Source: Candidatus Latescibacterota bacterium
GTDB taxonomy: Bacteria > Latescibacterota > UBA2968
NCBI GenBank assembly: GCA_965208125.1
Contig: OZ242320.1
Span: 160,001 to 224,000, forward strand
Direction of reading: 5' to 3'
DNA length: 64,000 bases
The stretch's first letter is position 1. The number at the start of each line of letters is the position of its first letter. The position numbers and the translations under genes are program-made. This document shows positions 1-64,000 of the stretch, piece after piece. A model generated the notes under the pieces. It was not told where the DNA came from and ran no database searches. It was given only the letters and a program-made list of their open reading frames with translations.

Positions 1-581
1 TGCGGTACGGGAATAACAGAACCATCGGCCATGCCATCAATAGCCCGAATGAGCAACTCAGCGCCCTTCACCTTCAACCGCTCATACAGTTCGCCCGCCG
101 TCTCATCGTCCCCAATCGCCACCTTTTGTTGAATTAAAATATCGCCAGCATCCACGCGCGGCGACAGTTGAAAAATGGTCACACCCGTCTCAGTCTCACC
201 ATTGATAATAGCCCATTGAATAGGCGCTGCCCCACGGTATTTGGGCAATCGGGAGGGATGGACATTCACAGAACCCAATTTGGGAATCGCCAGTAAAGAA
301 CGCGGCAAAATTAGAAAAGCCACCACTGCAAATAAATCCGGTTCCAGAGCCTGCAACTGCGCGTGAAAATTCTCATCTCTGAGAGACTCGGGCTGCAAAA
401 CCGGCACATCCAATCCCAGCGACGCAACCGCAGCCTTCACATCGGTTGGTTGCATCTGCTGACCCCGACCACGTGGCCTGTCTGGCCGCGTTACCACGCC
501 CACAAGATCATGATCGCTTTGAGCCACGCCCACAAGCGACGGCACTGCAAAATCGGGCGTGCCCATAAACACCACCCTCAT
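1..581 (-). CDS. fmt: Methionyl-tRNA formyltransferase (3' part runs off window start)
   Basis: Reverse strand from ATG 581 reads MRVVFMGTPDFAVP..., later VNVHPSRLPKYRGAAPIQWAIINGETETGVT and DAGDIL; not in ORF track. Confidence 0.95.
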   Translation of the reverse strand, partial: MRVVFMGTPDFAVPSLVGVAQSDHDLVGVVTRPDRPRGRGQQMQPTDVKAAVASLGLDVPVLQPESLRDENFHAQLQALEPDLFAVVAFLILPRSLLAIPKLGSVNVHPSRLPKYRGAAPIQWAIINGETETGVTIFQLSPRVDAGDILIQQKVAIGDDETAGELYERLKVKGAELLIRAIDGMADGSVIPVP

Positions 582-601
582 CGCCAAATTTCACCTTTCT
601 A

Positions 602-3487
<2,886 letters not shown>

Positions 3488-3496
3488 TTTACAGAC

Positions 3497-4477
3497 TCAG
3501 TAAATCTGAACTGGATCGGGAATAAAACACAATACAAAAATAGCCAGCGACGCGTACCCAAGCCAACGCCGGGTGAGGTCCAGTTCAACATCGGGATTTG
3601 CAAGTGGCGGATGATGCCGTCCCACAAGCGCAGCCAACCCCAACCACACCAGCCAACCGATCCAGCGGGAATCATACCAGGCCCTAAACATAGATTGTGC
3701 ATCCCACCAGTGGTAAGGCGGTGCCAATAACCACATCAATGCCAATCCCACCATTGTCGCCCGAGAAATTAACCGGTGTTTCTCACCAAAAATTGCATAG
3801 ACAATATGCCCGCCATCAAATTGTCCCATCGGCAACAAATTCAACACCGTCACAAACAACCCCAACCAGCCCGCAAAAGCCACCGGATGCAGCATCACAT
3901 CATAACCCTCGGGCAGATCACCGATAACCCTCATACCCAACCACCCCGACAGCAGAGAATCACCCAGAGTAAGTGCACCTTCCGGTATATCTCGCACCTC
4001 AATTACTTCCGACATGTGCAGACCGGCACTCCACGCAATCACAGACATCACAAATCCGGCAATAGGTCCAGATGCACCAATATCGATAAGTGCCCGACGG
4101 TTCGGAATTTGAGATCGCAACTTGATCACTGCGCCCAGAGTGCCAATAAACGATGGAAAGGGAATAAAATAGGGCAATGAAGCGCGCACGCCCCAGCGGC
4201 GCGAAGTCACATAATGCCCCATCTCGTGTATGCCCAGGATGATCAGCAACGTAGCAGAAAACGGCAAGCCATAGACCAGATAACGCGGATCAATCAAAAT
4301 GCTCCAATCATCAATCGCGGGCATAGAGGTCAATTGCGGCGACATGAACATACCCGCCACCGTCGTCGTGTACGCAGTTGCCAAAAACAGCCCAACATGC
4401 AATCTCAAATTCTCCTGTATCCTGGGCACAGTCATCTGCGTGGAAAAATACCGATTACCATTCAAATCGTCTGACAC
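3497..4477 (-). CDS. Site-2 protease, peptidase M50 family
   Basis: HEMGH, ASGPIAG and NLLPMGQFDGGH motifs; multiple TM helices. Confidence 0.93.
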   Translation of the reverse strand: MSDDLNGNRYFSTQMTVPRIQENLRLHVGLFLATAYTTTVAGMFMSPQLTSMPAIDDWSILIDPRYLVYGLPFSATLLIILGIHEMGHYVTSRRWGVRASLPYFIPFPSFIGTLGAVIKLRSQIPNRRALIDIGASGPIAGFVMSVIAWSAGLHMSEVIEVRDIPEGALTLGDSLLSGWLGMRVIGDLPEGYDVMLHPVAFAGWLGLFVTVLNLLPMGQFDGGHIVYAIFGEKHRLISRATMVGLALMWLLAPPYHWWDAQSMFRAWYDSRWIGWLVWLGLAALVGRHHPPLANPDVELDLTRRWLGYASLAIFVLCFIPDPVQIY

Positions 4478-4502
4478 AAACGCTCCTTATCCTTTTCATC
4501 TC

Positions 4503-5387
4503 TCACCTTATCCCCACTGCAAAGCGATGCGAATCGCCCAACCCATGCGATGCGGGCACAAAAGCGTAATCTACCCGCCAGTTGCGGCGCTTAATACCCA
4601 TTCCAAAAGACAACAGGCGCGTATCGTGCCCGGTTTGAATTCCACCGCGCAAAAACAACTTGCCCATCACCCCGTATTCCAAACCGAAATTTGCACCTCT
4701 GTTGCCCGCTACTGGCAGGCGAAGATCAGCCGTTGCTATCCAGGTGCGCCAGAACCACGACGCCCCCATGCGAAATACCCGGGGCAAAGGGGTGCGCTCC
4801 TGGTCTAACTGCGCCATCCGTCCCAAATTTCGATACGACGCCCCCAGCATCAAGTTCTCAGACAGGCGATACAATACGCCCCCATCCGCGCTCATCCCCG
4901 ACGCGCTCTCTGGCCCAATATTTTCATGCAATGCCCGAACCGAAAACCCCACATAAAATCGCTGCCCTATCTTCTGCGCATAAGACAGACCCACATTGAG
5001 ATCATAAACGCTAAACGTGCCCGCAGGCGTCGCAGTTGGTTCTCGCCGCGCTTCCAATCCCCCAGCCCCATAAACGCCCAAACTCAGCGCAAGACCGCGT
5101 CTATCATTACCATAAGCCCAGCCGCCATACCCCTGCTTTATCCCCTGAAATGATCGGTGGTGCGCCAAAATAAAATGTTTGCCCTGCATAGCTGCCACAC
5201 CTGCCGGATTCCAAAACGCCGCAGTCTGCTCACCTACCACAGCGGTCTGCGCCTCACCCATCGCAGCAGCACGCGCACCAACCCCCTCGCGCAGCAACAC
5301 AAAACCGGCCTTGCGCGCCGAAGTACTGGCCTCAGCAGAAAACAGACAACATATCGCAACAAAAATACCGCAAACAATGCGCTTCAC
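4503..5387 (-). CDS. PorV/PorQ-family outer-membrane beta-barrel protein
   Basis: Signal peptide after GTG with GGAGG RBS; GARAAAMGEA...AFWNPAG; C-terminal DYAF...LGDSHRF. Confidence 0.8.
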   Translation of the reverse strand: MKRIVCGIFVAICCLFSAEASTSARKAGFVLLREGVGARAAAMGEAQTAVVGEQTAAFWNPAGVAAMQGKHFILAHHRSFQGIKQGYGGWAYGNDRRGLALSLGVYGAGGLEARREPTATPAGTFSVYDLNVGLSYAQKIGQRFYVGFSVRALHENIGPESASGMSADGGVLYRLSENLMLGASYRNLGRMAQLDQERTPLPRVFRMGASWFWRTWIATADLRLPVAGNRGANFGLEYGVMGKLFLRGGIQTGHDTRLLSFGMGIKRRNWRVDYAFVPASHGLGDSHRFAVGIR

Positions 5388-5564
5388 AAAAACCTCCTGC
5401 ATACAAATGCTCCAAAACCCAATGCATTTTACAAGATTAAGCAAACGGACAAAATGTGTCAACCGCCCATTAGTAAAATGGACCATCCCAAGCGCGTAAT
5501 TGACAGGACCTTATTTCCTAATTACATTGTGCAGACCCTCATAGCAATTCTCATTGGAGTCATC

Positions 5565-5999
5565 ATGGCACAAGCAGAAATTGGCGACCGCGTCCTGATT
5601 TATTACAAGGGAGTCCTGGAAGACGGAACCATAGCTGAAGGCACACCAGAGAACGAACCATTTGAATTTACAGTGGGAGACGAATCTGTAAAAGACATAT
5701 TCACGCGCCTTGTACACGGCATTGAAGAAGGCGATTCTCGCACGGTGATCCTATCCCCAGAAGAAGCGTTTGGCCCCTATAATCCCGACTTTGTAATCGA
5801 AGTCGCGCGATCAAAATTTCCTCCCGATGCACTTCTCGAAAAGGGAATGCGTATGGAAGTACAGTCCGACCCCAATGGTACATCCGTCGAAGTATCTGTC
5901 AAAGAAATAACATCTCAAACCGTGACATTAGACGGCAACCATCCCTTTGCGGGTGAAGAAATTACTATGACGATTCAATTGTTAGAGATCATAGTATAG
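5565..5999 (+). CDS. FKBP-type peptidyl-prolyl isomerase (SlyD/SlpA-like, no His-rich tail)
   Basis: GDRVLIYYKGVLEDG, PEEAFG, VTLDGNHPFAG; ATG 5565 after GGAG. Confidence 0.9.
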   Translation: MAQAEIGDRVLIYYKGVLEDGTIAEGTPENEPFEFTVGDESVKDIFTRLVHGIEEGDSRTVILSPEEAFGPYNPDFVIEVARSKFPPDALLEKGMRMEVQSDPNGTSVEVSVKEITSQTVTLDGNHPFAGEEITMTIQLLEIIV

Positions 6000-6077
6000 C
6001 TATATGAACACAAGGAGATAACCCGTACAAACTCCAATAAAAAAGAGAAGAAATCATCGCCGAAACAAAAAAATCCG

Positions 6078-6221
6078 ATGGCTCAACGTATTATCAAGGC
6101 AATGGAAAAACCGCCGTATGTCACGCATGAGGACATCGAATCACTTTTACAAGTGATCAAAGAAGCAAAGCAACCAACAGATTTTGAGTCTCCCTCTGAA
6201 CTATCTTCAAAAACCAGGTGA
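6078..6221 (+). CDS. Small hypothetical protein (47 aa)
   Basis: MAQRIIKAMEKPPYVTHEDIESLLQVIKEAKQPTDFESPSELSSKTR; its TGA coincides with the IS right end. Confidence 0.4.
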   Translation: MAQRIIKAMEKPPYVTHEDIESLLQVIKEAKQPTDFESPSELSSKTR

Positions 6222-6258
6222 CTACTCCCAACGATAGAGCAGTTGGGCTTCTTGGTGG

Positions 6259-7383
6259 TCAAACCACCTGACGTTGTAGCCCCAACGTCAATATGTTTAT
6301 CGCGGCATTGTGGTCTCTGTCCGTCTTATAGCCACACGCCTTGCAATGATGCACACGATCTGAGAGTGTCTTTTTCTCTCTATGTCCGCATGCAGAGCAA
6401 TCTTGTGACGTATAGTCAGGCTTGACGGCTTTGAATCCAATACCAGCTTCTTCCGCTTTGTATTTGAGACAGTGCCGAAACAGGGACCACGCTACGTCTG
6501 ATATTGATTTAGCCAATCGTCTGTTCTTTTGCATCTCTTTAACGTCCAATTTCTCGACGGCTATGAATCCGTGACGATTGACCATTTTTCTTGATTCTTG
6601 GTGTGCAAAGTTATGTCGTTTATTACGGATACGCTCATGCACTCTACCAATGACCTTACGACGCTTTTCTCTTGTGGGATCGGTCTTGGAGCTTTTTTTT
6701 ACCGCGTCCCATTTACGCTGTGCTTTGGCAAGAGATTTCTCTTCTTTCCTAAAGAATCTCTGATTCTCTATTTTCTCGCCGTCACTGGTCACAGCAAAGG
6801 AATTGAGACCCACGTCAATGCCAATAGCAGAGCCAGCGTCTTTTTTTTCAGGTGTATCGCCAATATCGCAAGAGATAGATACAAACCATTTGCCTGTTGC
6901 TGTGCGTGTGATTGTGCAAGACTTAGGGATACCCTCAAGTGGCCTGTGCTGAACAATGCGAATGCAACCAATACTGCCCAATCGCAAGCCCTTGTCGTCT
7001 AATCGACATCCATTGGAAAACTGAGGATACGTGATAGAATCATAGCGATTCTCATTCTTGTATCTGGGAAAGCCCGCTTTCTCGCCTGTCTTTGACTTCT
7101 GTTTGAGACGCTGAAAGAATCCTTTGAATGCAAGATCAACCCGTACCGCGACCTGTTGCAACACCTGACTATACACTTGCTTGAAAGCAACGTGCTGCTG
7201 TTTCAGCATGGGCAATGCCGCCTGTTGCTCATAGCACGACAGACTTTCTTTATTCTTTTCCCATGCTTGTATTCTCGCACAGAGTAGTTGATTATAGAGA
7301 ATACGACATTCGTCAATATGCGCCAGCAAGATTTGTTCTTGCTTTTTGGTCGGACGCAATCTGTATTTGAACGACTTAACCAT
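6259..7383 (-). CDS. tnpB: TnpB RNA-guided endonuclease
   Basis: N-terminal KYRLRPT HTH, RuvC GIDVG / IAVEKL / DRDHNAAINI, Zn finger CSAC...CKAC. Confidence 0.96.
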   Translation of the reverse strand: MVKSFKYRLRPTKKQEQILLAHIDECRILYNQLLCARIQAWEKNKESLSCYEQQAALPMLKQQHVAFKQVYSQVLQQVAVRVDLAFKGFFQRLKQKSKTGEKAGFPRYKNENRYDSITYPQFSNGCRLDDKGLRLGSIGCIRIVQHRPLEGIPKSCTITRTATGKWFVSISCDIGDTPEKKDAGSAIGIDVGLNSFAVTSDGEKIENQRFFRKEEKSLAKAQRKWDAVKKSSKTDPTREKRRKVIGRVHERIRNKRHNFAHQESRKMVNRHGFIAVEKLDVKEMQKNRRLAKSISDVAWSLFRHCLKYKAEEAGIGFKAVKPDYTSQDCSACGHREKKTLSDRVHHCKACGYKTDRDHNAAINILTLGLQRQVV

Positions 7384-7389
7384 AATAAA

Positions 7390-7418
7390 AATATATAGTT
7401 ATGTGCTGTTTGTGTCAA
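7390..7418 (-). promoter_or_regulatory. Sigma70-like promoter of tnpB copy 1
   Basis: TTGACA-17-TATATT, 6 nt before ATG; conserved in copy 2. Confidence 0.65.
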
Positions 7419-7598
7419 GTGAAATATGGAATAAACCTTGTTGATGAAGTGCTGGCGCACTTGTACACCGCTCCACCGCCCACATTGCCTTGTGCAATGT
7501 GCCACCGTGCTAAAGCACCACACTATAAATTCGTAAGCCCTTCGCCATGCGACCCAACGCTAAAGCTGTTGGGCCTTACGGGCTATTAGGTAAAAAAC

Positions 7599-8114
7599 AT
7601 GTGGCATCAATTGGGAATCATCGCGCTTGGTATCGCGCTATTTGCATGTAGGCCCGATGTTCAATTGGTAAAAGATGGACACGAAGAATATTATGTGTAT
7701 TGGGATGACGGTCACAATCGGTATCTCAGACATGGGTTGTATCAGTCATTTTACGAAAGTGGTCGCCAGCGTTCGGCTGGCAAATACGAACGAGACATAA
7801 AAGTGGGCGTTTGGACACACTGGTATGAAAACGGACAAAAACAAGGTGAAATGGACTGGGTAGATGGCAAGCCCGAAGGCGTAGTGACAGAATGGTACAA
7901 AAACGGACAGCAAAAAAATACGGGAACTTGGGAAAATGGTGGGCGACATGGTCTCTCGACCTGGTGGTATGAAAACGGACAAAAGCAGAAGGAAGTGAAC
8001 TATATAGAGGGAGAACCCGACGGAATCTGGACATATTGGGACTCGACGGGTGTCATAACAAAAAAGCAGTATTGGGATCGCGGTGCATTTTTGCGGGTTG
8101 AGGAATCGCATTAA
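7599..8114 (+). CDS. MORN-variant repeat lipoprotein (YwqK-like)
   Basis: Lipobox LFAC; repeated WYENGQK...G units. Confidence 0.85.
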   Translation: MWHQLGIIALGIALFACRPDVQLVKDGHEEYYVYWDDGHNRYLRHGLYQSFYESGRQRSAGKYERDIKVGVWTHWYENGQKQGEMDWVDGKPEGVVTEWYKNGQQKNTGTWENGGRHGLSTWWYENGQKQKEVNYIEGEPDGIWTYWDSTGVITKKQYWDRGAFLRVEESH

Positions 8115-8135
8115 CCCGCGCTGAAAGGATCAAAA

Positions 8136-10901
8136 ATGGCAGACAAAACCCTGTATTTATTAGACGGCATGGCACTGGTCTATCGTGGACATTTTGCAAT
8201 GATACGCAATCCGAGGATGACGTCGAAAGGGCTGAACACCTCGACGTTATTCGTTTTTGCCAATACACTATTAGATATTTTGGGCAACACAAAACCCTCA
8301 CATTTGGCCGTAGTCTTCGACACGCCAGAGCCGACATTTCGGGACGAGATATACAAAGAATACAAGGCACAACGAGAAAAAATGCCCGAAGACATAAGTG
8401 GCGCGCTGCCCTACATCGACCAAATGTGTGAAGCGTTCAACGTGCCCGTCATCCGCAAACCGGGCTATGAAGCCGACGACGTAATCGGCACACTGGCAAA
8501 AGAGGCTGAAAAGTCCGGGTTTACAACATATATGGTAACCCCCGATAAAGACTACGCACAACTCGTCTCAAACAAGACATTCATCAGCAAACCCGGACGC
8601 ACGGGCGATGGCGCTGAGATCCTGGGCGTTCCAGAGGTACTGGAACAATGGGAAATTGAGCGTGTGGATCAAGTCATCGACATGCTGGGGCTGATGGGCG
8701 ATTCGAGTGATAATGTGCCGGGCGTGCCGGGCATAGGGCCAAAAACCGCACAAAAATTGATCGCCCAGTACGACAGTGTGGAGGGATTACTCAATCACGT
8801 CGATGAATTGAAAGGCAAACAAAAAGAAAATGTGGAGACATATCGGGAACAGGCATTGTTATCAAAAGAATTGGTCACCATTCACCTCAATGTACCATTG
8901 GACTTTGGATTGGATGACCTCGCGGTAAAAAAACGAGACGAACAAAAATTGAAAACCCTGTTTGCAGAATTGGAATTCAGCACTCTGGGCAAACGGCTAT
9001 TTGGAAGTGATTTTAATATAGATCAGCAACAGATCTCACTCTTCGGCGATGAGACAGTACTGGCGGACGTACCAAAACACAAAACCATTGCGGATGTCGA
9101 ACACGAGTATCACCTGGTAGATACGCCGGCAAAGCGCACAGCATTAATCGAAAAATTGGCACAGCAAAAGACGTTTTGTTTTGATACAGAAACAACGGGG
9201 CTAAACCCGAAAACATGTGAATTGCTCGGTCTCGCGTTTTCATTTCAACTGCACACGGGATATTATGTGCCAATGCCAGAAGACCCGGATGAAAACAGGG
9301 CGGTATTGGAAGAATTCCGCAGAATTCTCGAAAATCCGGACATCGAGAAAATTGGACACAATCTCAAATTTGACCTCGCCGTATTATTGTGGCAAGGGAT
9401 CAGGGTTCAAGGACCTGTTTTTGATACCATGCTCGCCGCTTATGTAACTGCACCTGAAATGCGTCGCGGCATGGATTCTCTATCACTGTCATTATTGGGT
9501 TATGAACCCATTAAAATTGAGTCTTTAATCGGCGAAAAAGAAAAAGGCAAAGAACAAAAAACCCTGCGCGAAGTCCCCCTGGACAAAGTAGCAGAATACG
9601 CAGCCGAAGATGCGGACATCACCTTGCAACTCGCCGAAGTTCTACGTCCCAAAATCAAAGAAATGGGGCAAACGCGCGTATTCAAAGACATAGAATGCCC
9701 GCTGGTATCTGTACTGGCACAAATGGAATACGAAGGCATTCGCATGGAAGCATCTGTAATCGAGGCACTTTCGGAAGACCTACAGGATGAATTAGTCGCC
9801 ATCCGACAGCGCATTTACGACCTGGCCGGTGAAACATTTAATTTAAACTCACCCAAGCAATTGGGCGATATCCTATTTGAAAAATTAAAACTCGACCCCA
9901 ATGCGCGGCGCACAGCCAAGACAAAGCAATATCAGACAAGCGAATCAATTTTGCAGCGGTTGGCTTATAAACACGAAATAGTAGAACAAATTTTGGAATA
10001 TCGAACATATTCGAAACTGAAATCCACCTATCTGGATATGTTGCCGGGTGCGGTATTTAAGTGTACCGGGCACATCCACACGCACTACGAGCAAGCCGTC
10101 ACGGCCACCGGGCGGTTGCAATCGCACGGACCGAATCTGCAAAATATTCCCATTCGCACGGAAAAGGGACGCGAAATTCGCAAAGCCTTTGTGCCTCGCA
10201 ATGAAAATTACACGCTCTTGTCAGCAGACTATTCGCAAATTGAATTGCGCGTAGCGGCTGAACTCAGTCGCGATGATGAGATGCACCGAGCATTTCGAGA
10301 AGGCCTGGATATCCACGCGGCAACAGCAATGAAAATTTACGGATTGGATGAACGCGATGTAACCGACGACATGCGCCGGCAGGCAAAAACCGTAAACTTT
10401 GGCATTATTTATGGAATCTCGGCCTTTGGCCTGGCGCAACGCCTGAATATTCCGCGCTTTGAAGCCGGTAATTTAATCGAGCAATATTTTGAACAATTTC
10501 CCGGCGCAAAAAAGTACATGGATGACACCATTAATTTCGCGCGAGAACACGGGTATGTGGAAACCATGACGGGACGCAGGCGATATTTGCGGGACATCCA
10601 CTCGCGCAATGCCACCACGCGCAAAAGTGCCGAGCGCAACGCAATCAACTCGCGGATTCAGGGTTCAGCGGCCGACATGATTAAAATTGCGATGCGCCGC
10701 GTCCAGGATGCTTTATTTGAACGGGACTTAAAAACGCGCATGCTGCTACAAGTACACGACGAACTCGTCTTTGACATGCACAAAGACGAAGCCGATACCG
10801 TGATGCCCCTAATCGAAGACGCTATGAAAAATGCCCTGCCAATGTCCGTGCCAATCGTAGTGGAAATGGGCATGGGAAATACCTGGCTGGAAGCGCATTG
10901 A
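8136..10901 (+). CDS. polA: DNA polymerase I
   Basis: 5'-nuclease LLDG/EADD, 3'-5' exo FDTETT, polymerase ADYSQIELR, KTVNFGIIYG, QVHDEL. Confidence 0.99.
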   Translation: MADKTLYLLDGMALVYRGHFAMIRNPRMTSKGLNTSTLFVFANTLLDILGNTKPSHLAVVFDTPEPTFRDEIYKEYKAQREKMPEDISGALPYIDQMCEAFNVPVIRKPGYEADDVIGTLAKEAEKSGFTTYMVTPDKDYAQLVSNKTFISKPGRTGDGAEILGVPEVLEQWEIERVDQVIDMLGLMGDSSDNVPGVPGIGPKTAQKLIAQYDSVEGLLNHVDELKGKQKENVETYREQALLSKELVTIHLNVPLDFGLDDLAVKKRDEQKLKTLFAELEFSTLGKRLFGSDFNIDQQQISLFGDETVLADVPKHKTIADVEHEYHLVDTPAKRTALIEKLAQQKTFCFDTETTGLNPKTCELLGLAFSFQLHTGYYVPMPEDPDENRAVLEEFRRILENPDIEKIGHNLKFDLAVLLWQGIRVQGPVFDTMLAAYVTAPEMRRGMDSLSLSLLGYEPIKIESLIGEKEKGKEQKTLREVPLDKVAEYAAEDADITLQLAEVLRPKIKEMGQTRVFKDIECPLVSVLAQMEYEGIRMEASVIEALSEDLQDELVAIRQRIYDLAGETFNLNSPKQLGDILFEKLKLDPNARRTAKTKQYQTSESILQRLAYKHEIVEQILEYRTYSKLKSTYLDMLPGAVFKCTGHIHTHYEQAVTATGRLQSHGPNLQNIPIRTEKGREIRKAFVPRNENYTLLSADYSQIELRVAAELSRDDEMHRAFREGLDIHAATAMKIYGLDERDVTDDMRRQAKTVNFGIIYGISAFGLAQRLNIPRFEAGNLIEQYFEQFPGAKKYMDDTINFAREHGYVETMTGRRRYLRDIHSRNATTRKSAERNAINSRIQGSAADMIKIAMRRVQDALFERDLKTRMLLQVHDELVFDMHKDEADTVMPLIEDAMKNALPMSVPIVVEMGMGNTWLEAH

Positions 10902-10915
10902 AAGATGGAAAACAC

Positions 10916-11485
10916 ATGTTCAACTGGCTCAAAAAACTATTTGCCCCTCCTGTCGAACGCCTGCCGCAACTCGAAATGTTTCGCGATCACCTCAACAACC
11001 TGCCCGAAATTCAGCACATTACCGGCTATGCCACACGCACCTATCGTTCGGGTGACGAAGCCGCCTGGTGTCGCATCATGGAAGGCAATGTGGGCAGCAA
11101 CTGGACAACGGAGAAATGCCGAGCGCAATTGATCAACGATTCCCGCTTCCAGGCAGAGAACCTCTTTTTCATCACCCACAACGACGACCCCATAGCCAGC
11201 GCATGTGCCTGGAAAACACCCGGTCAATCGCCGGAAACGGGTGAAGTTCACATGGTCGCCGCGCACACAGACCACCGAGGCAAAGGACTCGGGCATTTGC
11301 TCAACGCCCTCGTCCTCCATCGCTTAAAAGACCTGGGCTATCAAAAAGCACATCTCAAAACCGATGACTGGCGCCTACCGGCCATCAAAACCTACCTCGA
11401 CGCGGGCTTTCAGCCCCTCAACACCCACGAAAGCCACCCCGAACGATGGGAAGCCATCTACGCCCAGCTCAAAATAAAAAGATAG
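10916..11485 (+). CDS. GNAT family N-acetyltransferase
   Basis: Motif A HRGKGLG; AIKTYLDAGF. Confidence 0.85.
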   Translation: MFNWLKKLFAPPVERLPQLEMFRDHLNNLPEIQHITGYATRTYRSGDEAAWCRIMEGNVGSNWTTEKCRAQLINDSRFQAENLFFITHNDDPIASACAWKTPGQSPETGEVHMVAAHTDHRGKGLGHLLNALVLHRLKDLGYQKAHLKTDDWRLPAIKTYLDAGFQPLNTHESHPERWEAIYAQLKIKR

Positions 11486-11552
11486 CAGTCAGCGATCAGC
11501 GGTCAGCAGTCAGCAAAACAAGCGATTAGCTGATGGCTGAAAGCTGATAGCT
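11484..11552. repeat. Heptamer tandem repeats in inverted arrangement between convergent genes
   Basis: Four AGCRRTC units followed by three GCTGA(T/A)R units, complementary to them. Confidence 0.7.
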
Positions 11553-11553
11553 C

Positions 11554-12300
11554 TTACCCCATCAACGCATTATACCCCATCCCCATCACCTCCTTGACGT
11601 GCTCCAGCGTGCGCTGTCCTTCAATACGCGCTCTCGAACCACCCAAATTCAAAATATCGCGCACCAGATCGGGCTGTTCTTCAAAACCCTTGCGGCGTAC
11701 CCGAAACGACGTCATAATTTTACACTGACCATCCGTACCCTTCAAGCGCGTGCCATAAACGCCATCGGGAATGGGAAACACCTCGCCGTAAATCCGATTA
11801 AATCGCGCAGCCACTTCCTGCGCCAGTTCAATATGGGGTCTTTGATCTGGCCCCACCGGCACATATCGCGGACGAAAAAGCAAAATATCCGCCGCCTGAG
11901 ACACCGGATATCCCACAAACCCATAAGGCACCCGGTTCCCCAACCCCATCTTACCCATCTCCTCCTTAACTGTCGGATTCCGCAACAAACGCGGCAACGT
12001 CACCAAATTGGAAAAAATCATGGTTAACTCTGCCAGTTGCGGCACCTGTGATTGCAAAAAACAAACGCTTTTTTTGGGATCAAATCCCGCCGCCAGATAA
12101 TCCAGCACCATTTCTCTGACGTGATGCTCCAGATCCTCTGTCCGATCCCGATGCGTCGTCAGCGCCTGATAATCGGCAATCATAAAAAAACACTGAAACT
12201 CATCCTGCATCTCAAACCGATTCTTCAATGACCCGACATAATGTCCCAAATACATTTTACCCGTCGGACGATCACCTGTTAAAACAATTGTGCGACTCAT
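11554..12300 (-). CDS. trpS: Tryptophanyl-tRNA synthetase homologue with in-frame internal deletion (possible pseudogene)
   Basis: TGDRPTG, YPVSQAADIL, VPVGPDQRPHIE; only 248 aa; HIGH reads YLGH; KMSKS absent. Confidence 0.85.
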   Translation of the reverse strand: MSRTIVLTGDRPTGKMYLGHYVGSLKNRFEMQDEFQCFFMIADYQALTTHRDRTEDLEHHVREMVLDYLAAGFDPKKSVCFLQSQVPQLAELTMIFSNLVTLPRLLRNPTVKEEMGKMGLGNRVPYGFVGYPVSQAADILLFRPRYVPVGPDQRPHIELAQEVAARFNRIYGEVFPIPDGVYGTRLKGTDGQCKIMTSFRVRRKGFEEQPDLVRDILNLGGSRARIEGQRTLEHVKEVMGMGYNALMG

Positions 12301-12339
12301 CTCTGTTCCTTTCTTGAGCGATTAAAATCCATAGTTTCC

Positions 12340-12487
12340 AAAAAAAACGCGCCACCTTCCGGTAGCGCGCGGTGCAAATAAATAAAAATTGCCAGATATC
12401 CGGTGGTGGACATACATCTCCCATCGCGCCTGTCCACCACCAGCGTCCGCCAATATTAAACAGCTCTGTCATCGCACTCAAAAACAT
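12340..12487 (-). promoter_or_regulatory. Trp attenuator 2 (WWW leader, 11-bp hairpin, intrinsic terminator)
   Basis: TGG TGG TGG at 12434-12442 within GGTGGTGGACA/TGTCCACCACC stem; terminator GCGCGCTACC-GGAA-GGTGGCGCGT+T-run at 12340-12370. Confidence 0.75.
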
Positions 12488-12501
12488 CGCATAATATCCA
12501 T

Positions 12502-12533
12502 AAAAAAAACCGCCGTCAAAAGCCGACGGCGGT
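12502..12533 (-). terminator. Attenuator 1 terminator
   Basis: ACCGCCGTC-GGCTTTT-GACGGCGGT followed by T-run. Confidence 0.85.
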
Positions 12534-12564
12534 CAATTCAGAATTTTCAAATAAATACAATCCG

Positions 12565-12675
12565 TCAGCAAACCCACACAACGGCACGCCACCAGCCACG
12601 GACGGTTTCAGACACACGGGGAGCCAGCACCCTATCGGGCGTCGCATCAGTCAAAATGTGATCGTGCATAGTCAT
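12565..12675 (-). CDS. trpL: Trp leader peptide (36 aa)
   Basis: GGGAG RBS; MTMHDHILTDATPDRVLAPRVSETVRGWWRAVVWVC; GWWR as in E. coli TrpL; followed by antiterminator/terminator. Confidence 0.8.
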   Translation of the reverse strand: MTMHDHILTDATPDRVLAPRVSETVRGWWRAVVWVC

Positions 12676-12700
12676 AACAAACTCCCGTGAAATATCGCCG

Positions 12701-12748
12701 AAAAAATAACGACTTCAACAACTCGTGTCAAGCCGTTTGATTTTCTTT
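12701..12748. repeat. Left copy of 48-bp imperfect direct repeat; contains TTGACA-17-TATTTT promoter (- strand)
   Basis: Matches 16202-16249 with 6 mismatches by eye. Confidence 0.8.
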
Positions 12749-14219
12749 AGCTCACGAACCGGAACGAATAGAGCTTCACTGACCGCATCACGACGCGAAG
12801 CCGCAGCGGTCCTCGATCCGTGGGGATCCGACGGCCGGCCCCCTGCCACGACACGCCTGTCTTGATTGCATTGGCGACAATCGTCTCGCACGTCTTCAGC
12901 GTGTAGCCTTCCAGGGGACGCCCCTCCTCGTCCTGCAGCTCGACCAGCAGCCAGCCGCTCCCGCCACAATCTACATTCAGCTCGAGCGCCTGACCGTCGA
13001 ATGCCAGCGGCGGAGTCACAAACTCTCCGCCAGAAAGAGACGCATCCGCCGAGACAAAACCGTCCCGCCTCAGGATCGCCCGGAACAGCCCGGTATTCCA
13101 ACCGTCGCGCACCTCATCATTGTGCCGACTTCCCCGGCCCGAATAATAGATCCACATCTCGGTCTCGGTAAGCACGGGCCAGACATTGGCCATCACCATA
13201 CCACCCGATGGCCCTCCATCCAGCCCCCGGCGGATGAACGGCTCCCGGTCTCCCTGATGCGACCATATGATCCCGTCACGGCTCGTGAGGAGCCGGACGT
13301 CCATCGTGGCTGGAAAATCGGACGCTTCCCAGTGGTAGTAAGCAGCGGGCATCATGAAATACGCATCATCTGCCTCGGGATGCTTGTAAACTGCGTTCGT
13401 GTAGTAATCGACCTGCGGCCTGTCCATCGACCGGGGAGGCAGAGGAGCTTCCAGGTCCAGCGCATCCCCTTCCAGGACGACCAGCGTGGGCTGTGACCAG
13501 GTCTTAAAGTCGGGCGACGTGATCCGACCAACGGATCGGTACCGCTTTCCGAGCTTCATTTCCGCCGCCTCGTCCCGTCGCTGGGTCTCGTGCACCCGCG
13601 TATAGCCTACGTAGAGGTCCAGGCTGTCATCCCAGAAGAAAACATTCTGAGTATCGCACATCTGGTCGGGCGGATTCGGCTGGCCCTCATCATACGTCCA
13701 ATGGATCCCGTCGGGTGAATGCATGGCCCAAAGCCCTGGCAGAACACCGGCCTCAATCTCATCATCCCTGGGATAGTACTTCGACCAGAGCCGGTAGCGC
13801 GAATCAGCGGGCGCGCGTTCGTCTATATAGACCGTCGCGCCCTGCATACTCTGACGCTCATCCAGCGGGGCGACGATGTTGTTGGCGGTGCTACCCTGGA
13901 ACGTGACGAGGTGCATCTCCGGCTTCTGCCAGGAGACCCCGTCTTCGGACTCCGCATAGCAGAGACGAACCGCCCCTTCCTGCGGACCTCCCGATTTCAT
14001 CTGTGCGCCGTACCAGAGCCGGAAGTGCCGCTCCCCTTCCCGGATCACCGTGTTGTACGCCCCAATCCCGAGCTTCTCCCACGGCTTGTCCGCCCGGAGC
14101 ACTGGCTCGGGGGACTGCAAAGGCGGATTCATACGGAGATTGACACCAGAGACTCGATCAAAGAAGCGCGCGTCAATGAAAAGCTGTTTCCGGCTCCCAA
14201 CCTGGACTGCAGCGGCCAT
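12747..14219 (-). CDS. Putative beta-propeller glycoside-hydrolase-like protein
   Basis: KQLFID start, Asp-box-like SEDGVSW/SPDGIHW/SRDGIIW, C-terminal LRRDGFVS...LYSFRF. Confidence 0.65.
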   Translation of the reverse strand: MAAAVQVGSRKQLFIDARFFDRVSGVNLRMNPPLQSPEPVLRADKPWEKLGIGAYNTVIREGERHFRLWYGAQMKSGGPQEGAVRLCYAESEDGVSWQKPEMHLVTFQGSTANNIVAPLDERQSMQGATVYIDERAPADSRYRLWSKYYPRDDEIEAGVLPGLWAMHSPDGIHWTYDEGQPNPPDQMCDTQNVFFWDDSLDLYVGYTRVHETQRRDEAAEMKLGKRYRSVGRITSPDFKTWSQPTLVVLEGDALDLEAPLPPRSMDRPQVDYYTNAVYKHPEADDAYFMMPAAYYHWEASDFPATMDVRLLTSRDGIIWSHQGDREPFIRRGLDGGPSGGMVMANVWPVLTETEMWIYYSGRGSRHNDEVRDGWNTGLFRAILRRDGFVSADASLSGGEFVTPPLAFDGQALELNVDCGGSGWLLVELQDEEGRPLEGYTLKTCETIVANAIKTGVSWQGAGRRIPTDRGPLRLRVVMRSVKLYSFRFVS

Positions 14220-14283
14220 GAGATACCCCTTCCTGTTGTCGATGCCAACTACAAAAAGTTTACCTGATCCATCCTGTACATCC

Positions 14284-15231
14284 CTACACACACGCAAGAG
14301 CGGCCAACAGGGCTTTGATATACCCGACTGAGTAGGCGAGCGCGTGGGTATTGCCAGCAGGCCCATCCCCTTCAAGCGTCGGATAGTGATCGGGATTCAG
14401 ACAGCCGTCGTAACCCACCCGCTTCAACTCGCGCAAGATCTTGAACATGTTCATATCCCCATCGTCGAGCAGGACCTCTTCGAACGCACCGGCGGTTGCA
14501 AAGCTCGCACGCACGTTTCGAAAGTGAACCTCGAAGAGACGTCCCTTTCGCCCGTAGTTGTGAATCTCGTCCAGGACGAGTGGAAGTCCTCCGGCCTCCG
14601 CGCGTGTCCCACAACAGTAGAGGTAACCGACACACGGGTTCGGAAAGGCATCGATCACCCGGTGGAATCCCAGCCCGCCGAAGAGCGCATCCTGCGTCGG
14701 CGGGTCGGAGGGATGCATCATCAGTCTGACGCCTGTGGCTTCCGCGACGGGCACGAGCCGTTCGTAAGCCGCACAGACGCGCCCCCACCGCTGCTCTCGC
14801 ACTGCTATGGCCGGTGGCTCATCCCCCTCTGCGAGTGACAGACTGTCCCCTCGAGCCAGGTAACCACCGCGGTGCGATGCCCGATAGTGTCCAATCATCC
14901 AGGGATCCGTGGAATAGTCGAAGTGCACCCGTCCAAGAGGATAGCCTGCTTCGCCAAGGACCCGGACGGACTCACACGCGATGTCGAGTTCCTCCTCAGC
15001 ACCATCCTCTTCGTCCATGAACCGCTTCGATAGACCGGGCAAACTGATGCGATTCACCTGCAGACCCCAAGAATGAACCCGTTTCTTCATTTTTAGTGCC
15101 TCGTCCAGATCGAAGACGCCACGGTCATCGGTCGGCAATGGCAGGGCATCGACGCAATCGACGCCCAACTGGGTCAGCTGGCGCAACGTCGCATCGGACG
15201 GGTCTTGACACCAGGCAGCTACTTTGATCAT
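14284..15231 (-). CDS. Mannonate dehydratase (UxuA)-like protein
   Basis: MHPSDPP, VHFRNV, FEEVLLDDGDMNM, PDHYP, AYSVGYIKAL. Confidence 0.8.
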   Translation of the reverse strand: MIKVAAWCQDPSDATLRQLTQLGVDCVDALPLPTDDRGVFDLDEALKMKKRVHSWGLQVNRISLPGLSKRFMDEEDGAEEELDIACESVRVLGEAGYPLGRVHFDYSTDPWMIGHYRASHRGGYLARGDSLSLAEGDEPPAIAVREQRWGRVCAAYERLVPVAEATGVRLMMHPSDPPTQDALFGGLGFHRVIDAFPNPCVGYLYCCGTRAEAGGLPLVLDEIHNYGRKGRLFEVHFRNVRASFATAGAFEEVLLDDGDMNMFKILRELKRVGYDGCLNPDHYPTLEGDGPAGNTHALAYSVGYIKALLAALACV

Positions 15232-15296
15232 GGGGAACCTCCAGGAAAAGAAGATGAACCAGGAACAGCGAGGAAAAAACGAATGTGGATGAAGCG

Positions 15297-16142
15297 CTAC
15301 CCTCCTTCTGGATGGCGGCCGCCGAGCAATTGAAGCAGGCGATCGCTGGCAGACACCCGCGCATCTTCGGGAATGGGCACCCGGTTCATCCACCCGAACC
15401 GCCGGAACGCCCAGTCAACCGCGTACTGCGACTGCATCAGGTACCGCGTGCGATCGGACCTGTTCGGCGCCCCCCGGTGCCAGCACTGCGGATCCTGCAC
15501 ATAGATGTCTCCTGCCTTGCAGAAAACGGATACGGGACCTTGCCCCTCGAACTCTGGATTCTCCTGGCTGTTCGGATCCTTGCCCGAAAGGTGACTTCCG
15601 GGGACGTACTGTGTGGGCCCATGTTCGATCCGCTCGATATCGCTCAGCGCCATTTGCACGGTAATCCAGAGCACTGGCGGCCGAATCCAGGGATCGTGAC
15701 GGGGCACGCCCTCCGGGACGGGGAAGTGGACCGCACCATCCACGTGCCACCTTTCAATCGCCACGCCGGACTGGTTTCGCAGTACGTTTTGTCCACAGAA
15801 CCGGCAATTGGGTCCGACAATCGCCTCGGCAAGGCTCAGGATCGGTTCCCGAAGAAGCATCTCCCTGAAGATCCCGTCCAGCGCGATCGTGTTCCGCAGG
15901 ATAAACGGTTGATCCCCCTCGCCGTGCATTTGCACGTAGCGGCGGTCATGCAAGCCGAGGTCTTCCTCTTCCGCAAGCAGAGGATCGTCGAGAAGCGCAT
16001 CCGTTCGGTCTCGCAGCGCCTGCATTTCACCTGCTTCGAGCACGCCGGGGATATGCACAAAACCGTCCCTGTGGAAACGGTTGATGATCTCCCGGGTGGT
16101 CTCTTCTCCGAAAGGCTCGCCGGATTGGATCGGACTCGACAA
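15297..16142 (-). CDS. Phytanoyl-CoA dioxygenase (PhyH) family 2OG-Fe(II) oxygenase
   Basis: FHRDGF, WHVD, GPTQYVPGSH, WHRG...R; TTG start after AAGGAGG. Confidence 0.88.
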   Translation of the reverse strand: MSSPIQSGEPFGEETTREIINRFHRDGFVHIPGVLEAGEMQALRDRTDALLDDPLLAEEEDLGLHDRRYVQMHGEGDQPFILRNTIALDGIFREMLLREPILSLAEAIVGPNCRFCGQNVLRNQSGVAIERWHVDGAVHFPVPEGVPRHDPWIRPPVLWITVQMALSDIERIEHGPTQYVPGSHLSGKDPNSQENPEFEGQGPVSVFCKAGDIYVQDPQCWHRGAPNRSDRTRYLMQSQYAVDWAFRRFGWMNRVPIPEDARVSASDRLLQLLGGRHPEGG

Positions 16143-16201
16143 TGGAATCCTCCTTAAGATGGTCCAGAAGGACGTTAGAACACCCCTCTAATGTATCATC
16201 A

Positions 16202-16249
16202 AAAAAATAGCGACTCCAAAAACTCACGTCAAGCCGTTTGATCTTCTTT
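16202..16249. repeat. Right copy of 48-bp imperfect direct repeat
   Basis: Overlaps 3' end of DUF393 gene; contains TTGACG-17-TATTTT on - strand. Confidence 0.8.
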
Positions 16250-16651
16250 TTTCTCTACTACGCGCTCCCCATAAGACAACTCGCACGTCCCCGTATCGCA
16301 CGCCACGCGACCCGAAAGGTGTCGATATCGCGCAATCAGCGCGTATCCCGCCCGAAAAACGAGATGCAAAACCGGCACGCGGTACAACCAGGCAAACAGA
16401 TGGAAAGGCGGCAGCCTGCGATAGATTTGATACACGGCATCCGCACCTACAAAAATATCCTCTTTGCCCACCACCAGGCGCATACCCGTATTAAAATCCG
16501 ACGACGCCAGCTTTGGAAAATGGTCTTCAATCCCCTGCGTCTGCCTGGGCAAATAATCAAACTGACTGCGTTTGTCTTTCTTTTTCATACGGCGAACGCT
16601 CCAGATACAAAAACGACATTCGCCATCATATACAACAATCGGTTTTTCCAT
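16229..16651 (-). CDS. DCC1-like thiol-disulfide oxidoreductase (DUF393)
   Basis: VVYDGECRFC, GADA, YALIARYR motifs. Confidence 0.88.
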   Translation of the reverse strand: MEKPIVVYDGECRFCIWSVRRMKKKDKRSQFDYLPRQTQGIEDHFPKLASSDFNTGMRLVVGKEDIFVGADAVYQIYRRLPPFHLFAWLYRVPVLHLVFRAGYALIARYRHLSGRVACDTGTCELSYGERVVEKKEDQTA

Positions 16652-16670
16652 CACGCCTCCGCGAAAAAAC

Positions 16671-17861
16671 CTAACTCCTCGGATAAAACACATCCACCAG
16701 AGTCTCCACATCATCCCAAGCGCAATTGAATCGCTCTTCAAAACTGCGATGGATATTGCGCTCAACCTCTGTCTCGTCGGGCAGCGGGAACACAATCGTC
16801 TCTCGATCGGCCTCTATTGACGCATTCACCGCCAGACTCATCTCCTGATCCAACCGACCCATCGCAGCACCGTAATCCGGCTCGCGATCTTCTCGAACGG
16901 CATTGGCGATACTCAACAACTCATCCGTCACGGCCACTTGCCCTTCACTCAGCGCATAGTTTGCAAATGGATTCTCCCACGCAATCGCACCGCCGGACAA
17001 CTCATAGCGAATCTCGCGCAACACATTTACCCCATTTACCCTTTCCGTCACGCGCACGGGTTCATAAGCCACGCCCTGTGCCCCTGTCTCCAATTCATCT
17101 TTTGGCACAACATACACATTGCCATCCACAATGCTACCCGCTGTCCCGTCAATCTCATCCATACCAGCTTGCTTGCGCCCGAGTGAACGCGCGTGAATCA
17201 CATTGGAATACACCATAAGTGCAGCCACATCATTGTCGAATTCTAAAAAACTCAAACTCCATCTTTCCAACTCGTGATGCCGTTTCATGCGATCTATATG
17301 TGGAATCACGGGCGTTGTATGGCTCAACCCAATCACCTGCCTGGGATTGCCACCGGCCAACACGCGCAACAAACTCATCCCGTGATACCCGCCCTCGTGA
17401 CATATCCGATAGATCCGTCCAATCTCTCCGATAACATCCGATACGAGCACCTGCTTCTTCAATCGCTCAATCGGCGCGCGATAATAATTCTCGGCCACCT
17501 CCAGATAAACGCCCGCATCTCGCGCCGCTCGAATCATCAAATCCGCTGCCGGTCGAGTCATAGCAATAGGCGTCTCCACAACCTGATGCACACCAGCTTG
17601 CGCCAAAAAACAGCAAATCGCATGGTGCGCCACGCCTGGCACCACCACATCGGCAACATCGATATCTTCATTATCGACCAGGTCGCGCACACTCGTATAA
17701 GCCCTTACCCCGTGTTCTGCTGCCAAACCCTGGGCTGTTTCCTCATCCTTATCGCAAATGGCGACAAAGTCAAAAACATCTGCCAACTGCACAATCACAG
17801 GCAAATGCGCCCCTGCACCGCGCCGCCCGGCGCCCACAAGTGCAATTTTGAGACGAGCCAT
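16671..17861 (-). CDS. Gfo/Idh/MocA family oxidoreductase
   Basis: ALVGAGRRG Rossmann, VETPIA (EKP-equivalent), VAENY. Confidence 0.88.
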   Translation of the reverse strand: MARLKIALVGAGRRGAGAHLPVIVQLADVFDFVAICDKDEETAQGLAAEHGVRAYTSVRDLVDNEDIDVADVVVPGVAHHAICCFLAQAGVHQVVETPIAMTRPAADLMIRAARDAGVYLEVAENYYRAPIERLKKQVLVSDVIGEIGRIYRICHEGGYHGMSLLRVLAGGNPRQVIGLSHTTPVIPHIDRMKRHHELERWSLSFLEFDNDVAALMVYSNVIHARSLGRKQAGMDEIDGTAGSIVDGNVYVVPKDELETGAQGVAYEPVRVTERVNGVNVLREIRYELSGGAIAWENPFANYALSEGQVAVTDELLSIANAVREDREPDYGAAMGRLDQEMSLAVNASIEADRETIVFPLPDETEVERNIHRSFEERFNCAWDDVETLVDVFYPRS

Positions 17862-17991
17862 AACATCCCTCCAATAAAGTTTGTTTTCGCCATTCTGCCA
17901 ATGATCTCACATCAATCTGCTTGCGGAATTTTTATCTTAACCTATCTTGGCGATAAATCAAACAATAATCAACACAAAAGAGGAGTAACCC

Positions 17992-18408
17992 ATGTCGCAA
18001 AATAAAACCATAGGAGGTGGGGGCTTTCACCACGTTGCAATTCGCGCCCACGACTTTGAAGCATCCGTACAATTTTATACCGAAGCTCTGGGATTTCAAA
18101 AAAAAATCGCCTGGGGCGAAAGCAAAAGACGCGCCATCATGCTCGACACTGGAGATGGAAATTACCTCGAAATTTTCGCCAATGGAACAGATGAACCCAA
18201 ACCGGAAGGGTCCATCATCCACTTTGCACTGCGCACCAGCGATTGCGACGCCGCTATCGAACGCGCTAGAGCGGCCGGCGCCCAAATTACCGTAGAACCC
18301 AAAGACGTCGAAATCCCCAGCGAACCCCACAAAACCCCTGTACGCATCGCCTTTTGCAAAGGCCCCGATGACGAAATCATCGAATTTTTTCAAAACGAAT
18401 TGACGTGA
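17992..18408 (+). CDS. VOC/glyoxalase family protein
   Basis: HHVAI...FYTEALGF...LEIF...HFAL...GPDDEIIEF. Confidence 0.9.
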   Translation: MSQNKTIGGGGFHHVAIRAHDFEASVQFYTEALGFQKKIAWGESKRRAIMLDTGDGNYLEIFANGTDEPKPEGSIIHFALRTSDCDAAIERARAAGAQITVEPKDVEIPSEPHKTPVRIAFCKGPDDEIIEFFQNELT

Positions 18409-18441
18409 TCAACTTACATCTGCCGGGGAAAAGGAAAAATC

Positions 18442-18864
18442 ATGAACAAAATTATACCTGTTTTGTGTCTGATATTCGCAATCATCGCATGCGGTGACGA
18501 CAACCCCGCCGATTCGGGACAACCTGTCGTCAATCAAACATTTGATCTGTCGAGTGGATCAATTGAAGACTTTCGCTTTACCGTTGACACCGACATACAG
18601 CTAAACGTCATCCTCCAGGGAGAATTTAGCGTTGAGAACGGCACGGTTCAGATGGCCGTTATGAGCGAATTCCAGTATCAAAACTGGTTAGAAGGGGGAA
18701 CGCCCCTCGTACTTTACAGCCCGGGCGAAACATCTGGAGAAACCTTTCGCTTATCCATTGATGAGAGTGACACCTACTACATTGTTTTTCGCAACGCAGG
18801 TGCAAATACCGTAACGATCAAAGCCGAAATTTTTCTGCTCAGTACCGCCGAGCAAGACATTTAG
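18442..18864 (+). CDS. Hypothetical lipoprotein
   Basis: Signal with IIAC-GDDNP; beta-rich body ending TYYIVFRN. Confidence 0.7.
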
Positions 18865-18938
18865 ACTACCCGGAAAAATTCCTGCCCGTGCTTATCAGAT
18901 ATGCGTCACTGAAACGCATTTCTATCCCAATTTTCCGA

Positions 18939-18967
18939 TTGACGAAACAAGAAGAACCAGTTATAAT
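18939..18967 (+). promoter_or_regulatory. Sigma70-like promoter of frd operon
   Basis: TTGACG-17-TATAAT. Confidence 0.7.
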
Positions 18968-19007
18968 TATTCCTCTTCATTATCAATCACAGTTAAACGA
19001 GGTATTT

Positions 19008-20714
19008 ATGAACATCCCCAGGCATGACGTGCTCTTAGTAGGTGGAGGGGGTGCGGGCCTGCGTGCTGCAATCGCCGCATCTGAAACATATCAAGACGCA
19101 GATATTGGCGTAGTCTCCAAAGTCTATCCCATGCGAAGTCATACCGTCTCTGCCGAAGGCGGCACGGCAGCGGTCATGCGAGAAGACGACAACCTGGACC
19201 TGCATGCTTATGACACCATCAAGGGCAGCGACTTTCTCTGCGATCAGGATGTCGTAGAAGCCTTTGTCAAAGAAGCCGTTGATGAAGTCATCCAATTAGA
19301 ACATTGGGGGTGTCCCTGGAGCCGAGACGAAGACGGTCGCGTAAGCGTCCGCGCATTTGGTGGCATGAGTGTTAAACGCACGCTCTATGCGGCCGACAAA
19401 ACCGGTTTCCACATGTTGCACGCCCTCTTTCAAACATCTCTCAAATACGACGCCATTACCCGATACGACGAATGGTTCGTCACCTCTTTACTCGTCGAAG
19501 ATGGCAGGGTATGCGGCGTCACCGCTCTCAACATCCGATCCGGCAACATTCACGCCATTGGCGCAAAATCCGTCATTATATGCACGGGTGGCGCGGGCAA
19601 AATTTTTCCATTTACCACCAATGCCGCCATCAAAAACGGCGATGGAATGGCTCTTGCCTATCGCATTGGCTGTCCACTAAAAGACCTCGAATTTGTACAA
19701 TATCATCCCACGGGCTTGCCCGGCACCGGCATCTTAATGACCGAAGCTTCTCGGGGCGAAGGCGGTCACCTCGTCAACAGCCAAGGCGAACGCTACCTCA
19801 GCGAATACGTCCCCGGCAAAATGGAACTCGGTCCGCGCGACATCTTATCTCGCTCCTTTATTCACGAACAGCGCAAGGGCAACGTCTTTGAAGGTCCTGA
19901 TGGCAGCTACGTTCACCTCGACCTTCGGCACCTGGGTGAAAAAATCATTGACGAAAGACTGCCCTTCGTACGCGAACTTACCCGCAATTACGTCGGCATT
20001 GATCCGGTTCACGAACCCATTCCCGTGCGCCCAGTTGTCCACTACTGCATGGGCGGCGTACATACCGACATTGATGGTGCAACACCCATCCCCGGTCTTT
20101 ATGCTGCAGGTGAGGCGGCTTGTGTTAGCCTCAATGGAGCCAATCGCCTGGGATCCAACTCACTGAGCGAATGCCTCGTCTTCGGCGCGCGCGCAGGCCT
20201 GGTAGCCGCGCAACACGCCGCCGATACCGACTTTGCAGATTCGACCTCAATGGCCAAAATGGCGCAAGACGAGCAAAAACGCATTGAAACCCAATTCTTT
20301 GGCAATAACGGCAAAGAGCGCGTGGCCAATATCCGCGATGATCTCCGCAAAACTATGGAAGAAGGCGCGGGCATTTTCCGAACCGAAGACGCGCTCAAAG
20401 CCACGTGTGACACCATTCGCACCCTCAAAGAACGCTATAAAAATATCGGCATAGACGACCACTCGCGCGTCTTCAATACCGATCTCATCAACGCCCTCGA
20501 ACTGGGTTACATGCTCGACGTCGCCGAAGGACTCGCACACTCGGCCCTCTTGCGGCGCGAATCTCGAGGCTCTCACGCGCGATCAGACTATGAAGAGCGC
20601 GACGACGAAAACTTCCTCAAACACTCTCTGGCCTATCAAACCGATGGCGACCCCCGCATCGAGTACCTGCCCGTAACACTCACGCGCTGGGAACCCGAAG
20701 AACGAACCTATTAA
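19008..20714 (+). CDS. frdA: Fumarate reductase/succinate dehydrogenase flavoprotein
   Basis: [16 protein letters not shown] (covalent FAD His), [22 protein letters not shown]. Confidence 0.95.
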
Positions 20715-20724
20715 AGGAAAATTT

Positions 20725-21477
20725 ATGAGCGATCTCAGAACCATAAAAATCACGGTATTGCGCTATCGTCCCGAAGAAGAGGATGCGCCAACCGAACAGA
20801 CTTACGAAGTTGAATTTCGCGACGACTGGGTCGTTCTCGACGCGCTCAACCACATCAAAGACCACATCGACGGCACGCTCTCATTCCGCTGGTCTTGTCG
20901 CATGGGTGTGTGCGGTAGTTGCGGCATGATGGTCAACGGCGAACCCAAACTCACCTGTGCCGCGATGTTGCGCGACTATTATCCCAACGAAGTGCGCGTG
21001 GAACCCCTGGTCAACTTCCCCATAGTGCGCGATCTCGTTACCGACATGACCGACTTTATGGACAAACTCAAAGCGGTCAAACCCTGGATCATTCGAGAAG
21101 AAGAAAAACCCGTATCCGAAGGAGAATACCTCCAGACGCCGGATCAGCTCAAAGATTACAAGCAATTCAGCCAGTGCATCAACTGCATGCTCTGTTATGC
21201 GGCCTGTCCGGTCTATGGCCTCGAACACGACTTCGTCGGTCCGGCCGCAATTGCCCTGGGCCATCGCTACAACCTCGATTCCCGAGATGAAGGCAATCAA
21301 CAGCGTCAACACGTCATTGCCAGCAAAGAAGGCATCTGGGAATGCACGTATGTCGGTGAATGCTCCGTCGTTTGTCCCAAACACGTCGATCCCGCAGAAG
21401 CCATTCAACAGACCAAAGTGGCAACCACAACCAACCGCTTGAAATCGCTTGTCATGCCCTGGGGAAATAAAACATGA
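20725..21477 (+). CDS. frdB: Fumarate reductase iron-sulfur subunit
   Basis: [34 protein letters not shown]. Confidence 0.95.
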
Positions 21478-21908
21478 TGCTCGATTCCGAAACGACCCAA
21501 ACCTATACGCGCCCCATATCCAAAGCCTGGTGGCTACGCGACCGCGGACATTTTAATCGCAGATATTTCATGTTCTTGCTCCGCGAACTCACAAGCGTAT
21601 TCGTCGCCCTGTACGTCGTGCTCTTTATCTACGAAATTTTTCTATTAACAAAAGGGCCAGACGCACACGCAGCCTTCCGCGAATCTCTGAGTTCAGGTCC
21701 CTGGATCGCATTTCACATCATCGCCCTGATCTTCGCTCTGTACCACAGTTGGACCTGGCTGGGACTAACGACCAAAATGCAGGCGGCGGGACGTGGCCTC
21801 GTAAAAATTGGCACAAAGACCCTGCCACCCATCTTTATTGCACTGGGGTCTTACGGCGCCTGGATAGTTGCAACAATCGTCATCGCCTACCTGTTCATAA
21901 CTCTTTAG
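21474..21908 (+). CDS. frdC: Fumarate reductase anchor subunit C
   Basis: WW...[13 protein letters not shown], three TM helices, operon position. Confidence 0.88.
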
Positions 21909-21923
21909 ACCGAGGATATCCCT

Positions 21924-22286
21924 GTGAATTACAAAGAACACAAAAGCGAACCCTTCTGGTGGGGCATGTTCTCGCAAGGCGGTGTTATTGCCGCACTCCT
22001 CATACCCATCCACATTTTCCTGGGCGGCATCGCCGTACATTTGGGACTTATAGACGCCGAACTCATGTCACATGAACGCTTGACCGAACTGCTCCAAAAT
22101 CCGTTAGTCAAAGTCTATCTCTGTGTCCTGCTCATCTTCCCACTCTACCACGCGGCTCACCGAATCCGCTTCACCCTCGCTGAAATTGGATTGCACAGCC
22201 TCGCCAAAATCCTGCCCTTTCTCTGTTATGGCGGCGCATTGGCAGGCACAGCGGTAGTACTCTACATCTTGTGGGTATTGCTCTAA
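21924..22286 (+). CDS. frdD: Fumarate reductase anchor subunit D
   Basis: EPFWWGMFSQGG, HAAHRI, CYGGA. Confidence 0.9.
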   Translation: MNYKEHKSEPFWWGMFSQGGVIAALLIPIHIFLGGIAVHLGLIDAELMSHERLTELLQNPLVKVYLCVLLIFPLYHAAHRIRFTLAEIGLHSLAKILPFLCYGGALAGTAVVLYILWVLL

Positions 22287-22311
22287 GCCATCTCAACCAT
22301 AAAAAAATAAA

Positions 22312-22355
22312 AAGCTCGGATGATGCTGAAGAAGTTCATCCGAGCTTGTGTTTTT
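22312..22355. terminator. Bidirectional intrinsic terminator
   Basis: AAGCTCGGATGA/TCATCCGAGCTT stem with A- and T-rich flanks between convergent genes. Confidence 0.7.
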
Positions 22356-22373
22356 GCGGCAAAAAACCAATTT

Positions 22374-23447
22374 CTATTTTGTCTTCTTTATCCTTCTAAC
22401 CTTCCTGACCTTTCTAATGATCCCACCTTGCTCATCACAATCTAATAGAGACTCCAATCGCCCCGCAACGCGCTCTCCCATCTCGATCATCCCGTGATCC
22501 CCTGGATGAATCAGATCCACCGTCAACCCACCGATATTGCTCAACATTTCTGTTCCCTCAATCAAATGTGCATTTTCATGGGGACAACCATCCACCGCAT
22601 CTCGCAATGCTTGCCTGAAAGCCGCCGTCCTTTCGCGCTCTTCGGCATCGCCACAAAATTCTCTAAAATGCGGATAAATCGTAATACACCCCACGGGCCG
22701 GTCGGGATTTACACCTGCAACTGCATTTACCATATACGTCACGCGCTCGGAAAATTCCGACAGAGAAAATCCCGCACCCATCATATTGACCGACAAAGCC
22801 AGCGTCGCCACATCCCAATCGTCGCGCGCGGCAATATAATCTGCCAATTCGCGCTCGCAATAAGCCGATCCCCCCACGCCCAAATTGATCAAATCCGCTC
22901 CCAAACGCCACGCCACCTGACTCACATAGGTCAAATGCATAGCCGTAGCCGACGCCCCGTGTGTAATCGACGTGCCATAACTCAAATACCGCCGCTTTGG
23001 CAATTCATCAACCTTGGGAGGGCGAAGTCCTTCGCCCTCAATACTGTGATAGTGCAAACTGGTATTTCTCAGGACTAACCGCCACACATTGTGCGAAAAA
23101 GGCAAATCCCGCACCGCCTCAGATTCAATCGTCTTCAATCTCGCGGGATAAGTCAATTCCAGCGTCCTTGGCTCTTTCCCAATTTGAAAACGCTCTTTCT
23201 CTTGAAAAGGGCCAAAAAACGGAATCACTTCAGCCGATCCGCCCGGGCTGGACAGCGTCACATTGACCTTATTGCCCGCGCTCACAAAGCGGATCTCCGA
23301 CCCCGCCGGACTCAGCATGCGTTCCTGGGCACCCGCATTCAAACACAACCGCACATCTTCGGGCACGCGCTGCACCCGAAGGCCATCTCTCCCCTCAACT
23401 TCTCGCAATTCAGCTACATTGTGAAATTCGACATTGTCGTGAATCAT
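22374..23447 (-). CDS. SGNH/GDSL hydrolase family protein
   Basis: YGTSITHG, INLGVGG, SVN, DLIHP. Confidence 0.85.
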   Translation of the reverse strand: MIHDNVEFHNVAELREVEGRDGLRVQRVPEDVRLCLNAGAQERMLSPAGSEIRFVSAGNKVNVTLSSPGGSAEVIPFFGPFQEKERFQIGKEPRTLELTYPARLKTIESEAVRDLPFSHNVWRLVLRNTSLHYHSIEGEGLRPPKVDELPKRRYLSYGTSITHGASATAMHLTYVSQVAWRLGADLINLGVGGSAYCERELADYIAARDDWDVATLALSVNMMGAGFSLSEFSERVTYMVNAVAGVNPDRPVGCITIYPHFREFCGDAEERERTAAFRQALRDAVDGCPHENAHLIEGTEMLSNIGGLTVDLIHPGDHGMIEMGERVAGRLESLLDCDEQGGIIRKVRKVRRIKKTK

Positions 23448-23461
23448 AAAAAACCTCCTGT

Positions 23462-24985
23462 TTACGCAGCCTGAGGAACCAGAACAGCTCCATCGGCTGT
23501 TGTAGCCCGGAAAGCAAACGCCCAGCCGCCGTGATTGGAGCCCCGGTCGTTACTGAGCTTGAGCACGATGGAATTGGCACCTGCCCGAAGCGTCACCGGA
23601 ATGTTCTGGGCTCGAAAGGCGTAGTGGTGACCCAAATCGAAAACCTCATCATTTACGCGCAGAATCAAAGCGTCATCCCAGGCCACACGCAGATTTGCCG
23701 TCATATCTGCAGGTGCATGTAAGACGCAGCGGGCAAGCGCTGCGCCCACATTGGTATTGCCCACACCCGGACCCCAAGGCCGAAACACATGGTTAAAATC
23801 GACAAAGCCGTGGTGAGCGGCGCGTCTGACCCAACGCGCTACGTCCCGTCCCCGTTGTCGTGAGCCAGCGGTTAACCAGGCCGACTCTTCACCGTGCAAA
23901 CCATCAAACGTCGCTTCTATCTGAAAGGCCGTCTCCGGGGGCAAGGTCGTTTCCATCGCTTGACCATTGTGATTGGCGAAAGGGCCGCATAGCCACCATT
24001 CGCCGCTGGCTGGCAGCGGCAGATCATGGGTCCCGCGCGGCAGCTCGACACCTGGCAACAGTTGCGACCAATCGGGCACGGCGAAGAACGGTCGCACGGC
24101 GTCCTGCTGGTACCAATAGACGGTAGAGCAGATATCGTTCGCCATACAGCCGAAGCGCATGTGAATCGATTGCTGGAAGGGGAGTGAGTCCTTTTCGAAG
24201 AAGCGGTAGCCCACCAACCGTTGCGCTGGCCGCGCCTGTCCCACATCCTCATGCACATAGTAAGGCATTGCGGCGTAGTGATGGGTTTCGGGTGGATGCA
24301 AGGCTCCCCCGTAGCCAGCCCCAAAGGTATCCTCACCCCCAATACCGCGCAAAAAGGCCGGGTGTTCGCCCTCTCCATCGATGTAGATATTTTCAGCCCC
24401 GCCGTGGCTCCAGCGATCGACATCATCGAGCAAACGCACGCCGTACACAAAGCCCAACAACTCTCCCGGCCCGTCGGCATCCAGCATCAGGAAATCTTCA
24501 CCGTAGCGCTGGGTCGGCATCTCTCGCCGCCAGCGGGCGCAGAAACGTCGCCTCTCATTCAGCGTCTGATTGGGGTAGCGGTGCCAATCCACCTGCAGGT
24601 AGGCGCGGTTCTCTTCAGGTCCGGCTTCAAACTCAACCCGTGCGGATCGGGCGAAGGGCATCTGGAAGTAGCAGTTATAGCCAATCCAGGCCTTGACCGA
24701 TAGGAAGTGGGTGTCTATCGGATACCAGCCCTGACCATGCATAACGCCAAAAAAGTCACCGACAGGCGCCTCAACATAGGGGATTGGCTCATCATCAAAA
24801 TAGATGCGAATAAGCACTTTGCGGCTGGTCATGGGTATGCGCTCTGGCCGCGACAGTACGACCCAAAGGTGCTGAATACAGCCTGGCCCATCGAGTTCGG
24901 CATAGACGGCTTTTTGGTTGGCCGGCAAAGGTCCGTTCATACTGACGCGATCGGGGATACCAACTTCAGGGAGTTGTAAATCCAT
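23462..24985 (-). CDS. DUF2961 (GH172-like) protein with C-terminal beta-sandwich domain
   Basis: LDGPGCIQHLW, IRIYFDDE..P.VEAPVGDFFG, NCYFQMPF, GGEDTFG, STVYWYQ. Confidence 0.8.
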   Translation of the reverse strand: MDLQLPEVGIPDRVSMNGPLPANQKAVYAELDGPGCIQHLWVVLSRPERIPMTSRKVLIRIYFDDEPIPYVEAPVGDFFGVMHGQGWYPIDTHFLSVKAWIGYNCYFQMPFARSARVEFEAGPEENRAYLQVDWHRYPNQTLNERRRFCARWRREMPTQRYGEDFLMLDADGPGELLGFVYGVRLLDDVDRWSHGGAENIYIDGEGEHPAFLRGIGGEDTFGAGYGGALHPPETHHYAAMPYYVHEDVGQARPAQRLVGYRFFEKDSLPFQQSIHMRFGCMANDICSTVYWYQQDAVRPFFAVPDWSQLLPGVELPRGTHDLPLPASGEWWLCGPFANHNGQAMETTLPPETAFQIEATFDGLHGEESAWLTAGSRQRGRDVARWVRRAAHHGFVDFNHVFRPWGPGVGNTNVGAALARCVLHAPADMTANLRVAWDDALILRVNDEVFDLGHHYAFRAQNIPVTLRAGANSIVLKLSNDRGSNHGGWAFAFRATTADGAVLVPQAA

Positions 24986-25023
24986 AGCAGGCTCCATACT
25001 TGTTTATGCCCTTGCACTTTGCG

Positions 25024-26979
25024 TTAATACACCCATGCCTCACCCGAAGATAGATCTCGTCCAAGCGTCCATGTTTTCTCAAAAGCCTCAACAGTCAATT
25101 CAACGCGGTCATCCCCAGCGCGAAATACATCGGACAATTCTGCTGCAACGCCGGGAACATCTGTTCCGCGATAGGGCACAACCACAGTCAAAAACGCCGT
25201 GGGTGCCTGCTCATTCAGCGCAAAACGAAATGCTTTGCGCGGCAGGCGAGAACCATAAGTCCAGGCAAACCATCCCTCTTCTTCTGCCATAGATGCCCTG
25301 CAATTTGTCGCCGCCTGAACCAGCACATTAGCATCGTCAAATCGCGTAAAAGCGCGTCTTTCCCCCTCGTCAAACACCACATCGCCCGGCGCAAATTGGA
25401 AATGCAAATCAAGTTGCCCAGGAACATTGCCAATCGCCTCGTCCAAAAACGCGAAAAACTGTCGCTTGACAAACCACACCGAACGGCGGTGCACCAACCC
25501 GGGATACGCCCCATTCTCCACCACCAGAACATCGCTATCAGCCCCTTCTGACACCCACAACAAATGCCGCCCATCATCGGACGTATCACCGCCATCCAAC
25601 GTCAGAGTCTGATGCACTGTCGTCTGCCGGTGCCACGCGCGGCCTTCTGCATCGTGACCATAAGTGTAAAAACCCGTATCGTTCATCAACCAGCGCCCAT
25701 AAGCGTACAATTCAAACGTACCATTATCCGGTTGATCGTGGCTCGAAATAGCGGGCGGAGAACAATGCAGCGCCATGTGAATCTGATCGGGTCCCCAATC
25801 ATCGCGCATCACATACAAACCAGCCTCTTGAAATGCACGGCTCTTTTGCTCGGGCAAAAATTCGCGATCCAGAGTCGCACGCGCAACGTATTTGGGATCA
25901 CCTATCAATTCTGTAGCCTCGACAAGTGCATCGTACAGTCCCCACTTTGAGCGATCATCCGTCTCTTTTAACGCACGCGACCCATCCCCAAACATCGGCG
26001 CACCCAAATCGGGCGACGCAATCCAAAAAATATAGTCGTGCATCAACCGCACGCGCTCGCGAAACGCCTCTGAAATCTCAATATCGAAGGTATCCATGCG
26101 TCCAAAAATCTCCACAGCATCCCGCAACACCCCCGTATGATACCCAAAAGACCACTCTCGCTGAACGCCATCTGTTGTTGTCTGCGCCAAAAAATTCTCT
26201 TCAACCCGTTCCAGTGCCAATTCCATCCATTCACGCGATTCCGCAAACTCGCAGAACGTATAGGCAATATTGATAAATCCCCGTTGTTCAAACACCGCCT
26301 TATTGTGAATCAGCCCCATCGGAATCAGCTTTGTCTTAACCTGATGATCGTACAAACTTGCCAGCAACAGACCGAGAAACTCGGGCGTAAATGCCTCGGC
26401 ATGAATCAAACTGCGAAATGCCGAACAGATATTCGTCGCCCGAATACCCGTCTGAATATCCAGCCAGACAAACCCCTTCCAGTACGTATAAACGGAATGG
26501 GTTTTGGTGTGATTTTCCAGCGGATGTTTTGAAATCCAATCGGTCGTCATCTCCACAAATGTCTGGGCGTATTTCTCATCGCGCGTTGCAGCATAAGCCC
26601 GTGCGAGCGGTGCAGCCCAATAAAAACGGTACACGGCCGCAACCCATTCAATATCGCCGCGGGGATCCCATTCCCAGTCAAAATCATCGCTATAACGCGC
26701 CTCTTCATAAGGTCCCCACTGAATAATGCGCTGACAAATTTTGTCGGCAGTTGTAAAATCCCCTTCCCCAGACGCCTCACCCAGTGGATATTTCTCCCGA
26801 TAATAATCGCGCAATGCTGTAAGTGCGCCACTGCGACCCCCAGCATCCGCAGCCCGCTTTGCCGCCTCTAAACCCGTCAGATCTAATTTTTCCAAAATTC
26901 GTCCAGGATCAAACGACTCCAAAGGCATCTCGTGATCAATTTGATCCGCCCCTTTGGGGTACTCCACTACTGAACTCAT
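25024..26979 (-). CDS. Heparinase II/III-family polysaccharide lyase
   Basis: DGVQREWSFGYH, HDQPDNGTFEL, DTGFYTY, C-terminal HRRSV. Confidence 0.85.
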   Translation of the reverse strand: MSSVVEYPKGADQIDHEMPLESFDPGRILEKLDLTGLEAAKRAADAGGRSGALTALRDYYREKYPLGEASGEGDFTTADKICQRIIQWGPYEEARYSDDFDWEWDPRGDIEWVAAVYRFYWAAPLARAYAATRDEKYAQTFVEMTTDWISKHPLENHTKTHSVYTYWKGFVWLDIQTGIRATNICSAFRSLIHAEAFTPEFLGLLLASLYDHQVKTKLIPMGLIHNKAVFEQRGFINIAYTFCEFAESREWMELALERVEENFLAQTTTDGVQREWSFGYHTGVLRDAVEIFGRMDTFDIEISEAFRERVRLMHDYIFWIASPDLGAPMFGDGSRALKETDDRSKWGLYDALVEATELIGDPKYVARATLDREFLPEQKSRAFQEAGLYVMRDDWGPDQIHMALHCSPPAISSHDQPDNGTFELYAYGRWLMNDTGFYTYGHDAEGRAWHRQTTVHQTLTLDGGDTSDDGRHLLWVSEGADSDVLVVENGAYPGLVHRRSVWFVKRQFFAFLDEAIGNVPGQLDLHFQFAPGDVVFDEGERRAFTRFDDANVLVQAATNCRASMAEEEGWFAWTYGSRLPRKAFRFALNEQAPTAFLTVVVPYRGTDVPGVAAELSDVFRAGDDRVELTVEAFEKTWTLGRDLSSGEAWVY

Positions 26980-27011
26980 AGCCATGCCCTCCAATTATTG
27001 AACTCGCCATC

Positions 27012-29144
27012 TTATTTTTCGCTTCTAAACATCAACTTTATCACCACACTCTGAAGAGGTTCCAATCTCATCGACACACCTTCATCCGTCAACGCGATGC
27101 GACCAGAATCCGATTCATCAAAAAATTGGTATGTATCGTACGCGGGAACCCGGTCTATACGCAATAGCAAAACATCTGGCAAGAGATGAATTGGACAGAC
27201 AACTTCCCTGGCAAAACGCGCATCCAGATTGTGCGCCACGAGCAATCCCGAATGCCGGGTATAGCGCGTATAGGCAAAAACTCGGTCTTCAGAATCAATA
27301 TTGCGATGAAAATAAACATGCCCGGTTTGCAACTCAGACCGCTGGCTCACAAACTTGTGCAAAGCCTCATAAGCGGCAACAAGCTGTGAATGTGGTTCTC
27401 GCTCTACCCACTCGGGATGCAACACTGTGGATGCTTCAAAATCAGTACGCGCCTCCTCACCCCATTCTGAACCCCACTCTAAAGCATACGCCAAATTCAC
27501 ATAATGCGCCGTACCCGCCGTCGCATTGATCAGCGAACACTGGATATTGCGCAGCAGTGCCAACGGCCGGGATTGATAGCGATCTCGCCAGATTTTCGTT
27601 GCACGCAGGCTATCGTGATTCTCAAAATAAGCCATCGCCACAGTGCGAGGGGCAAATGTGCCAGACGTGCGCTCTAAAAAATCGGCATACTGATTTCCGT
27701 ATTCCGCATCCCGATGAAAATCCACCAGCAATGCGTAAATCATATCCACCGGAATATCCACTGCCTCACTTAACTCGCACAGAGTTTCGCCCAAAACGAG
27801 CGCATCGGGTTTAACCGCATTGATGCGGTTTTTAATCTGCTTCAAAAATGGCCGATCCACAGTCTGGCTCGCGTCAATACGCACCCCATCCAGATCACAG
27901 GTACGCATCCAAAAAGGCGCGATTCCCGACAGATAATTTTGCAAGGGCCTGTTAAAAGGCAAGTCGAGCAGCGCCACATCCGAATAAACCAGCCATGCAA
28001 TCTGATGAACTTTGGGGTGCCCATGCTCATCCATCACATACCAGTCGGGATATTGTTCAATCAACGGACAATCGCGGCTGGTCTGCATCAACACCAGATC
28101 GAAAATCACCTGCTTGCCCAGCGCGTGTGCCCGCCGCGCTATCGCGCGCAATTCCGCACGCCCAATCAACTGCATCAGCGTATCGCGCCCGACCCAATCA
28201 ATCAGTTCTTTGAATGTGCGAAAATTGTTAAAATCATCGACCTTACGCAACCTCGACAACTGCCGCTCGTGCAATAACGTCTGCAAATCCAAATCGACAA
28301 TCAGCCCATCCGACACCAGCGAAAGAAAATCCACCTCTTCTGGCAGCGTGACCAGAGCTGGATCGATCCGATAAAAATCCCGCACGGCATAAACACTGCC
28401 CAACGCGCCTTTTCGCACATCCTGTCCCGTGTGCAAATCTCCAAAACCAGGTTCAAAAAAAGGGAGCAAATACACCACATCTGTCTGCATCTCCTCAATC
28501 CGCGACGTCACATCGCAAAATGTTCCACTCACAAATTGACCATCTGCATCCAGACGCGCGCCAACTTTTCGAACACAGACTTCGGTAATTGAAAAACAAC
28601 GGCGTACCTGTTCGGGACTAATTGTGATTACCCCATCTCGATTCAGCGCAATATCATTAACCGAAATCCACGCCTTTGAAGCATCAGATACCGCCTTATC
28701 ATCAGCCGAAAACTCGACCGTATAGTGAAAAACACCCGTCTGATCGATCTGAATCACATCCGATTCAAATACCAGATTATTCCCCGAAAGAACGGGCTGA
28801 CCTCCCCCATCTACAATCATACGCATAGAAACATAAAAACCTGCCCCCGTGCGAAACTCACCCCGCTCATCTACAAAGCCGCGATCATTCACATCGGTCC
28901 ACAAACGCGCTTCCACATCGCCTGTGTGGCAGGTAGCCAAATCGATATCCGCAACAAATAGCTCAGTTCGAACACGCGCTTCTACTGCACTATCAGGCAC
29001 CAAAAATGCCCGAGCCATCACTGAATCATATCGAATACCATCCAGCTCAATAGTCAGATTACCGGCCCAGACATCCGCATTGTCATACGCCTGCACAGCA
29101 TATCGCTCGTGCAATTTGTATTTAAACTCCAAACGCTTATCCAC
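27012..29144 (-). CDS. Alpha-amylase family (GH13-like) protein
   Basis: GSVYAVRDF, VIFDLV, DGVRIDAS, LGET, ENHD catalytic motifs; GTG after GGAGG. Confidence 0.82.
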   Translation of the reverse strand: MDKRLEFKYKLHERYAVQAYDNADVWAGNLTIELDGIRYDSVMARAFLVPDSAVEARVRTELFVADIDLATCHTGDVEARLWTDVNDRGFVDERGEFRTGAGFYVSMRMIVDGGGQPVLSGNNLVFESDVIQIDQTGVFHYTVEFSADDKAVSDASKAWISVNDIALNRDGVITISPEQVRRCFSITEVCVRKVGARLDADGQFVSGTFCDVTSRIEEMQTDVVYLLPFFEPGFGDLHTGQDVRKGALGSVYAVRDFYRIDPALVTLPEEVDFLSLVSDGLIVDLDLQTLLHERQLSRLRKVDDFNNFRTFKELIDWVGRDTLMQLIGRAELRAIARRAHALGKQVIFDLVLMQTSRDCPLIEQYPDWYVMDEHGHPKVHQIAWLVYSDVALLDLPFNRPLQNYLSGIAPFWMRTCDLDGVRIDASQTVDRPFLKQIKNRINAVKPDALVLGETLCELSEAVDIPVDMIYALLVDFHRDAEYGNQYADFLERTSGTFAPRTVAMAYFENHDSLRATKIWRDRYQSRPLALLRNIQCSLINATAGTAHYVNLAYALEWGSEWGEEARTDFEASTVLHPEWVEREPHSQLVAAYEALHKFVSQRSELQTGHVYFHRNIDSEDRVFAYTRYTRHSGLLVAHNLDARFAREVVCPIHLLPDVLLLRIDRVPAYDTYQFFDESDSGRIALTDEGVSMRLEPLQSVVIKLMFRSEK

Positions 29145-29221
29145 ATGGCCTCCGTGTAAAACAACTGCGTTCTCGCATCCCGGACAATATACGAAAGTCA
29201 GAGAGGTAAATCTCAATAAAC

Positions 29222-29312
29222 TGAGGGCTGGGGACTGGGGATTAGGGCTGACTGCTGATAGCTGATAGCTTGGCGGCAGGGCTGGGGGGTTCTCACTTCT
29301 CACTTCTCTCTT
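29222..29312. repeat. Mixed heptamer tandem repeats
   Basis: CTGGGGA-like, GCTGATA-like and TTCTCAC-like runs in divergent intergenic region. Confidence 0.6.
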
Positions 29313-29418
29313 CTTTTGTAATACGCATTTAACAGATAAGAAACGGTAAAGAAATATACGCCTAATATATTCAACCGTCAGTTTACGCCACCCCAACTAC
29401 CTCAGGGAGGAATTCAGT

Positions 29419-29757
29419 ATGAAACTCATCACAGCAGTCATCCAGCCCCACAAGCTGGACGATGTGCGCGCAGCACTCGGCGACATCGGCATCCAGGGCA
29501 TGACCGTCACTGAAGCACGCGGTTTTGGACGCCAAAAAGGGCACCGAGAAGTCTATCGCGGTGCCGAATACGTCGTCGATTTTCTGCCCAAAGTCAAGCT
29601 GGAGATCGCCATCAATGAAGACGTAGTTGACCGCGCCATTGATGCGATAGAGAATGCTGCCAAAACGGGCAACGTAGGTGATGGAAAGATATTCGTTGCG
29701 GATTTGGGACAAGCTGTTCGCATTCGAACAGGCGAAACCGGGCCCGATGCGCTGTAA
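29419..29757 (+). CDS. glnK: P-II nitrogen regulator, copy 1
   Basis: GFGRQKG, YRGAEY, GDGKIFV, RIRTGE; linked to amtB. Confidence 0.96.
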   Translation: MKLITAVIQPHKLDDVRAALGDIGIQGMTVTEARGFGRQKGHREVYRGAEYVVDFLPKVKLEIAINEDVVDRAIDAIENAAKTGNVGDGKIFVADLGQAVRIRTGETGPDAL

Positions 29758-29782
29758 CACAATCATATATCAGGAGAATACA

Positions 29783-31111
29783 ATGATTAAACGCCATAAC
29801 ATCTTTACCCTGCTCATCGGCCTGGCATTGTTGCTGGTCTTACCCAACATCGCGCTTGCCGACGGACACGAACCCAACTCAGGCGACACAGCCTGGATGC
29901 TTACCTCAACCGCCCTGGTGCTATTTATGACCATTCCCGGCCTCGCCCTTTTTTACGGCGGCCTCGTACGCACCAAAAATGTCTTGTCTGTTCTCATGCA
30001 GTGTTTCGCCCTCACCGCCATCATGACCCTGGTCTGGGTCATCATCGGCTATAGTCTCGCCTTTAACACCGATGGCATGGAAGCCGGCGTGACCAACATA
30101 AATTCCTTTGTCGGTGGTTTAGGCACCATGTTCTTATCCGGTGTGACCGCCAGCAGCCTGTCTGGCACCATTCCCGAAACAGTTTTCATCACCTTCCAGA
30201 TGACCTTTGCCATTATCACCCCGGCCCTCATCGTCGGTGCTTTTGCCGAACGCATGAAATTCTCGGCCATGATTGTGTTCTCGATCCTCTGGTCCATCGT
30301 CGTTTACGCACCAATATGCCACATGGCCTGGAGTGGTGACGGTTCTTTCTTTGGCGATATGGGCGTGCTCGACTTTGCAGGCGGCACGGTTGTACACATC
30401 AACGCGGGTATCGCAGCACTTGTCGCGTGTATTGTCATCGGCAAACGTCAGGGCTATCCCGATACACTTATGGCTCCTCACAGCCTTACAATCACCGTTA
30501 TAGGCGCATCCATGCTGTGGGTCGGCTGGTTCGGCTTTAATGCCGGAAGTGCCGTCGCTGCCGATGGAGCCGCAGGCATGGCCATGCTCGTCACACAGGT
30601 CGCCACCGCATCGGCAACACTGGGCTGGATAGCCGCCGAATGGATCAAACTCGGCAAACCCAGTATTCTGGGTGCAGTCACAGGTGCTGTTGCTGGTCTC
30701 GTCGCCATCACCCCTGCTTCGGGTAGCGTAGGACCGATGGGCGCGATAGTCGTTGGCCTGGCCTCTGGCGTCCTCTGCTTCTGGGCCGCCACCAGCCTCA
30801 AACGCGCATTGGGTTATGACGACTCCCTCGATGCTTTCGGTGTTCACGGCATAGGCGGTATTGTAGGTGCGCTCCTTACGGGTATCTTTGCCGCTGAAGG
30901 TCTCGGTGGCCAGGGACTCAGTGCCGATTCTATCGGCGGACAATTCGTCGTACAGCTCATCGGCGTCGTCTTCACCATTGTCTATTGCGGTGTCTTATCC
31001 TTCATCTTGCTCAAAATCGTCGATGCTATTATTGGCCTGCGCGTCTCACAAGACGAAGAAACCGAAGGACTCGATATCTCACTCCACGACGAACGAGGCT
31101 ACAATTATTAA
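29783..31111 (+). CDS. amtB: Ammonium transporter, copy 1
   Basis: DFAGGTVVHINAG, WFGFNAGS, DDSLDAFGVHG. Confidence 0.97.
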   Translation: MIKRHNIFTLLIGLALLLVLPNIALADGHEPNSGDTAWMLTSTALVLFMTIPGLALFYGGLVRTKNVLSVLMQCFALTAIMTLVWVIIGYSLAFNTDGMEAGVTNINSFVGGLGTMFLSGVTASSLSGTIPETVFITFQMTFAIITPALIVGAFAERMKFSAMIVFSILWSIVVYAPICHMAWSGDGSFFGDMGVLDFAGGTVVHINAGIAALVACIVIGKRQGYPDTLMAPHSLTITVIGASMLWVGWFGFNAGSAVAADGAAGMAMLVTQVATASATLGWIAAEWIKLGKPSILGAVTGAVAGLVAITPASGSVGPMGAIVVGLASGVLCFWAATSLKRALGYDDSLDAFGVHGIGGIVGALLTGIFAAEGLGGQGLSADSIGGQFVVQLIGVVFTIVYCGVLSFILLKIVDAIIGLRVSQDEETEGLDISLHDERGYNY

Positions 31112-31127
31112 AACTGTCAGCCAAACC

Positions 31128-31160
31128 AAAAGAGCGGGCACTATGTGTCCGCTCTTTTTT
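31128..31160 (+). terminator. Intrinsic terminator after amtB1
   Basis: AGAGCGGGCAC/GTGTCCGCTCT stem + T-run. Confidence 0.8.
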
Positions 31161-31280
31161 GTTTATAAACCCAGACAAAAAAGATTTTAAGGACAATCTT
31201 TGTTCTTGACAACAATTGCTAATGCCATATTCTATAGGCGCAATTTCTACAGGCACAATATCGTCTAATAGGAGAAAAAA

Positions 31281-32093
31281 ATGTATAAGGGTTTAATACT
31301 TGTCGCACTCATTGGACTCTTTTTCGCAGGTCAAGTCTCTGCTACTTCTCATACAGATCCTGACTTTAACGACGATGGAATCGTCAATGAATTGGACTTA
31401 AGGCTCCTTATTTCCAATTGGGGAACGCGAGCAGGTGGACCAAATTGGGATGCGAAGATCGATCTGAATAGTGATGGAATCGTCGATGAATTGGACTTAA
31501 GGCTCCTTATTTCCAATTGGGGCAAGACATTTCCAGTGCCACTGAGCGAGCGCGAGGTATTGGTGGCACTATACAATGCGACGGATGGTGCCAATTGGAC
31601 AAATAACACCAATTGGCTCACGAACAACGACATTTCCACCTGGCATGGCGTCAGCGTTTCTAACGGTTCGGTTACAGGCCTGGTGCTTGCAGGTAATCAG
31701 TTAAGCGGTATGATCCCCACAGAATTGGGTAGCTTGACCAACCTTGAGGAACTGAATCTTAGCTTCAATCCGTTGAGTGGCGAAATTCCAGCAGCACTGG
31801 GCAACCTGTCCAACCTTAAGCAGTTGTGGCTTGTAGGTCATCCTTTAGGTAATCCTGTTAATCAGTTAAGCGGTGCGCTTCCATCAGAATTGGGCAATCT
31901 GGCCAATCTTGAAGTCCTGATTCTTAACAATAATCAGTTAAGCGGTGCGCTTCCTCAGAGCCTGACCAGACTGACAAAGCTAATGAATTTTTCCTTTGGG
32001 GACAACGCGGGCCTATGTGCGCCACTCGATGCGGCATTTCAGGCGTGGCTAAAGGGCATTGCAGACACCGATGGCCCGCATTGCTCGAATTAG
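31281..32093 (+). CDS. Secreted dockerin/EF-hand-like + leucine-rich-repeat protein
   Basis: Signal peptide; two DxNxDGIVxELDLRLLISNWG units; plant-type LRRs NQLSGxIPxELGxLxNL. Confidence 0.88.
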   Translation: MYKGLILVALIGLFFAGQVSATSHTDPDFNDDGIVNELDLRLLISNWGTRAGGPNWDAKIDLNSDGIVDELDLRLLISNWGKTFPVPLSEREVLVALYNATDGANWTNNTNWLTNNDISTWHGVSVSNGSVTGLVLAGNQLSGMIPTELGSLTNLEELNLSFNPLSGEIPAALGNLSNLKQLWLVGHPLGNPVNQLSGALPSELGNLANLEVLILNNNQLSGALPQSLTRLTKLMNFSFGDNAGLCAPLDAAFQAWLKGIADTDGPHCSN

Positions 32094-32144
32094 GATTCGC
32101 TCGTACAGATTACAAAAGCCATCATTGGCAAACCCTTTCCCCAG

Positions 32145-32175
32145 GCGCACATCTCCACGATGTGCGCTTTTTTTT
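32145..32175 (+). terminator. Intrinsic terminator after LRR gene
   Basis: GCGCACATC/GATGTGCGC + T8. Confidence 0.8.
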
Positions 32176-32275
32176 CTTTGTATTTCAAAAATCGAGTTTT
32201 ATAATACACGACCTCGGAAATGGATCGAAAGGCGATCCCGACCAACCGGGTACAACTCATAAGGAGGAAATACGT

Positions 32276-32614
32276 ATGAAACTCATCACAGCAGTCATCC
32301 AGCCCCACAAGCTGGACGATGTGCGCGCAGCACTCGGCGACATCGGCATCCAGGGCATGACCGTTACCGAAGCACGCGGTTTTGGACGCCAAAGAGGACA
32401 CCGAGAAGTCTATCGCGGTGCCGAATACATCGTCGATTTTCTGCCCAAAGCCAAGCTGGAGATCGCCGTCAATGACGATGAAGTTGGCCGCGCCATTGAT
32501 GCGATAGAGCATGCGGCCAAAACCGGCAACGTAGGTGATGGGAAAATTTTTGTCACAGATCTGGGACAAGCTGTTCGCATTCGAACGGGCGAAACCGGAC
32601 CCGACGCACTTTAG
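32276..32614 (+). CDS. glnK: P-II nitrogen regulator, copy 2
   Basis: Near-identical to copy 1; AAGGAGG RBS. Confidence 0.96.
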   Translation: MKLITAVIQPHKLDDVRAALGDIGIQGMTVTEARGFGRQRGHREVYRGAEYIVDFLPKAKLEIAVNDDEVGRAIDAIEHAAKTGNVGDGKIFVTDLGQAVRIRTGETGPDAL

Positions 32615-32643
32615 AACCACAAAATTTTGGAGGAAACACAAAT

Positions 32644-33966
32644 ATGAAACGCCACTCTTACATCTTAGCAACTCTCCTGCTCATCTTAGGACTCCCAGAC
32701 CTCGCGCTTGCCGATGGACACGAACTCAACGGCAGTGACACAGCCTGGCTACTCACCTCAACTGCCCTGGTGCTATTTATGACCATCCCCGGCCTCGCCC
32801 TCTTTTACGGCGGCCTCGTACGCGCCAAAAATGTACTCTCCGTCCTCATGCAGTGTTTTGCACTCACCGCAATATTGAGCGTCGTCTGGGTCATCATCGG
32901 CTATAGCCTTGCCTTTAACACCAATGGCATGACAGCAGGTACCACTAATTTCAACTCCTTTATCGGTGGTCTGGGCACTGCGTTCTTGTCCGGTGTGACA
33001 GCCGATAGCCTCTCCGGTACAATTCCGGAAACTGTCTTCATCACCTTTCAAATGACCTTCTTCATCATCACACCTGCGCTCATTGTCGGGGCTTTTGCCG
33101 AACGCATGAAATTTTCAGCCGTACTCCTGTTCTCTGTACTCTGGGGCATTTTTGTTTACGCGCCCATCTGCCACATGACATGGGGTGGTGATGGTTCCTT
33201 CTTTGGCGACATGGGCGTGCTCGACTTTGCAGGTGGACTTGTTGTACACATCAACGCGGGTATCGCAGCACTCGTCGCGTGTATTGTCATTGGCAAACGC
33301 CAGGGCTATCCCGACGCACAAATTTTGCCTCACAGCCTCAGCCTTACGGTCGTTGGCGCATCCATGCTGTGGGTCGGTTGGTTCGGCTTTAATGCCGGAA
33401 GTGCTGTCGCAGCCGACGGAGCCGCAGGCATGGCCATGCTCGTCACGCAGATATCTGCCGCAGTCGCCACCTCCACCTGGATGTTTATCGAATGGATCAA
33501 AAACGGCAAACCCAGTATCCTGGGTGCGGTCACAGGCACCATTGCCGGATTGGGCGCCATTACACCGGCGTCGGGCAGCGTAGGTCCCCTGGGTGCTATT
33601 GTCATCGGCCTTGCTGCCGGCGCTATTTGCTTTTGGGCATCCACCACACTCAAACGCAAATTGGGCTACGACGACTCCCTCGACGTCTTTGGCGTTCACG
33701 GCGTGGGCGGCATTATTGGCACTCTGCTATGTGGTATTTTTGTCGCCAAAAGCTTAGGTGGTCAGGGATTGGCCGAAGGCATGACCATGGGCAGCCAATT
33801 CACCGCGCAACTGATAGCGGTCATTATCACCATCGTCTATTGCGGCGTGGTATCCTTCATCCTGCTCAAAATCGTTGACGCTGCCGTTGGCTTGCGCGTC
33901 TCGCAAGAAGAAGAAACCGGAGGACTCGATATTGCCCTCCACGACGAGCGCGGCTACAATTACTAA
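32644..33966 (+). CDS. amtB: Ammonium transporter, copy 2
   Basis: DFAGGLVVHINAG, WFGFNAGS, DDSLDVFGVHG. Confidence 0.97.
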   Translation: MKRHSYILATLLLILGLPDLALADGHELNGSDTAWLLTSTALVLFMTIPGLALFYGGLVRAKNVLSVLMQCFALTAILSVVWVIIGYSLAFNTNGMTAGTTNFNSFIGGLGTAFLSGVTADSLSGTIPETVFITFQMTFFIITPALIVGAFAERMKFSAVLLFSVLWGIFVYAPICHMTWGGDGSFFGDMGVLDFAGGLVVHINAGIAALVACIVIGKRQGYPDAQILPHSLSLTVVGASMLWVGWFGFNAGSAVAADGAAGMAMLVTQISAAVATSTWMFIEWIKNGKPSILGAVTGTIAGLGAITPASGSVGPLGAIVIGLAAGAICFWASTTLKRKLGYDDSLDVFGVHGVGGIIGTLLCGIFVAKSLGGQGLAEGMTMGSQFTAQLIAVIITIVYCGVVSFILLKIVDAAVGLRVSQEEETGGLDIALHDERGYNY

Positions 33967-33990
33967 TATTCGCTTGACAAAGCGGACAAG

Positions 33991-34023
33991 AAAAAAAGCG
34001 GGCACATTGTACCCGCTTTTTTT
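33991..34023 (+). terminator. Intrinsic terminator after amtB2
   Basis: AAAGCGGGCAC/GTACCCGCTTT + T-run; resembles amtB1 terminator. Confidence 0.8.
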
Positions 34024-34098
34024 CTTGTTGCAATTATTTTCCAGACACCTTTATTTCTCACCGACAACCGTCGTAATACACCACAGAAAGGAACAAAG

Positions 34099-35058
34099 AT
34101 GAAAATTGTTTTACACCCCCCTGTCGATGAATACCTTTGTCAACAAGTGCGAGACACGGCTCCCAACGCCGAAGTTGTCATGGCAGATAATCACAATGTT
34201 ATTGAGGCTGTTGCAGATGCCGAAATTATATTTGGAAATTTTTCGCCTGAAATTGTCAGTGCAGCCCCCAATCTCAAATGGATTCAATCCACCAGTGCTG
34301 GCATGGACAAAGCCCTGATCCCCGAAGTCGCCAACAGCGACATCACAATATGCAATGCCAGCGGCGTCCATGCCGTTCAGGTCGCCGAACACGCCTGGGC
34401 ACTCACCACTGCCCTCACCCGCGGGCTACACGTTTCTTTTCGCCATCAACTCGACCATGCCTGGACGCGCCCACCACTCGCCGACTTATTGGAAGCCACC
34501 ATTCTCATCGTCGGATTTGGCGGCATTGGCCAATACTACGCACAACTCGCCCAGGGCTATGACGCGCGTCTGATTGCGCTGGATATCCAGGGCGGCGACA
34601 AACCCGATTACGTCGAAGCGATCTGGGACATGGACCGTCTGGATGAAGGTCTGCAAATAGCCGATGTCGTATTTATCGCCGTGCCGTACACACCCGAAAC
34701 CGAAAAACTCATCAATGCCCACACCCTGAGCCTGATGAAAAATACCGCCTTTCTGGTCAACACCGCACGCGGTCCCATCGTCGATGAAGCCGCTTTGGCC
34801 GAGGGCCTCAAAAACGGCGAAATCGCCGGCGCTGGCCTGGACGTATTTGAAAAAGAGCCCCTATCTCCCGACAGCCCGCTCTGGGACATGGAAAATGTCA
34901 TTATCACGCCACACGCTGCTGGTGGGTCACCCAATCGGCACAACCGAACCATTGGATTCTTCTGCCAAAACCTGAAACGCTATCAGGCTGGCGAGCCGCT
35001 CTTTAACGAAGTTGACAAATCCCTCGGATATCCAAAACGGGAACGGCGCGTCAAATGA
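34099..35058 (+). CDS. D-2-hydroxyacid dehydrogenase
   Basis: GFGGIG, NTARG, LDVFEKEP, TPHAAG. Confidence 0.92.
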   Translation: MKIVLHPPVDEYLCQQVRDTAPNAEVVMADNHNVIEAVADAEIIFGNFSPEIVSAAPNLKWIQSTSAGMDKALIPEVANSDITICNASGVHAVQVAEHAWALTTALTRGLHVSFRHQLDHAWTRPPLADLLEATILIVGFGGIGQYYAQLAQGYDARLIALDIQGGDKPDYVEAIWDMDRLDEGLQIADVVFIAVPYTPETEKLINAHTLSLMKNTAFLVNTARGPIVDEAALAEGLKNGEIAGAGLDVFEKEPLSPDSPLWDMENVIITPHAAGGSPNRHNRTIGFFCQNLKRYQAGEPLFNEVDKSLGYPKRERRVK

Positions 35059-36653
35059 AAAAACCCAATATCATCGTCATTCTCGTAGATGACATGGGCT
35101 ATTCGGATATCGGTTCTTATGGTGGCGAGATTCGGACGCCCAACCTGGATCGCCTATCGGCAAATGGCCTGCGATTCACGCAAAGTTACAACTCTGCCCG
35201 CTGTTGTCCTTCGCGGGCTTCTCTGCTCACAGGGCTTTATTCCCATCAGGCTGGAATCGCCAATTTTACGGGACCTGATCGAACCGCCGAATTGGGGCCA
35301 GCCTATTTGGGCAGACTAAACAACAACTGCGTGACATTAGCAGAAGTCCTCAAAACCGTGGGCTACAGCACATATGGTGTTGGAAAATGGCACGTTGGCG
35401 ATCAAGTTAACCCCACAGACCGGGGATTTGACGAATACTACGGATTCATCAAAGGCCACAGCGCCCCGCAATGGGATCCGTCTTACTATCATCGCTATCC
35501 CGAATCTCGAACACCCGAACTTTCTTTTGCCGACGATGCATTCTACGCAACAGAAGCATTCAATGATTACGCCGTAGAATTTATCGATCAAGCGCAACAA
35601 AAAGACAATCCCTGGCTCCTGTACTTCGCTCACTCGGCTCCGCATTTTCCCTTACATGCCCCGGCGGAAACCCGCGATTCATATCTCGATATTTACCGCC
35701 GAGGTTGGGATGTATTGCGCCGTGAACGCTACGCGCGCCAGCAAGAATCCGGCCTGGCAACGGAGAACTGGCAATTCACACCGCGCTCACTTGTCCCCAT
35801 TGAAGAAAATGATGCCATCGCAAATGGGTATAGCGGCAAACAGAATCCCGCGTGGGAGGATCTCCCCCAGAACCGCAGGGAGGACCTCGCCTACCGCATG
35901 GCGGTCTTTGCGGCCATGATCGAGCATATCGATCGCGGCATTGGCAGAATTATTGATCGTCTGGAAGAAACAAGAGAACTGGACAACACACTCATTCTAT
36001 TTACAAGCGACAACGGCGCGTGTTACGAATGGGGACCTTTTGGATTTGACGAACGCAGCAGATTGGGCGTCACCCATCTCCACACGGGCGAGGAACTCAA
36101 AAAAATTGGTGGACCGGACACCTATCACTCCGTGGGCAGCGCGTGGTCGTGCCTGAGCAATACCCCGTTGCACATGTACAAACACTACAACCACGAAGGC
36201 GGAAATTGCAGCCCATTTATCGCCCATTGGCCCGAAGGGATTGTGCAACCCGACCGCTGGGTTCGCACCCCCATGCATCTGTTTGACATCATGCCGACTA
36301 TATGCGAAATTACCGGAGCCGAATATCCCAAAACGCACAATAGAGAACGCATTCACCCGCAAGAAGGGACGAGCCTCGTACCCCTATTCAACGCACAAAA
36401 CCTGCCCGAACGCAGCCTGTGCTTCGATCACTTTGAAGCCAGTGCCATACGCAGGGGAAAATGGAAATTGCTGAAGGGCAATACCCGATATCCCAACAAA
36501 GATTGGGAACTCTACGACATGGAAAAAGACCGCTGTGAAACCAGCGATCTATCAGCAGAACATCCCGAATTGGTAAAATTGCTCGAGCGAGAATGGACCG
36601 AATGGGCCGTGCGGGTTAAGGTACATCCCTACCATCAAGAAGTGGCAAAATGA
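35055..36653 (+). CDS. Arylsulfatase (Cys-type)
   Basis: PNIIVILVDDMG, CCPSRASLLTG, GKWH, APHFPLH, SDNG. Confidence 0.95.
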   Translation: MKKPNIIVILVDDMGYSDIGSYGGEIRTPNLDRLSANGLRFTQSYNSARCCPSRASLLTGLYSHQAGIANFTGPDRTAELGPAYLGRLNNNCVTLAEVLKTVGYSTYGVGKWHVGDQVNPTDRGFDEYYGFIKGHSAPQWDPSYYHRYPESRTPELSFADDAFYATEAFNDYAVEFIDQAQQKDNPWLLYFAHSAPHFPLHAPAETRDSYLDIYRRGWDVLRRERYARQQESGLATENWQFTPRSLVPIEENDAIANGYSGKQNPAWEDLPQNRREDLAYRMAVFAAMIEHIDRGIGRIIDRLEETRELDNTLILFTSDNGACYEWGPFGFDERSRLGVTHLHTGEELKKIGGPDTYHSVGSAWSCLSNTPLHMYKHYNHEGGNCSPFIAHWPEGIVQPDRWVRTPMHLFDIMPTICEITGAEYPKTHNRERIHPQEGTSLVPLFNAQNLPERSLCFDHFEASAIRRGKWKLLKGNTRYPNKDWELYDMEKDRCETSDLSAEHPELVKLLEREWTEWAVRVKVHPYHQEVAK

Positions 36654-36663
36654 GCATCTTCCA

Positions 36664-37710
36664 TCACCTCACTTTTTCAACAAACGGCCACATAAGATCG
36701 CTGTAGAAGCGGTGACCTGCGGCACCGTAGTGGTGTTCGACATGATCGGGCACACCAGCGACCTCGTAGAGACGCGCGATACCTTTGACCGCGCGATCAA
36801 CTTCGGGCACAGGGAATAGCGTATCCTGTTTCCCATTGACAATACAGAGATGGCGCGGGGCAATAAGACCCGTAACATCCCAGATCTCGCCAAAGCGCAA
36901 AATGCCGGGCACCGCATTGCAATCGCAATGGTGAATCAAACCGCTGGTGCCCACAAGCGTACAAAAAGAGCAACTCGGCACGGCAATAGTAATGCGGGGA
37001 TCAACCGCGGCGGCATAACAGGTAATCACCCCACCGCCCGAGTTGCCCATAACCAGAATCGTAGAAGTATCAATTTCGGGAATATCCTGTGCCCAGTCAA
37101 TAAGACGCATCACATCCCACACGCGCTCACCTGTCGCAGTGCGCCCGGCGAGCAAAGCGTGCATAAACTGGCTGCGGCAATCGCGGTTGCCGTGGCGCTT
37201 GTTAATATCGGGAATAGCCGTAGTACTCGTACCGCGGGCAGCGGGCGCAATAGCAGCAAACCCGCGCTTGACCGCCTGAACAGCAACATCGCGGTCTTCG
37301 GCCTCGATCTTCTTGCGGTGACCGTCATCGCGCGCTTTGCCAATATACGTATCCATGCCATATTTGTCGTGCCCGTGTGGCAAAACAGCGAGCGGAAAAG
37401 GACCATCTCCCCTGGGTTTGAGATACCAGAACGGCAAACCAAAACGCGGTTCGGTAGTGATAACACCGGGTTGCAACGTATAATCGCCCATATCTTGCGC
37501 TGCACCGAGTTGCACCTGAATCGTGTGATTGCCCAGAGACGCACCAATACTTTCAAGACCCAGCATGTGCTGAAGCACCGGGCGCGCCTCATCTTGCCAT
37601 TGCAGAAAAGATTCGCGATCAGTTGCTCGACACGCGACATAGCGCAATTCGTCGGTATAAAGATAGTCGAGATAAGTGCGAACAGCACCGCTGTGTTCGG
37701 GATGTTCCAT
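36664..37710 (-). CDS. Alpha/beta hydrolase (acetyl-xylan-esterase/dienelactone-hydrolase-like)
   Basis: PHGH, GNSGGG nucleophile elbow, D (GKQD), GHRF. Confidence 0.82.
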   Translation of the reverse strand: MEHPEHSGAVRTYLDYLYTDELRYVACRATDRESFLQWQDEARPVLQHMLGLESIGASLGNHTIQVQLGAAQDMGDYTLQPGVITTEPRFGLPFWYLKPRGDGPFPLAVLPHGHDKYGMDTYIGKARDDGHRKKIEAEDRDVAVQAVKRGFAAIAPAARGTSTTAIPDINKRHGNRDCRSQFMHALLAGRTATGERVWDVMRLIDWAQDIPEIDTSTILVMGNSGGGVITCYAAAVDPRITIAVPSCSFCTLVGTSGLIHHCDCNAVPGILRFGEIWDVTGLIAPRHLCIVNGKQDTLFPVPEVDRAVKGIARLYEVAGVPDHVEHHYGAAGHRFYSDLMWPFVEKVR

Positions 37711-37735
37711 ATTGAATACCTTTCAAGGAAAAAAA

Positions 37736-38500
37736 ATGGCAGATACACTGCGAGAAGTACTGGATTTTGCAACAGATGCCGCCTGGCAAGCTGGGCGGAT
37801 CACGCTGCAGTATTTTCAGACCGGCGTCGAAGTAGAGGAAAAGGCGGACGAGTCACCTGTAACAGCCGCGGACAGGGGAGCCGAGACAAAATTGCGGGAA
37901 TTGATTGAAGCGCGTTTTCCCAACGACGGCATTGTGGGAGAAGAGCACGGAAACAAAAAAGGAACAACCGGTCGGCAGTGGATTTTAGACCCCATCGACG
38001 GCACAAAATCATTCATACAGGGCGTCCCCCTCTACGGGGTAATGGTCGGCGTAGAAATAGAAGGTGAACCTGCTGTTGGCGTGGTTAATTTTCCGGCGTT
38101 GAATGAGATGATCTGCGCTGCTAAGGGATTGGGGTGTACGTGGAATGGCCGCCCCGCGCGGGTGTCTGATGTACCGAATATTCAGAACGCAACCGTGATT
38201 TTGACCGATTTCGTAAATGGGCATAAGCGAGGTGAAGCCATTGACCGGATCTGCTCACGCGCCAAACTCGTGCGCGGCTGGGGCGATTGTTATGGTCACA
38301 TGCTCGTCGCAACCGGGCGTGCAGAAGTCATGCTCGATCCCATTATGAGCGTATGGGATTGCGCCGCCCTCGCGCCCATCCTGAAAGAAGCGGGCGGCAC
38401 ATTCACGACGTGGAGCGGCGAGGCAACGATTTGGGGCAACGAGGCCGTAAGTACAAACGGGGCATTATTTGAAGAAGTAATGCAATTGATAAAAGGATGA
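37736..38500 (+). CDS. hisN: Histidinol-phosphatase, inositol monophosphatase family
   Basis: SPVTAAD, GEE, WILDPIDGTKSF, RGWGDCYG, WDCAA. Confidence 0.78.
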   Translation: MADTLREVLDFATDAAWQAGRITLQYFQTGVEVEEKADESPVTAADRGAETKLRELIEARFPNDGIVGEEHGNKKGTTGRQWILDPIDGTKSFIQGVPLYGVMVGVEIEGEPAVGVVNFPALNEMICAAKGLGCTWNGRPARVSDVPNIQNATVILTDFVNGHKRGEAIDRICSRAKLVRGWGDCYGHMLVATGRAEVMLDPIMSVWDCAALAPILKEAGGTFTTWSGEATIWGNEAVSTNGALFEEVMQLIKG

Positions 38501-38501
38501 T

Positions 38502-39704
38502 TTACCCCGCAAATATCGAGCGATTTGATATGCCGCAGATATAATCTTCGCGCATGAATCCGGGAACAAATTGGGCGGTTCGGCCAGAAGGCGCGACACC
38601 TGTATAATAGCCCGAGAATTGTTCATTGAAAGTAGTCAAACGATCGCGCGACGCCTCACTACTCTCCGCAGCCACAATGTACGCATTGTTAAAAACCCCA
38701 TTTTCTTTCAACCCCGCCGCGCCACCTGCTGCCACGATATGCCCATCAATCGTATTGAGAATAGCGTCTGCATCATCGCCGCCAACACCGCTCACGAGCA
38801 CCTCGGATATCCCCTGTCGCCGGATGGCCGTCCAGGTACTGAAACCATCTACAATCTCCCCCGAGCGATCAATAGCGACATCACCAGTAACACAGCGCGG
38901 TTGGGGTTCAACAATACCATCAAGATTGGGAATGCGCGAAACCGGATAAATTCTACCGGCGGGGCGGTTGTCGCCAAAATAATCGGCAATCACTTCGCGC
39001 ACGGTTTCAATACGCGTCCAGGTTGCCGAAGGATCGTCGTCAATCGCCACGAGCACCTCGAGATGCGCGGTTTGCGTCTTGAAATCCACATTGTCAGCCG
39101 CGAGCTTTTTTTCGTACTGTTCTACGAGCACAAATTCCATCTCTTGTTTGAGATCATCGCCGAGTGTCGTAACAGTATTGCCCTCAGCATCGGTGTGCAT
39201 CACCGACGCACCACTGGGCTGGTGATCGGTCCACGCACCGTATTCGATCTTCCCATGGCCAAAGGAAATATCCTCCCCCTTAACAGCTTTAATTTCCACC
39301 TCAAAAAGCGCTACTGGATCTGGAAACCCTTCTCCATGGGTAAAACGCGCCATGCGATTGGATTTGAGTTCGCAACCCGTCACAGCATCAATCATAGGGC
39401 CATATACAGCATTAAACACATCTCGATATGCCTCACAGTCGTCACGGCTATCAGATGGCGTCGTCCACAAAACATCGGTTTTGTACACATCGCCCCAGTT
39501 CGCGCCCGCGCGTGCAAGGCCCAAACTCAGGTTCTCAATGGTACCAAACCACTCTGACCCGAGTTCATTGGGATACTGCGTACCCACATTGCCGCTGGGT
39601 TCTACGAGACGCACGACCTGACCGTCGTCATAAGTCATAACAACTTCGGCTGTGCTACAAAAAATGGGAATGGGCTTGTGACGGATAATATTGACGCTTG
39701 CCAT
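38502..39704 (-). CDS. Hypothetical protein with three apparent Rid/YjgF-like domains
   Basis: ENLSLGLARAGANWGDVYK...FNAVY...EVEIKA; ADYFGDNRPAG; FNEQFSGYYTGVAPSGRTA. Confidence 0.55.
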   Translation of the reverse strand: MASVNIIRHKPIPIFCSTAEVVMTYDDGQVVRLVEPSGNVGTQYPNELGSEWFGTIENLSLGLARAGANWGDVYKTDVLWTTPSDSRDDCEAYRDVFNAVYGPMIDAVTGCELKSNRMARFTHGEGFPDPVALFEVEIKAVKGEDISFGHGKIEYGAWTDHQPSGASVMHTDAEGNTVTTLGDDLKQEMEFVLVEQYEKKLAADNVDFKTQTAHLEVLVAIDDDPSATWTRIETVREVIADYFGDNRPAGRIYPVSRIPNLDGIVEPQPRCVTGDVAIDRSGEIVDGFSTWTAIRRQGISEVLVSGVGGDDADAILNTIDGHIVAAGGAAGLKENGVFNNAYIVAAESSEASRDRLTTFNEQFSGYYTGVAPSGRTAQFVPGFMREDYICGISNRSIFAG

Positions 39705-39793
39705 AGTGAAAAATCCTTTGTGTTGGGGTTACCAGAAATTCGGTTTTCTAAAAGATAGAGCCTGAAATACGCAATGTCAATGCGCGGGGATGA

Positions 39794-40546
39794 TCAGCTA
39801 CCTTTGGATTGAAAAAACGCCCGCGCGTCGGCGAGAGATTCGCGGTTGCCAATATCGAGAACACCGCCTTCAATATCGTAAGCATAAACGGTTTCGCATG
39901 TGTGCAACCACTCCAAAAAATGCCCGGGCGCATCGGGATTGCCTCCATTGGCGATATATTCTTTAAAACGGGGCAGTATCGACGCCGGATAAATATAAAC
40001 CGGCGATGCCGACCACTCGGAAATGGGCCTATCGGGTTTTTCAATAAATTGTACAACCCGATTATCTTCGTCTAATAGAACATTGCCCCGGCGCTTGCGA
40101 TCATCGTAGTCAGAATTGTGGCGCACGGCAATATGGGAGACGGGATTGGATTTAAATATATTGACCAATTTTTGAAGAGAAAACAGCAGAATATTATCAG
40201 CAGCGAGAATGAGAACATCATCGGTAATATCGCGTGCTTCAATAGCAAACTGGATATCGCCCACAGCCCCCAAACGATTGTCATTAGAGGTCGTACCATC
40301 GTCGAGTATCTCAGTCTCCACCCCGGTCTTTATCGCTCTATTTGCACGCGCCCAATCGGCAAAGTGCCCGTAAAATCGGCGATTGGTCACCACATAAGTA
40401 CCATCGATGTCTGAAATATTTTTAAGCTGATTAACGAGATGATCGAGAATAGTCCTGCCCCCCACTTTGAGCAGAGGCTTGGGAAAGTTTTGGGTAAGAG
40501 GATACAGCCGCGTGGCATATCCCGCCGCGAGAATAATAGCTTTCAC
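39794..40546 (-). CDS. Sugar-phosphate nucleotidyltransferase
   Basis: KAIILAAGYATRLYPLT..FPKPLL, FIEKP, DIGN; GTGA overlap with upstream kinase. Confidence 0.9.
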   Translation of the reverse strand: MKAIILAAGYATRLYPLTQNFPKPLLKVGGRTILDHLVNQLKNISDIDGTYVVTNRRFYGHFADWARANRAIKTGVETEILDDGTTSNDNRLGAVGDIQFAIEARDITDDVLILAADNILLFSLQKLVNIFKSNPVSHIAVRHNSDYDDRKRRGNVLLDEDNRVVQFIEKPDRPISEWSASPVYIYPASILPRFKEYIANGGNPDAPGHFLEWLHTCETVYAYDIEGGVLDIGNRESLADARAFFQSKGS

Positions 40547-41724
40547 AGAATCCTGGCTCCATTGTCGGGTTGACAAATAAAAACCGGGGCATTTTTTGAT
40601 AAATCGGGATATTTGACGCAATAAGCCGATTGAATCTGTTCAATCGCCGCACTGGATTTTTGGGGATTGACCAGTGCAACACAACAACCCCGAAAACCGG
40701 CGCCGCTAAATCTGGCGCCGTAAACCCCATCGGTTTCAATGAGAATATGGTAGAGATCAATGAGAGGTTCGCTACCACATTCGTAATTATCAATAGAACT
40801 GCGGCCCGATTCGGCGATCAGCCCGCCAAAAGTCTTAAGGTCGCCTGCGCGCCAGGCATCAATACCCATAAGCACGCGCTCAGATTCCGTAAAAAAGTGT
40901 CTGGCGCGTTTGGCAAGGGCACCGTTCAACAAGTGTTTGTGTATTTCGTATTCTTCAAAGGCAATATTGCCGAGCAGTGGTTCTCGATCGGAACGCCCCA
41001 CGGCATCGAGCAATATCCGCGCTGCGCGGGCGCATTCATCTACCCGCGTGTTATACCCCGTCGAAACCAGCGCCTCGCGCAAGCCCGATTGGGCAATCAG
41101 AATATCAAAATCTGGCATCGCGTTGGACCGGGGAATCAATTCGTGCGTGGCCGACGCGCAATCGATCACTGTGAGAAAGCCCTCTTGCGATAACAGGATC
41201 GCCGATTGATCCAGAATGCCATTTTTGAGACCGAGGTAGCCATTTTCAATCGACTGATCGAGCCGAATATTATCTGCGGGCGATAGGGACATATCGTTGG
41301 CATATTCATAAGCGAGCAAATACGCCACGCCAATAGCCGCTGATGAACTCAAACCCCCTTCGTTCATCCTGCCCGCTGTAAGTCCCGTAATCCCGCGTGT
41401 GAGTTTATGGCCCTCTTGCTGCAATGCGCGCACTGCGCCGCGCGGGAAATTGCCCCAATCCCCATCTATTTTATTGGGTACATCGCCCAGTGCAAACGAA
41501 ACTTCGCCCTCAAAAGTAAGACTCTGGAGATGCGTATTTCCATCGCCCGATGGCGCGAAAGCGAGGTACACAGCCTGATCAATAGCCATAGCCGTAACCT
41601 GCCCGAGCTGGTGATCAATATGCGCGCCGAGCGGACATATCCGATAAGGCGATCGCACAACGCGCACATCGGCAGGCGCAACACCAAATCGGCGATTCAT
41701 TTCTGTTTTGAGTAGATCTATCAT
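40543..41724 (-). CDS. GHMP sugar kinase resembling plant galacturonokinase
   Basis: SPYRICPLGAHIDHQ, GLSSSAA, NGILDQSAILLS, GARFSGAGFRGC. Confidence 0.82.
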   Translation of the reverse strand: MIDLLKTEMNRRFGVAPADVRVVRSPYRICPLGAHIDHQLGQVTAMAIDQAVYLAFAPSGDGNTHLQSLTFEGEVSFALGDVPNKIDGDWGNFPRGAVRALQQEGHKLTRGITGLTAGRMNEGGLSSSAAIGVAYLLAYEYANDMSLSPADNIRLDQSIENGYLGLKNGILDQSAILLSQEGFLTVIDCASATHELIPRSNAMPDFDILIAQSGLREALVSTGYNTRVDECARAARILLDAVGRSDREPLLGNIAFEEYEIHKHLLNGALAKRARHFFTESERVLMGIDAWRAGDLKTFGGLIAESGRSSIDNYECGSEPLIDLYHILIETDGVYGARFSGAGFRGCCVALVNPQKSSAAIEQIQSAYCVKYPDLSKNAPVFICQPDNGARIL

Positions 41725-41785
41725 GAGTAGTCAGGTGTTAGCAGTCAGCGACCAACAACGTTACCAAAAAAGGAGAACAACCGCA

Positions 41786-42814
41786 ATGCCACAAATCAAA
41801 ATAGGCAAAGGTATTGGCGATATTTCGGAGCAAACACTGCGATTTTATCGGCAAATTGGGGTCGATGCGGTAGTGATGCCAACGCGATGGCGCACAGAAC
41901 CGGGAACTGGCGAACGCAAACTGGTACCGCCGACGCAGATGGGACCAAAAGGCGCGCAGGGAGGGATATGGGATGAGCGGGAATTACAACGCATCAAAGC
42001 GAGAATCGAATTGTATGACCTGACCCCTCTAATCGCGGGATTGGGTATTTCAGGACGCGTATTAATGGGACAACCGGGCAGAGAGGACGATCTGAAAATT
42101 ATAAAAGCCAATATCGAAATCGCAGGGCGGCTGGGACTTCGGGCATTGAACTACAGTTTCACAGCCCTCAGAGCCTCAGAAGGATATGCGGCGCAGCGAG
42201 GTGCGGGACGCGGCGGCGCAGATCTGCGAGATTTTGACAACGAGCGGATATCCCATCTCCCACCGCTCAATTCAATCGGTCGAATTGGGATGATTGAAAT
42301 GTGGGATAATCTGACCTATTTTTTGGAAAACGCGATTCCAACGGCGGAAAAAGCGGGTGTACAATTGGCCGCACATCCCAATGATCCACCGGTTCCAGAA
42401 TATCGCGGCGTTGCCCAACCCCTGGGCGATATTGAGGGCATGCAACGGCTGATCGAAGTGATAGACAGCCCATCAAATTGCATTTTTTACGACACGGGCG
42501 TAATGACGGAAAAAGGCGCAGATGCCGTCGAAATGATTCGCTATTTTGGATGGCGGAATCGCATTGGAACTGTACATTTCCGAAATGTGAAAGTGGAAAT
42601 ACCTCGATTTAAGTATATCGAGACCTTTCACGATGACGGCGAATGCGATATGTTTGCCTGCATTCAGGCATTTCAAGAGGTTGGTTACAACGGAATGATT
42701 GATCCCGACCACACGCCGGGCATCCTGGGCGATACGCCAGATACGCGCATTGGCTGGGCGTATGCTATTGGTCAAATGGTGGCAATGCGAAATGCCGTAG
42801 AAAAAAACAAATAA
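41786..42814 (+). CDS. Mannonate dehydratase (UxuA)-like protein
   Basis: HPNDPP, VHFRNV, ETFHDDG, PDHTP, AYAIG. Confidence 0.85.
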   Translation: MPQIKIGKGIGDISEQTLRFYRQIGVDAVVMPTRWRTEPGTGERKLVPPTQMGPKGAQGGIWDERELQRIKARIELYDLTPLIAGLGISGRVLMGQPGREDDLKIIKANIEIAGRLGLRALNYSFTALRASEGYAAQRGAGRGGADLRDFDNERISHLPPLNSIGRIGMIEMWDNLTYFLENAIPTAEKAGVQLAAHPNDPPVPEYRGVAQPLGDIEGMQRLIEVIDSPSNCIFYDTGVMTEKGADAVEMIRYFGWRNRIGTVHFRNVKVEIPRFKYIETFHDDGECDMFACIQAFQEVGYNGMIDPDHTPGILGDTPDTRIGWAYAIGQMVAMRNAVEKNK

Positions 42815-42845
42815 AAAAGCCCCAACGCTTTTCCGCGTTGGGGCT
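42813..42845. terminator. Intrinsic terminator between convergent genes
   Basis: AGCCCCAACGC/GCGTTGGGGCT; T-run on - strand. Confidence 0.75.
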
Positions 42846-42862
42846 GCATGTGATATTGTGTG

Positions 42863-42988
42863 TCAGAAATTGAGAACGCCATAAACCAGAGTAATCGCAA
42901 AAATCACGCCTATAATTCCCATGGCAACTTTGAATTGTAAGCTGATTCTATCCTCTTCCCGGTCGCGCAAGTCGTTGAAAGTCTGCAT
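42863..42988 (-). CDS. Small single-TM protein (41 aa)
   Basis: AAGGAGGAG RBS; MQTFNDLRDREEDRISLQFKVAMGIIGVIFAITLVYGVLNF; promoter TTGACT-16-TATTAT at 43032-43059. Confidence 0.75.
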   Translation of the reverse strand: MQTFNDLRDREEDRISLQFKVAMGIIGVIFAITLVYGVLNF

Positions 42989-43151
42989 GGCTCTCCTCCT
43001 TTAAGTATGCGGACGGATATGTTCTATATAAATAATACTAATTTTTTCTATTAAGTCAATAGACAAAATACGACTCTTGACAATTCTTACAGATAAATCT
43101 ATCGTTTGCAGTAGCTTTTGTATGAATATCATAACTCGGAGAGAAATACCA

Positions 43152-44120
43152 ATGAAGTGGGTGGTCGTGATAGTAGCACTCGTAATTGTGGGAGCGCTGG
43201 GCGTTGCCTACCATCTGAAGACCAATTTTCCCAAAGTAGATCCGCCTTATAATATTCGCGTATCGGGAACGCCCGAACAGATCGCACGAGGACGTTATTT
43301 AGCCAATCACGTCACGGTATGTCTCGAATGCCATTCAACGCGAGATTGGGCGCATTATTCTGCGCCACCGCTGCCGGGCACCGAGGGCAAAGGCGGCGAA
43401 GTATTTCCCGAAACAGCAGGATTTCCAGGCACCTTGATCGCACCCAATATCACACCGGCAGCTTTGGGAGATTGGACAGATGGCGAAATCATTCGAGCTT
43501 TTACCAGCGGCGTAAATAAAAACGGCGATCCGCTTTTTCCACTGATGCCCTATCGCGCATATCGAAATCTCATGCCAGCAGATATTGACGCCATTGTCGC
43601 TTATGTGCGTACCCTATCTCCCATTGACCATATCCCGCCGCGATCCAAATTGAATTTTCCCATGAACCTGATAGTACGCACAATGCCAGAACCCTATAAA
43701 CTCCCCAAATCGGTTGATCCCTCAGACCCCGTTGCTTATGGCGAGTATTTGGCGACCATTGCCGGATGTGCCACTTGCCATACGCCTCATGATCAAAAAC
43801 TGAGGGAGCCTGTTGAAGACATGCAATTCGCCGGAGGATTTCAATTCCAATTGCCCAGTGGCAAAACTGTACAATCGGCCAATATTACACCCGACATAGA
43901 AACGGGAATTGGACATTGGAAAAAAGAGTACTTCATCGGACGTTTCAGGCAATTTGCCGGGGAAAACGCAAAGCACATTCTATTGCAGGATGGCATGAAC
44001 AGCGTGATGCCCTGGACAATGTACGCGGGCATGACAGACGAAGACCTCGGCGTCATCTACGACTATCTGCAAACCGTCGCGCCAATCCGAAATGCCGTTG
44101 AACGGTTTGCAGAACAGTAG
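43152..44120 (+). CDS. Membrane-anchored di-heme cytochrome c
   Basis: CLECH and CATCH, each followed by (P/A)NITP and MP(Y/W). Confidence 0.9.
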   Translation: MKWVVVIVALVIVGALGVAYHLKTNFPKVDPPYNIRVSGTPEQIARGRYLANHVTVCLECHSTRDWAHYSAPPLPGTEGKGGEVFPETAGFPGTLIAPNITPAALGDWTDGEIIRAFTSGVNKNGDPLFPLMPYRAYRNLMPADIDAIVAYVRTLSPIDHIPPRSKLNFPMNLIVRTMPEPYKLPKSVDPSDPVAYGEYLATIAGCATCHTPHDQKLREPVEDMQFAGGFQFQLPSGKTVQSANITPDIETGIGHWKKEYFIGRFRQFAGENAKHILLQDGMNSVMPWTMYAGMTDEDLGVIYDYLQTVAPIRNAVERFAEQ

Positions 44121-44130
44121 AGAGGAAAAT

Positions 44131-44907
44131 ATGGAATCGGGTTCCGGAGCATTTAATTTTGGTCGCGTCAAGGTATGGTATCATTGCCCTCAAGACCGTC
44201 TTACCGACCTGCCGGTAGTATTTGTCCTGCACGGAGCCTCGCGCAATGCCAGCACCTATCGCGACACCTGGGCCAGCCATGCCGATACGCACAGATTTTT
44301 GTTATTGGCCCCGGAATTTTCACAGGAGAATTACCCCGATGAAAGGACATTTAACCTCGGCAATGTATTTGCCGAAGATGGAAGGCGAAATACCATAGCC
44401 GATTGGTCCTTTCAAGTCATTGAAGGCATTTTTGACCACGTCAAAAAACGAGTGGGACTCCGAGCATCGTCCTACGGATTTTATGGGCATTCGGCGGGCA
44501 GCCAATTTGTACACCGATTTTTGTACTTCATGCCTCAGTCACATGCATATATCTTTGTAGCGGCCAACGCCGGATGGTACACTATGCCCACATTCAAACA
44601 GACCTATCCCTATGGACTGGCCGGATCGGGTCTGACTGTCGCGAATTTGAAACGGTCGCTAAACCAGCAGGTTGTAGTACTCCTGGGTACTGATGATATA
44701 GATGTGAACCATCCCAAATTGAGACGCACGCCGCAGGCGATGATGCAGGGCGCGCACCGCTTTGAGCGCGGCCACACATTTTTTGAAACGGCAAAACGCG
44801 AAGCCGAAGCGCTCAACGTGCCATTTAACTGGCAGTTGGACACAGTACCCAACGTGGGACACAACAATGCGGGAATGGCAAAAGTGGGCATTGCGTATTT
44901 GGTGTGA
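44131..44907 (+). CDS. Alpha/beta hydrolase
   Basis: VLHGASRN, GHSAGSQFVHR, ANAGWY, VGH. Confidence 0.82.
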   Translation: MESGSGAFNFGRVKVWYHCPQDRLTDLPVVFVLHGASRNASTYRDTWASHADTHRFLLLAPEFSQENYPDERTFNLGNVFAEDGRRNTIADWSFQVIEGIFDHVKKRVGLRASSYGFYGHSAGSQFVHRFLYFMPQSHAYIFVAANAGWYTMPTFKQTYPYGLAGSGLTVANLKRSLNQQVVVLLGTDDIDVNHPKLRRTPQAMMQGAHRFERGHTFFETAKREAEALNVPFNWQLDTVPNVGHNNAGMAKVGIAYLV

Positions 44908-44909
44908 GC

Positions 44910-44972
44910 GTAGGGACAACCCCCTGTGGTTGTCCTTGTTCTAACGGGCGGGCACAGGGGCGCCGCCCCTAC
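44910..44972. repeat. REP/REPIN-like inverted palindrome pair
   Basis: GTAGGGACAACC-CCTGT-GGTTGTCC ... GGGCGGGCAC...CGCCCCTAC. Confidence 0.65.
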
Positions 44973-45014
44973 CTTCTTACGTCTCACCTCTTACTGCTTG
45001 TTTTGCTAACCATA

Positions 45015-45355
45015 AATAAAGAATGGCCGCGATCATTCATCGCGGCCATTTATGTACTACAAGGCATGGAACCTCCTATGTCAGCCGATCGGATGAGAGG
45101 TCCTTCCACCCGACCGCTGGATACAGATTGGTGGCATAGTAACCTCCTCTTGTGAGTGTTGCGGCCCGTCACGCCCACTCGCGGTCCGATGAACTCTCTA
45201 TGCCCTGTGTGTTTGCGCGAAGGTCTAAGGAACGGTATCCAAGTCGGGTTACCGAATGGGGCAACGAGTCCGACGAAAAAAAGACCAGATATAAAACACA
45301 CGGGCGAGAACCCTTTCGAGCGGAATGCCGCCTGACGATTCATATCGCCTGTTAT
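45015..45355 (-). ncRNA. Candidate structured non-coding (or micro-ORF) RNA of unknown family
   Basis: TTGACA-18-TATATT promoter (45361-45390), nested long helices, terminator, no convincing protein ORF. Confidence 0.55.
45022..45050. terminator. Perfect 12-bp hairpin terminator
   Basis: AATGGCCGCGAT-CATTC-ATCGCGGCCATT. Confidence 0.8.
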
Positions 45356-45498
45356 TTTGGAATATAACCCGATAAATTGTGGGATGTCAAGACCTAATTT
45401 GAAATTTTTTTATAGGTATCTTTAGATAAAATTATATACTATATATCAGTGCCCAATCCACACTAATCATTTCCGCTATAGAACAGGAGAACGCAGAT

Positions 45499-47094
45499 AT
45501 GGGATATGGCAAACGAGAAGATCCGAAACTGTTTAAGGACGAGCAAATTCGTCAATATATCGCAGACGGATACGTGGTTTTTAAGCCAGATGTGCCCGAT
45601 GACCTGCACGAGACAGTTCGGCAAAAACTGCAATTTATGGTCGATGAAGAATTCAATTACGGCAACAACGTACTGCCTCGCGTCCCCGAGATGGATCGCA
45701 TCTTAAACAGCCCAGAAGTGCGGGGTGCGCTCATCAGCGTACTAGGCCCGGGCTACATCGAACACCCGCATCGGTTTTGTCACTACATCTCGCCCAACGC
45801 AACACACAGAACACTCGCTCAAAATTGTCATCAAGATTCTTACACCCCTCTGGGACGCCCGCGCCAGCACTACCCGCGCTTTGCGCGCATCATGTACTAT
45901 CCACAGGATTCACCCGTTGAAATCGGTCCCACACACGCGATTCCCGGCACGCAGTATCACAGGCGATTGACAGATGGAGACCGCCAGAACGCCATACCAA
46001 TAGCCGGTAAAGCTGGCACAGTATCAATCACGCACTTTGATATAGGACACGCCGCAGGCATCAACACACTTCGCCAGCCCCGGCATATGATCAAATTCAT
46101 TTACGTACGCGCGGAAGAACCGATCACCCCCTCGTGGGATTGTCGGGATCACATCTGGCGAAATCCCGAAACATATAAAACACCGCATGATCTGCACCTA
46201 ATCTGGTCGCATATATGGGATTGGCTCTGTGGCAAAAAGGATCGATACGAAAGTTTTCACGCATCAGACCCCGCAACTTATGGATTGGAAGACCTGCATC
46301 ACGACAACCTGGACAAACAACTCGCTGCCATGCACTCAATAGCCGCAACAAAAAATGTCGATGCAATTCCAGCGCTGATTCGCAAACTCAATACCGACGA
46401 CCAGTGGACGCGCCTCGCGGCTGTATATACTCTCGGCGCAATAGGTCAACCCGCAGTACAGCCTCTGATAGAAGCACTCTTAGACGCCGCTATGCATCAA
46501 GACGAGGACCCCGTACCCACATCGTGGAATGAAGGCGCCATATCGATGGAAGATGCTGCCCATGCGCTTGTTGCCATAGGCACACCTTCACTGGATCCTC
46601 TAATTGGACTACTGGACAACCCGAGCGAATGGGCACGCATCAACGCGGCCTTCGCGCTCGGCGAAATGGATTCTCTGGCGACACAAGCCGTACCTGCACT
46701 CACGCGCTGTCTTGACGATGCCTCTCACTGCGTTGTGCGCACAGCCACAGATGCACTGGGCAGCATTCGGCAAAACAGCGAAGAATTTATACCCGTAATC
46801 GAGCGGCTACTCAAAGTAGGACGTCCCGAATGGCAAATACCCGACCGACGCGACTGGACGCCCTATGATCAGGTCCGCGTCAACGCCGCAATGGTATTTA
46901 CACGCCTGGGCAAAGACGTCGCAAGTGCCGAAGCTCTCCTACTCGACACATTATCCGACCCCAACGGTCATGTCGCAGCATTTGCTCTGGAAGCATTGCG
47001 ACGGATAGGCACGCCCTCGGCAATAGATGGCGTCATGGAATATCTGATGACGCGGCGGTGGGATGAAAGCATAGAGAAAGGAAGACTGTTTTGA
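45499..47094 (+). CDS. PhyH-like dioxygenase fused to HEAT repeats
   Basis: CHQD, GPTHAIPGT, DIGH...R; C-terminal RINAAFALGEM / RTATDALGSI repeats. Confidence 0.85.
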   Translation: MGYGKREDPKLFKDEQIRQYIADGYVVFKPDVPDDLHETVRQKLQFMVDEEFNYGNNVLPRVPEMDRILNSPEVRGALISVLGPGYIEHPHRFCHYISPNATHRTLAQNCHQDSYTPLGRPRQHYPRFARIMYYPQDSPVEIGPTHAIPGTQYHRRLTDGDRQNAIPIAGKAGTVSITHFDIGHAAGINTLRQPRHMIKFIYVRAEEPITPSWDCRDHIWRNPETYKTPHDLHLIWSHIWDWLCGKKDRYESFHASDPATYGLEDLHHDNLDKQLAAMHSIAATKNVDAIPALIRKLNTDDQWTRLAAVYTLGAIGQPAVQPLIEALLDAAMHQDEDPVPTSWNEGAISMEDAAHALVAIGTPSLDPLIGLLDNPSEWARINAAFALGEMDSLATQAVPALTRCLDDASHCVVRTATDALGSIRQNSEEFIPVIERLLKVGRPEWQIPDRRDWTPYDQVRVNAAMVFTRLGKDVASAEALLLDTLSDPNGHVAAFALEALRRIGTPSAIDGVMEYLMTRRWDESIEKGRLF

Positions 47095-48341
47095 ATACAC
47101 GACACCTGATTTCAACGCAGGGATCAGACCGCGGAACCGGATATAACATGAGCGGGAAACTGATTCGGCGCGATGGCAAATTATTCATCGGATGGTTGGA
47201 TGCCCCGCCAGAAGAAGGCACACAGGCGAGGATCATGATAGGCGTTTGTGACGAAATATCTGGAGAGATGCACCGGGCATTTCAAATTGGCGAAGGCATT
47301 GACAACCACTGTGGACCCGCCCTGGTACTGGACGGCAACGGGCGATTGCACGCCCTCGTCGGAGCGCATCACGGACCGTTTTTTTATCGATGGTCAGACA
47401 ATCCGGAAGACCCGAATACCTGGAGTGAGCCAGAGGCATTGGGCGCATTGAGCACATATCCCAGTTTCGCAGTGGATCAGGAGGGAACACTGCACCTGGC
47501 GCATCGCGAGAGCGGGAACAGATGGGCCATGTGGTACCGGCGAAAAAAAGCCAATCAGAGTTGGGAACCACCGCGTGTAATAGCCGTCAGCCCGGTCGCG
47601 GGATACAATCATTTTATGCAATCCTTAACCACAGGACCAGACGGAACCCCGCATCTAATATTCCAATTTCACTTTGCGGAATCTGGTAGTGCAGCAGATT
47701 GTCGGGGACGTGCAGCAGTACATGTGTATTCAGAAGACGGCGGCGATACGTGGTACAACGAAGGCGTGCGCTTTGACGACCCATTGACAATGGAAACAAT
47801 GCGAGCCATTTGTCACGACCCGCAGGGCGGAGATGGTCAGCACAGCGTGCGCGTGGGCAATCACGTCGTAGATGCAAACAATCAACCGTGGTTCTTCTGC
47901 TCATATCCCGGGTATCAAAGCGGCGTATTGTGGCATCGCAGCGATGGGGGATGGGAACCTGTGGATTTATCCCCAGTCCTCAATGGCTTAAACATGGAAG
48001 GTGGACGCGCGACATCGCTATCCCGAGATCACAAAGGCAGATTGCACTTTGCATTTGCAACACATCCACACAAAAAGCGATGTGAATGGTTCAGCCCCGA
48101 ACTGGAATTATTTTATGCAATACTCGACGAAAAAGGCGAGTTGGTCTCCTTAGACCAACTAACGGAAACCGACAACGCGGCAGCGAACTGGTTACCCGCA
48201 CTGGAGCAATGGGACTGGATGCGCCCCCATCAAAAGTTCAATAATGGTCACTGGATGATGTACACACGTGGCTTGAATGCTGGCGGCATTGGCGGCGACA
48301 ACAAAAGCGCATTGAAGACAGAAATTTATTTAACCCGATGA
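47091..48341 (+). CDS. BNR-repeat beta-propeller protein
   Basis: DNHCGPAL, TYP, SEDGGDTW Asp-box. Confidence 0.75.
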   Translation: MNTRHLISTQGSDRGTGYNMSGKLIRRDGKLFIGWLDAPPEEGTQARIMIGVCDEISGEMHRAFQIGEGIDNHCGPALVLDGNGRLHALVGAHHGPFFYRWSDNPEDPNTWSEPEALGALSTYPSFAVDQEGTLHLAHRESGNRWAMWYRRKKANQSWEPPRVIAVSPVAGYNHFMQSLTTGPDGTPHLIFQFHFAESGSAADCRGRAAVHVYSEDGGDTWYNEGVRFDDPLTMETMRAICHDPQGGDGQHSVRVGNHVVDANNQPWFFCSYPGYQSGVLWHRSDGGWEPVDLSPVLNGLNMEGGRATSLSRDHKGRLHFAFATHPHKKRCEWFSPELELFYAILDEKGELVSLDQLTETDNAAANWLPALEQWDWMRPHQKFNNGHWMMYTRGLNAGGIGGDNKSALKTEIYLTR

Positions 48342-48385
48342 ATTTAGCGAATCCTCCCTGCTGAACCTCCAATAACAAAAAAAAG

Positions 48386-48445
48386 TTGACATCTGAGATC
48401 ATTTACTCTATTTTCTTTAGTAACTCTAAAAAACAGAGAACTCTA
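48386..48445 (+). promoter_or_regulatory. Promoter with repeated putative operator
   Basis: TTGACA-17-TATTTT; ACTCTA at 48405, 48423, 48440. Confidence 0.6.
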
Positions 48446-48468
48446 AAATCCATTAAAGGAGGAATCAA

Positions 48469-49038
48469 ATGCAATCCACGCAAAAATTTGAAGAGGACGT
48501 AGCCTTTGTCCGCGAGGCTGTTGAAAAGCGCGATCGGAGGCAATACAACTCCATTGCCATAGTCGTGCTCTGGGCCATCATCCTTACCGCCGGTTATATA
48601 GTCAACGATTTTCGTCCCGAAGTGAGCCACCTCTATTGGCCCATCGCGACCTCCGTCGGATTCCTGATCAGCATCTGGGTCGGCGTGCGGGCAAAGCGGG
48701 TGGAAGGCGTCGCAAAACGCAGCGAAGGGGCTAAGCACACCCTGCATTGGGGCAGTTTGTTTTTTACGATTGCCGCTATTGTGTTCATTGCACTGCGACA
48801 CGGCCTGGATGGCTGGGTGATGGGCCAGTTCATCACTCTAATCTCTGGTGTCACCTGGTACCTGGGCGGTCTGCACCTGGACCGTCGCTTTCTTTTGCCC
48901 GGCATCGTATGCATCGTGAGTGCCCCTGCTGTTGACTATCTCGCTCCCTACCCCTGGACCATGGCCGGCCTGGCCATCGCCGCCAGCCTGATCATCAGTG
49001 CCTTATGGATGAAACCTCATGAAAAAAGCACCGTCTAA
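48469..49038 (+). CDS. Six-TM membrane protein
   Basis: AAGGAGG RBS; hydrophobic segments; precedes HTH gene. Confidence 0.8.
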   Translation: MQSTQKFEEDVAFVREAVEKRDRRQYNSIAIVVLWAIILTAGYIVNDFRPEVSHLYWPIATSVGFLISIWVGVRAKRVEGVAKRSEGAKHTLHWGSLFFTIAAIVFIALRHGLDGWVMGQFITLISGVTWYLGGLHLDRRFLLPGIVCIVSAPAVDYLAPYPWTMAGLAIAASLIISALWMKPHEKSTV

Positions 49039-49345
49039 CACCTCCGATAGTCTTGCCCAACTGGACAAACTGCTGGAACACCGGTCTCGGCTCGGCGCCT
49101 GCGTGCTCCTCGCCGACACCGACGCCATGACCTTTACCAGTTTGAAACAACTGCTAAAAGAAACCGACGGCAACATGGGCGCGCACCTGCGAAAACTGGA
49201 AGACATGGGCTATGTCGATATTGACAAGCTATTCGAAAACCGAAAACCCGTCACCTGGTACAGCCTTACGGAAAAAGGCCGCAGGTCTTTAACCACACAC
49301 TTAAAAGCCCTGCAAACCGTAATCCGCAGTGCCGGCATCGACTGA
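49019..49345 (+). CDS. Winged-helix transcriptional regulator (ArsR/MarR-like)
   Basis: RLG...FTSLKQLLKETDGNMGAHLRKLEDMGY...KPVTWYSLTEKGR. Confidence 0.9.
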   Translation: MKKAPSNTSDSLAQLDKLLEHRSRLGACVLLADTDAMTFTSLKQLLKETDGNMGAHLRKLEDMGYVDIDKLFENRKPVTWYSLTEKGRRSLTTHLKALQTVIRSAGID

Positions 49346-49358
49346 TAGGCGTACAAAC

Positions 49359-51593
49359 ATGAAACATCTCCCCACATCCACAACGCAATGGGCAATGGTC
49401 CTCCTCCTTCTGTCTTTCGCTATGCCCGCCCTTGCACAGAATCACGCCTTTATTCAGGGCCAGGTACTCGACGAAACAGATCGCCCAGTAGCCTATGTCA
49501 ACGTACAAATCACTGGCACGCTCGACGGCGCAATCACCGATCGCGACGGCCGCTTTGCCTTCTCCACACAGCACATGGGCAAATACAAATTGCACGCATC
49601 CTTCATCGGCTATGAACCCGCTCAACAAACCCTGCATCTAACGCCAGGCGATACCACAACAGTTCGCCTCATCCTGCGCCTCGCCCTCATCGAACTCGAC
49701 GAGACCACTGTCACGGCAAGCACCTATACCACTGGGGAAGACGAAACCGTAACCCTCTCCCCCCTGGACGTCGTGACAACACCCGGCGCTTCTGCCGATA
49801 TATTCCGCGCATTCAAAACCTTCCCCGGTGTCGCAACCGTCGATGACGGCGCTGGCCTCTTTGTGCGCGGAGGCGACGTGAGCGAAACCGTCATATTGCT
49901 CGGACAAGCCACAGTGGTGCATCCCTACAAATACGAATCGCCCACAGGCGGTGTCTTCGGCACCATCTCTCCCTTTATGGTACAGGGCACGGTCTTCTCC
50001 ACTGGCGGATTTCCCGCGCGCTATGGCAACGCGCTTTCCGCCGTCCTGTCCATGGAAACCCAGAACATGCCCGCGCAAAAAAGCTACACGCTCAATCTGG
50101 GCCTCGCCGCTGGCTCTCTCGGCCTCGACCTGCCCCTTGTGTCCGACAAATTGGGCGTACGCTTCACCGGCAACCTCAGCTTTACTGATCTTCTGTTTCG
50201 CGTCAACCGCCACAGCAGCGCATTCACCACCACACCGCGCGGGCACGATGGCAACCTCAATCTGATCTACCAGTACTCGCCGACCGGCCGCCTCAAATTC
50301 TTCAGCTTCAACGCGAGCGACCGCCTGGGCGTACGCGTCATAGAACCATCCTTTGACGGCATTTACAAAGGCAGTTCCAACAGCGCGTTGCACAACCTCG
50401 AGTGGACAGACGTATTTGCCCATTGGATCATGGAAACCAGCGCCTCGCTCAACCACCACACGGCGCGAAAACAACTGGGCAACCTTGATTTCTCACCCCG
50501 CGACCTGACCCTCAAACTTCGCACAGATATAGAACGCGCCCTCACCTCATCTGCCTTCTTGCGCCTCGGCGGTGAAATCGAACACACGAACAACCGACTC
50601 AAAGGTAGCATACCCCAGGGCGATATATTCGATCCCCAGGCAGAGATCTTTGAACTCGATACATCCTACGGTGCCAGACGTGTGGGTACCTACTTTGAAA
50701 TCGACATTGAACCTGCCCGCCGCATCGCGGTCAATCTCGGTACGCGTGCCGATCACCACAACCTGGGCGACCAGTTTTCCATAGACCCGCGCGTATCTGC
50801 GCGCTACCAGATCACCAAACACACAGACGCACGTCTCGCCTGGGGTATCTATCACCAATTCCCCGACCCATCCAAATACAACGCCACCAGCGGCAATCCC
50901 AATATAGGACCTCAACGCGCACAACACAGGATCATCGGCCTGCACCACGAACGCGACCAATTCATGGTGCGGCTGGAGGCATACCACAAACCCTATTACA
51001 ACCTCGTACTGGATCATCCCGACCTGAACCTCTCCAATGACGGCAAAGGCCGAGCCTCTGGCTTAGACCTCTTCCTCAAACGCGGCGATTTTCTCAGCAC
51101 GCGCTTCAGCGGATGGATGGCCTACAGCCTCCTGAAATCGCGCCGCTTGCAGGTGCGCCACATCGGATCAGAGATGCACTACGAAGAAGCCCCATCGCCT
51201 TATGACATCACGCACAACCTGACACTCGTCACAAAAATGCGGCTCATAGACGACCTCAGCGGCGGCCTGACCGTAAAGTATGCCACGGGTCGTCCCATCA
51301 CCCCAATCGTGGGCGCAATTCCCGTAGCAGATCAGAACTACTACCTGCCTATCGAAGGGCGCGTCGGCTCAGAACGGCTGCCTTCCTTTCGCCGGGTGGA
51401 TGGACAACTGAGCTATTTACTGCCCTTTGGCGCAAATCACCAGATCATCTTCTATTTGGCGATCAACAATTTGTTCAACCGCGCCAATGTGCTCGACTAC
51501 GACTACTCTATAGACTACAGCCAACGCCAGCCCCGCACCACCACCTTTCGCCGATCCATTTATTTCGGAGCCACCGTTACCTTAAACCCATAG
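49359..51593 (+). CDS. TonB-dependent receptor with N-terminal carboxypeptidase-regulatory-like domain
   Basis: IQGQVLD...GAITDRDGRF; plug PGV...LFVRGG, GGFPARYGNALS; NNLFNRAN near C-terminus. Confidence 0.92.
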   Translation: MKHLPTSTTQWAMVLLLLSFAMPALAQNHAFIQGQVLDETDRPVAYVNVQITGTLDGAITDRDGRFAFSTQHMGKYKLHASFIGYEPAQQTLHLTPGDTTTVRLILRLALIELDETTVTASTYTTGEDETVTLSPLDVVTTPGASADIFRAFKTFPGVATVDDGAGLFVRGGDVSETVILLGQATVVHPYKYESPTGGVFGTISPFMVQGTVFSTGGFPARYGNALSAVLSMETQNMPAQKSYTLNLGLAAGSLGLDLPLVSDKLGVRFTGNLSFTDLLFRVNRHSSAFTTTPRGHDGNLNLIYQYSPTGRLKFFSFNASDRLGVRVIEPSFDGIYKGSSNSALHNLEWTDVFAHWIMETSASLNHHTARKQLGNLDFSPRDLTLKLRTDIERALTSSAFLRLGGEIEHTNNRLKGSIPQGDIFDPQAEIFELDTSYGARRVGTYFEIDIEPARRIAVNLGTRADHHNLGDQFSIDPRVSARYQITKHTDARLAWGIYHQFPDPSKYNATSGNPNIGPQRAQHRIIGLHHERDQFMVRLEAYHKPYYNLVLDHPDLNLSNDGKGRASGLDLFLKRGDFLSTRFSGWMAYSLLKSRRLQVRHIGSEMHYEEAPSPYDITHNLTLVTKMRLIDDLSGGLTVKYATGRPITPIVGAIPVADQNYYLPIEGRVGSERLPSFRRVDGQLSYLLPFGANHQIIFYLAINNLFNRANVLDYDYSIDYSQRQPRTTTFRRSIYFGATVTLNP

Positions 51594-51609
51594 ACTCAGG
51601 AGAACAGCC

Positions 51610-52464
51610 ATGCAATACATTTTACTCGCATTCATCGCCTCCCTCATCATCTTCACCAAACTCGGATGTGCGGTTGCGCGGCAATCAACCTATGAGCAAA
51701 ATTCCGGTCCGCCGACTGTCAAATCTGACGAACCCGCACAACCCGCCGCCGCTCTCCTCACCAGCGGCAAAAATATCCTTCAACAGGGTATAAACGAGAA
51801 CAATCTCGACGCAATGTACGCCGCCCGGGCGACATTCGAACGCGCTCTGGCTGATAAAAATCTATCGGCATGGAGCCATTACTACATCGCCCTCACCGAC
51901 TACCGCATCGCCAACTATCTCTTAGCCCAGGGCAAAAAGAACAAAGACCGGGCCTCTAAGCACCTCAAAGAAGCGGCAGAGCATCTGGAAGAAGCCACGC
52001 GGGAAGACATCACTCGTGAAGATGCCAAAACGATTGCTGCCGAAGTCTATGCACTGCTCTCAAGCGTGTACGGGCGACAAATCAGCCTGAGTGGAATCAA
52101 AGGCATGTTCCTGGGACCTAAATCAGGCAATCTCCTAAAAAAAGCCGAGCAACTCGCACCCGACAATCCGCGTGTGGTCCTGAGCGCGGCCATCAGTGCT
52201 TTTAATACGCCCAAAATGTGGGGCGGGAGCAAAGAACGGGCACTGGAAGGATTCCAACGCGCCGCATATCTCTTTTCTCGAGAAAAACCGATCAATCCCA
52301 TCCATCCCGTCTGGGGACATAGCGAAACTTATGCCTGGCTGGGTATCGCGTATATGGACCGCGATGAGAAGGATTCAGCGCGAGAGGCATTTGAAAAAGC
52401 GCTCGAAATTGATCCAGATAATGGCTGGGTCAAATACGATCTGTTGCCGAAGGTGACAGAATAG
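51610..52464 (+). CDS. Exported TPR protein
   Basis: LAPDNPR, WGHSETYAWLG, FEKALEIDPDN. Confidence 0.8.
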   Translation: MQYILLAFIASLIIFTKLGCAVARQSTYEQNSGPPTVKSDEPAQPAAALLTSGKNILQQGINENNLDAMYAARATFERALADKNLSAWSHYYIALTDYRIANYLLAQGKKNKDRASKHLKEAAEHLEEATREDITREDAKTIAAEVYALLSSVYGRQISLSGIKGMFLGPKSGNLLKKAEQLAPDNPRVVLSAAISAFNTPKMWGGSKERALEGFQRAAYLFSREKPINPIHPVWGHSETYAWLGIAYMDRDEKDSAREAFEKALEIDPDNGWVKYDLLPKVTE

Positions 52465-52616
52465 CATAAGCAGCGCATTGATAAAAAACGACCGCGACCC
52501 GAAGTATCTCGCGGTCTTTCTTTTTTATAAATCGGTTGACAGCATCTTCAATCGCCTATTACATTTGATCTCTCCCAAACAAAAATAGCAAAAACTCAAC
52601 TCACAAAGGAACGCAC

Positions 52617-53708
52617 ATGTCCAACGACAACATCATTCGCGTCGCTATCGGTGGTCAGGGTCGCAGTGGATACAACATCCATGCCAAACAATTGAACCAG
52701 ATGCCCGACAAATTCAAAATTGTAGCCGTAGCCGACCAATTGCCCGAGCGCAGGCGCGATGCCCGCGAACAATTTGGGGCCGAAGCTTATGAAGACTGGC
52801 AAGACATGATCAAAGCAGGTGGATTTGACCTCTTTGTCAATGCCCTGCACCAGCCTCTGCACCCCGTCGCCAGCATTGCCGCTCTCCAGGCGGGTAGCCA
52901 TGTCGTATGCGAAAAACCCACCTGCAAAACCGTGGCGCAATTCGACGACATCGTTCAGACAGCCAGAGACAACAACCGCGTCTTTGCCCCTTTTCAGAAC
53001 AACCGGTTACAACCCTACTTTGACAAAATCCAGGAAATCATCAACTCGGGCGTGTTGGGCAAAATTGTGTACATCCGATCCTCCTGGGGCGGTTTTTCGC
53101 GGCGCTGGGACTGGCAAACCCGTCAGGAAAACTGGGGCGGTGGCCTGCTCAATACAGGACCTCATCCCGTTGATCAAGCCCTCTGCCTCTTTGGCTTTGA
53201 CCGCACCCCCAGCGTCTTTGCCCGCATGGACTGCAACAACCCCTTTGAAGGCGATGCCGACGATCACTGCACCGTCACATTGTACGACCCCGAACGGCAG
53301 GCACCCCAAATCGACATCGTCGTGAGCAACTACCTGCATTATCCGCAAAACGACACCTACACCATTAACGGCACCTATGGCGGTCTCGCAGGGGGATCAT
53401 CAGCACTCAAATGGCGTTATTTTGACCCCGAAAAAGCCCCCAAACACGACATGTGGACCTGGTCGGTAAACCGACAGTACACCCGCGAAGAACTCGACTG
53501 GATCGAAGAAACGTGGACACTCGAAGAAGAGAAGAAAAACAACAACTCTCCCTCCGTCTCACTCGAAAGCGGTCCCGAACGCTTCTACAACAACATCTAC
53601 GACGCACTCAAAAACAACGGCGAACTCCTCATCACACCCGTGCAAGTACGCACACAAATCGCTGTGATAGAAGAATCCCATCGTCAAAACCCACTCCCCA
53701 AAAAATAA
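52617..53708 (+). CDS. Gfo/Idh/MocA family oxidoreductase
   Basis: GQGRSG, VCEKP, GGGLLNTGPH. Confidence 0.9.
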   Translation: MSNDNIIRVAIGGQGRSGYNIHAKQLNQMPDKFKIVAVADQLPERRRDAREQFGAEAYEDWQDMIKAGGFDLFVNALHQPLHPVASIAALQAGSHVVCEKPTCKTVAQFDDIVQTARDNNRVFAPFQNNRLQPYFDKIQEIINSGVLGKIVYIRSSWGGFSRRWDWQTRQENWGGGLLNTGPHPVDQALCLFGFDRTPSVFARMDCNNPFEGDADDHCTVTLYDPERQAPQIDIVVSNYLHYPQNDTYTINGTYGGLAGGSSALKWRYFDPEKAPKHDMWTWSVNRQYTREELDWIEETWTLEEEKKNNNSPSVSLESGPERFYNNIYDALKNNGELLITPVQVRTQIAVIEESHRQNPLPKK

Positions 53709-53729
53709 AGTACAACAAAGGAAAACCCC

Positions 53730-54581
53730 ATGAGCATCCCCATCTTAGACACCCATCAGCATCTCATCTACCTGGGCAAATACCCCTATTCGTGGACCGA
53801 TGACCTCGCGCCACTCAAAGGCAATGCCTTCCACATCGAAGACTATTTGACCCTCACAAAAGGCAGCGGCATCACGCGCACCATTTTCATGGAAGCCTCG
53901 CCCGATGACCCTCACTGGCGGGACGAAACGCAATTTGTTTATGAACTATCCGAACAACCCAATGCCATAATCGAAGGCGTCATCGCCAACTGCCGTCCCG
54001 AATCCCCCTCTGGATTTGAAGCCTATATCGAATCTGTCCAGCACCCCAAACTCGTCGGCTTCCGCCGCATCCTGCACACCATGCCCGACGACCTCTCCCA
54101 ATCGGATCACTTTGCAACAAACATCCGCCTGCTCGAAAAATACAACCTCACCTTCGACCTCTGCTTCCGCACCGACCAGCTACCCATCGCCCGCAACCTC
54201 GCGCAAAAATGTCCAGACGTCCAATTCATCCTCGACCACTGCGGCGTACCGGATATTGCAAACAACGAGACAGACCCATGGCGCGACCACATCGCGCAAA
54301 TAGCCGCCCTCCCAAATGTCGCATGCAAAATCTCGGGCGTCCTCGCCTATTGCGCCGAAGGAAATGTCACCACCGAAGCGGTACGCCCTTATGTCGAACA
54401 CTGCATCGCCAGCTTCGGCTGGAATCGCGTGGTCTGGGGCAGCGACTGGCCCGTTTGCAACACGCGGTCCGATATCCAGACCTGGGTCCAAATATCGCGC
54501 GAAATCGTCGCCAACGCCGACGTAGCGGATCAGGAAAAACTCTTTCATAAGAACGCGGAACGCATCTATCTTAAAAAATAA
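53730..54581 (+). CDS. Amidohydrolase_2 family (sugar-lactonase-like)
   Basis: DTHQH, LDHCG.P, CKISG, WGSDWPV. Confidence 0.88.
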   Translation: MSIPILDTHQHLIYLGKYPYSWTDDLAPLKGNAFHIEDYLTLTKGSGITRTIFMEASPDDPHWRDETQFVYELSEQPNAIIEGVIANCRPESPSGFEAYIESVQHPKLVGFRRILHTMPDDLSQSDHFATNIRLLEKYNLTFDLCFRTDQLPIARNLAQKCPDVQFILDHCGVPDIANNETDPWRDHIAQIAALPNVACKISGVLAYCAEGNVTTEAVRPYVEHCIASFGWNRVVWGSDWPVCNTRSDIQTWVQISREIVANADVADQEKLFHKNAERIYLKK

Positions 54582-54636
54582 GAACGGTCCCTCATAGAGA
54601 GAGACCGTCTAATCGCGAAACGTCTCAATTCTGTCT

Positions 54637-54867
54637 CTAACTCTCCTCTCCCCCATCTGTGCGATCTTGCTCAACCTGCTGAGCAGCGGACATCCCGTCC
54701 TTTTTACCCATATTATAGGCGCGATATGATGCGGGTATCACCATCGCAGCCATAATCCCTGCCACAACAGCAGGCGAGATATTGATATCCATAATAAGCC
54801 GCAGTACGACTATAGCCGCCAGACCAGATGCGATATATCCGATTCCCACTCCAATAGCCTTATACAT
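54637..54867 (-). CDS. Small two-TM protein, paralogue B
   Basis: GGAGG RBS; similar to 54876-55097. Confidence 0.75.
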   Translation of the reverse strand: MYKAIGVGIGYIASGLAAIVVLRLIMDINISPAVVAGIMAAMVIPASYRAYNMGKKDGMSAAQQVEQDRTDGGEES

Positions 54868-54875
54868 AATTCCTC

Positions 54876-55097
54876 CTATTTCTCGGTTGTGCGATCTTGC
54901 TCAACCTTTTGCGCAGCGGATGCCCTGTCCTTTTTACCCATATTATAGGCGTGATATGATGCGTTTATCACCATCGCAGCCATAACTCCTGTCATAACAG
55001 CAGGCGATGTATCGATTCTCAAAATAAATTCAGCTATGGCTATAGCCGCAAAACCAGTTGCGACATGACCGATTCCTACCAAGATAGGCTTAAACAT
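54876..55097 (-). CDS. Small two-TM protein, paralogue A
   Basis: GAGGGGG RBS; shares SPAV..G.MAAMVI.ASY.AYNMGKKD..SAAQ.VEQDRT. Confidence 0.75.
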   Translation of the reverse strand: MFKPILVGIGHVATGFAAIAIAEFILRIDTSPAVMTGVMAAMVINASYHAYNMGKKDRASAAQKVEQDRTTEK

Positions 55098-55108
55098 AAT
55101 CCCCCTCT

Positions 55109-55906
55109 TTAACCAACACGCGCACTCAATCCCCCGTCAACCGGAAGCAAAACACCCGTAATATACTTCGCCTCATCCGAAGCGAGAAATACTGCAGCGG
55201 AGGCCACATCCCACGCCGACCCCATCTTTTGTTCGAGAGGCACCTGTGCAGCGCGCTCCTGGCGAAGCGCATCCCGGTTGACACCCTGATCTTGCACGCG
55301 GGATTCAATCGCCATCGGCGTATCCATCAAACCGGGCAAAATCGCATTCACGCGCACGCCATAAGGCGCGTTTTCAAGCGCGAGATTCTGCGTAAGCGCA
55401 TTGATCCCCGCCTTGGCGATTTTGTACGCAAGCGTCCTGGGGCGAAAACACACAGCCGCCGTAGAAGAAATATTGATAATAACGCCATTTCTCTGCGTGC
55501 GCATAACGGGAAGCACATATTTACAGGTCAGGAACAACCCCTTGAGATTAATATCTATAAGTCGCTGCCAGTCTTCGCCACTCAGATCAACAGAACCACC
55601 GTCTCCCCTCAGCGTACCGACATTATTGTGCAAAATATCGATACGCCCATAGCGCTGGACACAGGTCTCGGCAATAGCTCGACAATCATCTTCAATCGTA
55701 ATATCCGCGCCGAGCACCGATGCACACCCCTTCTCCTGTGCAATCATCCGCGCAGTCTCTTCAGCAGACGCGGCATCCTTATCCACCAGAAGCACCTGCG
55801 CGCCCGCTCTGGCAAAGCGAATAGCCGTCGCCCGCCCATTGCCAATGGTCTCGCCCGCCGACTGTCCTGCCCCAACGACAATCGCTATTTTATCTTTAAG
55901 CTGCAT
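55109..55906 (-). CDS. Short-chain dehydrogenase/reductase
   Basis: GETIGNG, NNVG, NISS, YKIAK, RVNAILPG. Confidence 0.92.
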   Translation of the reverse strand: MQLKDKIAIVVGAGQSAGETIGNGRATAIRFARAGAQVLLVDKDAASAEETARMIAQEKGCASVLGADITIEDDCRAIAETCVQRYGRIDILHNNVGTLRGDGGSVDLSGEDWQRLIDINLKGLFLTCKYVLPVMRTQRNGVIINISSTAAVCFRPRTLAYKIAKAGINALTQNLALENAPYGVRVNAILPGLMDTPMAIESRVQDQGVNRDALRQERAAQVPLEQKMGSAWDVASAAVFLASDEAKYITGVLLPVDGGLSARVG

Positions 55907-55932
55907 ATTCTCTTTGCATATTGATATCAGAG

Positions 55933-56646
55933 TCATTCATTCGCAACCGACTCCCGGTTTTGCATCGCCACAAAATGGCGTTCCACCCGGCCTGTCGCCA
56001 GCATCGTACCGATGAGCAGTAACCATAGAACAAAGGCCGGCCCACTGAAATGATGCATACCGATCACTGCGTCTGTCCATATAAATTGCATGGCGATGCC
56101 GATAACCGCCGATGCGGGTGCGATATATCTGAGTTGACCGCCGACTTTCCACTGGTACCGCGCCGCGAGGATAAGCGCCAACCCAGCCGCCGAGAAACCG
56201 ATTTTGCCGGTAAACCATCGAAGGTATTCGGTCGTCTCTGCCGTGGTGGTCACCTCTGGTGCAATGGCAACAAGCGCGATTGCACACGCCCCGGAAATAA
56301 TCGTAAAAAGTCCAGACACAGCGAACAGCGCTGGCACCAGAGGCGTACCCAGTCGCTCCTTAATAATCCATGTTCTCGACAAAAACCACGCGCCTGTAAC
56401 CAGCGCAACCCCCGAGAGCAGCCTGCCAGCACCTCCCGTAGCGTAAAGGCCACCACTCTCTGAGATCGCGACGAGCGATTCAGCAAACGTGGGCTGATCC
56501 GCATCGGCAGCGACTCTTCCGATAACGGCAACACCTGTAGCGAGTGCAGTCAATATCAGAGACAGCCCACCTTTGCGAGCGCTGGAATCCAGTGGCCGAT
56601 CTGCTATCGCCTCGGCTGAAGTTGATGGATGCGATGATTCTTTCAT
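55933..56646 (-). CDS. Hypothetical multi-TM membrane protein
   Basis: About six hydrophobic helices; ATG abuts IS right end. Confidence 0.7.
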   Translation of the reverse strand: MKESSHPSTSAEAIADRPLDSSARKGGLSLILTALATGVAVIGRVAADADQPTFAESLVAISESGGLYATGGAGRLLSGVALVTGAWFLSRTWIIKERLGTPLVPALFAVSGLFTIISGACAIALVAIAPEVTTTAETTEYLRWFTGKIGFSAAGLALILAARYQWKVGGQLRYIAPASAVIGIAMQFIWTDAVIGMHHFSGPAFVLWLLLIGTMLATGRVERHFVAMQNRESVANE

Positions 56647-57996
56647 GACTACTCCCAACGCTAAAACTCTCTGCGAGTGGGCTTCTTGGCGATCAATCCG
56701 CCTGACGTTGTAGCCCCAACGTCAATATGTTTATCGCAGCATTATGATCTCTGTCCGTCTTATAGCCACACGCCTTGCAATGATGCACACGATCTGAGAG
56801 TGTCTTTTTCTCTCTATGTCCGCAGGCTGAGCAATCTTGTGACGTATAGTCAGGATCAACGGCTTTGAATCCAATACCAGCTTCTTCCGCTTTGTATTCG
56901 AGACAGTGCCGAAACAGGGACCACGCTACGTCTGATATTGATTTAGCCAATCGTCTGTTCTTTTGCATCTCTTTAACGTCTAATTTCTCTACGGCTATGA
57001 ATCCGTGACGATTGACCATTTTTCTTGATTCTTGATGAGCAAAGTTATGTCGCTTATTACGGATACGCTCATGCACTCTACCAATGACTTTACGACGCTT
57101 TTCTCTTGTGGGATCGGTCTTAGGTCTTTTTTTCACTTTGTCCCATTTGCTCTGTGCTTTGGCAAGGTTCTTTTCCTCTTTGCGAAAGAATCTCTGATTC
57201 TCTATTTTTTCGCCGTCACTGGTTACAGCAAAGGACGTAAGACCCACGTCAATGCCAACAGCAGAGTTAGTGTTTGGTTTCTTATCTTTTTCGCCAATAT
57301 CGCAAGAGATAGATACAAACCATTTGCCAGTAGCTGTGCGCGTGATTGTGCAAGACTTAGGGATACCCTCAAGTGACCTGTGCTGGACAATGCGAATGCA
57401 ACCAATACTGCCCAATCGCAAGCCCTTGTCGTCCAAACGGCATCCATTGGCAAACTGAGGATAGGTGATAGAATCATAGCGATTCTCATTCTTGTATCTG
57501 GGAAAGCCCGCTTTCTCGCCTGTCTTTGACTTCTCTTTGAGACGCCGAAAGAATCCTTTGAATGCTAAATCCACCCTTGCCGATACTTGTTGCAACACTT
57601 GACTATATACGTGCTTGAAAGCGGCGTGTTGTTGTTTTAACAATGGTATTGTTTTGGTCTGGTCATATTGCGAGAGAGACTGATTCTCATTTTTCCATGC
57701 TTGTATTCTGGCACAGAGTAGTTGATTATACAGAATACGACATTCGTCAATATGCGCCAGCAAGATTTGTTCTTGCTTTTTGGTCGGACGCAATCTGTAT
57801 TTTAATGACTTAACCATAATAAAAATATACATTTATGTGCTGTTTGTGTCAAGTTGAAAATAGAATAAATCTTGTTGATTTACCGCCACCGATAGTCCCT
57901 TGAGGACTATCCCCAAGCTAAAGCCACCCCGCAAATTCGTAAGCCCTTCGCCATGCGACCCAACGCTAAAGCTGTTGGGTTTTACGGGCTTTTCGG
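56645..57996 (-). mobile_element. IS200/IS605-family, tnpB-only element, copy 2
   Basis: Same terminal hairpins and tnpB as 6218-7590; right end ...GGGAGTAGTCAT. Confidence 0.88.
56693..57817 (-). CDS. tnpB: TnpB RNA-guided endonuclease
   Basis: RuvC D/E/D and Zn finger intact; start set by alignment to copy 1 (MVKS). Confidence 0.96.
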   Translation of the reverse strand: MVKSLKYRLRPTKKQEQILLAHIDECRILYNQLLCARIQAWKNENQSLSQYDQTKTIPLLKQQHAAFKHVYSQVLQQVSARVDLAFKGFFRRLKEKSKTGEKAGFPRYKNENRYDSITYPQFANGCRLDDKGLRLGSIGCIRIVQHRSLEGIPKSCTITRTATGKWFVSISCDIGEKDKKPNTNSAVGIDVGLTSFAVTSDGEKIENQRFFRKEEKNLAKAQSKWDKVKKRPKTDPTREKRRKVIGRVHERIRNKRHNFAHQESRKMVNRHGFIAVEKLDVKEMQKNRRLAKSISDVAWSLFRHCLEYKAEEAGIGFKAVDPDYTSQDCSACGHREKKTLSDRVHHCKACGYKTDRDHNAAINILTLGLQRQAD

Positions 57997-58024
57997 ATAA
58001 TGCTTGCACGATAACTATCTGTAA

Positions 58025-59284
58025 TTAGCCAGCGATGCCCCCTCCCGCGCACGCATGCACAACATCCGACTCCATATTGACAAAAGTATTTTCCTCAATC
58101 ATCGTTCCGCGCGCTTCGCGCTCGATCGCAATCCCCACCTTTTGCTTCTCTCCCCCCGAATCCTCAATCCGATTATCTCGAATCTCCACATCGTACGTCG
58201 TACCTCGAATCTCAATCCCATACCCATTCTCGGCAAAACCATTATCGCGGATTACACACGAACGAATCGCATTTCTGTGCGCCCCTCGAAACTCGGATAA
58301 AGGCGTCCGAAACAAAATGCCCACCTTGTGATTACCCGTAATCTCGCAATTGACAATGAGGTTATCCGTATCTCTGTGCCCAATTGAAATACCAAAATCC
58401 CGATTGTCCAAACACGCGCAATCCTCGGCGATGCCATCCGACACACCCCAACAAAAGAAAATGCCCTGACTATTACTCGTTGACCGACACATACGAAACC
58501 GCGGCCGCTGCGATCCACTTCCCGGATGAAATCCCAGATTGGCATTGTTCTCCGACACACAATTTTCAAAAACAAAATCATCGCAAACCTGAAAACTGAA
58601 CCCATCGCCATTGTAATTGCGCGCCGTCACATTCCGAAAGGTATAGCGGTGGCAACGCTGTAAAAACACCGCACCCGAATAATTCCCATTGATCTCTTCA
58701 TTCTCCTCTTTATTCCCATCCAGAACGATATTCTCAACAGTCACATCGCAAACCCCTTCTTCCGCCGTCAAAATGGGGAAAATCGTCGCCAGCGTAGCCT
58801 GTTCATCCAGCCACATATTTTTATACACCCGCTTACTAAGCGAAATCACCGCCCCCTCAATCGCCGTCACAGTATCTTTCACCACCGTCATCCCGGACTT
58901 GCCATAAGACCGCAACATCACCCCGCATCCCACACCAAATCCACACGCATCCTCCACCTCGACCCGCGCCTCATACCAATCGGAATCCCGCACCAGAGGA
59001 GTCACAACCCCCTCGTCCTTCTTCAACACCGTCGCACTACCCGCCCCGCGCACAGTCAAATTTGGATGCAGATAAAGCGCGTTACGCATCGTATATACCC
59101 CCGACAAAATCTGCAAAACACCACCGCCCAAACGGTGCAAATAATCCGCACCAGCCTGCAAAACCCGATCATCGCTCCCCTGCAAATCCCCCTCGCCCTG
59201 CCCCACCGTCAACACCATCTCCCGCCGCTCTGTCATAGGCCGATTAGCAGAAAAATCCAACATATCAACGCTCCTCAAATTCAT
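58025..59284 (-). CDS. Right-handed parallel beta-helix (pectin-lyase-like fold) protein
   Basis: LQAGADY...GGGVLQILSGVY; repeated N..xG.F/I units. Confidence 0.8.
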   Translation of the reverse strand: MNLRSVDMLDFSANRPMTERREMVLTVGQGEGDLQGSDDRVLQAGADYLHRLGGGVLQILSGVYTMRNALYLHPNLTVRGAGSATVLKKDEGVVTPLVRDSDWYEARVEVEDACGFGVGCGVMLRSYGKSGMTVVKDTVTAIEGAVISLSKRVYKNMWLDEQATLATIFPILTAEEGVCDVTVENIVLDGNKEENEEINGNYSGAVFLQRCHRYTFRNVTARNYNGDGFSFQVCDDFVFENCVSENNANLGFHPGSGSQRPRFRMCRSTSNSQGIFFCWGVSDGIAEDCACLDNRDFGISIGHRDTDNLIVNCEITGNHKVGILFRTPLSEFRGAHRNAIRSCVIRDNGFAENGYGIEIRGTTYDVEIRDNRIEDSGGEKQKVGIAIEREARGTMIEENTFVNMESDVVHACAGGGIAG

Positions 59285-59340
59285 AAGTTATCTCGTACTT
59301 GAAACCAAAGATAATAATGGATTGCCATGCATCCAAAGAC

Positions 59341-59371
59341 AAAAAAATACCCGGCGAGAACCGGGTATTTT
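59341..59371 (-). terminator. Intrinsic terminator of GH3 operon
   Basis: AAAATACCCGG/CCGGGTATTTT. Confidence 0.75.
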
Positions 59372-59400
59372 ATCCATGATGGATACTGAAAGCGCATGCC

Positions 59401-61212
59401 CTAATCGCTATAACTGAGGCCATAACCATACGGGAAAAGCGGCTGGTAGGGTTGTTCGCCCCTATTTACATTTTCATCTTCAGACTTTGGCCAGGAAAAA
59501 GACAACTTGCCCTGAAAATCGCAATCGCCAAAAAGAACATCGGCGACCCCCTGCCCTTCTGAACCGGGCAACCATGCCGCCACAAAAGCAGACGCCGCTT
59601 TTAATTCTCTGTTAATAACCAGAGGGCGTCCCGACACCAAAACAGCAACCACGGGAATCCCTTTTGACCCGATATCCTCAATCGTCTGCAAATCCTCCGG
59701 ATGCAACTCTGCCAATTCCAGACTCTCTCCGTAGGCATCCTGCAATTTCATCAGACCCCTTATCTGGGATCCCACTTCTATTACAACATCATCTCCGCTT
59801 CGAATATCGCCCAAACCTTCGGCATAGGGCTTCTCGCCAATCGCGACAACGGCAACATCATACGCGCCAGCATCGACATTTGCGCCCCCCGTATGCAACA
59901 CGGCCTGAGGTGCCACATTAGCTATCCCCTCCCAAATCGAGGTACCACCTTCGATCAAATCATTGCCACACACGCCCTGCCATCTGACCGTCCAACCACC
60001 GCACTGATACCCGCGATTATGGGCACTCTTGCCAGCGACCAGAATTCGCGCATCCCTGTCCAGCGGCAGCAAACCATCGGTGTTCTTGAGCAACACCAGA
60101 GATTTTCGCACCGCATCGCGTGCAACCTCCCTGTGCTCCTGTGAGCCAAAATACCCGTGACCTGCCCAGTAACTCTGTGAGGGCTTCGGCCTGTCAAATA
60201 AACCATAAGCAGATTTAACCGACAAAATCCGCCGTACCGCATCGTCAATCCTATCTATCGAAACGGTTTTTCGCTCAACGTGTCGCCTGAGATGACCGAT
60301 AAATTTTCTCCACGTCTCTGGAAGCATAAACATATCAATGCCGGCATTCACCGATAGCGCGACCGCATCCCCATAATCGGGTGCCAGTTGGTTTATACCC
60401 TCCCAATCGGAAACGATAAATCCCCGAAATCCCATCTCGCCCTTCAGAAGATGCGTGAGCAGATACTCGTGCCCGTGGCACTTATCCCCATTCCAACAAT
60501 TGTAGGACGCCATGATAGTGAGCACACCCGCTTCAATAGCCGGGTAATAAGGCGCAATATGGATACTTTCCAACTCGGCTTTTGTCACTTCGGTATTTCC
60601 CTGATCAATCCCGTATATGGTCCCCCCGTCGCCCACCCAGTGTTTGGCACACGCAATCACACTATCTTCACAGAGATCACCCTGCAAGGCACCGACGAAT
60701 CTGCTGGCATACGAAACAACAATCTCGGGATCTTCCGAATAGCTCTCGTAGCAACGCCCCCAGCGATTATCGCGTGCCACCGCCAGACTCGGCGCAAAAA
60801 CCCATTGTACACCGCACGCGAGCACCTCACGCATAGTGACCTGTGCAATACGCGCCATAAGATCGGGATCATTGGCACATCCCAGGCCGATATTATGCGG
60901 AAATACGGTCGCACCCATCACGTTATTGTTGCCATGCACGGCATCTATGCCGTAAAGAATGGGAATCCCCAGCGGTGCGTCAAGGGATGCATCCCAATAG
61001 GCATCGATCATAGCGAGCCAATCTTCCGGACGATTATCGCCCGGAGATGAACCGCCACCGCTCAAAACCGAACCTATATGATGGGCTTTGACCTCATCGG
61101 GCCTGATCGTATTGCGCTCTGCCTGAACCATCTGACCAATTTTCTGATCCAGACTCATCTCTGCAATCAGCGCTTCGACTCTCTCTACGTCAACTATTAG
61201 CTCACGCATCAC
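59401..61212 (-). CDS. GH3 beta-glucosidase / glucan exohydrolase
   Basis: DAVHG, RWGRCYES, AKHWVGDG, SDWEG nucleophile, AWLPGSEG. Confidence 0.93.
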   Translation of the reverse strand: MMRELIVDVERVEALIAEMSLDQKIGQMVQAERNTIRPDEVKAHHIGSVLSGGGSSPGDNRPEDWLAMIDAYWDASLDAPLGIPILYGIDAVHGNNNVMGATVFPHNIGLGCANDPDLMARIAQVTMREVLACGVQWVFAPSLAVARDNRWGRCYESYSEDPEIVVSYASRFVGALQGDLCEDSVIACAKHWVGDGGTIYGIDQGNTEVTKAELESIHIAPYYPAIEAGVLTIMASYNCWNGDKCHGHEYLLTHLLKGEMGFRGFIVSDWEGINQLAPDYGDAVALSVNAGIDMFMLPETWRKFIGHLRRHVERKTVSIDRIDDAVRRILSVKSAYGLFDRPKPSQSYWAGHGYFGSQEHREVARDAVRKSLVLLKNTDGLLPLDRDARILVAGKSAHNRGYQCGGWTVRWQGVCGNDLIEGGTSIWEGIANVAPQAVLHTGGANVDAGAYDVAVVAIGEKPYAEGLGDIRSGDDVVIEVGSQIRGLMKLQDAYGESLELAELHPEDLQTIEDIGSKGIPVVAVLVSGRPLVINRELKAASAFVAAWLPGSEGQGVADVLFGDCDFQGKLSFSWPKSEDENVNRGEQPYQPLFPYGYGLSYSD

Positions 61213-62666
61213 GCATCTCCAACTGCCACACTGCCGCGCCTGCGCTCGAGTTCCTCGCGCACCTGATGGGCTTTTTCTTCAGTGAGCGTATATGTCGCAA
61301 TCGCCCAAATCGCAATACCAGAGAAGATCATGGGAACGACAACATCAAAAAACCTCAGCAGAAAGAGGGTGTCCTCGGACTGGGCCTCTCCTAAAGCCAC
61401 ATCAAATCCAGTCAAATTGAGCAGAGGGCCGCCTACCGCCAATGCCATGGACTGGCCGAGTTTCACCATCCACCAATATACCGATCCAAATATTCCCTCC
61501 CTGCGCTCATTGGTCTCCAACTCGTCAAGGTCGCAAACATCCGCGACCATGGACGGCATCAAGGTGAACAACCCACCCAGGCCAAAGGCAATCAATGGCA
61601 TAGGCAATACCACCAACAAGGGAATATCGGGATTGTAGCAAAACCACTTTAGCCCATACCCAATAATAGAAATACCCGTGGAAAGAAAAAATGCCCGCCG
61701 CTTGCCGATCTTCGTACCCACCCAGGTGATGAGAATGACTACCAAAAATGCGGATACGGTCGCTGTCGTGCCCGCATAAGCAAGATACTCCGATCCTATC
61801 TTTTGATCGCCGCCAGAAACGTAATAGATAATCACATAGGCCTGAAAAGAAGCGATCATGATAAAGCCATTGAACACGAGAAATGTCGCCGCGCAGAGCT
61901 TGAGAAAAGGACGGAATTTCAGCGTGGTGGCAAACCCCTTAAAGAAGCTGATCATGCTTCGCTTAAATTCCGCGAGAAAGGGCTTCTTTTCTTTTGGCGT
62001 TGCATCATCGGCTTCCTTAAATCGCTCCTTGAGAAAAATTGCGGGCAAGATGCCAATGACAATTGTCGCAACCCCAATGGCGATGCCCAATCCCGCAGCC
62101 CCATCGACCATATCATCGAATATCTCGTACTGCATAATCCACAAAAACCACGGCGACAGCAAATAGGCGAGTTGACCGATAAAATTTTGCACCCCCATCA
62201 GGCGCGTGCGCTCGTGATAATCCGGCGTCAACTCATAGCCGAGAGCCACCCACGGCGTTGCAAAAACCGTATAGGCGAGAAAAAAGAGGATTGAACCGGC
62301 GAGAAAAAAATAAAAATAGAACATCTCGCTCTGGCCTCTCGGCAACTGCCACAGCAACGCGAAAATAAGCCCCGCAGCAATCGCGCCGCAAAAGATATAA
62401 GGCCGCCGCCGTCCCCATTTCGACCGCGTATTATCGGAGAGATACCCCATCAGCGGATCGGTAATCGCATCGGTCACACGCGGCAAAGCCCCCAGCAAAC
62501 CCACGAGCGCGGGATTCATCCCCAAGCCGAGGTTCAACACGATCACCATGCCACCAATCGCGCCAGCAAGCAAATTATTGACAAATGCACCCACCCCATA
62601 AATTAACTTTTGACCAAATGAAATTCGATCTTCTGGCGCGGTTTCGTAATGCACTGTATCGTTCAT
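61209..62666 (-). CDS. GPH-family (MelB-like) MFS sugar transporter
   Basis: DAITDPLMGYLSDNTRSKWGRRRPY, ELTPDYHERT, RREG. Confidence 0.92.
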   Translation of the reverse strand: MNDTVHYETAPEDRISFGQKLIYGVGAFVNNLLAGAIGGMVIVLNLGLGMNPALVGLLGALPRVTDAITDPLMGYLSDNTRSKWGRRRPYIFCGAIAAGLIFALLWQLPRGQSEMFYFYFFLAGSILFFLAYTVFATPWVALGYELTPDYHERTRLMGVQNFIGQLAYLLSPWFLWIMQYEIFDDMVDGAAGLGIAIGVATIVIGILPAIFLKERFKEADDATPKEKKPFLAEFKRSMISFFKGFATTLKFRPFLKLCAATFLVFNGFIMIASFQAYVIIYYVSGGDQKIGSEYLAYAGTTATVSAFLVVILITWVGTKIGKRRAFFLSTGISIIGYGLKWFCYNPDIPLLVVLPMPLIAFGLGGLFTLMPSMVADVCDLDELETNERREGIFGSVYWWMVKLGQSMALAVGGPLLNLTGFDVALGEAQSEDTLFLLRFFDVVVPMIFSGIAIWAIATYTLTEEKAHQVREELERRRGSVAVGDA

Positions 62667-62704
62667 AAGAATCCTTTGTGACTGCTTCGCAGAGATAATT
62701 TTTG

Positions 62705-64000
62705 CTATTTACCCTCATCGGTGAAATAGACATTATCGAGAAGCATTACATCCCCCGCGCTGCCGCCTGGTCCCGTCAGATTAAAAGGCGAAGAAACCGC
62801 TGACAGATTCAAACCATCCCCAGCAAAGTCAGCCAGTGGAATCACCAGCGTGTGCCACATCCCGTCATTGACATATCCATATGCACTCGCCTTGACAATA
62901 TGGCGGTCATTATTCGCACCCGTCATCCCAATCTCAATATTTGTAAACGTCGTCGATTTCAAGCTGATGTATAACGAGCCAAATGCACTCAGATCCCGCG
63001 TGCTATCCCAATGAATCCCAAACCCCCACCAGGCATTACCTCCGTGAACAATCCCATCTGAAATCGCACCTTCGAGACGATCTTCCGAAGCCTCTAACGC
63101 CACAGTATTTTCATACAGATAAAGGTGCGTGTTCTCACCGTTAATCTCAACGCTATCAGACCTACCACCTTCGTAAAAACGACCAACGCTGAGCCGCTTT
63201 TCGCCCGCCTGAAATAGATCGACCATTGGATCACCGCTCGGGACACCAACCCCGGCATTTTCAGTAGTGAAATAGACATTGTCCAGGAGTGCATAATCTC
63301 CCGCATTACCACCGGGACCCGTCAGATTCAAAGGAGAAGAAACCGCTGACAGAATCAAACCGTCCTTGACAAAATCCGCCAGTGGAATCGCCAGCGTGTG
63401 CCACATCCCGTCGTTGACATATCCATATGCACTCGCCTTGACAATGTGACGATCATTATTCGCACCCGTCATACCGATCTCGATATCGGCAAAAGTCGTC
63501 GATTGAAAACTGATATACATCGTGCCCCACGCACTCAGATCCCGAGTGTCATTCCAATGCACCCCCATCCCCCACCAGGTGCCCCCACCATGCACGAGGC
63601 GATCTGAGCTGAGACCTTCAATGCGATCATTGGAAATCTCTATTGCCACAGTATTTTCATACAGATAGAGATGCGTATTCTCCTGGTTAATCTCAATATT
63701 TTCAGAACTTCCACCTTCGTAAAAACCGCCAATACTGAGCCGCTGTTCGCCCTCCTGATAGGGGTATGGACCGGGCAGCGGCGGACCAATAGCTGCCGCT
63801 TCATTCGCCTCTACATTCTCCGTAGTAAAATAAACATTGTCCAGGAGTGCATAATCTCCCGCATTGCCACCAGGTCCCGTCAGATTCAAAGGGGAAGAAA
63901 CCGCTGATAGATTCAGACCATCCCGGATAAAATCAGCCAGTGGAATCGCCAGTGTGTGCCACTTCCCATCGCTGACATATCCATACGCACTCGCCAGAAC
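62705..64000 (-). CDS. Protein with tandem putative carbohydrate-binding domains (5' end outside window)
   Basis: At least three ~185-aa repeats ending WHTL.IPLADF...LDNVYFT. Confidence 0.75.
   Translation of the reverse strand, partial: VLASAYGYVSDGKWHTLAIPLADFIRDGLNLSAVSSPLNLTGPGGNAGDYALLDNVYFTTENVEANEAAAIGPPLPGPYPYQEGEQRLSIGGFYEGGSSENIEINQENTHLYLYENTVAIEISNDRIEGLSSDRLVHGGGTWWGMGVHWNDTRDLSAWGTMYISFQSTTFADIEIGMTGANNDRHIVKASAYGYVNDGMWHTLAIPLADFVKDGLILSAVSSPLNLTGPGGNAGDYALLDNVYFTTENAGVGVPSGDPMVDLFQAGEKRLSVGRFYEGGRSDSVEINGENTHLYLYENTVALEASEDRLEGAISDGIVHGGNAWWGFGIHWDSTRDLSAFGSLYISLKSTTFTNIEIGMTGANNDRHIVKASAYGYVNDGMWHTLVIPLADFAGDGLNLSAVSSPFNLTGPGGSAGDVMLLDNVYFTDEGK

Follow-up and report, generated by a model that had tools for sequence, protein, structure and literature searches.

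Two serial Trp-codon leader/terminator units upstream of a tryptophanyl-tRNA synthetase paralogue in Latescibacterota

Layout of the locus and its transcript

The window, the whole stretch of 64,000 nucleotides analyzed here, comes from an uncultured, sponge-associated bacterium of the Latescibacterota; the stretch is partly present in runs labelled sponge metagenomes. On its (−) strand, two unlike Trp-rich leader/terminator units lie in series upstream of trpS2, in the order promoter P1, leader 1, terminator 1, leader 2, a 13-bp hairpin, terminator 2 and the trpS-like gene. An earlier note had named the elements of this locus, and on sequence inspection we found all of them in place on the (−) strand. 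The gene, trpS2 (11554..12300, − strand, ATG at 12300), encodes a TrpRS-II-like paralogue of 248 aa, as judged from its match to PF00579 and from alignment to 332-aa relatives. The earlier note had called it a single trpS. This is wrong: trpS2 is an auxiliary paralogue, and a 355-aa trpS lies elsewhere in the genome. The housekeeping trpS (G000) has no leader. A scan of the 5.75-Mb genome for short ORFs that contain TGGTGG and have a hairpin plus T-run behind them returned 16 matches; by our own reading only units 1 and 2 are leader-like, the others being 3′ ends of genes or tRNAs. trpE in the same genome is also preceded by a leader peptide and a terminator.

P1 (12703..12731, − strand) consists of TTGACA (12731-12726), a spacer of 17 nt and TATTTT (12708-12703), with 10 of 12 consensus matches, and its site is the sole promoter-like match in a promoter scan of the relatives L004 and L007. 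A second promoter-like site, P2 (12491..12519, − strand; TTGACG, a 17-nt spacer, TATTAT), overlaps the 3′ arm of terminator 1. We considered P2 as the true start of unit 2 and rejected it because it is not conserved; no such site was found in L004 or L007, the two relatives scanned. About 20 nt separate the T-run of terminator 1 from the leader 2 ATG, and the −10 box of P2 ends 3 nt before this ATG, so that a P2 transcript would be without the ribosome-binding site of leader 2. P2 is probably fortuitous. RNA-library contigs bridge terminator 1 (12441-12687) and lead from terminator 2 into trpS2 (12152-12382); these are assembled contigs of relatives about 90 to 95% identical, and DNA carry-over is possible. 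The first contig ends at 12687 and the same run has no cover above 12710, a weak hint for P1, with stretches without cover in RNA runs given no weight. Since the flat depth in run X17 may be DNA, we took neither expression levels nor 3′ ends from it. We infer one single transcript that starts at P1 and crosses both units.

Leader 1, its antiterminator and terminator 1

Leader 1 (12565..12675, − strand) is a 36-aa ORF, MTMHDHILTDATPDRVLAPRVSETVRGWWRAVVWVC, with the motif GWWR..VW and a Shine-Dalgarno sequence, GGGAG (12686-12682), 6 nt before its ATG. It carries TGGTGG at 12594-12589 and a third TGG at 12576-12574. Its stop codon, TGA (12567-12565), lies within the antiterminator strand GCTGACGG (12562..12569, − strand), the partner of which, CCGTCGGC, is found at 12529-12522. 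Terminator 1 (12502..12534, − strand) is a 12-pair hairpin at 12534-12508 followed by T8.

The antiterminator duplex has an energy of −15.6 kcal/mol. Of the duplexes that the post-Trp leader can form with the terminator arm, the one that the earlier note had proposed, GCUGACGG with CCGUCGGC, ranks first in the g1 loci tested, and other lineages have equivalents: in the genera g4 and g6, AACCG-UA-ACGG pairs with CCGUCGGUU, and by our own reading the outer pair is changed there from G-C to A-U, one compensatory change. The best duplex maps to the stop codon or just before it in 20 of 20 sequences tested (−11 to −27 kcal/mol); shuffles equal these duplexes in 1 to 45 of 200 trials. In the RNAalifold fold of terminator 1, 3 of the 12 pairs show two-sided changes in one sequence or more, and any given pair is broken in at most 2 of 24 sequences. 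The fold of the whole unit 1 segment does not go beyond shuffles (z = −0.57) and is uninformative.

The Trp codons are conserved as well: WW or WWW occurs in leader 1 of all 24 distinct family f1 loci, and the corresponding count for unit 2, at least two Trp codons, is 31 of 31 aligned sequences. The leader 1 TGGTGG and the stop-adjacent A.CGG are invariant alignment columns, and the stop adjoins ACGG in each of the 24 loci. The peptide is 32 to 42 aa long and conserved within g1. The unit 1 model matched 25 of 151 genomes of the phylum, including G000 and all 19 other g1 genomes, with one copy in this genome. Against Rfam RF00513 (Trp_leader), the stretch 12504-12600 scored 20 bits with E = 0.5, below the gathering score of 41. 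By its sequence unit 1 thus falls outside RF00513, but it appears to work like a member, and its architecture identifies it as a classical trp-type attenuator. The other Rfam matches that we considered for family membership (Spot_42, anti-hemB, GcvB) were likewise sub-threshold and terminator driven.

In such an attenuator, a ribosome at the leader stop would cover GCUGACGG and terminator 1 would form. A ribosome stalled at UGG UGG, about nine codons upstream of the stop, would leave GCUGACGG free to pair with the 5′ arm of terminator 1, and transcription would continue. This resembles trpL of the E. coli type (RF00513), in which, too, neighboring Trp codons lie in a short translated leader, an intrinsic terminator precedes the gene and an alternative pairing overlaps its 5′ arm; the likeness of unit 1 extends to a stop codon placed so that the terminating ribosome masks the antiterminator. 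Unlike trpL, the locus has two units in series, much longer leaders (36 aa and more than 30 aa) and a host from a candidate phylum, and its unit 2 has no stop before the terminator and Trp codons that pair with in-frame Pro codons.

Unit 1 could instead be mainly a stand-alone gene whose sRNA or peptide acts in trans, with unit 2 and trpS2 having a start of their own; rnTrpL, reported as an sRNA derived from an attenuator, is a precedent (PMC6614838). A promoter and a 12-pair terminator of its own, and the fairly long peptide conserved within g1, would fit such a gene, as would the P2-like site of the window and the inserts of 40 to 230 nt that some relatives carry between terminator 1 and leader 2 and that could hold promoters. 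However, the P2-like site is absent in L004 and L007 and would place the start at or after the leader 2 ATG, and an RNA-library contig spans terminator 1 into leader 2. In the f1 loci read, moreover, unit 1 always stands upstream either of trpS2 or of an operon that has unit 2 and trpS2 as its last members, and the geometry of stop codon and antiterminator is that of a cis attenuator. We consider a stand-alone role quite unlikely and keep to a cis-acting unit 1.

Leader 2, its hairpins and the direction of the switch

The conserved part of leader 2 (12397..12487, − strand, ATG at 12487), MFLSAMTELFNIGGRWWWTGAMGDVCPPPDI, has the form RWWW...CPPPD. Its Trp codons, TGGTGGTGG (12442-12434), and the codons CCA CCA CCG (12409-12401) occupy opposite arms of the 1:2 hairpin (12400..12443, − strand), in which CTGGTGGTGGACA, that is, CUGGUGGUGGACA (12443-12431), forms 13 bp with TGTCCACCACCGG, that is, UGUCCACCACCGG (12412-12400), at −24.1 kcal/mol. 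The earlier note had described this stem with the Trp codons in one arm, which holds, but gave it 11 bp instead of 13. A smaller hairpin, hairpin X (12397..12412, − strand; UGUCC, loop ACCACC, GGAUA), can form within segment 2 only when segment 1 is unavailable. Terminator 2 (12340..12370, − strand) consists of GCGCGCUACC, loop GGAA, GGUGGCGCG(U) and T8, with its hairpin at 12370-12347 and an energy of −19.5 kcal/mol.

The related genomes compared here are not independent, and the unit 2 alignment (A9) was fitted to the model's structure. In it, the 9-pair core of the 1:2 hairpin is formed in 94% of cells (31 sequences), terminator 2 is paired in 98.4% of cells with 5 of 10 pairs changing on both sides, and the terminated fold of the unit is 91.3% paired with a covariation score of 0.232 versus 0.144, reached by none of 500 shuffles. 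Hairpin X has a covariation score of 0.242 versus 0.165 in shuffles, again reached by 0 of 500, and one of its pairs is U-A in 15 sequences and C-G in 13. The fold of the unit 2 segment has z = −4.6, and none of 200 shuffles was as good. The unit 2 model matched 40 of 151 Latescibacterota genomes (26 of 29 in family f1, 10 of 19 in f2 and 1 of 2 in f4), always as one copy per genome; by our own count 35 of the 40 score at least 42 bits. The matches in G033 and G041 (28.5 bits) have no Trp codons, and we rejected them as unit 2.

Several features suggest that unit 2 is translated. The start codon, the W codons and PPP are conserved, and WWW and PPP are always in frame, 7 or 8 codons apart. The Trp codons appear as WWW, WW, WGW or WWWW. 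The Shine-Dalgarno sequence is weak in the window and strong (GAGGA or GAGGTG) in L012 to L016, L029 and L030. Four kinds of change were seen in CCACCACC; three keep proline and the fourth gives Gln (L016). Two of the proline-keeping changes break a base pair (L029; L194 and L212), and the third, CCA to CCG in L018, L085 and the g7 loci, leaves a wobble pair. With its conserved ATG, its Shine-Dalgarno sequence, loop changes by whole codons and mostly proline-preserving substitutions, the unit reads as translated; both leaders are under coding constraint. Unit 2 is a module separate from unit 1. The earlier note had allowed that the second leader might be decaying; both units are conserved, unit 2 among the relatives, and it is therefore not decaying.

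An RNA element bound by a protein or a tRNA would be another way to account for unit 2, for example TrpRS, to which the CCA-containing loop of hairpin X would look like the anticodon loop of tRNA-Trp, or tRNA-Trp itself in a T-box-like contact. Hairpin X does covary and its loop displays ACCACC, the unit 2 sequence is unusually invariant across families, and the GGUGGCGCG region loosely recalls what we take to be a T-box motif. Against binding, the ATG, the Shine-Dalgarno sequence, a loop that varies by entire codons and substitutions that keep proline speak for translation, and the unit 2 RNA is unchanged where trpS2 has lost its anticodon-binding region. Rfam up to E = 10 gave only weak, terminator-driven matches: among the eight listed for 11400-13000 none was a T-box leader (RF00230). 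This explanation is very improbable, and we continue with a translated unit 2.

The frame of leader 2 is open to 12272, inside trpS2, in agreement with what the earlier note had read. No f1 locus read has a leader 2 stop before the terminator; in family f2 the stop comes just before the terminator (G048) or in the terminator loop (G044). Because the ORF is open through the terminator, a closely following ribosome could block terminator 2. The same arrangement occurs in E. coli pyrBI, whose leader ORF runs through the terminator and where a closely following ribosome prevents the hairpin (PMC3641672). There, UTP is sensed via pausing of RNA polymerase (PMC3641672), whereas unit 2 has Trp codons and a hairpin of Trp and Pro codons. 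Unit 2 might then work in reverse of a classical attenuator: a ribosome past the Trp codons would block the terminator by its bulk or free segment 1 (CUGGUGGU) for the 5′ arm (GCUACCGG), and a stall at WWW would let terminator 2 form. trpS2 would be expressed at intermediate levels of Trp-tRNA, as behind a band-pass filter.

We compared the candidate pairings. The earlier note had freed CCACC pair with GGUGG of terminator 2. This 2:4′ complementarity is kept in 96% of cells, but covariation was not found for it, since shuffles reach the paired percentage in 214 of 500 trials, and alone it contributes −11.1 kcal/mol, weaker than terminator 2 at −19.5 kcal/mol. A better candidate antiterminator is segment 2 plus spacer with the terminator 5′ arm; the duplex energies are −16 to −38 kcal/mol for segment 2 plus spacer against the terminator and −11 to −26 kcal/mol for the hairpin. 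The 1:3 helix that the reversed logic would use is paired in 88.8% of cells. It has no covariation either (shuffles reach its paired percentage in 356 of 500 trials), amounts to only −7.6 kcal/mol and follows automatically from the GGUGG that segments 1 and 4 share. The columns of both pairings are invariant or change on one side only, so this test favors neither side. We also considered that the GCGC of the 1:2 hairpin loop might serve as antiterminator and rejected this by our own reading, as GCGC is absent in L014 and L015 and does not go along with the terminator change in L018.

Folding of the nascent RNA with ribosome masks gave different pictures in different lineages. In 14 of 14 sequences outside g1, g4, g6 and L032, the 5′ arm is sequestered more under a Trp stall than under a Pro stall, as classical logic would have it. 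In most g1 sequences it is sequestered more with the ribosome on PPP (0.38 for the Trp stall and 0.75 for the Pro stall in the window), in line with a reversed switch, and 1:3 is the predicted fold when the first Pro codon occupies the P site and the 3′ arm is yet to be made. In full-length folds, terminator 2 is lost in 4 of 31 sequences under the Trp-stall mask and in none of 31 under the Pro mask; the latter speaks against the reversed switch. With segment 1 masked, the minimum-energy fold of the window still forms terminator 2, as do those of 27 of 31 sequences, which the reversed switch would predict. Since the terminator wins in the minimum-energy folds of nearly every ribosome-mask state, equilibrium folding cannot decide the logic. 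The covariation of hairpin X implies a functional state with segment 1 masked. Furthermore, behind a classical unit 1, or behind the attenuated trpS of f2, a reversed unit 2 would leave almost no condition in which trpS2 is expressed, yet the gene is under purifying selection. Taken together, the folds predicted for distant lineages favor the classical logic, those for the window are ambiguous, and a reversed unit 2 is unlikely. We infer the classical direction, with segment 2 plus spacer as the antiterminator.

Under this classical logic, UGG UGG UGG forms one arm of the 13-bp hairpin and the in-frame Pro-Pro-Pro codons the other. A stall at the Trp codons would free segment 2, and segment 2 with the spacer would pair with the 5′ arm of terminator 2, its loop and GGUGG, preventing termination. 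With ample charged tRNA-Trp, the ribosome would move onto segment 2, where PPP would probably slow it, and terminator 2 would form. Slowing at PPP would in this way stand in for the stop codon that leader 2 does not have. Polyproline stalling is described as uncoupling translation from transcription and favoring termination, with EF-P and intrinsic terminators involved (PMC5021804).

The regulated gene, the history of the tandem and its output

trpS2 carries an in-frame deletion of 84 codons with its junction near 11717/11716, which takes out KMSKS (KMGKS in the alignment) and the region C-x20-C-x6-C-x2-C. The HLGHY-type region is present, and the PF00579 match spans only profile positions 5-199 of 292; the protein thus lacks the full HIGH plus KMSKS catalytic domain, and from its sequence we describe it as a TrpRS-like paralogue and do not class it as an active synthetase. 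Among solved structures, TrpRS II of Deinococcus radiodurans and TrpRS of Thermotoga maritima come closest; full-length relatives of 332 aa match best 2a4m/1yi8 (D. radiodurans TrpRS II) and 2g36 (T. maritima), with E values of 4e-89 and 1e-80. Unlike those enzymes, the protein of the window is without the KMSKS loop and the cysteine region. In the full-length relatives the latter reads C-x20-C-x6-C-x2-C, compared with C-x22-C-x6-C-x2-C in the [4Fe-4S] TrpRS of T. maritima (PMC2954223). KMSKS was lost by independent in-frame deletions in several lineages, and still more degenerate forms of trpS2 are found in f2 and g2. Despite this, purifying selection acts on trpS2: dN/dS for the deleted forms is 0.074, within a range of 0.07 to 0.085 for the gene. 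An AlphaFold2 model of the 248-aa protein (11-sequence alignment) had a mean pLDDT of 45 and was set aside. A second tryptophanyl-tRNA synthetase gene is also the target in Streptomyces, where classical attenuators are predicted upstream of auxiliary trpS genes (PMC1262725).

Unit 2 accompanies the trpS2 paralogue in every locus read. The direct tandem, with both leader ORFs intact, is present in all 21 g1 genomes, in g5 (L017), in g6 (L014) and in family f4 (L018, L085). L015 and L016 have another gene between units 1 and 2, and L028 has unit 2 alone. In the sister family f2 (G048, G044, G037, G034) and in G052, the order is a Trp leader/terminator, the main trpS, unit 2 and a trpS2-like gene. 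The tandem probably arose by loss of the gene between the two units.

Both units could accordingly be functional with the tandem a mere by-product of this history, carrying no special AND function: from an ancestral order of attenuator, trpS, unit 2 and trpS2, the trpS would have been lost or moved and its attenuator left before unit 2. The gene orders just given fit such a course, the main trpS of G000 is without a leader, and the unit 1 terminator resembles that of the f2 attenuator (CCGC[CU]GUCGGC versus CCCUGCCGGCC). However, the unit 1 model matched none of the 19 f2 genomes, so unit 1 is at most a putative homologue of the f2 trpS attenuator, and the direct tandem has been kept with both leaders intact across g1, g5, g6 and f4. 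We regard a pure by-product as a possibility to be taken seriously, short of probable. Since history does not rule out present function, it is compatible with our main explanation.

That explanation is a P1 transcript with two serial, ribosome-mediated Trp-codon attenuators, both of which must be read through before trpS2, and we put its probability at about 0.58. The output would be roughly the product of two stalling probabilities, and the response to Trp-tRNA shortage would be steeper and two-tiered. An AND-like output is plausible. A more far-reaching version, tentative and as a whole rather doubtful, makes unit 2 an undescribed kind of attenuator. Its arms, (UGG)3 and in-frame CCA CCA CCG, would be two slow sites about one ribosome footprint apart, and the freed arm would fold into the covarying hairpin, with the ACCACC loop and the spacer jointly capturing the terminator. 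Downstream of unit 1, unit 2 would complete a two-stage ultrasensitive switch. The target would be a TrpRS-derived effector or sensor of starvation that has repeatedly lost KMSKS and the anticodon-binding part yet stays under purifying selection.

The earlier note knew of no described tandem of leader peptides, but one is in print: Salmonella mgtCBR has tandem leader-ORF attenuators, mgtM and mgtP, which sense ATP and Pro-tRNA and act independently and additively (PMC3641672). As proposed here, two short leader ORFs control elongation into the same coding region, one of them by stalling at Pro codons, and the authors describe the mgtCBR stem-loops as unlike intrinsic terminators (PMC3641672). 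In contrast, Trp codons occur in both leaders of our locus and a canonical hairpin plus T-run follows each of them, and for this reason a multiplicative logic is expected. In our literature search we met no published pair of serial, ribosome-read attenuators that share their amino acid.

Where T-boxes stand in tandem, as on trp and thrZ leaders, both sense one and the same uncharged tRNA. Tandem riboswitches and T-boxes resemble the present locus in having two complete terminator-based switches in series on one leader, with responses sharpened or combined. There, the RNA senses the ligand or tRNA directly; here, the translating ribosome would be the sensor, and the units are unrelated in sequence. 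B. clausii metE, with tandem SAM and B12 riboswitches, is a further example (cited in PMC3641672).

Attenuation by leader peptides is textbook knowledge, drawn for the most part from Proteobacteria and Actinobacteria. The locus suggests it as a conserved device in the uncultured candidate phylum Latescibacterota and would be a natural instance in which ribosomes read two successive attenuators that respond to one amino acid; if the product logic is true, this would be a simple natural route to a response that is steep or has two thresholds. Whether pausing at polyproline can take the place of the stop codon in an attenuator is a question for which unit 2 makes a compact model. Even more surprising may be the gene under control: the loss of KMSKS from a TrpRS paralogue that is strongly constrained points to a non-canonical role, under tryptophan stress, for a protein resembling a synthetase.

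We searched 185,579 species genomes by pattern and obtained 50 matches, 22 of them with a downstream trpS2; all 22 are labelled Latescibacterota, except one labelled Gemmatimonas. In a metagenome protein scan, 2 of the 80 loci kept are close relatives (L084, L085). The other loci of that scan are trpS genes of other phyla at about 45 to 50% identity, six of which have an unrelated single WWWPP leader.

Two Trp-codon leader units ahead of trpS2

On the - strand of the window, trpS2 (11554-12300, start ATG at 12300), a TrpRS-II-like paralogue, is preceded by two leader-peptide units. A sigma-70-like promoter, P1 (TTGACA 12731-12726, 17-nt spacer, TATTTT 12708-12703), is followed by a Shine-Dalgarno sequence, GGGAG (12686-12682), and by unit 1, which consists of leader 1, a 36-codon ORF reading MTMHDHILTDATPDRVLAPRVSETVRGWWRAVVWVC up to its stop (12675-12565), and terminator 1, a 12-pair hairpin (12534-12508) and then T8. 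Unit 2 begins with the leader 2 ORF, MFLSAMTELFNIGGRWWWTGAMGDVCPPPDIW..., whose ATG at 12487 lies 20 bases past the T8 of terminator 1. It continues with a perfect 13-bp hairpin (-24.1 kcal/mol) between CUGGUGGUGGACA (12443-12431) and UGUCCACCACCGG (12412-12400), and ends with terminator 2, GCGCGCUACC-GGAA-GGUGGCGCG(U) (12370-12347) followed by T8. We confirmed the tandem described in an earlier sequence-only note, whose list of elements was accurate apart from a stem length of 11 bp, and whose interpretation holds in part. Folding of the unit 2 segment is far more stable than that of its shuffles (z = -4.6, with 0 of 200 as good); the unit 1 segment taken whole folds no better than shuffles (z = -0.57). 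Directly upstream of P1 is a 542-aa ORF (12747-14375, -) that gave no match in a Pfam scan and whose 3' end is kept in most relatives from the window's genus (g1).

Both units are conserved. We read the upstream regions of 24 loci from the window's family (f1), and all 24 distinct sequences carry unit 1 with WW or WWW; ACGG comes after the stop codon in each. In a phylum-wide sample of 151 genomes, a covariance model of unit 1 matched 25, among them 23 of 29 from f1, including the window's genome (G000) and all 19 other g1 genomes. The unit 2 model matched 40 of the 151 (26/29 in f1, 10/19 in family f2 and 1/2 in family f4), and by our own count 35 of the 40 matches score at least 42 bits; two weak matches were inspected and are not unit 2. 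Each model finds a single copy in G000. When this genome was crudely scanned for short TGGTGG-containing ORFs that precede a hairpin and T-run, 16 matches came up, and among them only units 1 and 2 read as leaders. We also ran an exact-pattern scan over one genome from each of 185,579 species. There were 50 matches, and the 22 with trpS2 downstream are all titled Latescibacterota except for one titled Gemmatimonas; the remaining 28 fall within coding sequence from unrelated organisms and have no T-run. As a regulatory architecture, the tandem is real and conserved, and its second unit is unusual. In one relative (L007), unit 1 is itself weakly matched by the unit 2 model (equivalent of window 12757-12868; 19.4 bits, E = 5e-4), which reflects a common UGGUGG run and terminator layout and not demonstrated homology.

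Are the two units on one transcript? In the window, a second promoter-like site overlaps terminator 1, and its -10 box stops 3 nt short of the leader 2 ATG; no such site was found in either of the two relatives scanned. Four RNA libraries, labeled as sponge metagenome, coral metagenome or coded organism, contain assembled contigs from relatives about 90 to 95% identical to the window. In one run, a contig at 12441-12687 spans terminator 1 and another at 12152-12382 spans terminator 2 into trpS2, with no cover above 12710. This fits a start at P1 with some read-through, bearing in mind that contigs cannot show ends and that DNA carry-over is possible. Summed depth across the four libraries is very high at 11479-11520, where many contigs run on into unlike sequence, indicating a dispersed repeat; directly 3' of trpS2, 11484-11552 holds two 7-nt tandem arrays, AGCAGTC x4.6 and TAGCTGA x3.7. 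Some relatives carry an insert between terminator 1 and leader 2, of about 70 nt (L007, L010, L019 and L022) or about 230 nt (L012). It contains ...CGCGGAACCCTTCCCA.CCACCC..., a string similar to one behind terminator 2 in L015, and could represent a small repeat or a mobile element.

Predicted switching of the two units

In unit 1, GCUGACGG contains the stop codon and pairs with CCGUCGGC in the terminator 1 5' arm (-15.6 kcal/mol). The Trp codons are 9 codons before the stop, so that a ribosome stalled on them would free the antiterminator strand, and a ribosome terminating at the stop would cover it. In all 20 sequences compared, including those from f4 and f2, the best duplex between the leader past its Trp codons and the terminator arm falls at or just before the stop codon, and shuffles equal the real duplex between 1 and 45 times in 200. 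By our own reading, the outer pair changes from G-C in g1 (GCUGACGG:CCGUCGGC) to A-U in genera g4 and g6 (AACCG-UA-ACGG:CCGUCGGUU). Terminator 1 shows two-sided changes in 3 of its 12 pairs. By these features, unit 1 is a predicted classical attenuator.

Unit 2 appears to be translated as well. The ATG of leader 2 is conserved, with a strong Shine-Dalgarno sequence in more distant loci, and so is its peptide: R-W-W-W, 7 or 8 codons, (C/R)-P-P-P-D, and an Arg two codons past the Asp. The length of the loop varies by whole codons. Four kinds of substitution were seen in CCACCACC; three keep proline, and two of these three break a base pair. Together, these features argue for translation. Past ...DIWRS the frame varies among relatives, with a stop 8 to 270 nt beyond the start of the T-run. 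In two relatives (L006 and L007) the ORF shares the frame of trpS2, and in f2 it stops just before the terminator (G048), in the terminator loop (G044) or in an ATGA overlap with the next start (G034).

We then considered the structures that unit 2 can adopt, using 31 sequences aligned to the model, an alignment biased in favor of the model's structure. Pairing reaches 91.3% in the terminated fold, whose covariation exceeds that of 500 of 500 shuffles, and terminator 2 has two-sided changes in 5 of 10 pairs. The earlier note had proposed that a freed CCACC pairs with GGUGG of terminator 2. Complementarity there (together with CCGG:CCGG) is indeed kept in 92.8% of cells, but without covariation. 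A rival pairing joins the Trp-codon arm to the terminator 2 5' arm and is kept in 88.8% of cells, again without covariation; both pairings follow from their common GGUGG/CCACC cores. A small hairpin within segment 2, the CCA CCA CCG (PPP) arm, does covary: UGUCC and GGAUA flank the loop ACCACC, one pair reads U-A in 15 sequences but C-G in another 13, and 0 of 500 shuffles score as high. This hairpin needs the Trp-codon arm to be unavailable, and the ribosome-masked state of unit 2 thus appears, from this covariation, to be functional.

The direction of the switch could in principle be classical, with starvation leading to read-through, or the reverse, with starvation leading to termination. 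Segment 2 and the spacer form a duplex of -16 to -38 kcal/mol with the whole terminator 2 region, compared with -11 to -26 for the hairpin. At equilibrium, terminator 2 is retained in 30 of 31 folds of the free RNA, in 27 of 31 with a ribosome stalled at Trp, and in 31 of 31 with one positioned at Pro. In 17 of 31 sequences, nascent RNA that still lacks the 3' arm has its 5' arm sequestered more often with the ribosome stalled at Trp than with the ribosome placed at Pro. Most g1 sequences show the opposite, the window among them (0.38 for Trp, 0.75 for Pro), as the reverse logic would have it. However, all 14 sequences outside g1, g4, g6 and L032 show more sequestration under Trp stalling, and if a reverse switch came after a classical unit 1, trpS2 would go unexpressed. 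On these two grounds, and from the context of unit 2, we favor the classical direction for it. The PPP motif would then substitute for a stop codon in leader 2; the sole literature support for this idea comes from PMC5021804, which reports that stalling at polyproline uncouples ribosomes and promotes intrinsic termination.

The target gene and the origin of the tandem

trpS2 is an unexpectedly interesting target for a tandem leader. The earlier note took it for a single trpS. G000, one contig of 5.75 Mb, has three PF00579 loci: tyrS, trpS2 and a 355-aa housekeeping trpS at C1:4400941, which sits about 20 nt behind its upstream gene and has no leader. The two trpS proteins are 48% identical over their first 200 residues, and both genes are present in 21 of 21 g1 genomes, G000 included. 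The nearest solved structures to trpS2 are D. radiodurans TrpRS II and T. maritima TrpRS (TmTrpRS). The window's trpS2 matches only profile positions 5-199 of 292 of PF00579, and lacks, in frame, 84 residues found in 332-aa relatives up to 95-96% identical. The missing stretch, with its junction near 11717/11716, includes KMGKS and C-x20-C-x6-C-x2-C, a motif resembling the [4Fe-4S] motif of T. maritima TrpRS, C-x22-C-x6-C-x2-C (PMC2954223).

Among the 21 g1 genomes, 10 have the long form and 11 a shortened one. Nine g1 loci have the junction AAGAT|TATGACG in common, and the boundaries differ in L029, L030, P0029 and P0042; in other lineages, different in-frame deletions fall within the same region. 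Deleted forms give a dN/dS of 0.074 over the first 183 codons, full-length forms give 0.085, and comparisons of one form with the other give 0.080, which indicates that the shortened trpS2 is maintained and not decaying. In f2 (genus g7; L190, L191, L193 and L194) and genus g2 (L213 and L216), trpS2-like ORFs of 220-308 aa behind unit 2 have degenerate HIGH, GxDQ and KMSKS motifs and keep the C-terminal ARIEGQRTLE helix. The trpS2-like copy of G026 has internal stops.

How did the tandem arise? Four f2 genomes (G048, G044, G037 and G034) and G052 have, in this order, a Trp leader and its terminator, housekeeping trpS, unit 2 and the trpS2-like gene. L015 and L016 have an additional gene between the units, and L028 has unit 2 without unit 1. 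The two units stand in direct tandem in every g1 genome, in L017 (genus g5), in L014 (g6), and in L018 and L085 (f4). Most simply, unit 2 would belong to trpS2, and unit 1 would be the attenuator that ordinarily serves trpS in this lineage, adjoined by loss of the intervening gene. From the similarity of their terminators, unit 1 may be homologous to the f2 attenuator; its model, however, matched none of the 19 f2 genomes.

Other Trp leaders and known systems

Tandem T-boxes exist. Classical attenuators are predicted upstream of auxiliary trpS genes in Streptomyces (PMC1262725). The earlier note knew of no tandem leader-peptide example, but PMC3641672, which also cites tandem riboswitches, provides a precedent: Salmonella mgtCBR has tandem attenuators with two leader ORFs, which sense ATP and proline, act additively and lack canonical terminators. 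No description of two leader-peptide attenuators in series for the same amino acid, nor of a Trp/Pro codon hairpin, was found in the literature searched, from which subscription journals are largely absent. Units 1 and 2 are not sequence members of RF00513. Leader-peptide attenuation appears to be regularly used in G000, as trpE also has a leader with a terminator upstream. This is a different, aromatic leader (...SYFWYFWRRFDGRYYYYRR...): the ORF MNVLTSYFWYFWRRFDGRYYYYRRPSKSVVCPAF and its stop are followed by a hairpin with a T-run (- strand, L208 ~1900-2150; G000:C1 ~418.3-418.5 kb, outside the window), and from its sequence it looks like an aromatic-amino-acid attenuator. In the same region, tyrS lies between trpE and trpA. 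Finally, six metagenome contigs from GC-rich organisms of other phyla (L118, L121, L125, L130, L134 and L137) carry trpS behind a single short leader that ends in ...WWWPP(N/S) and a stop, with a hairpin behind it. Control of trpS by Trp leaders may extend beyond the documented cases.
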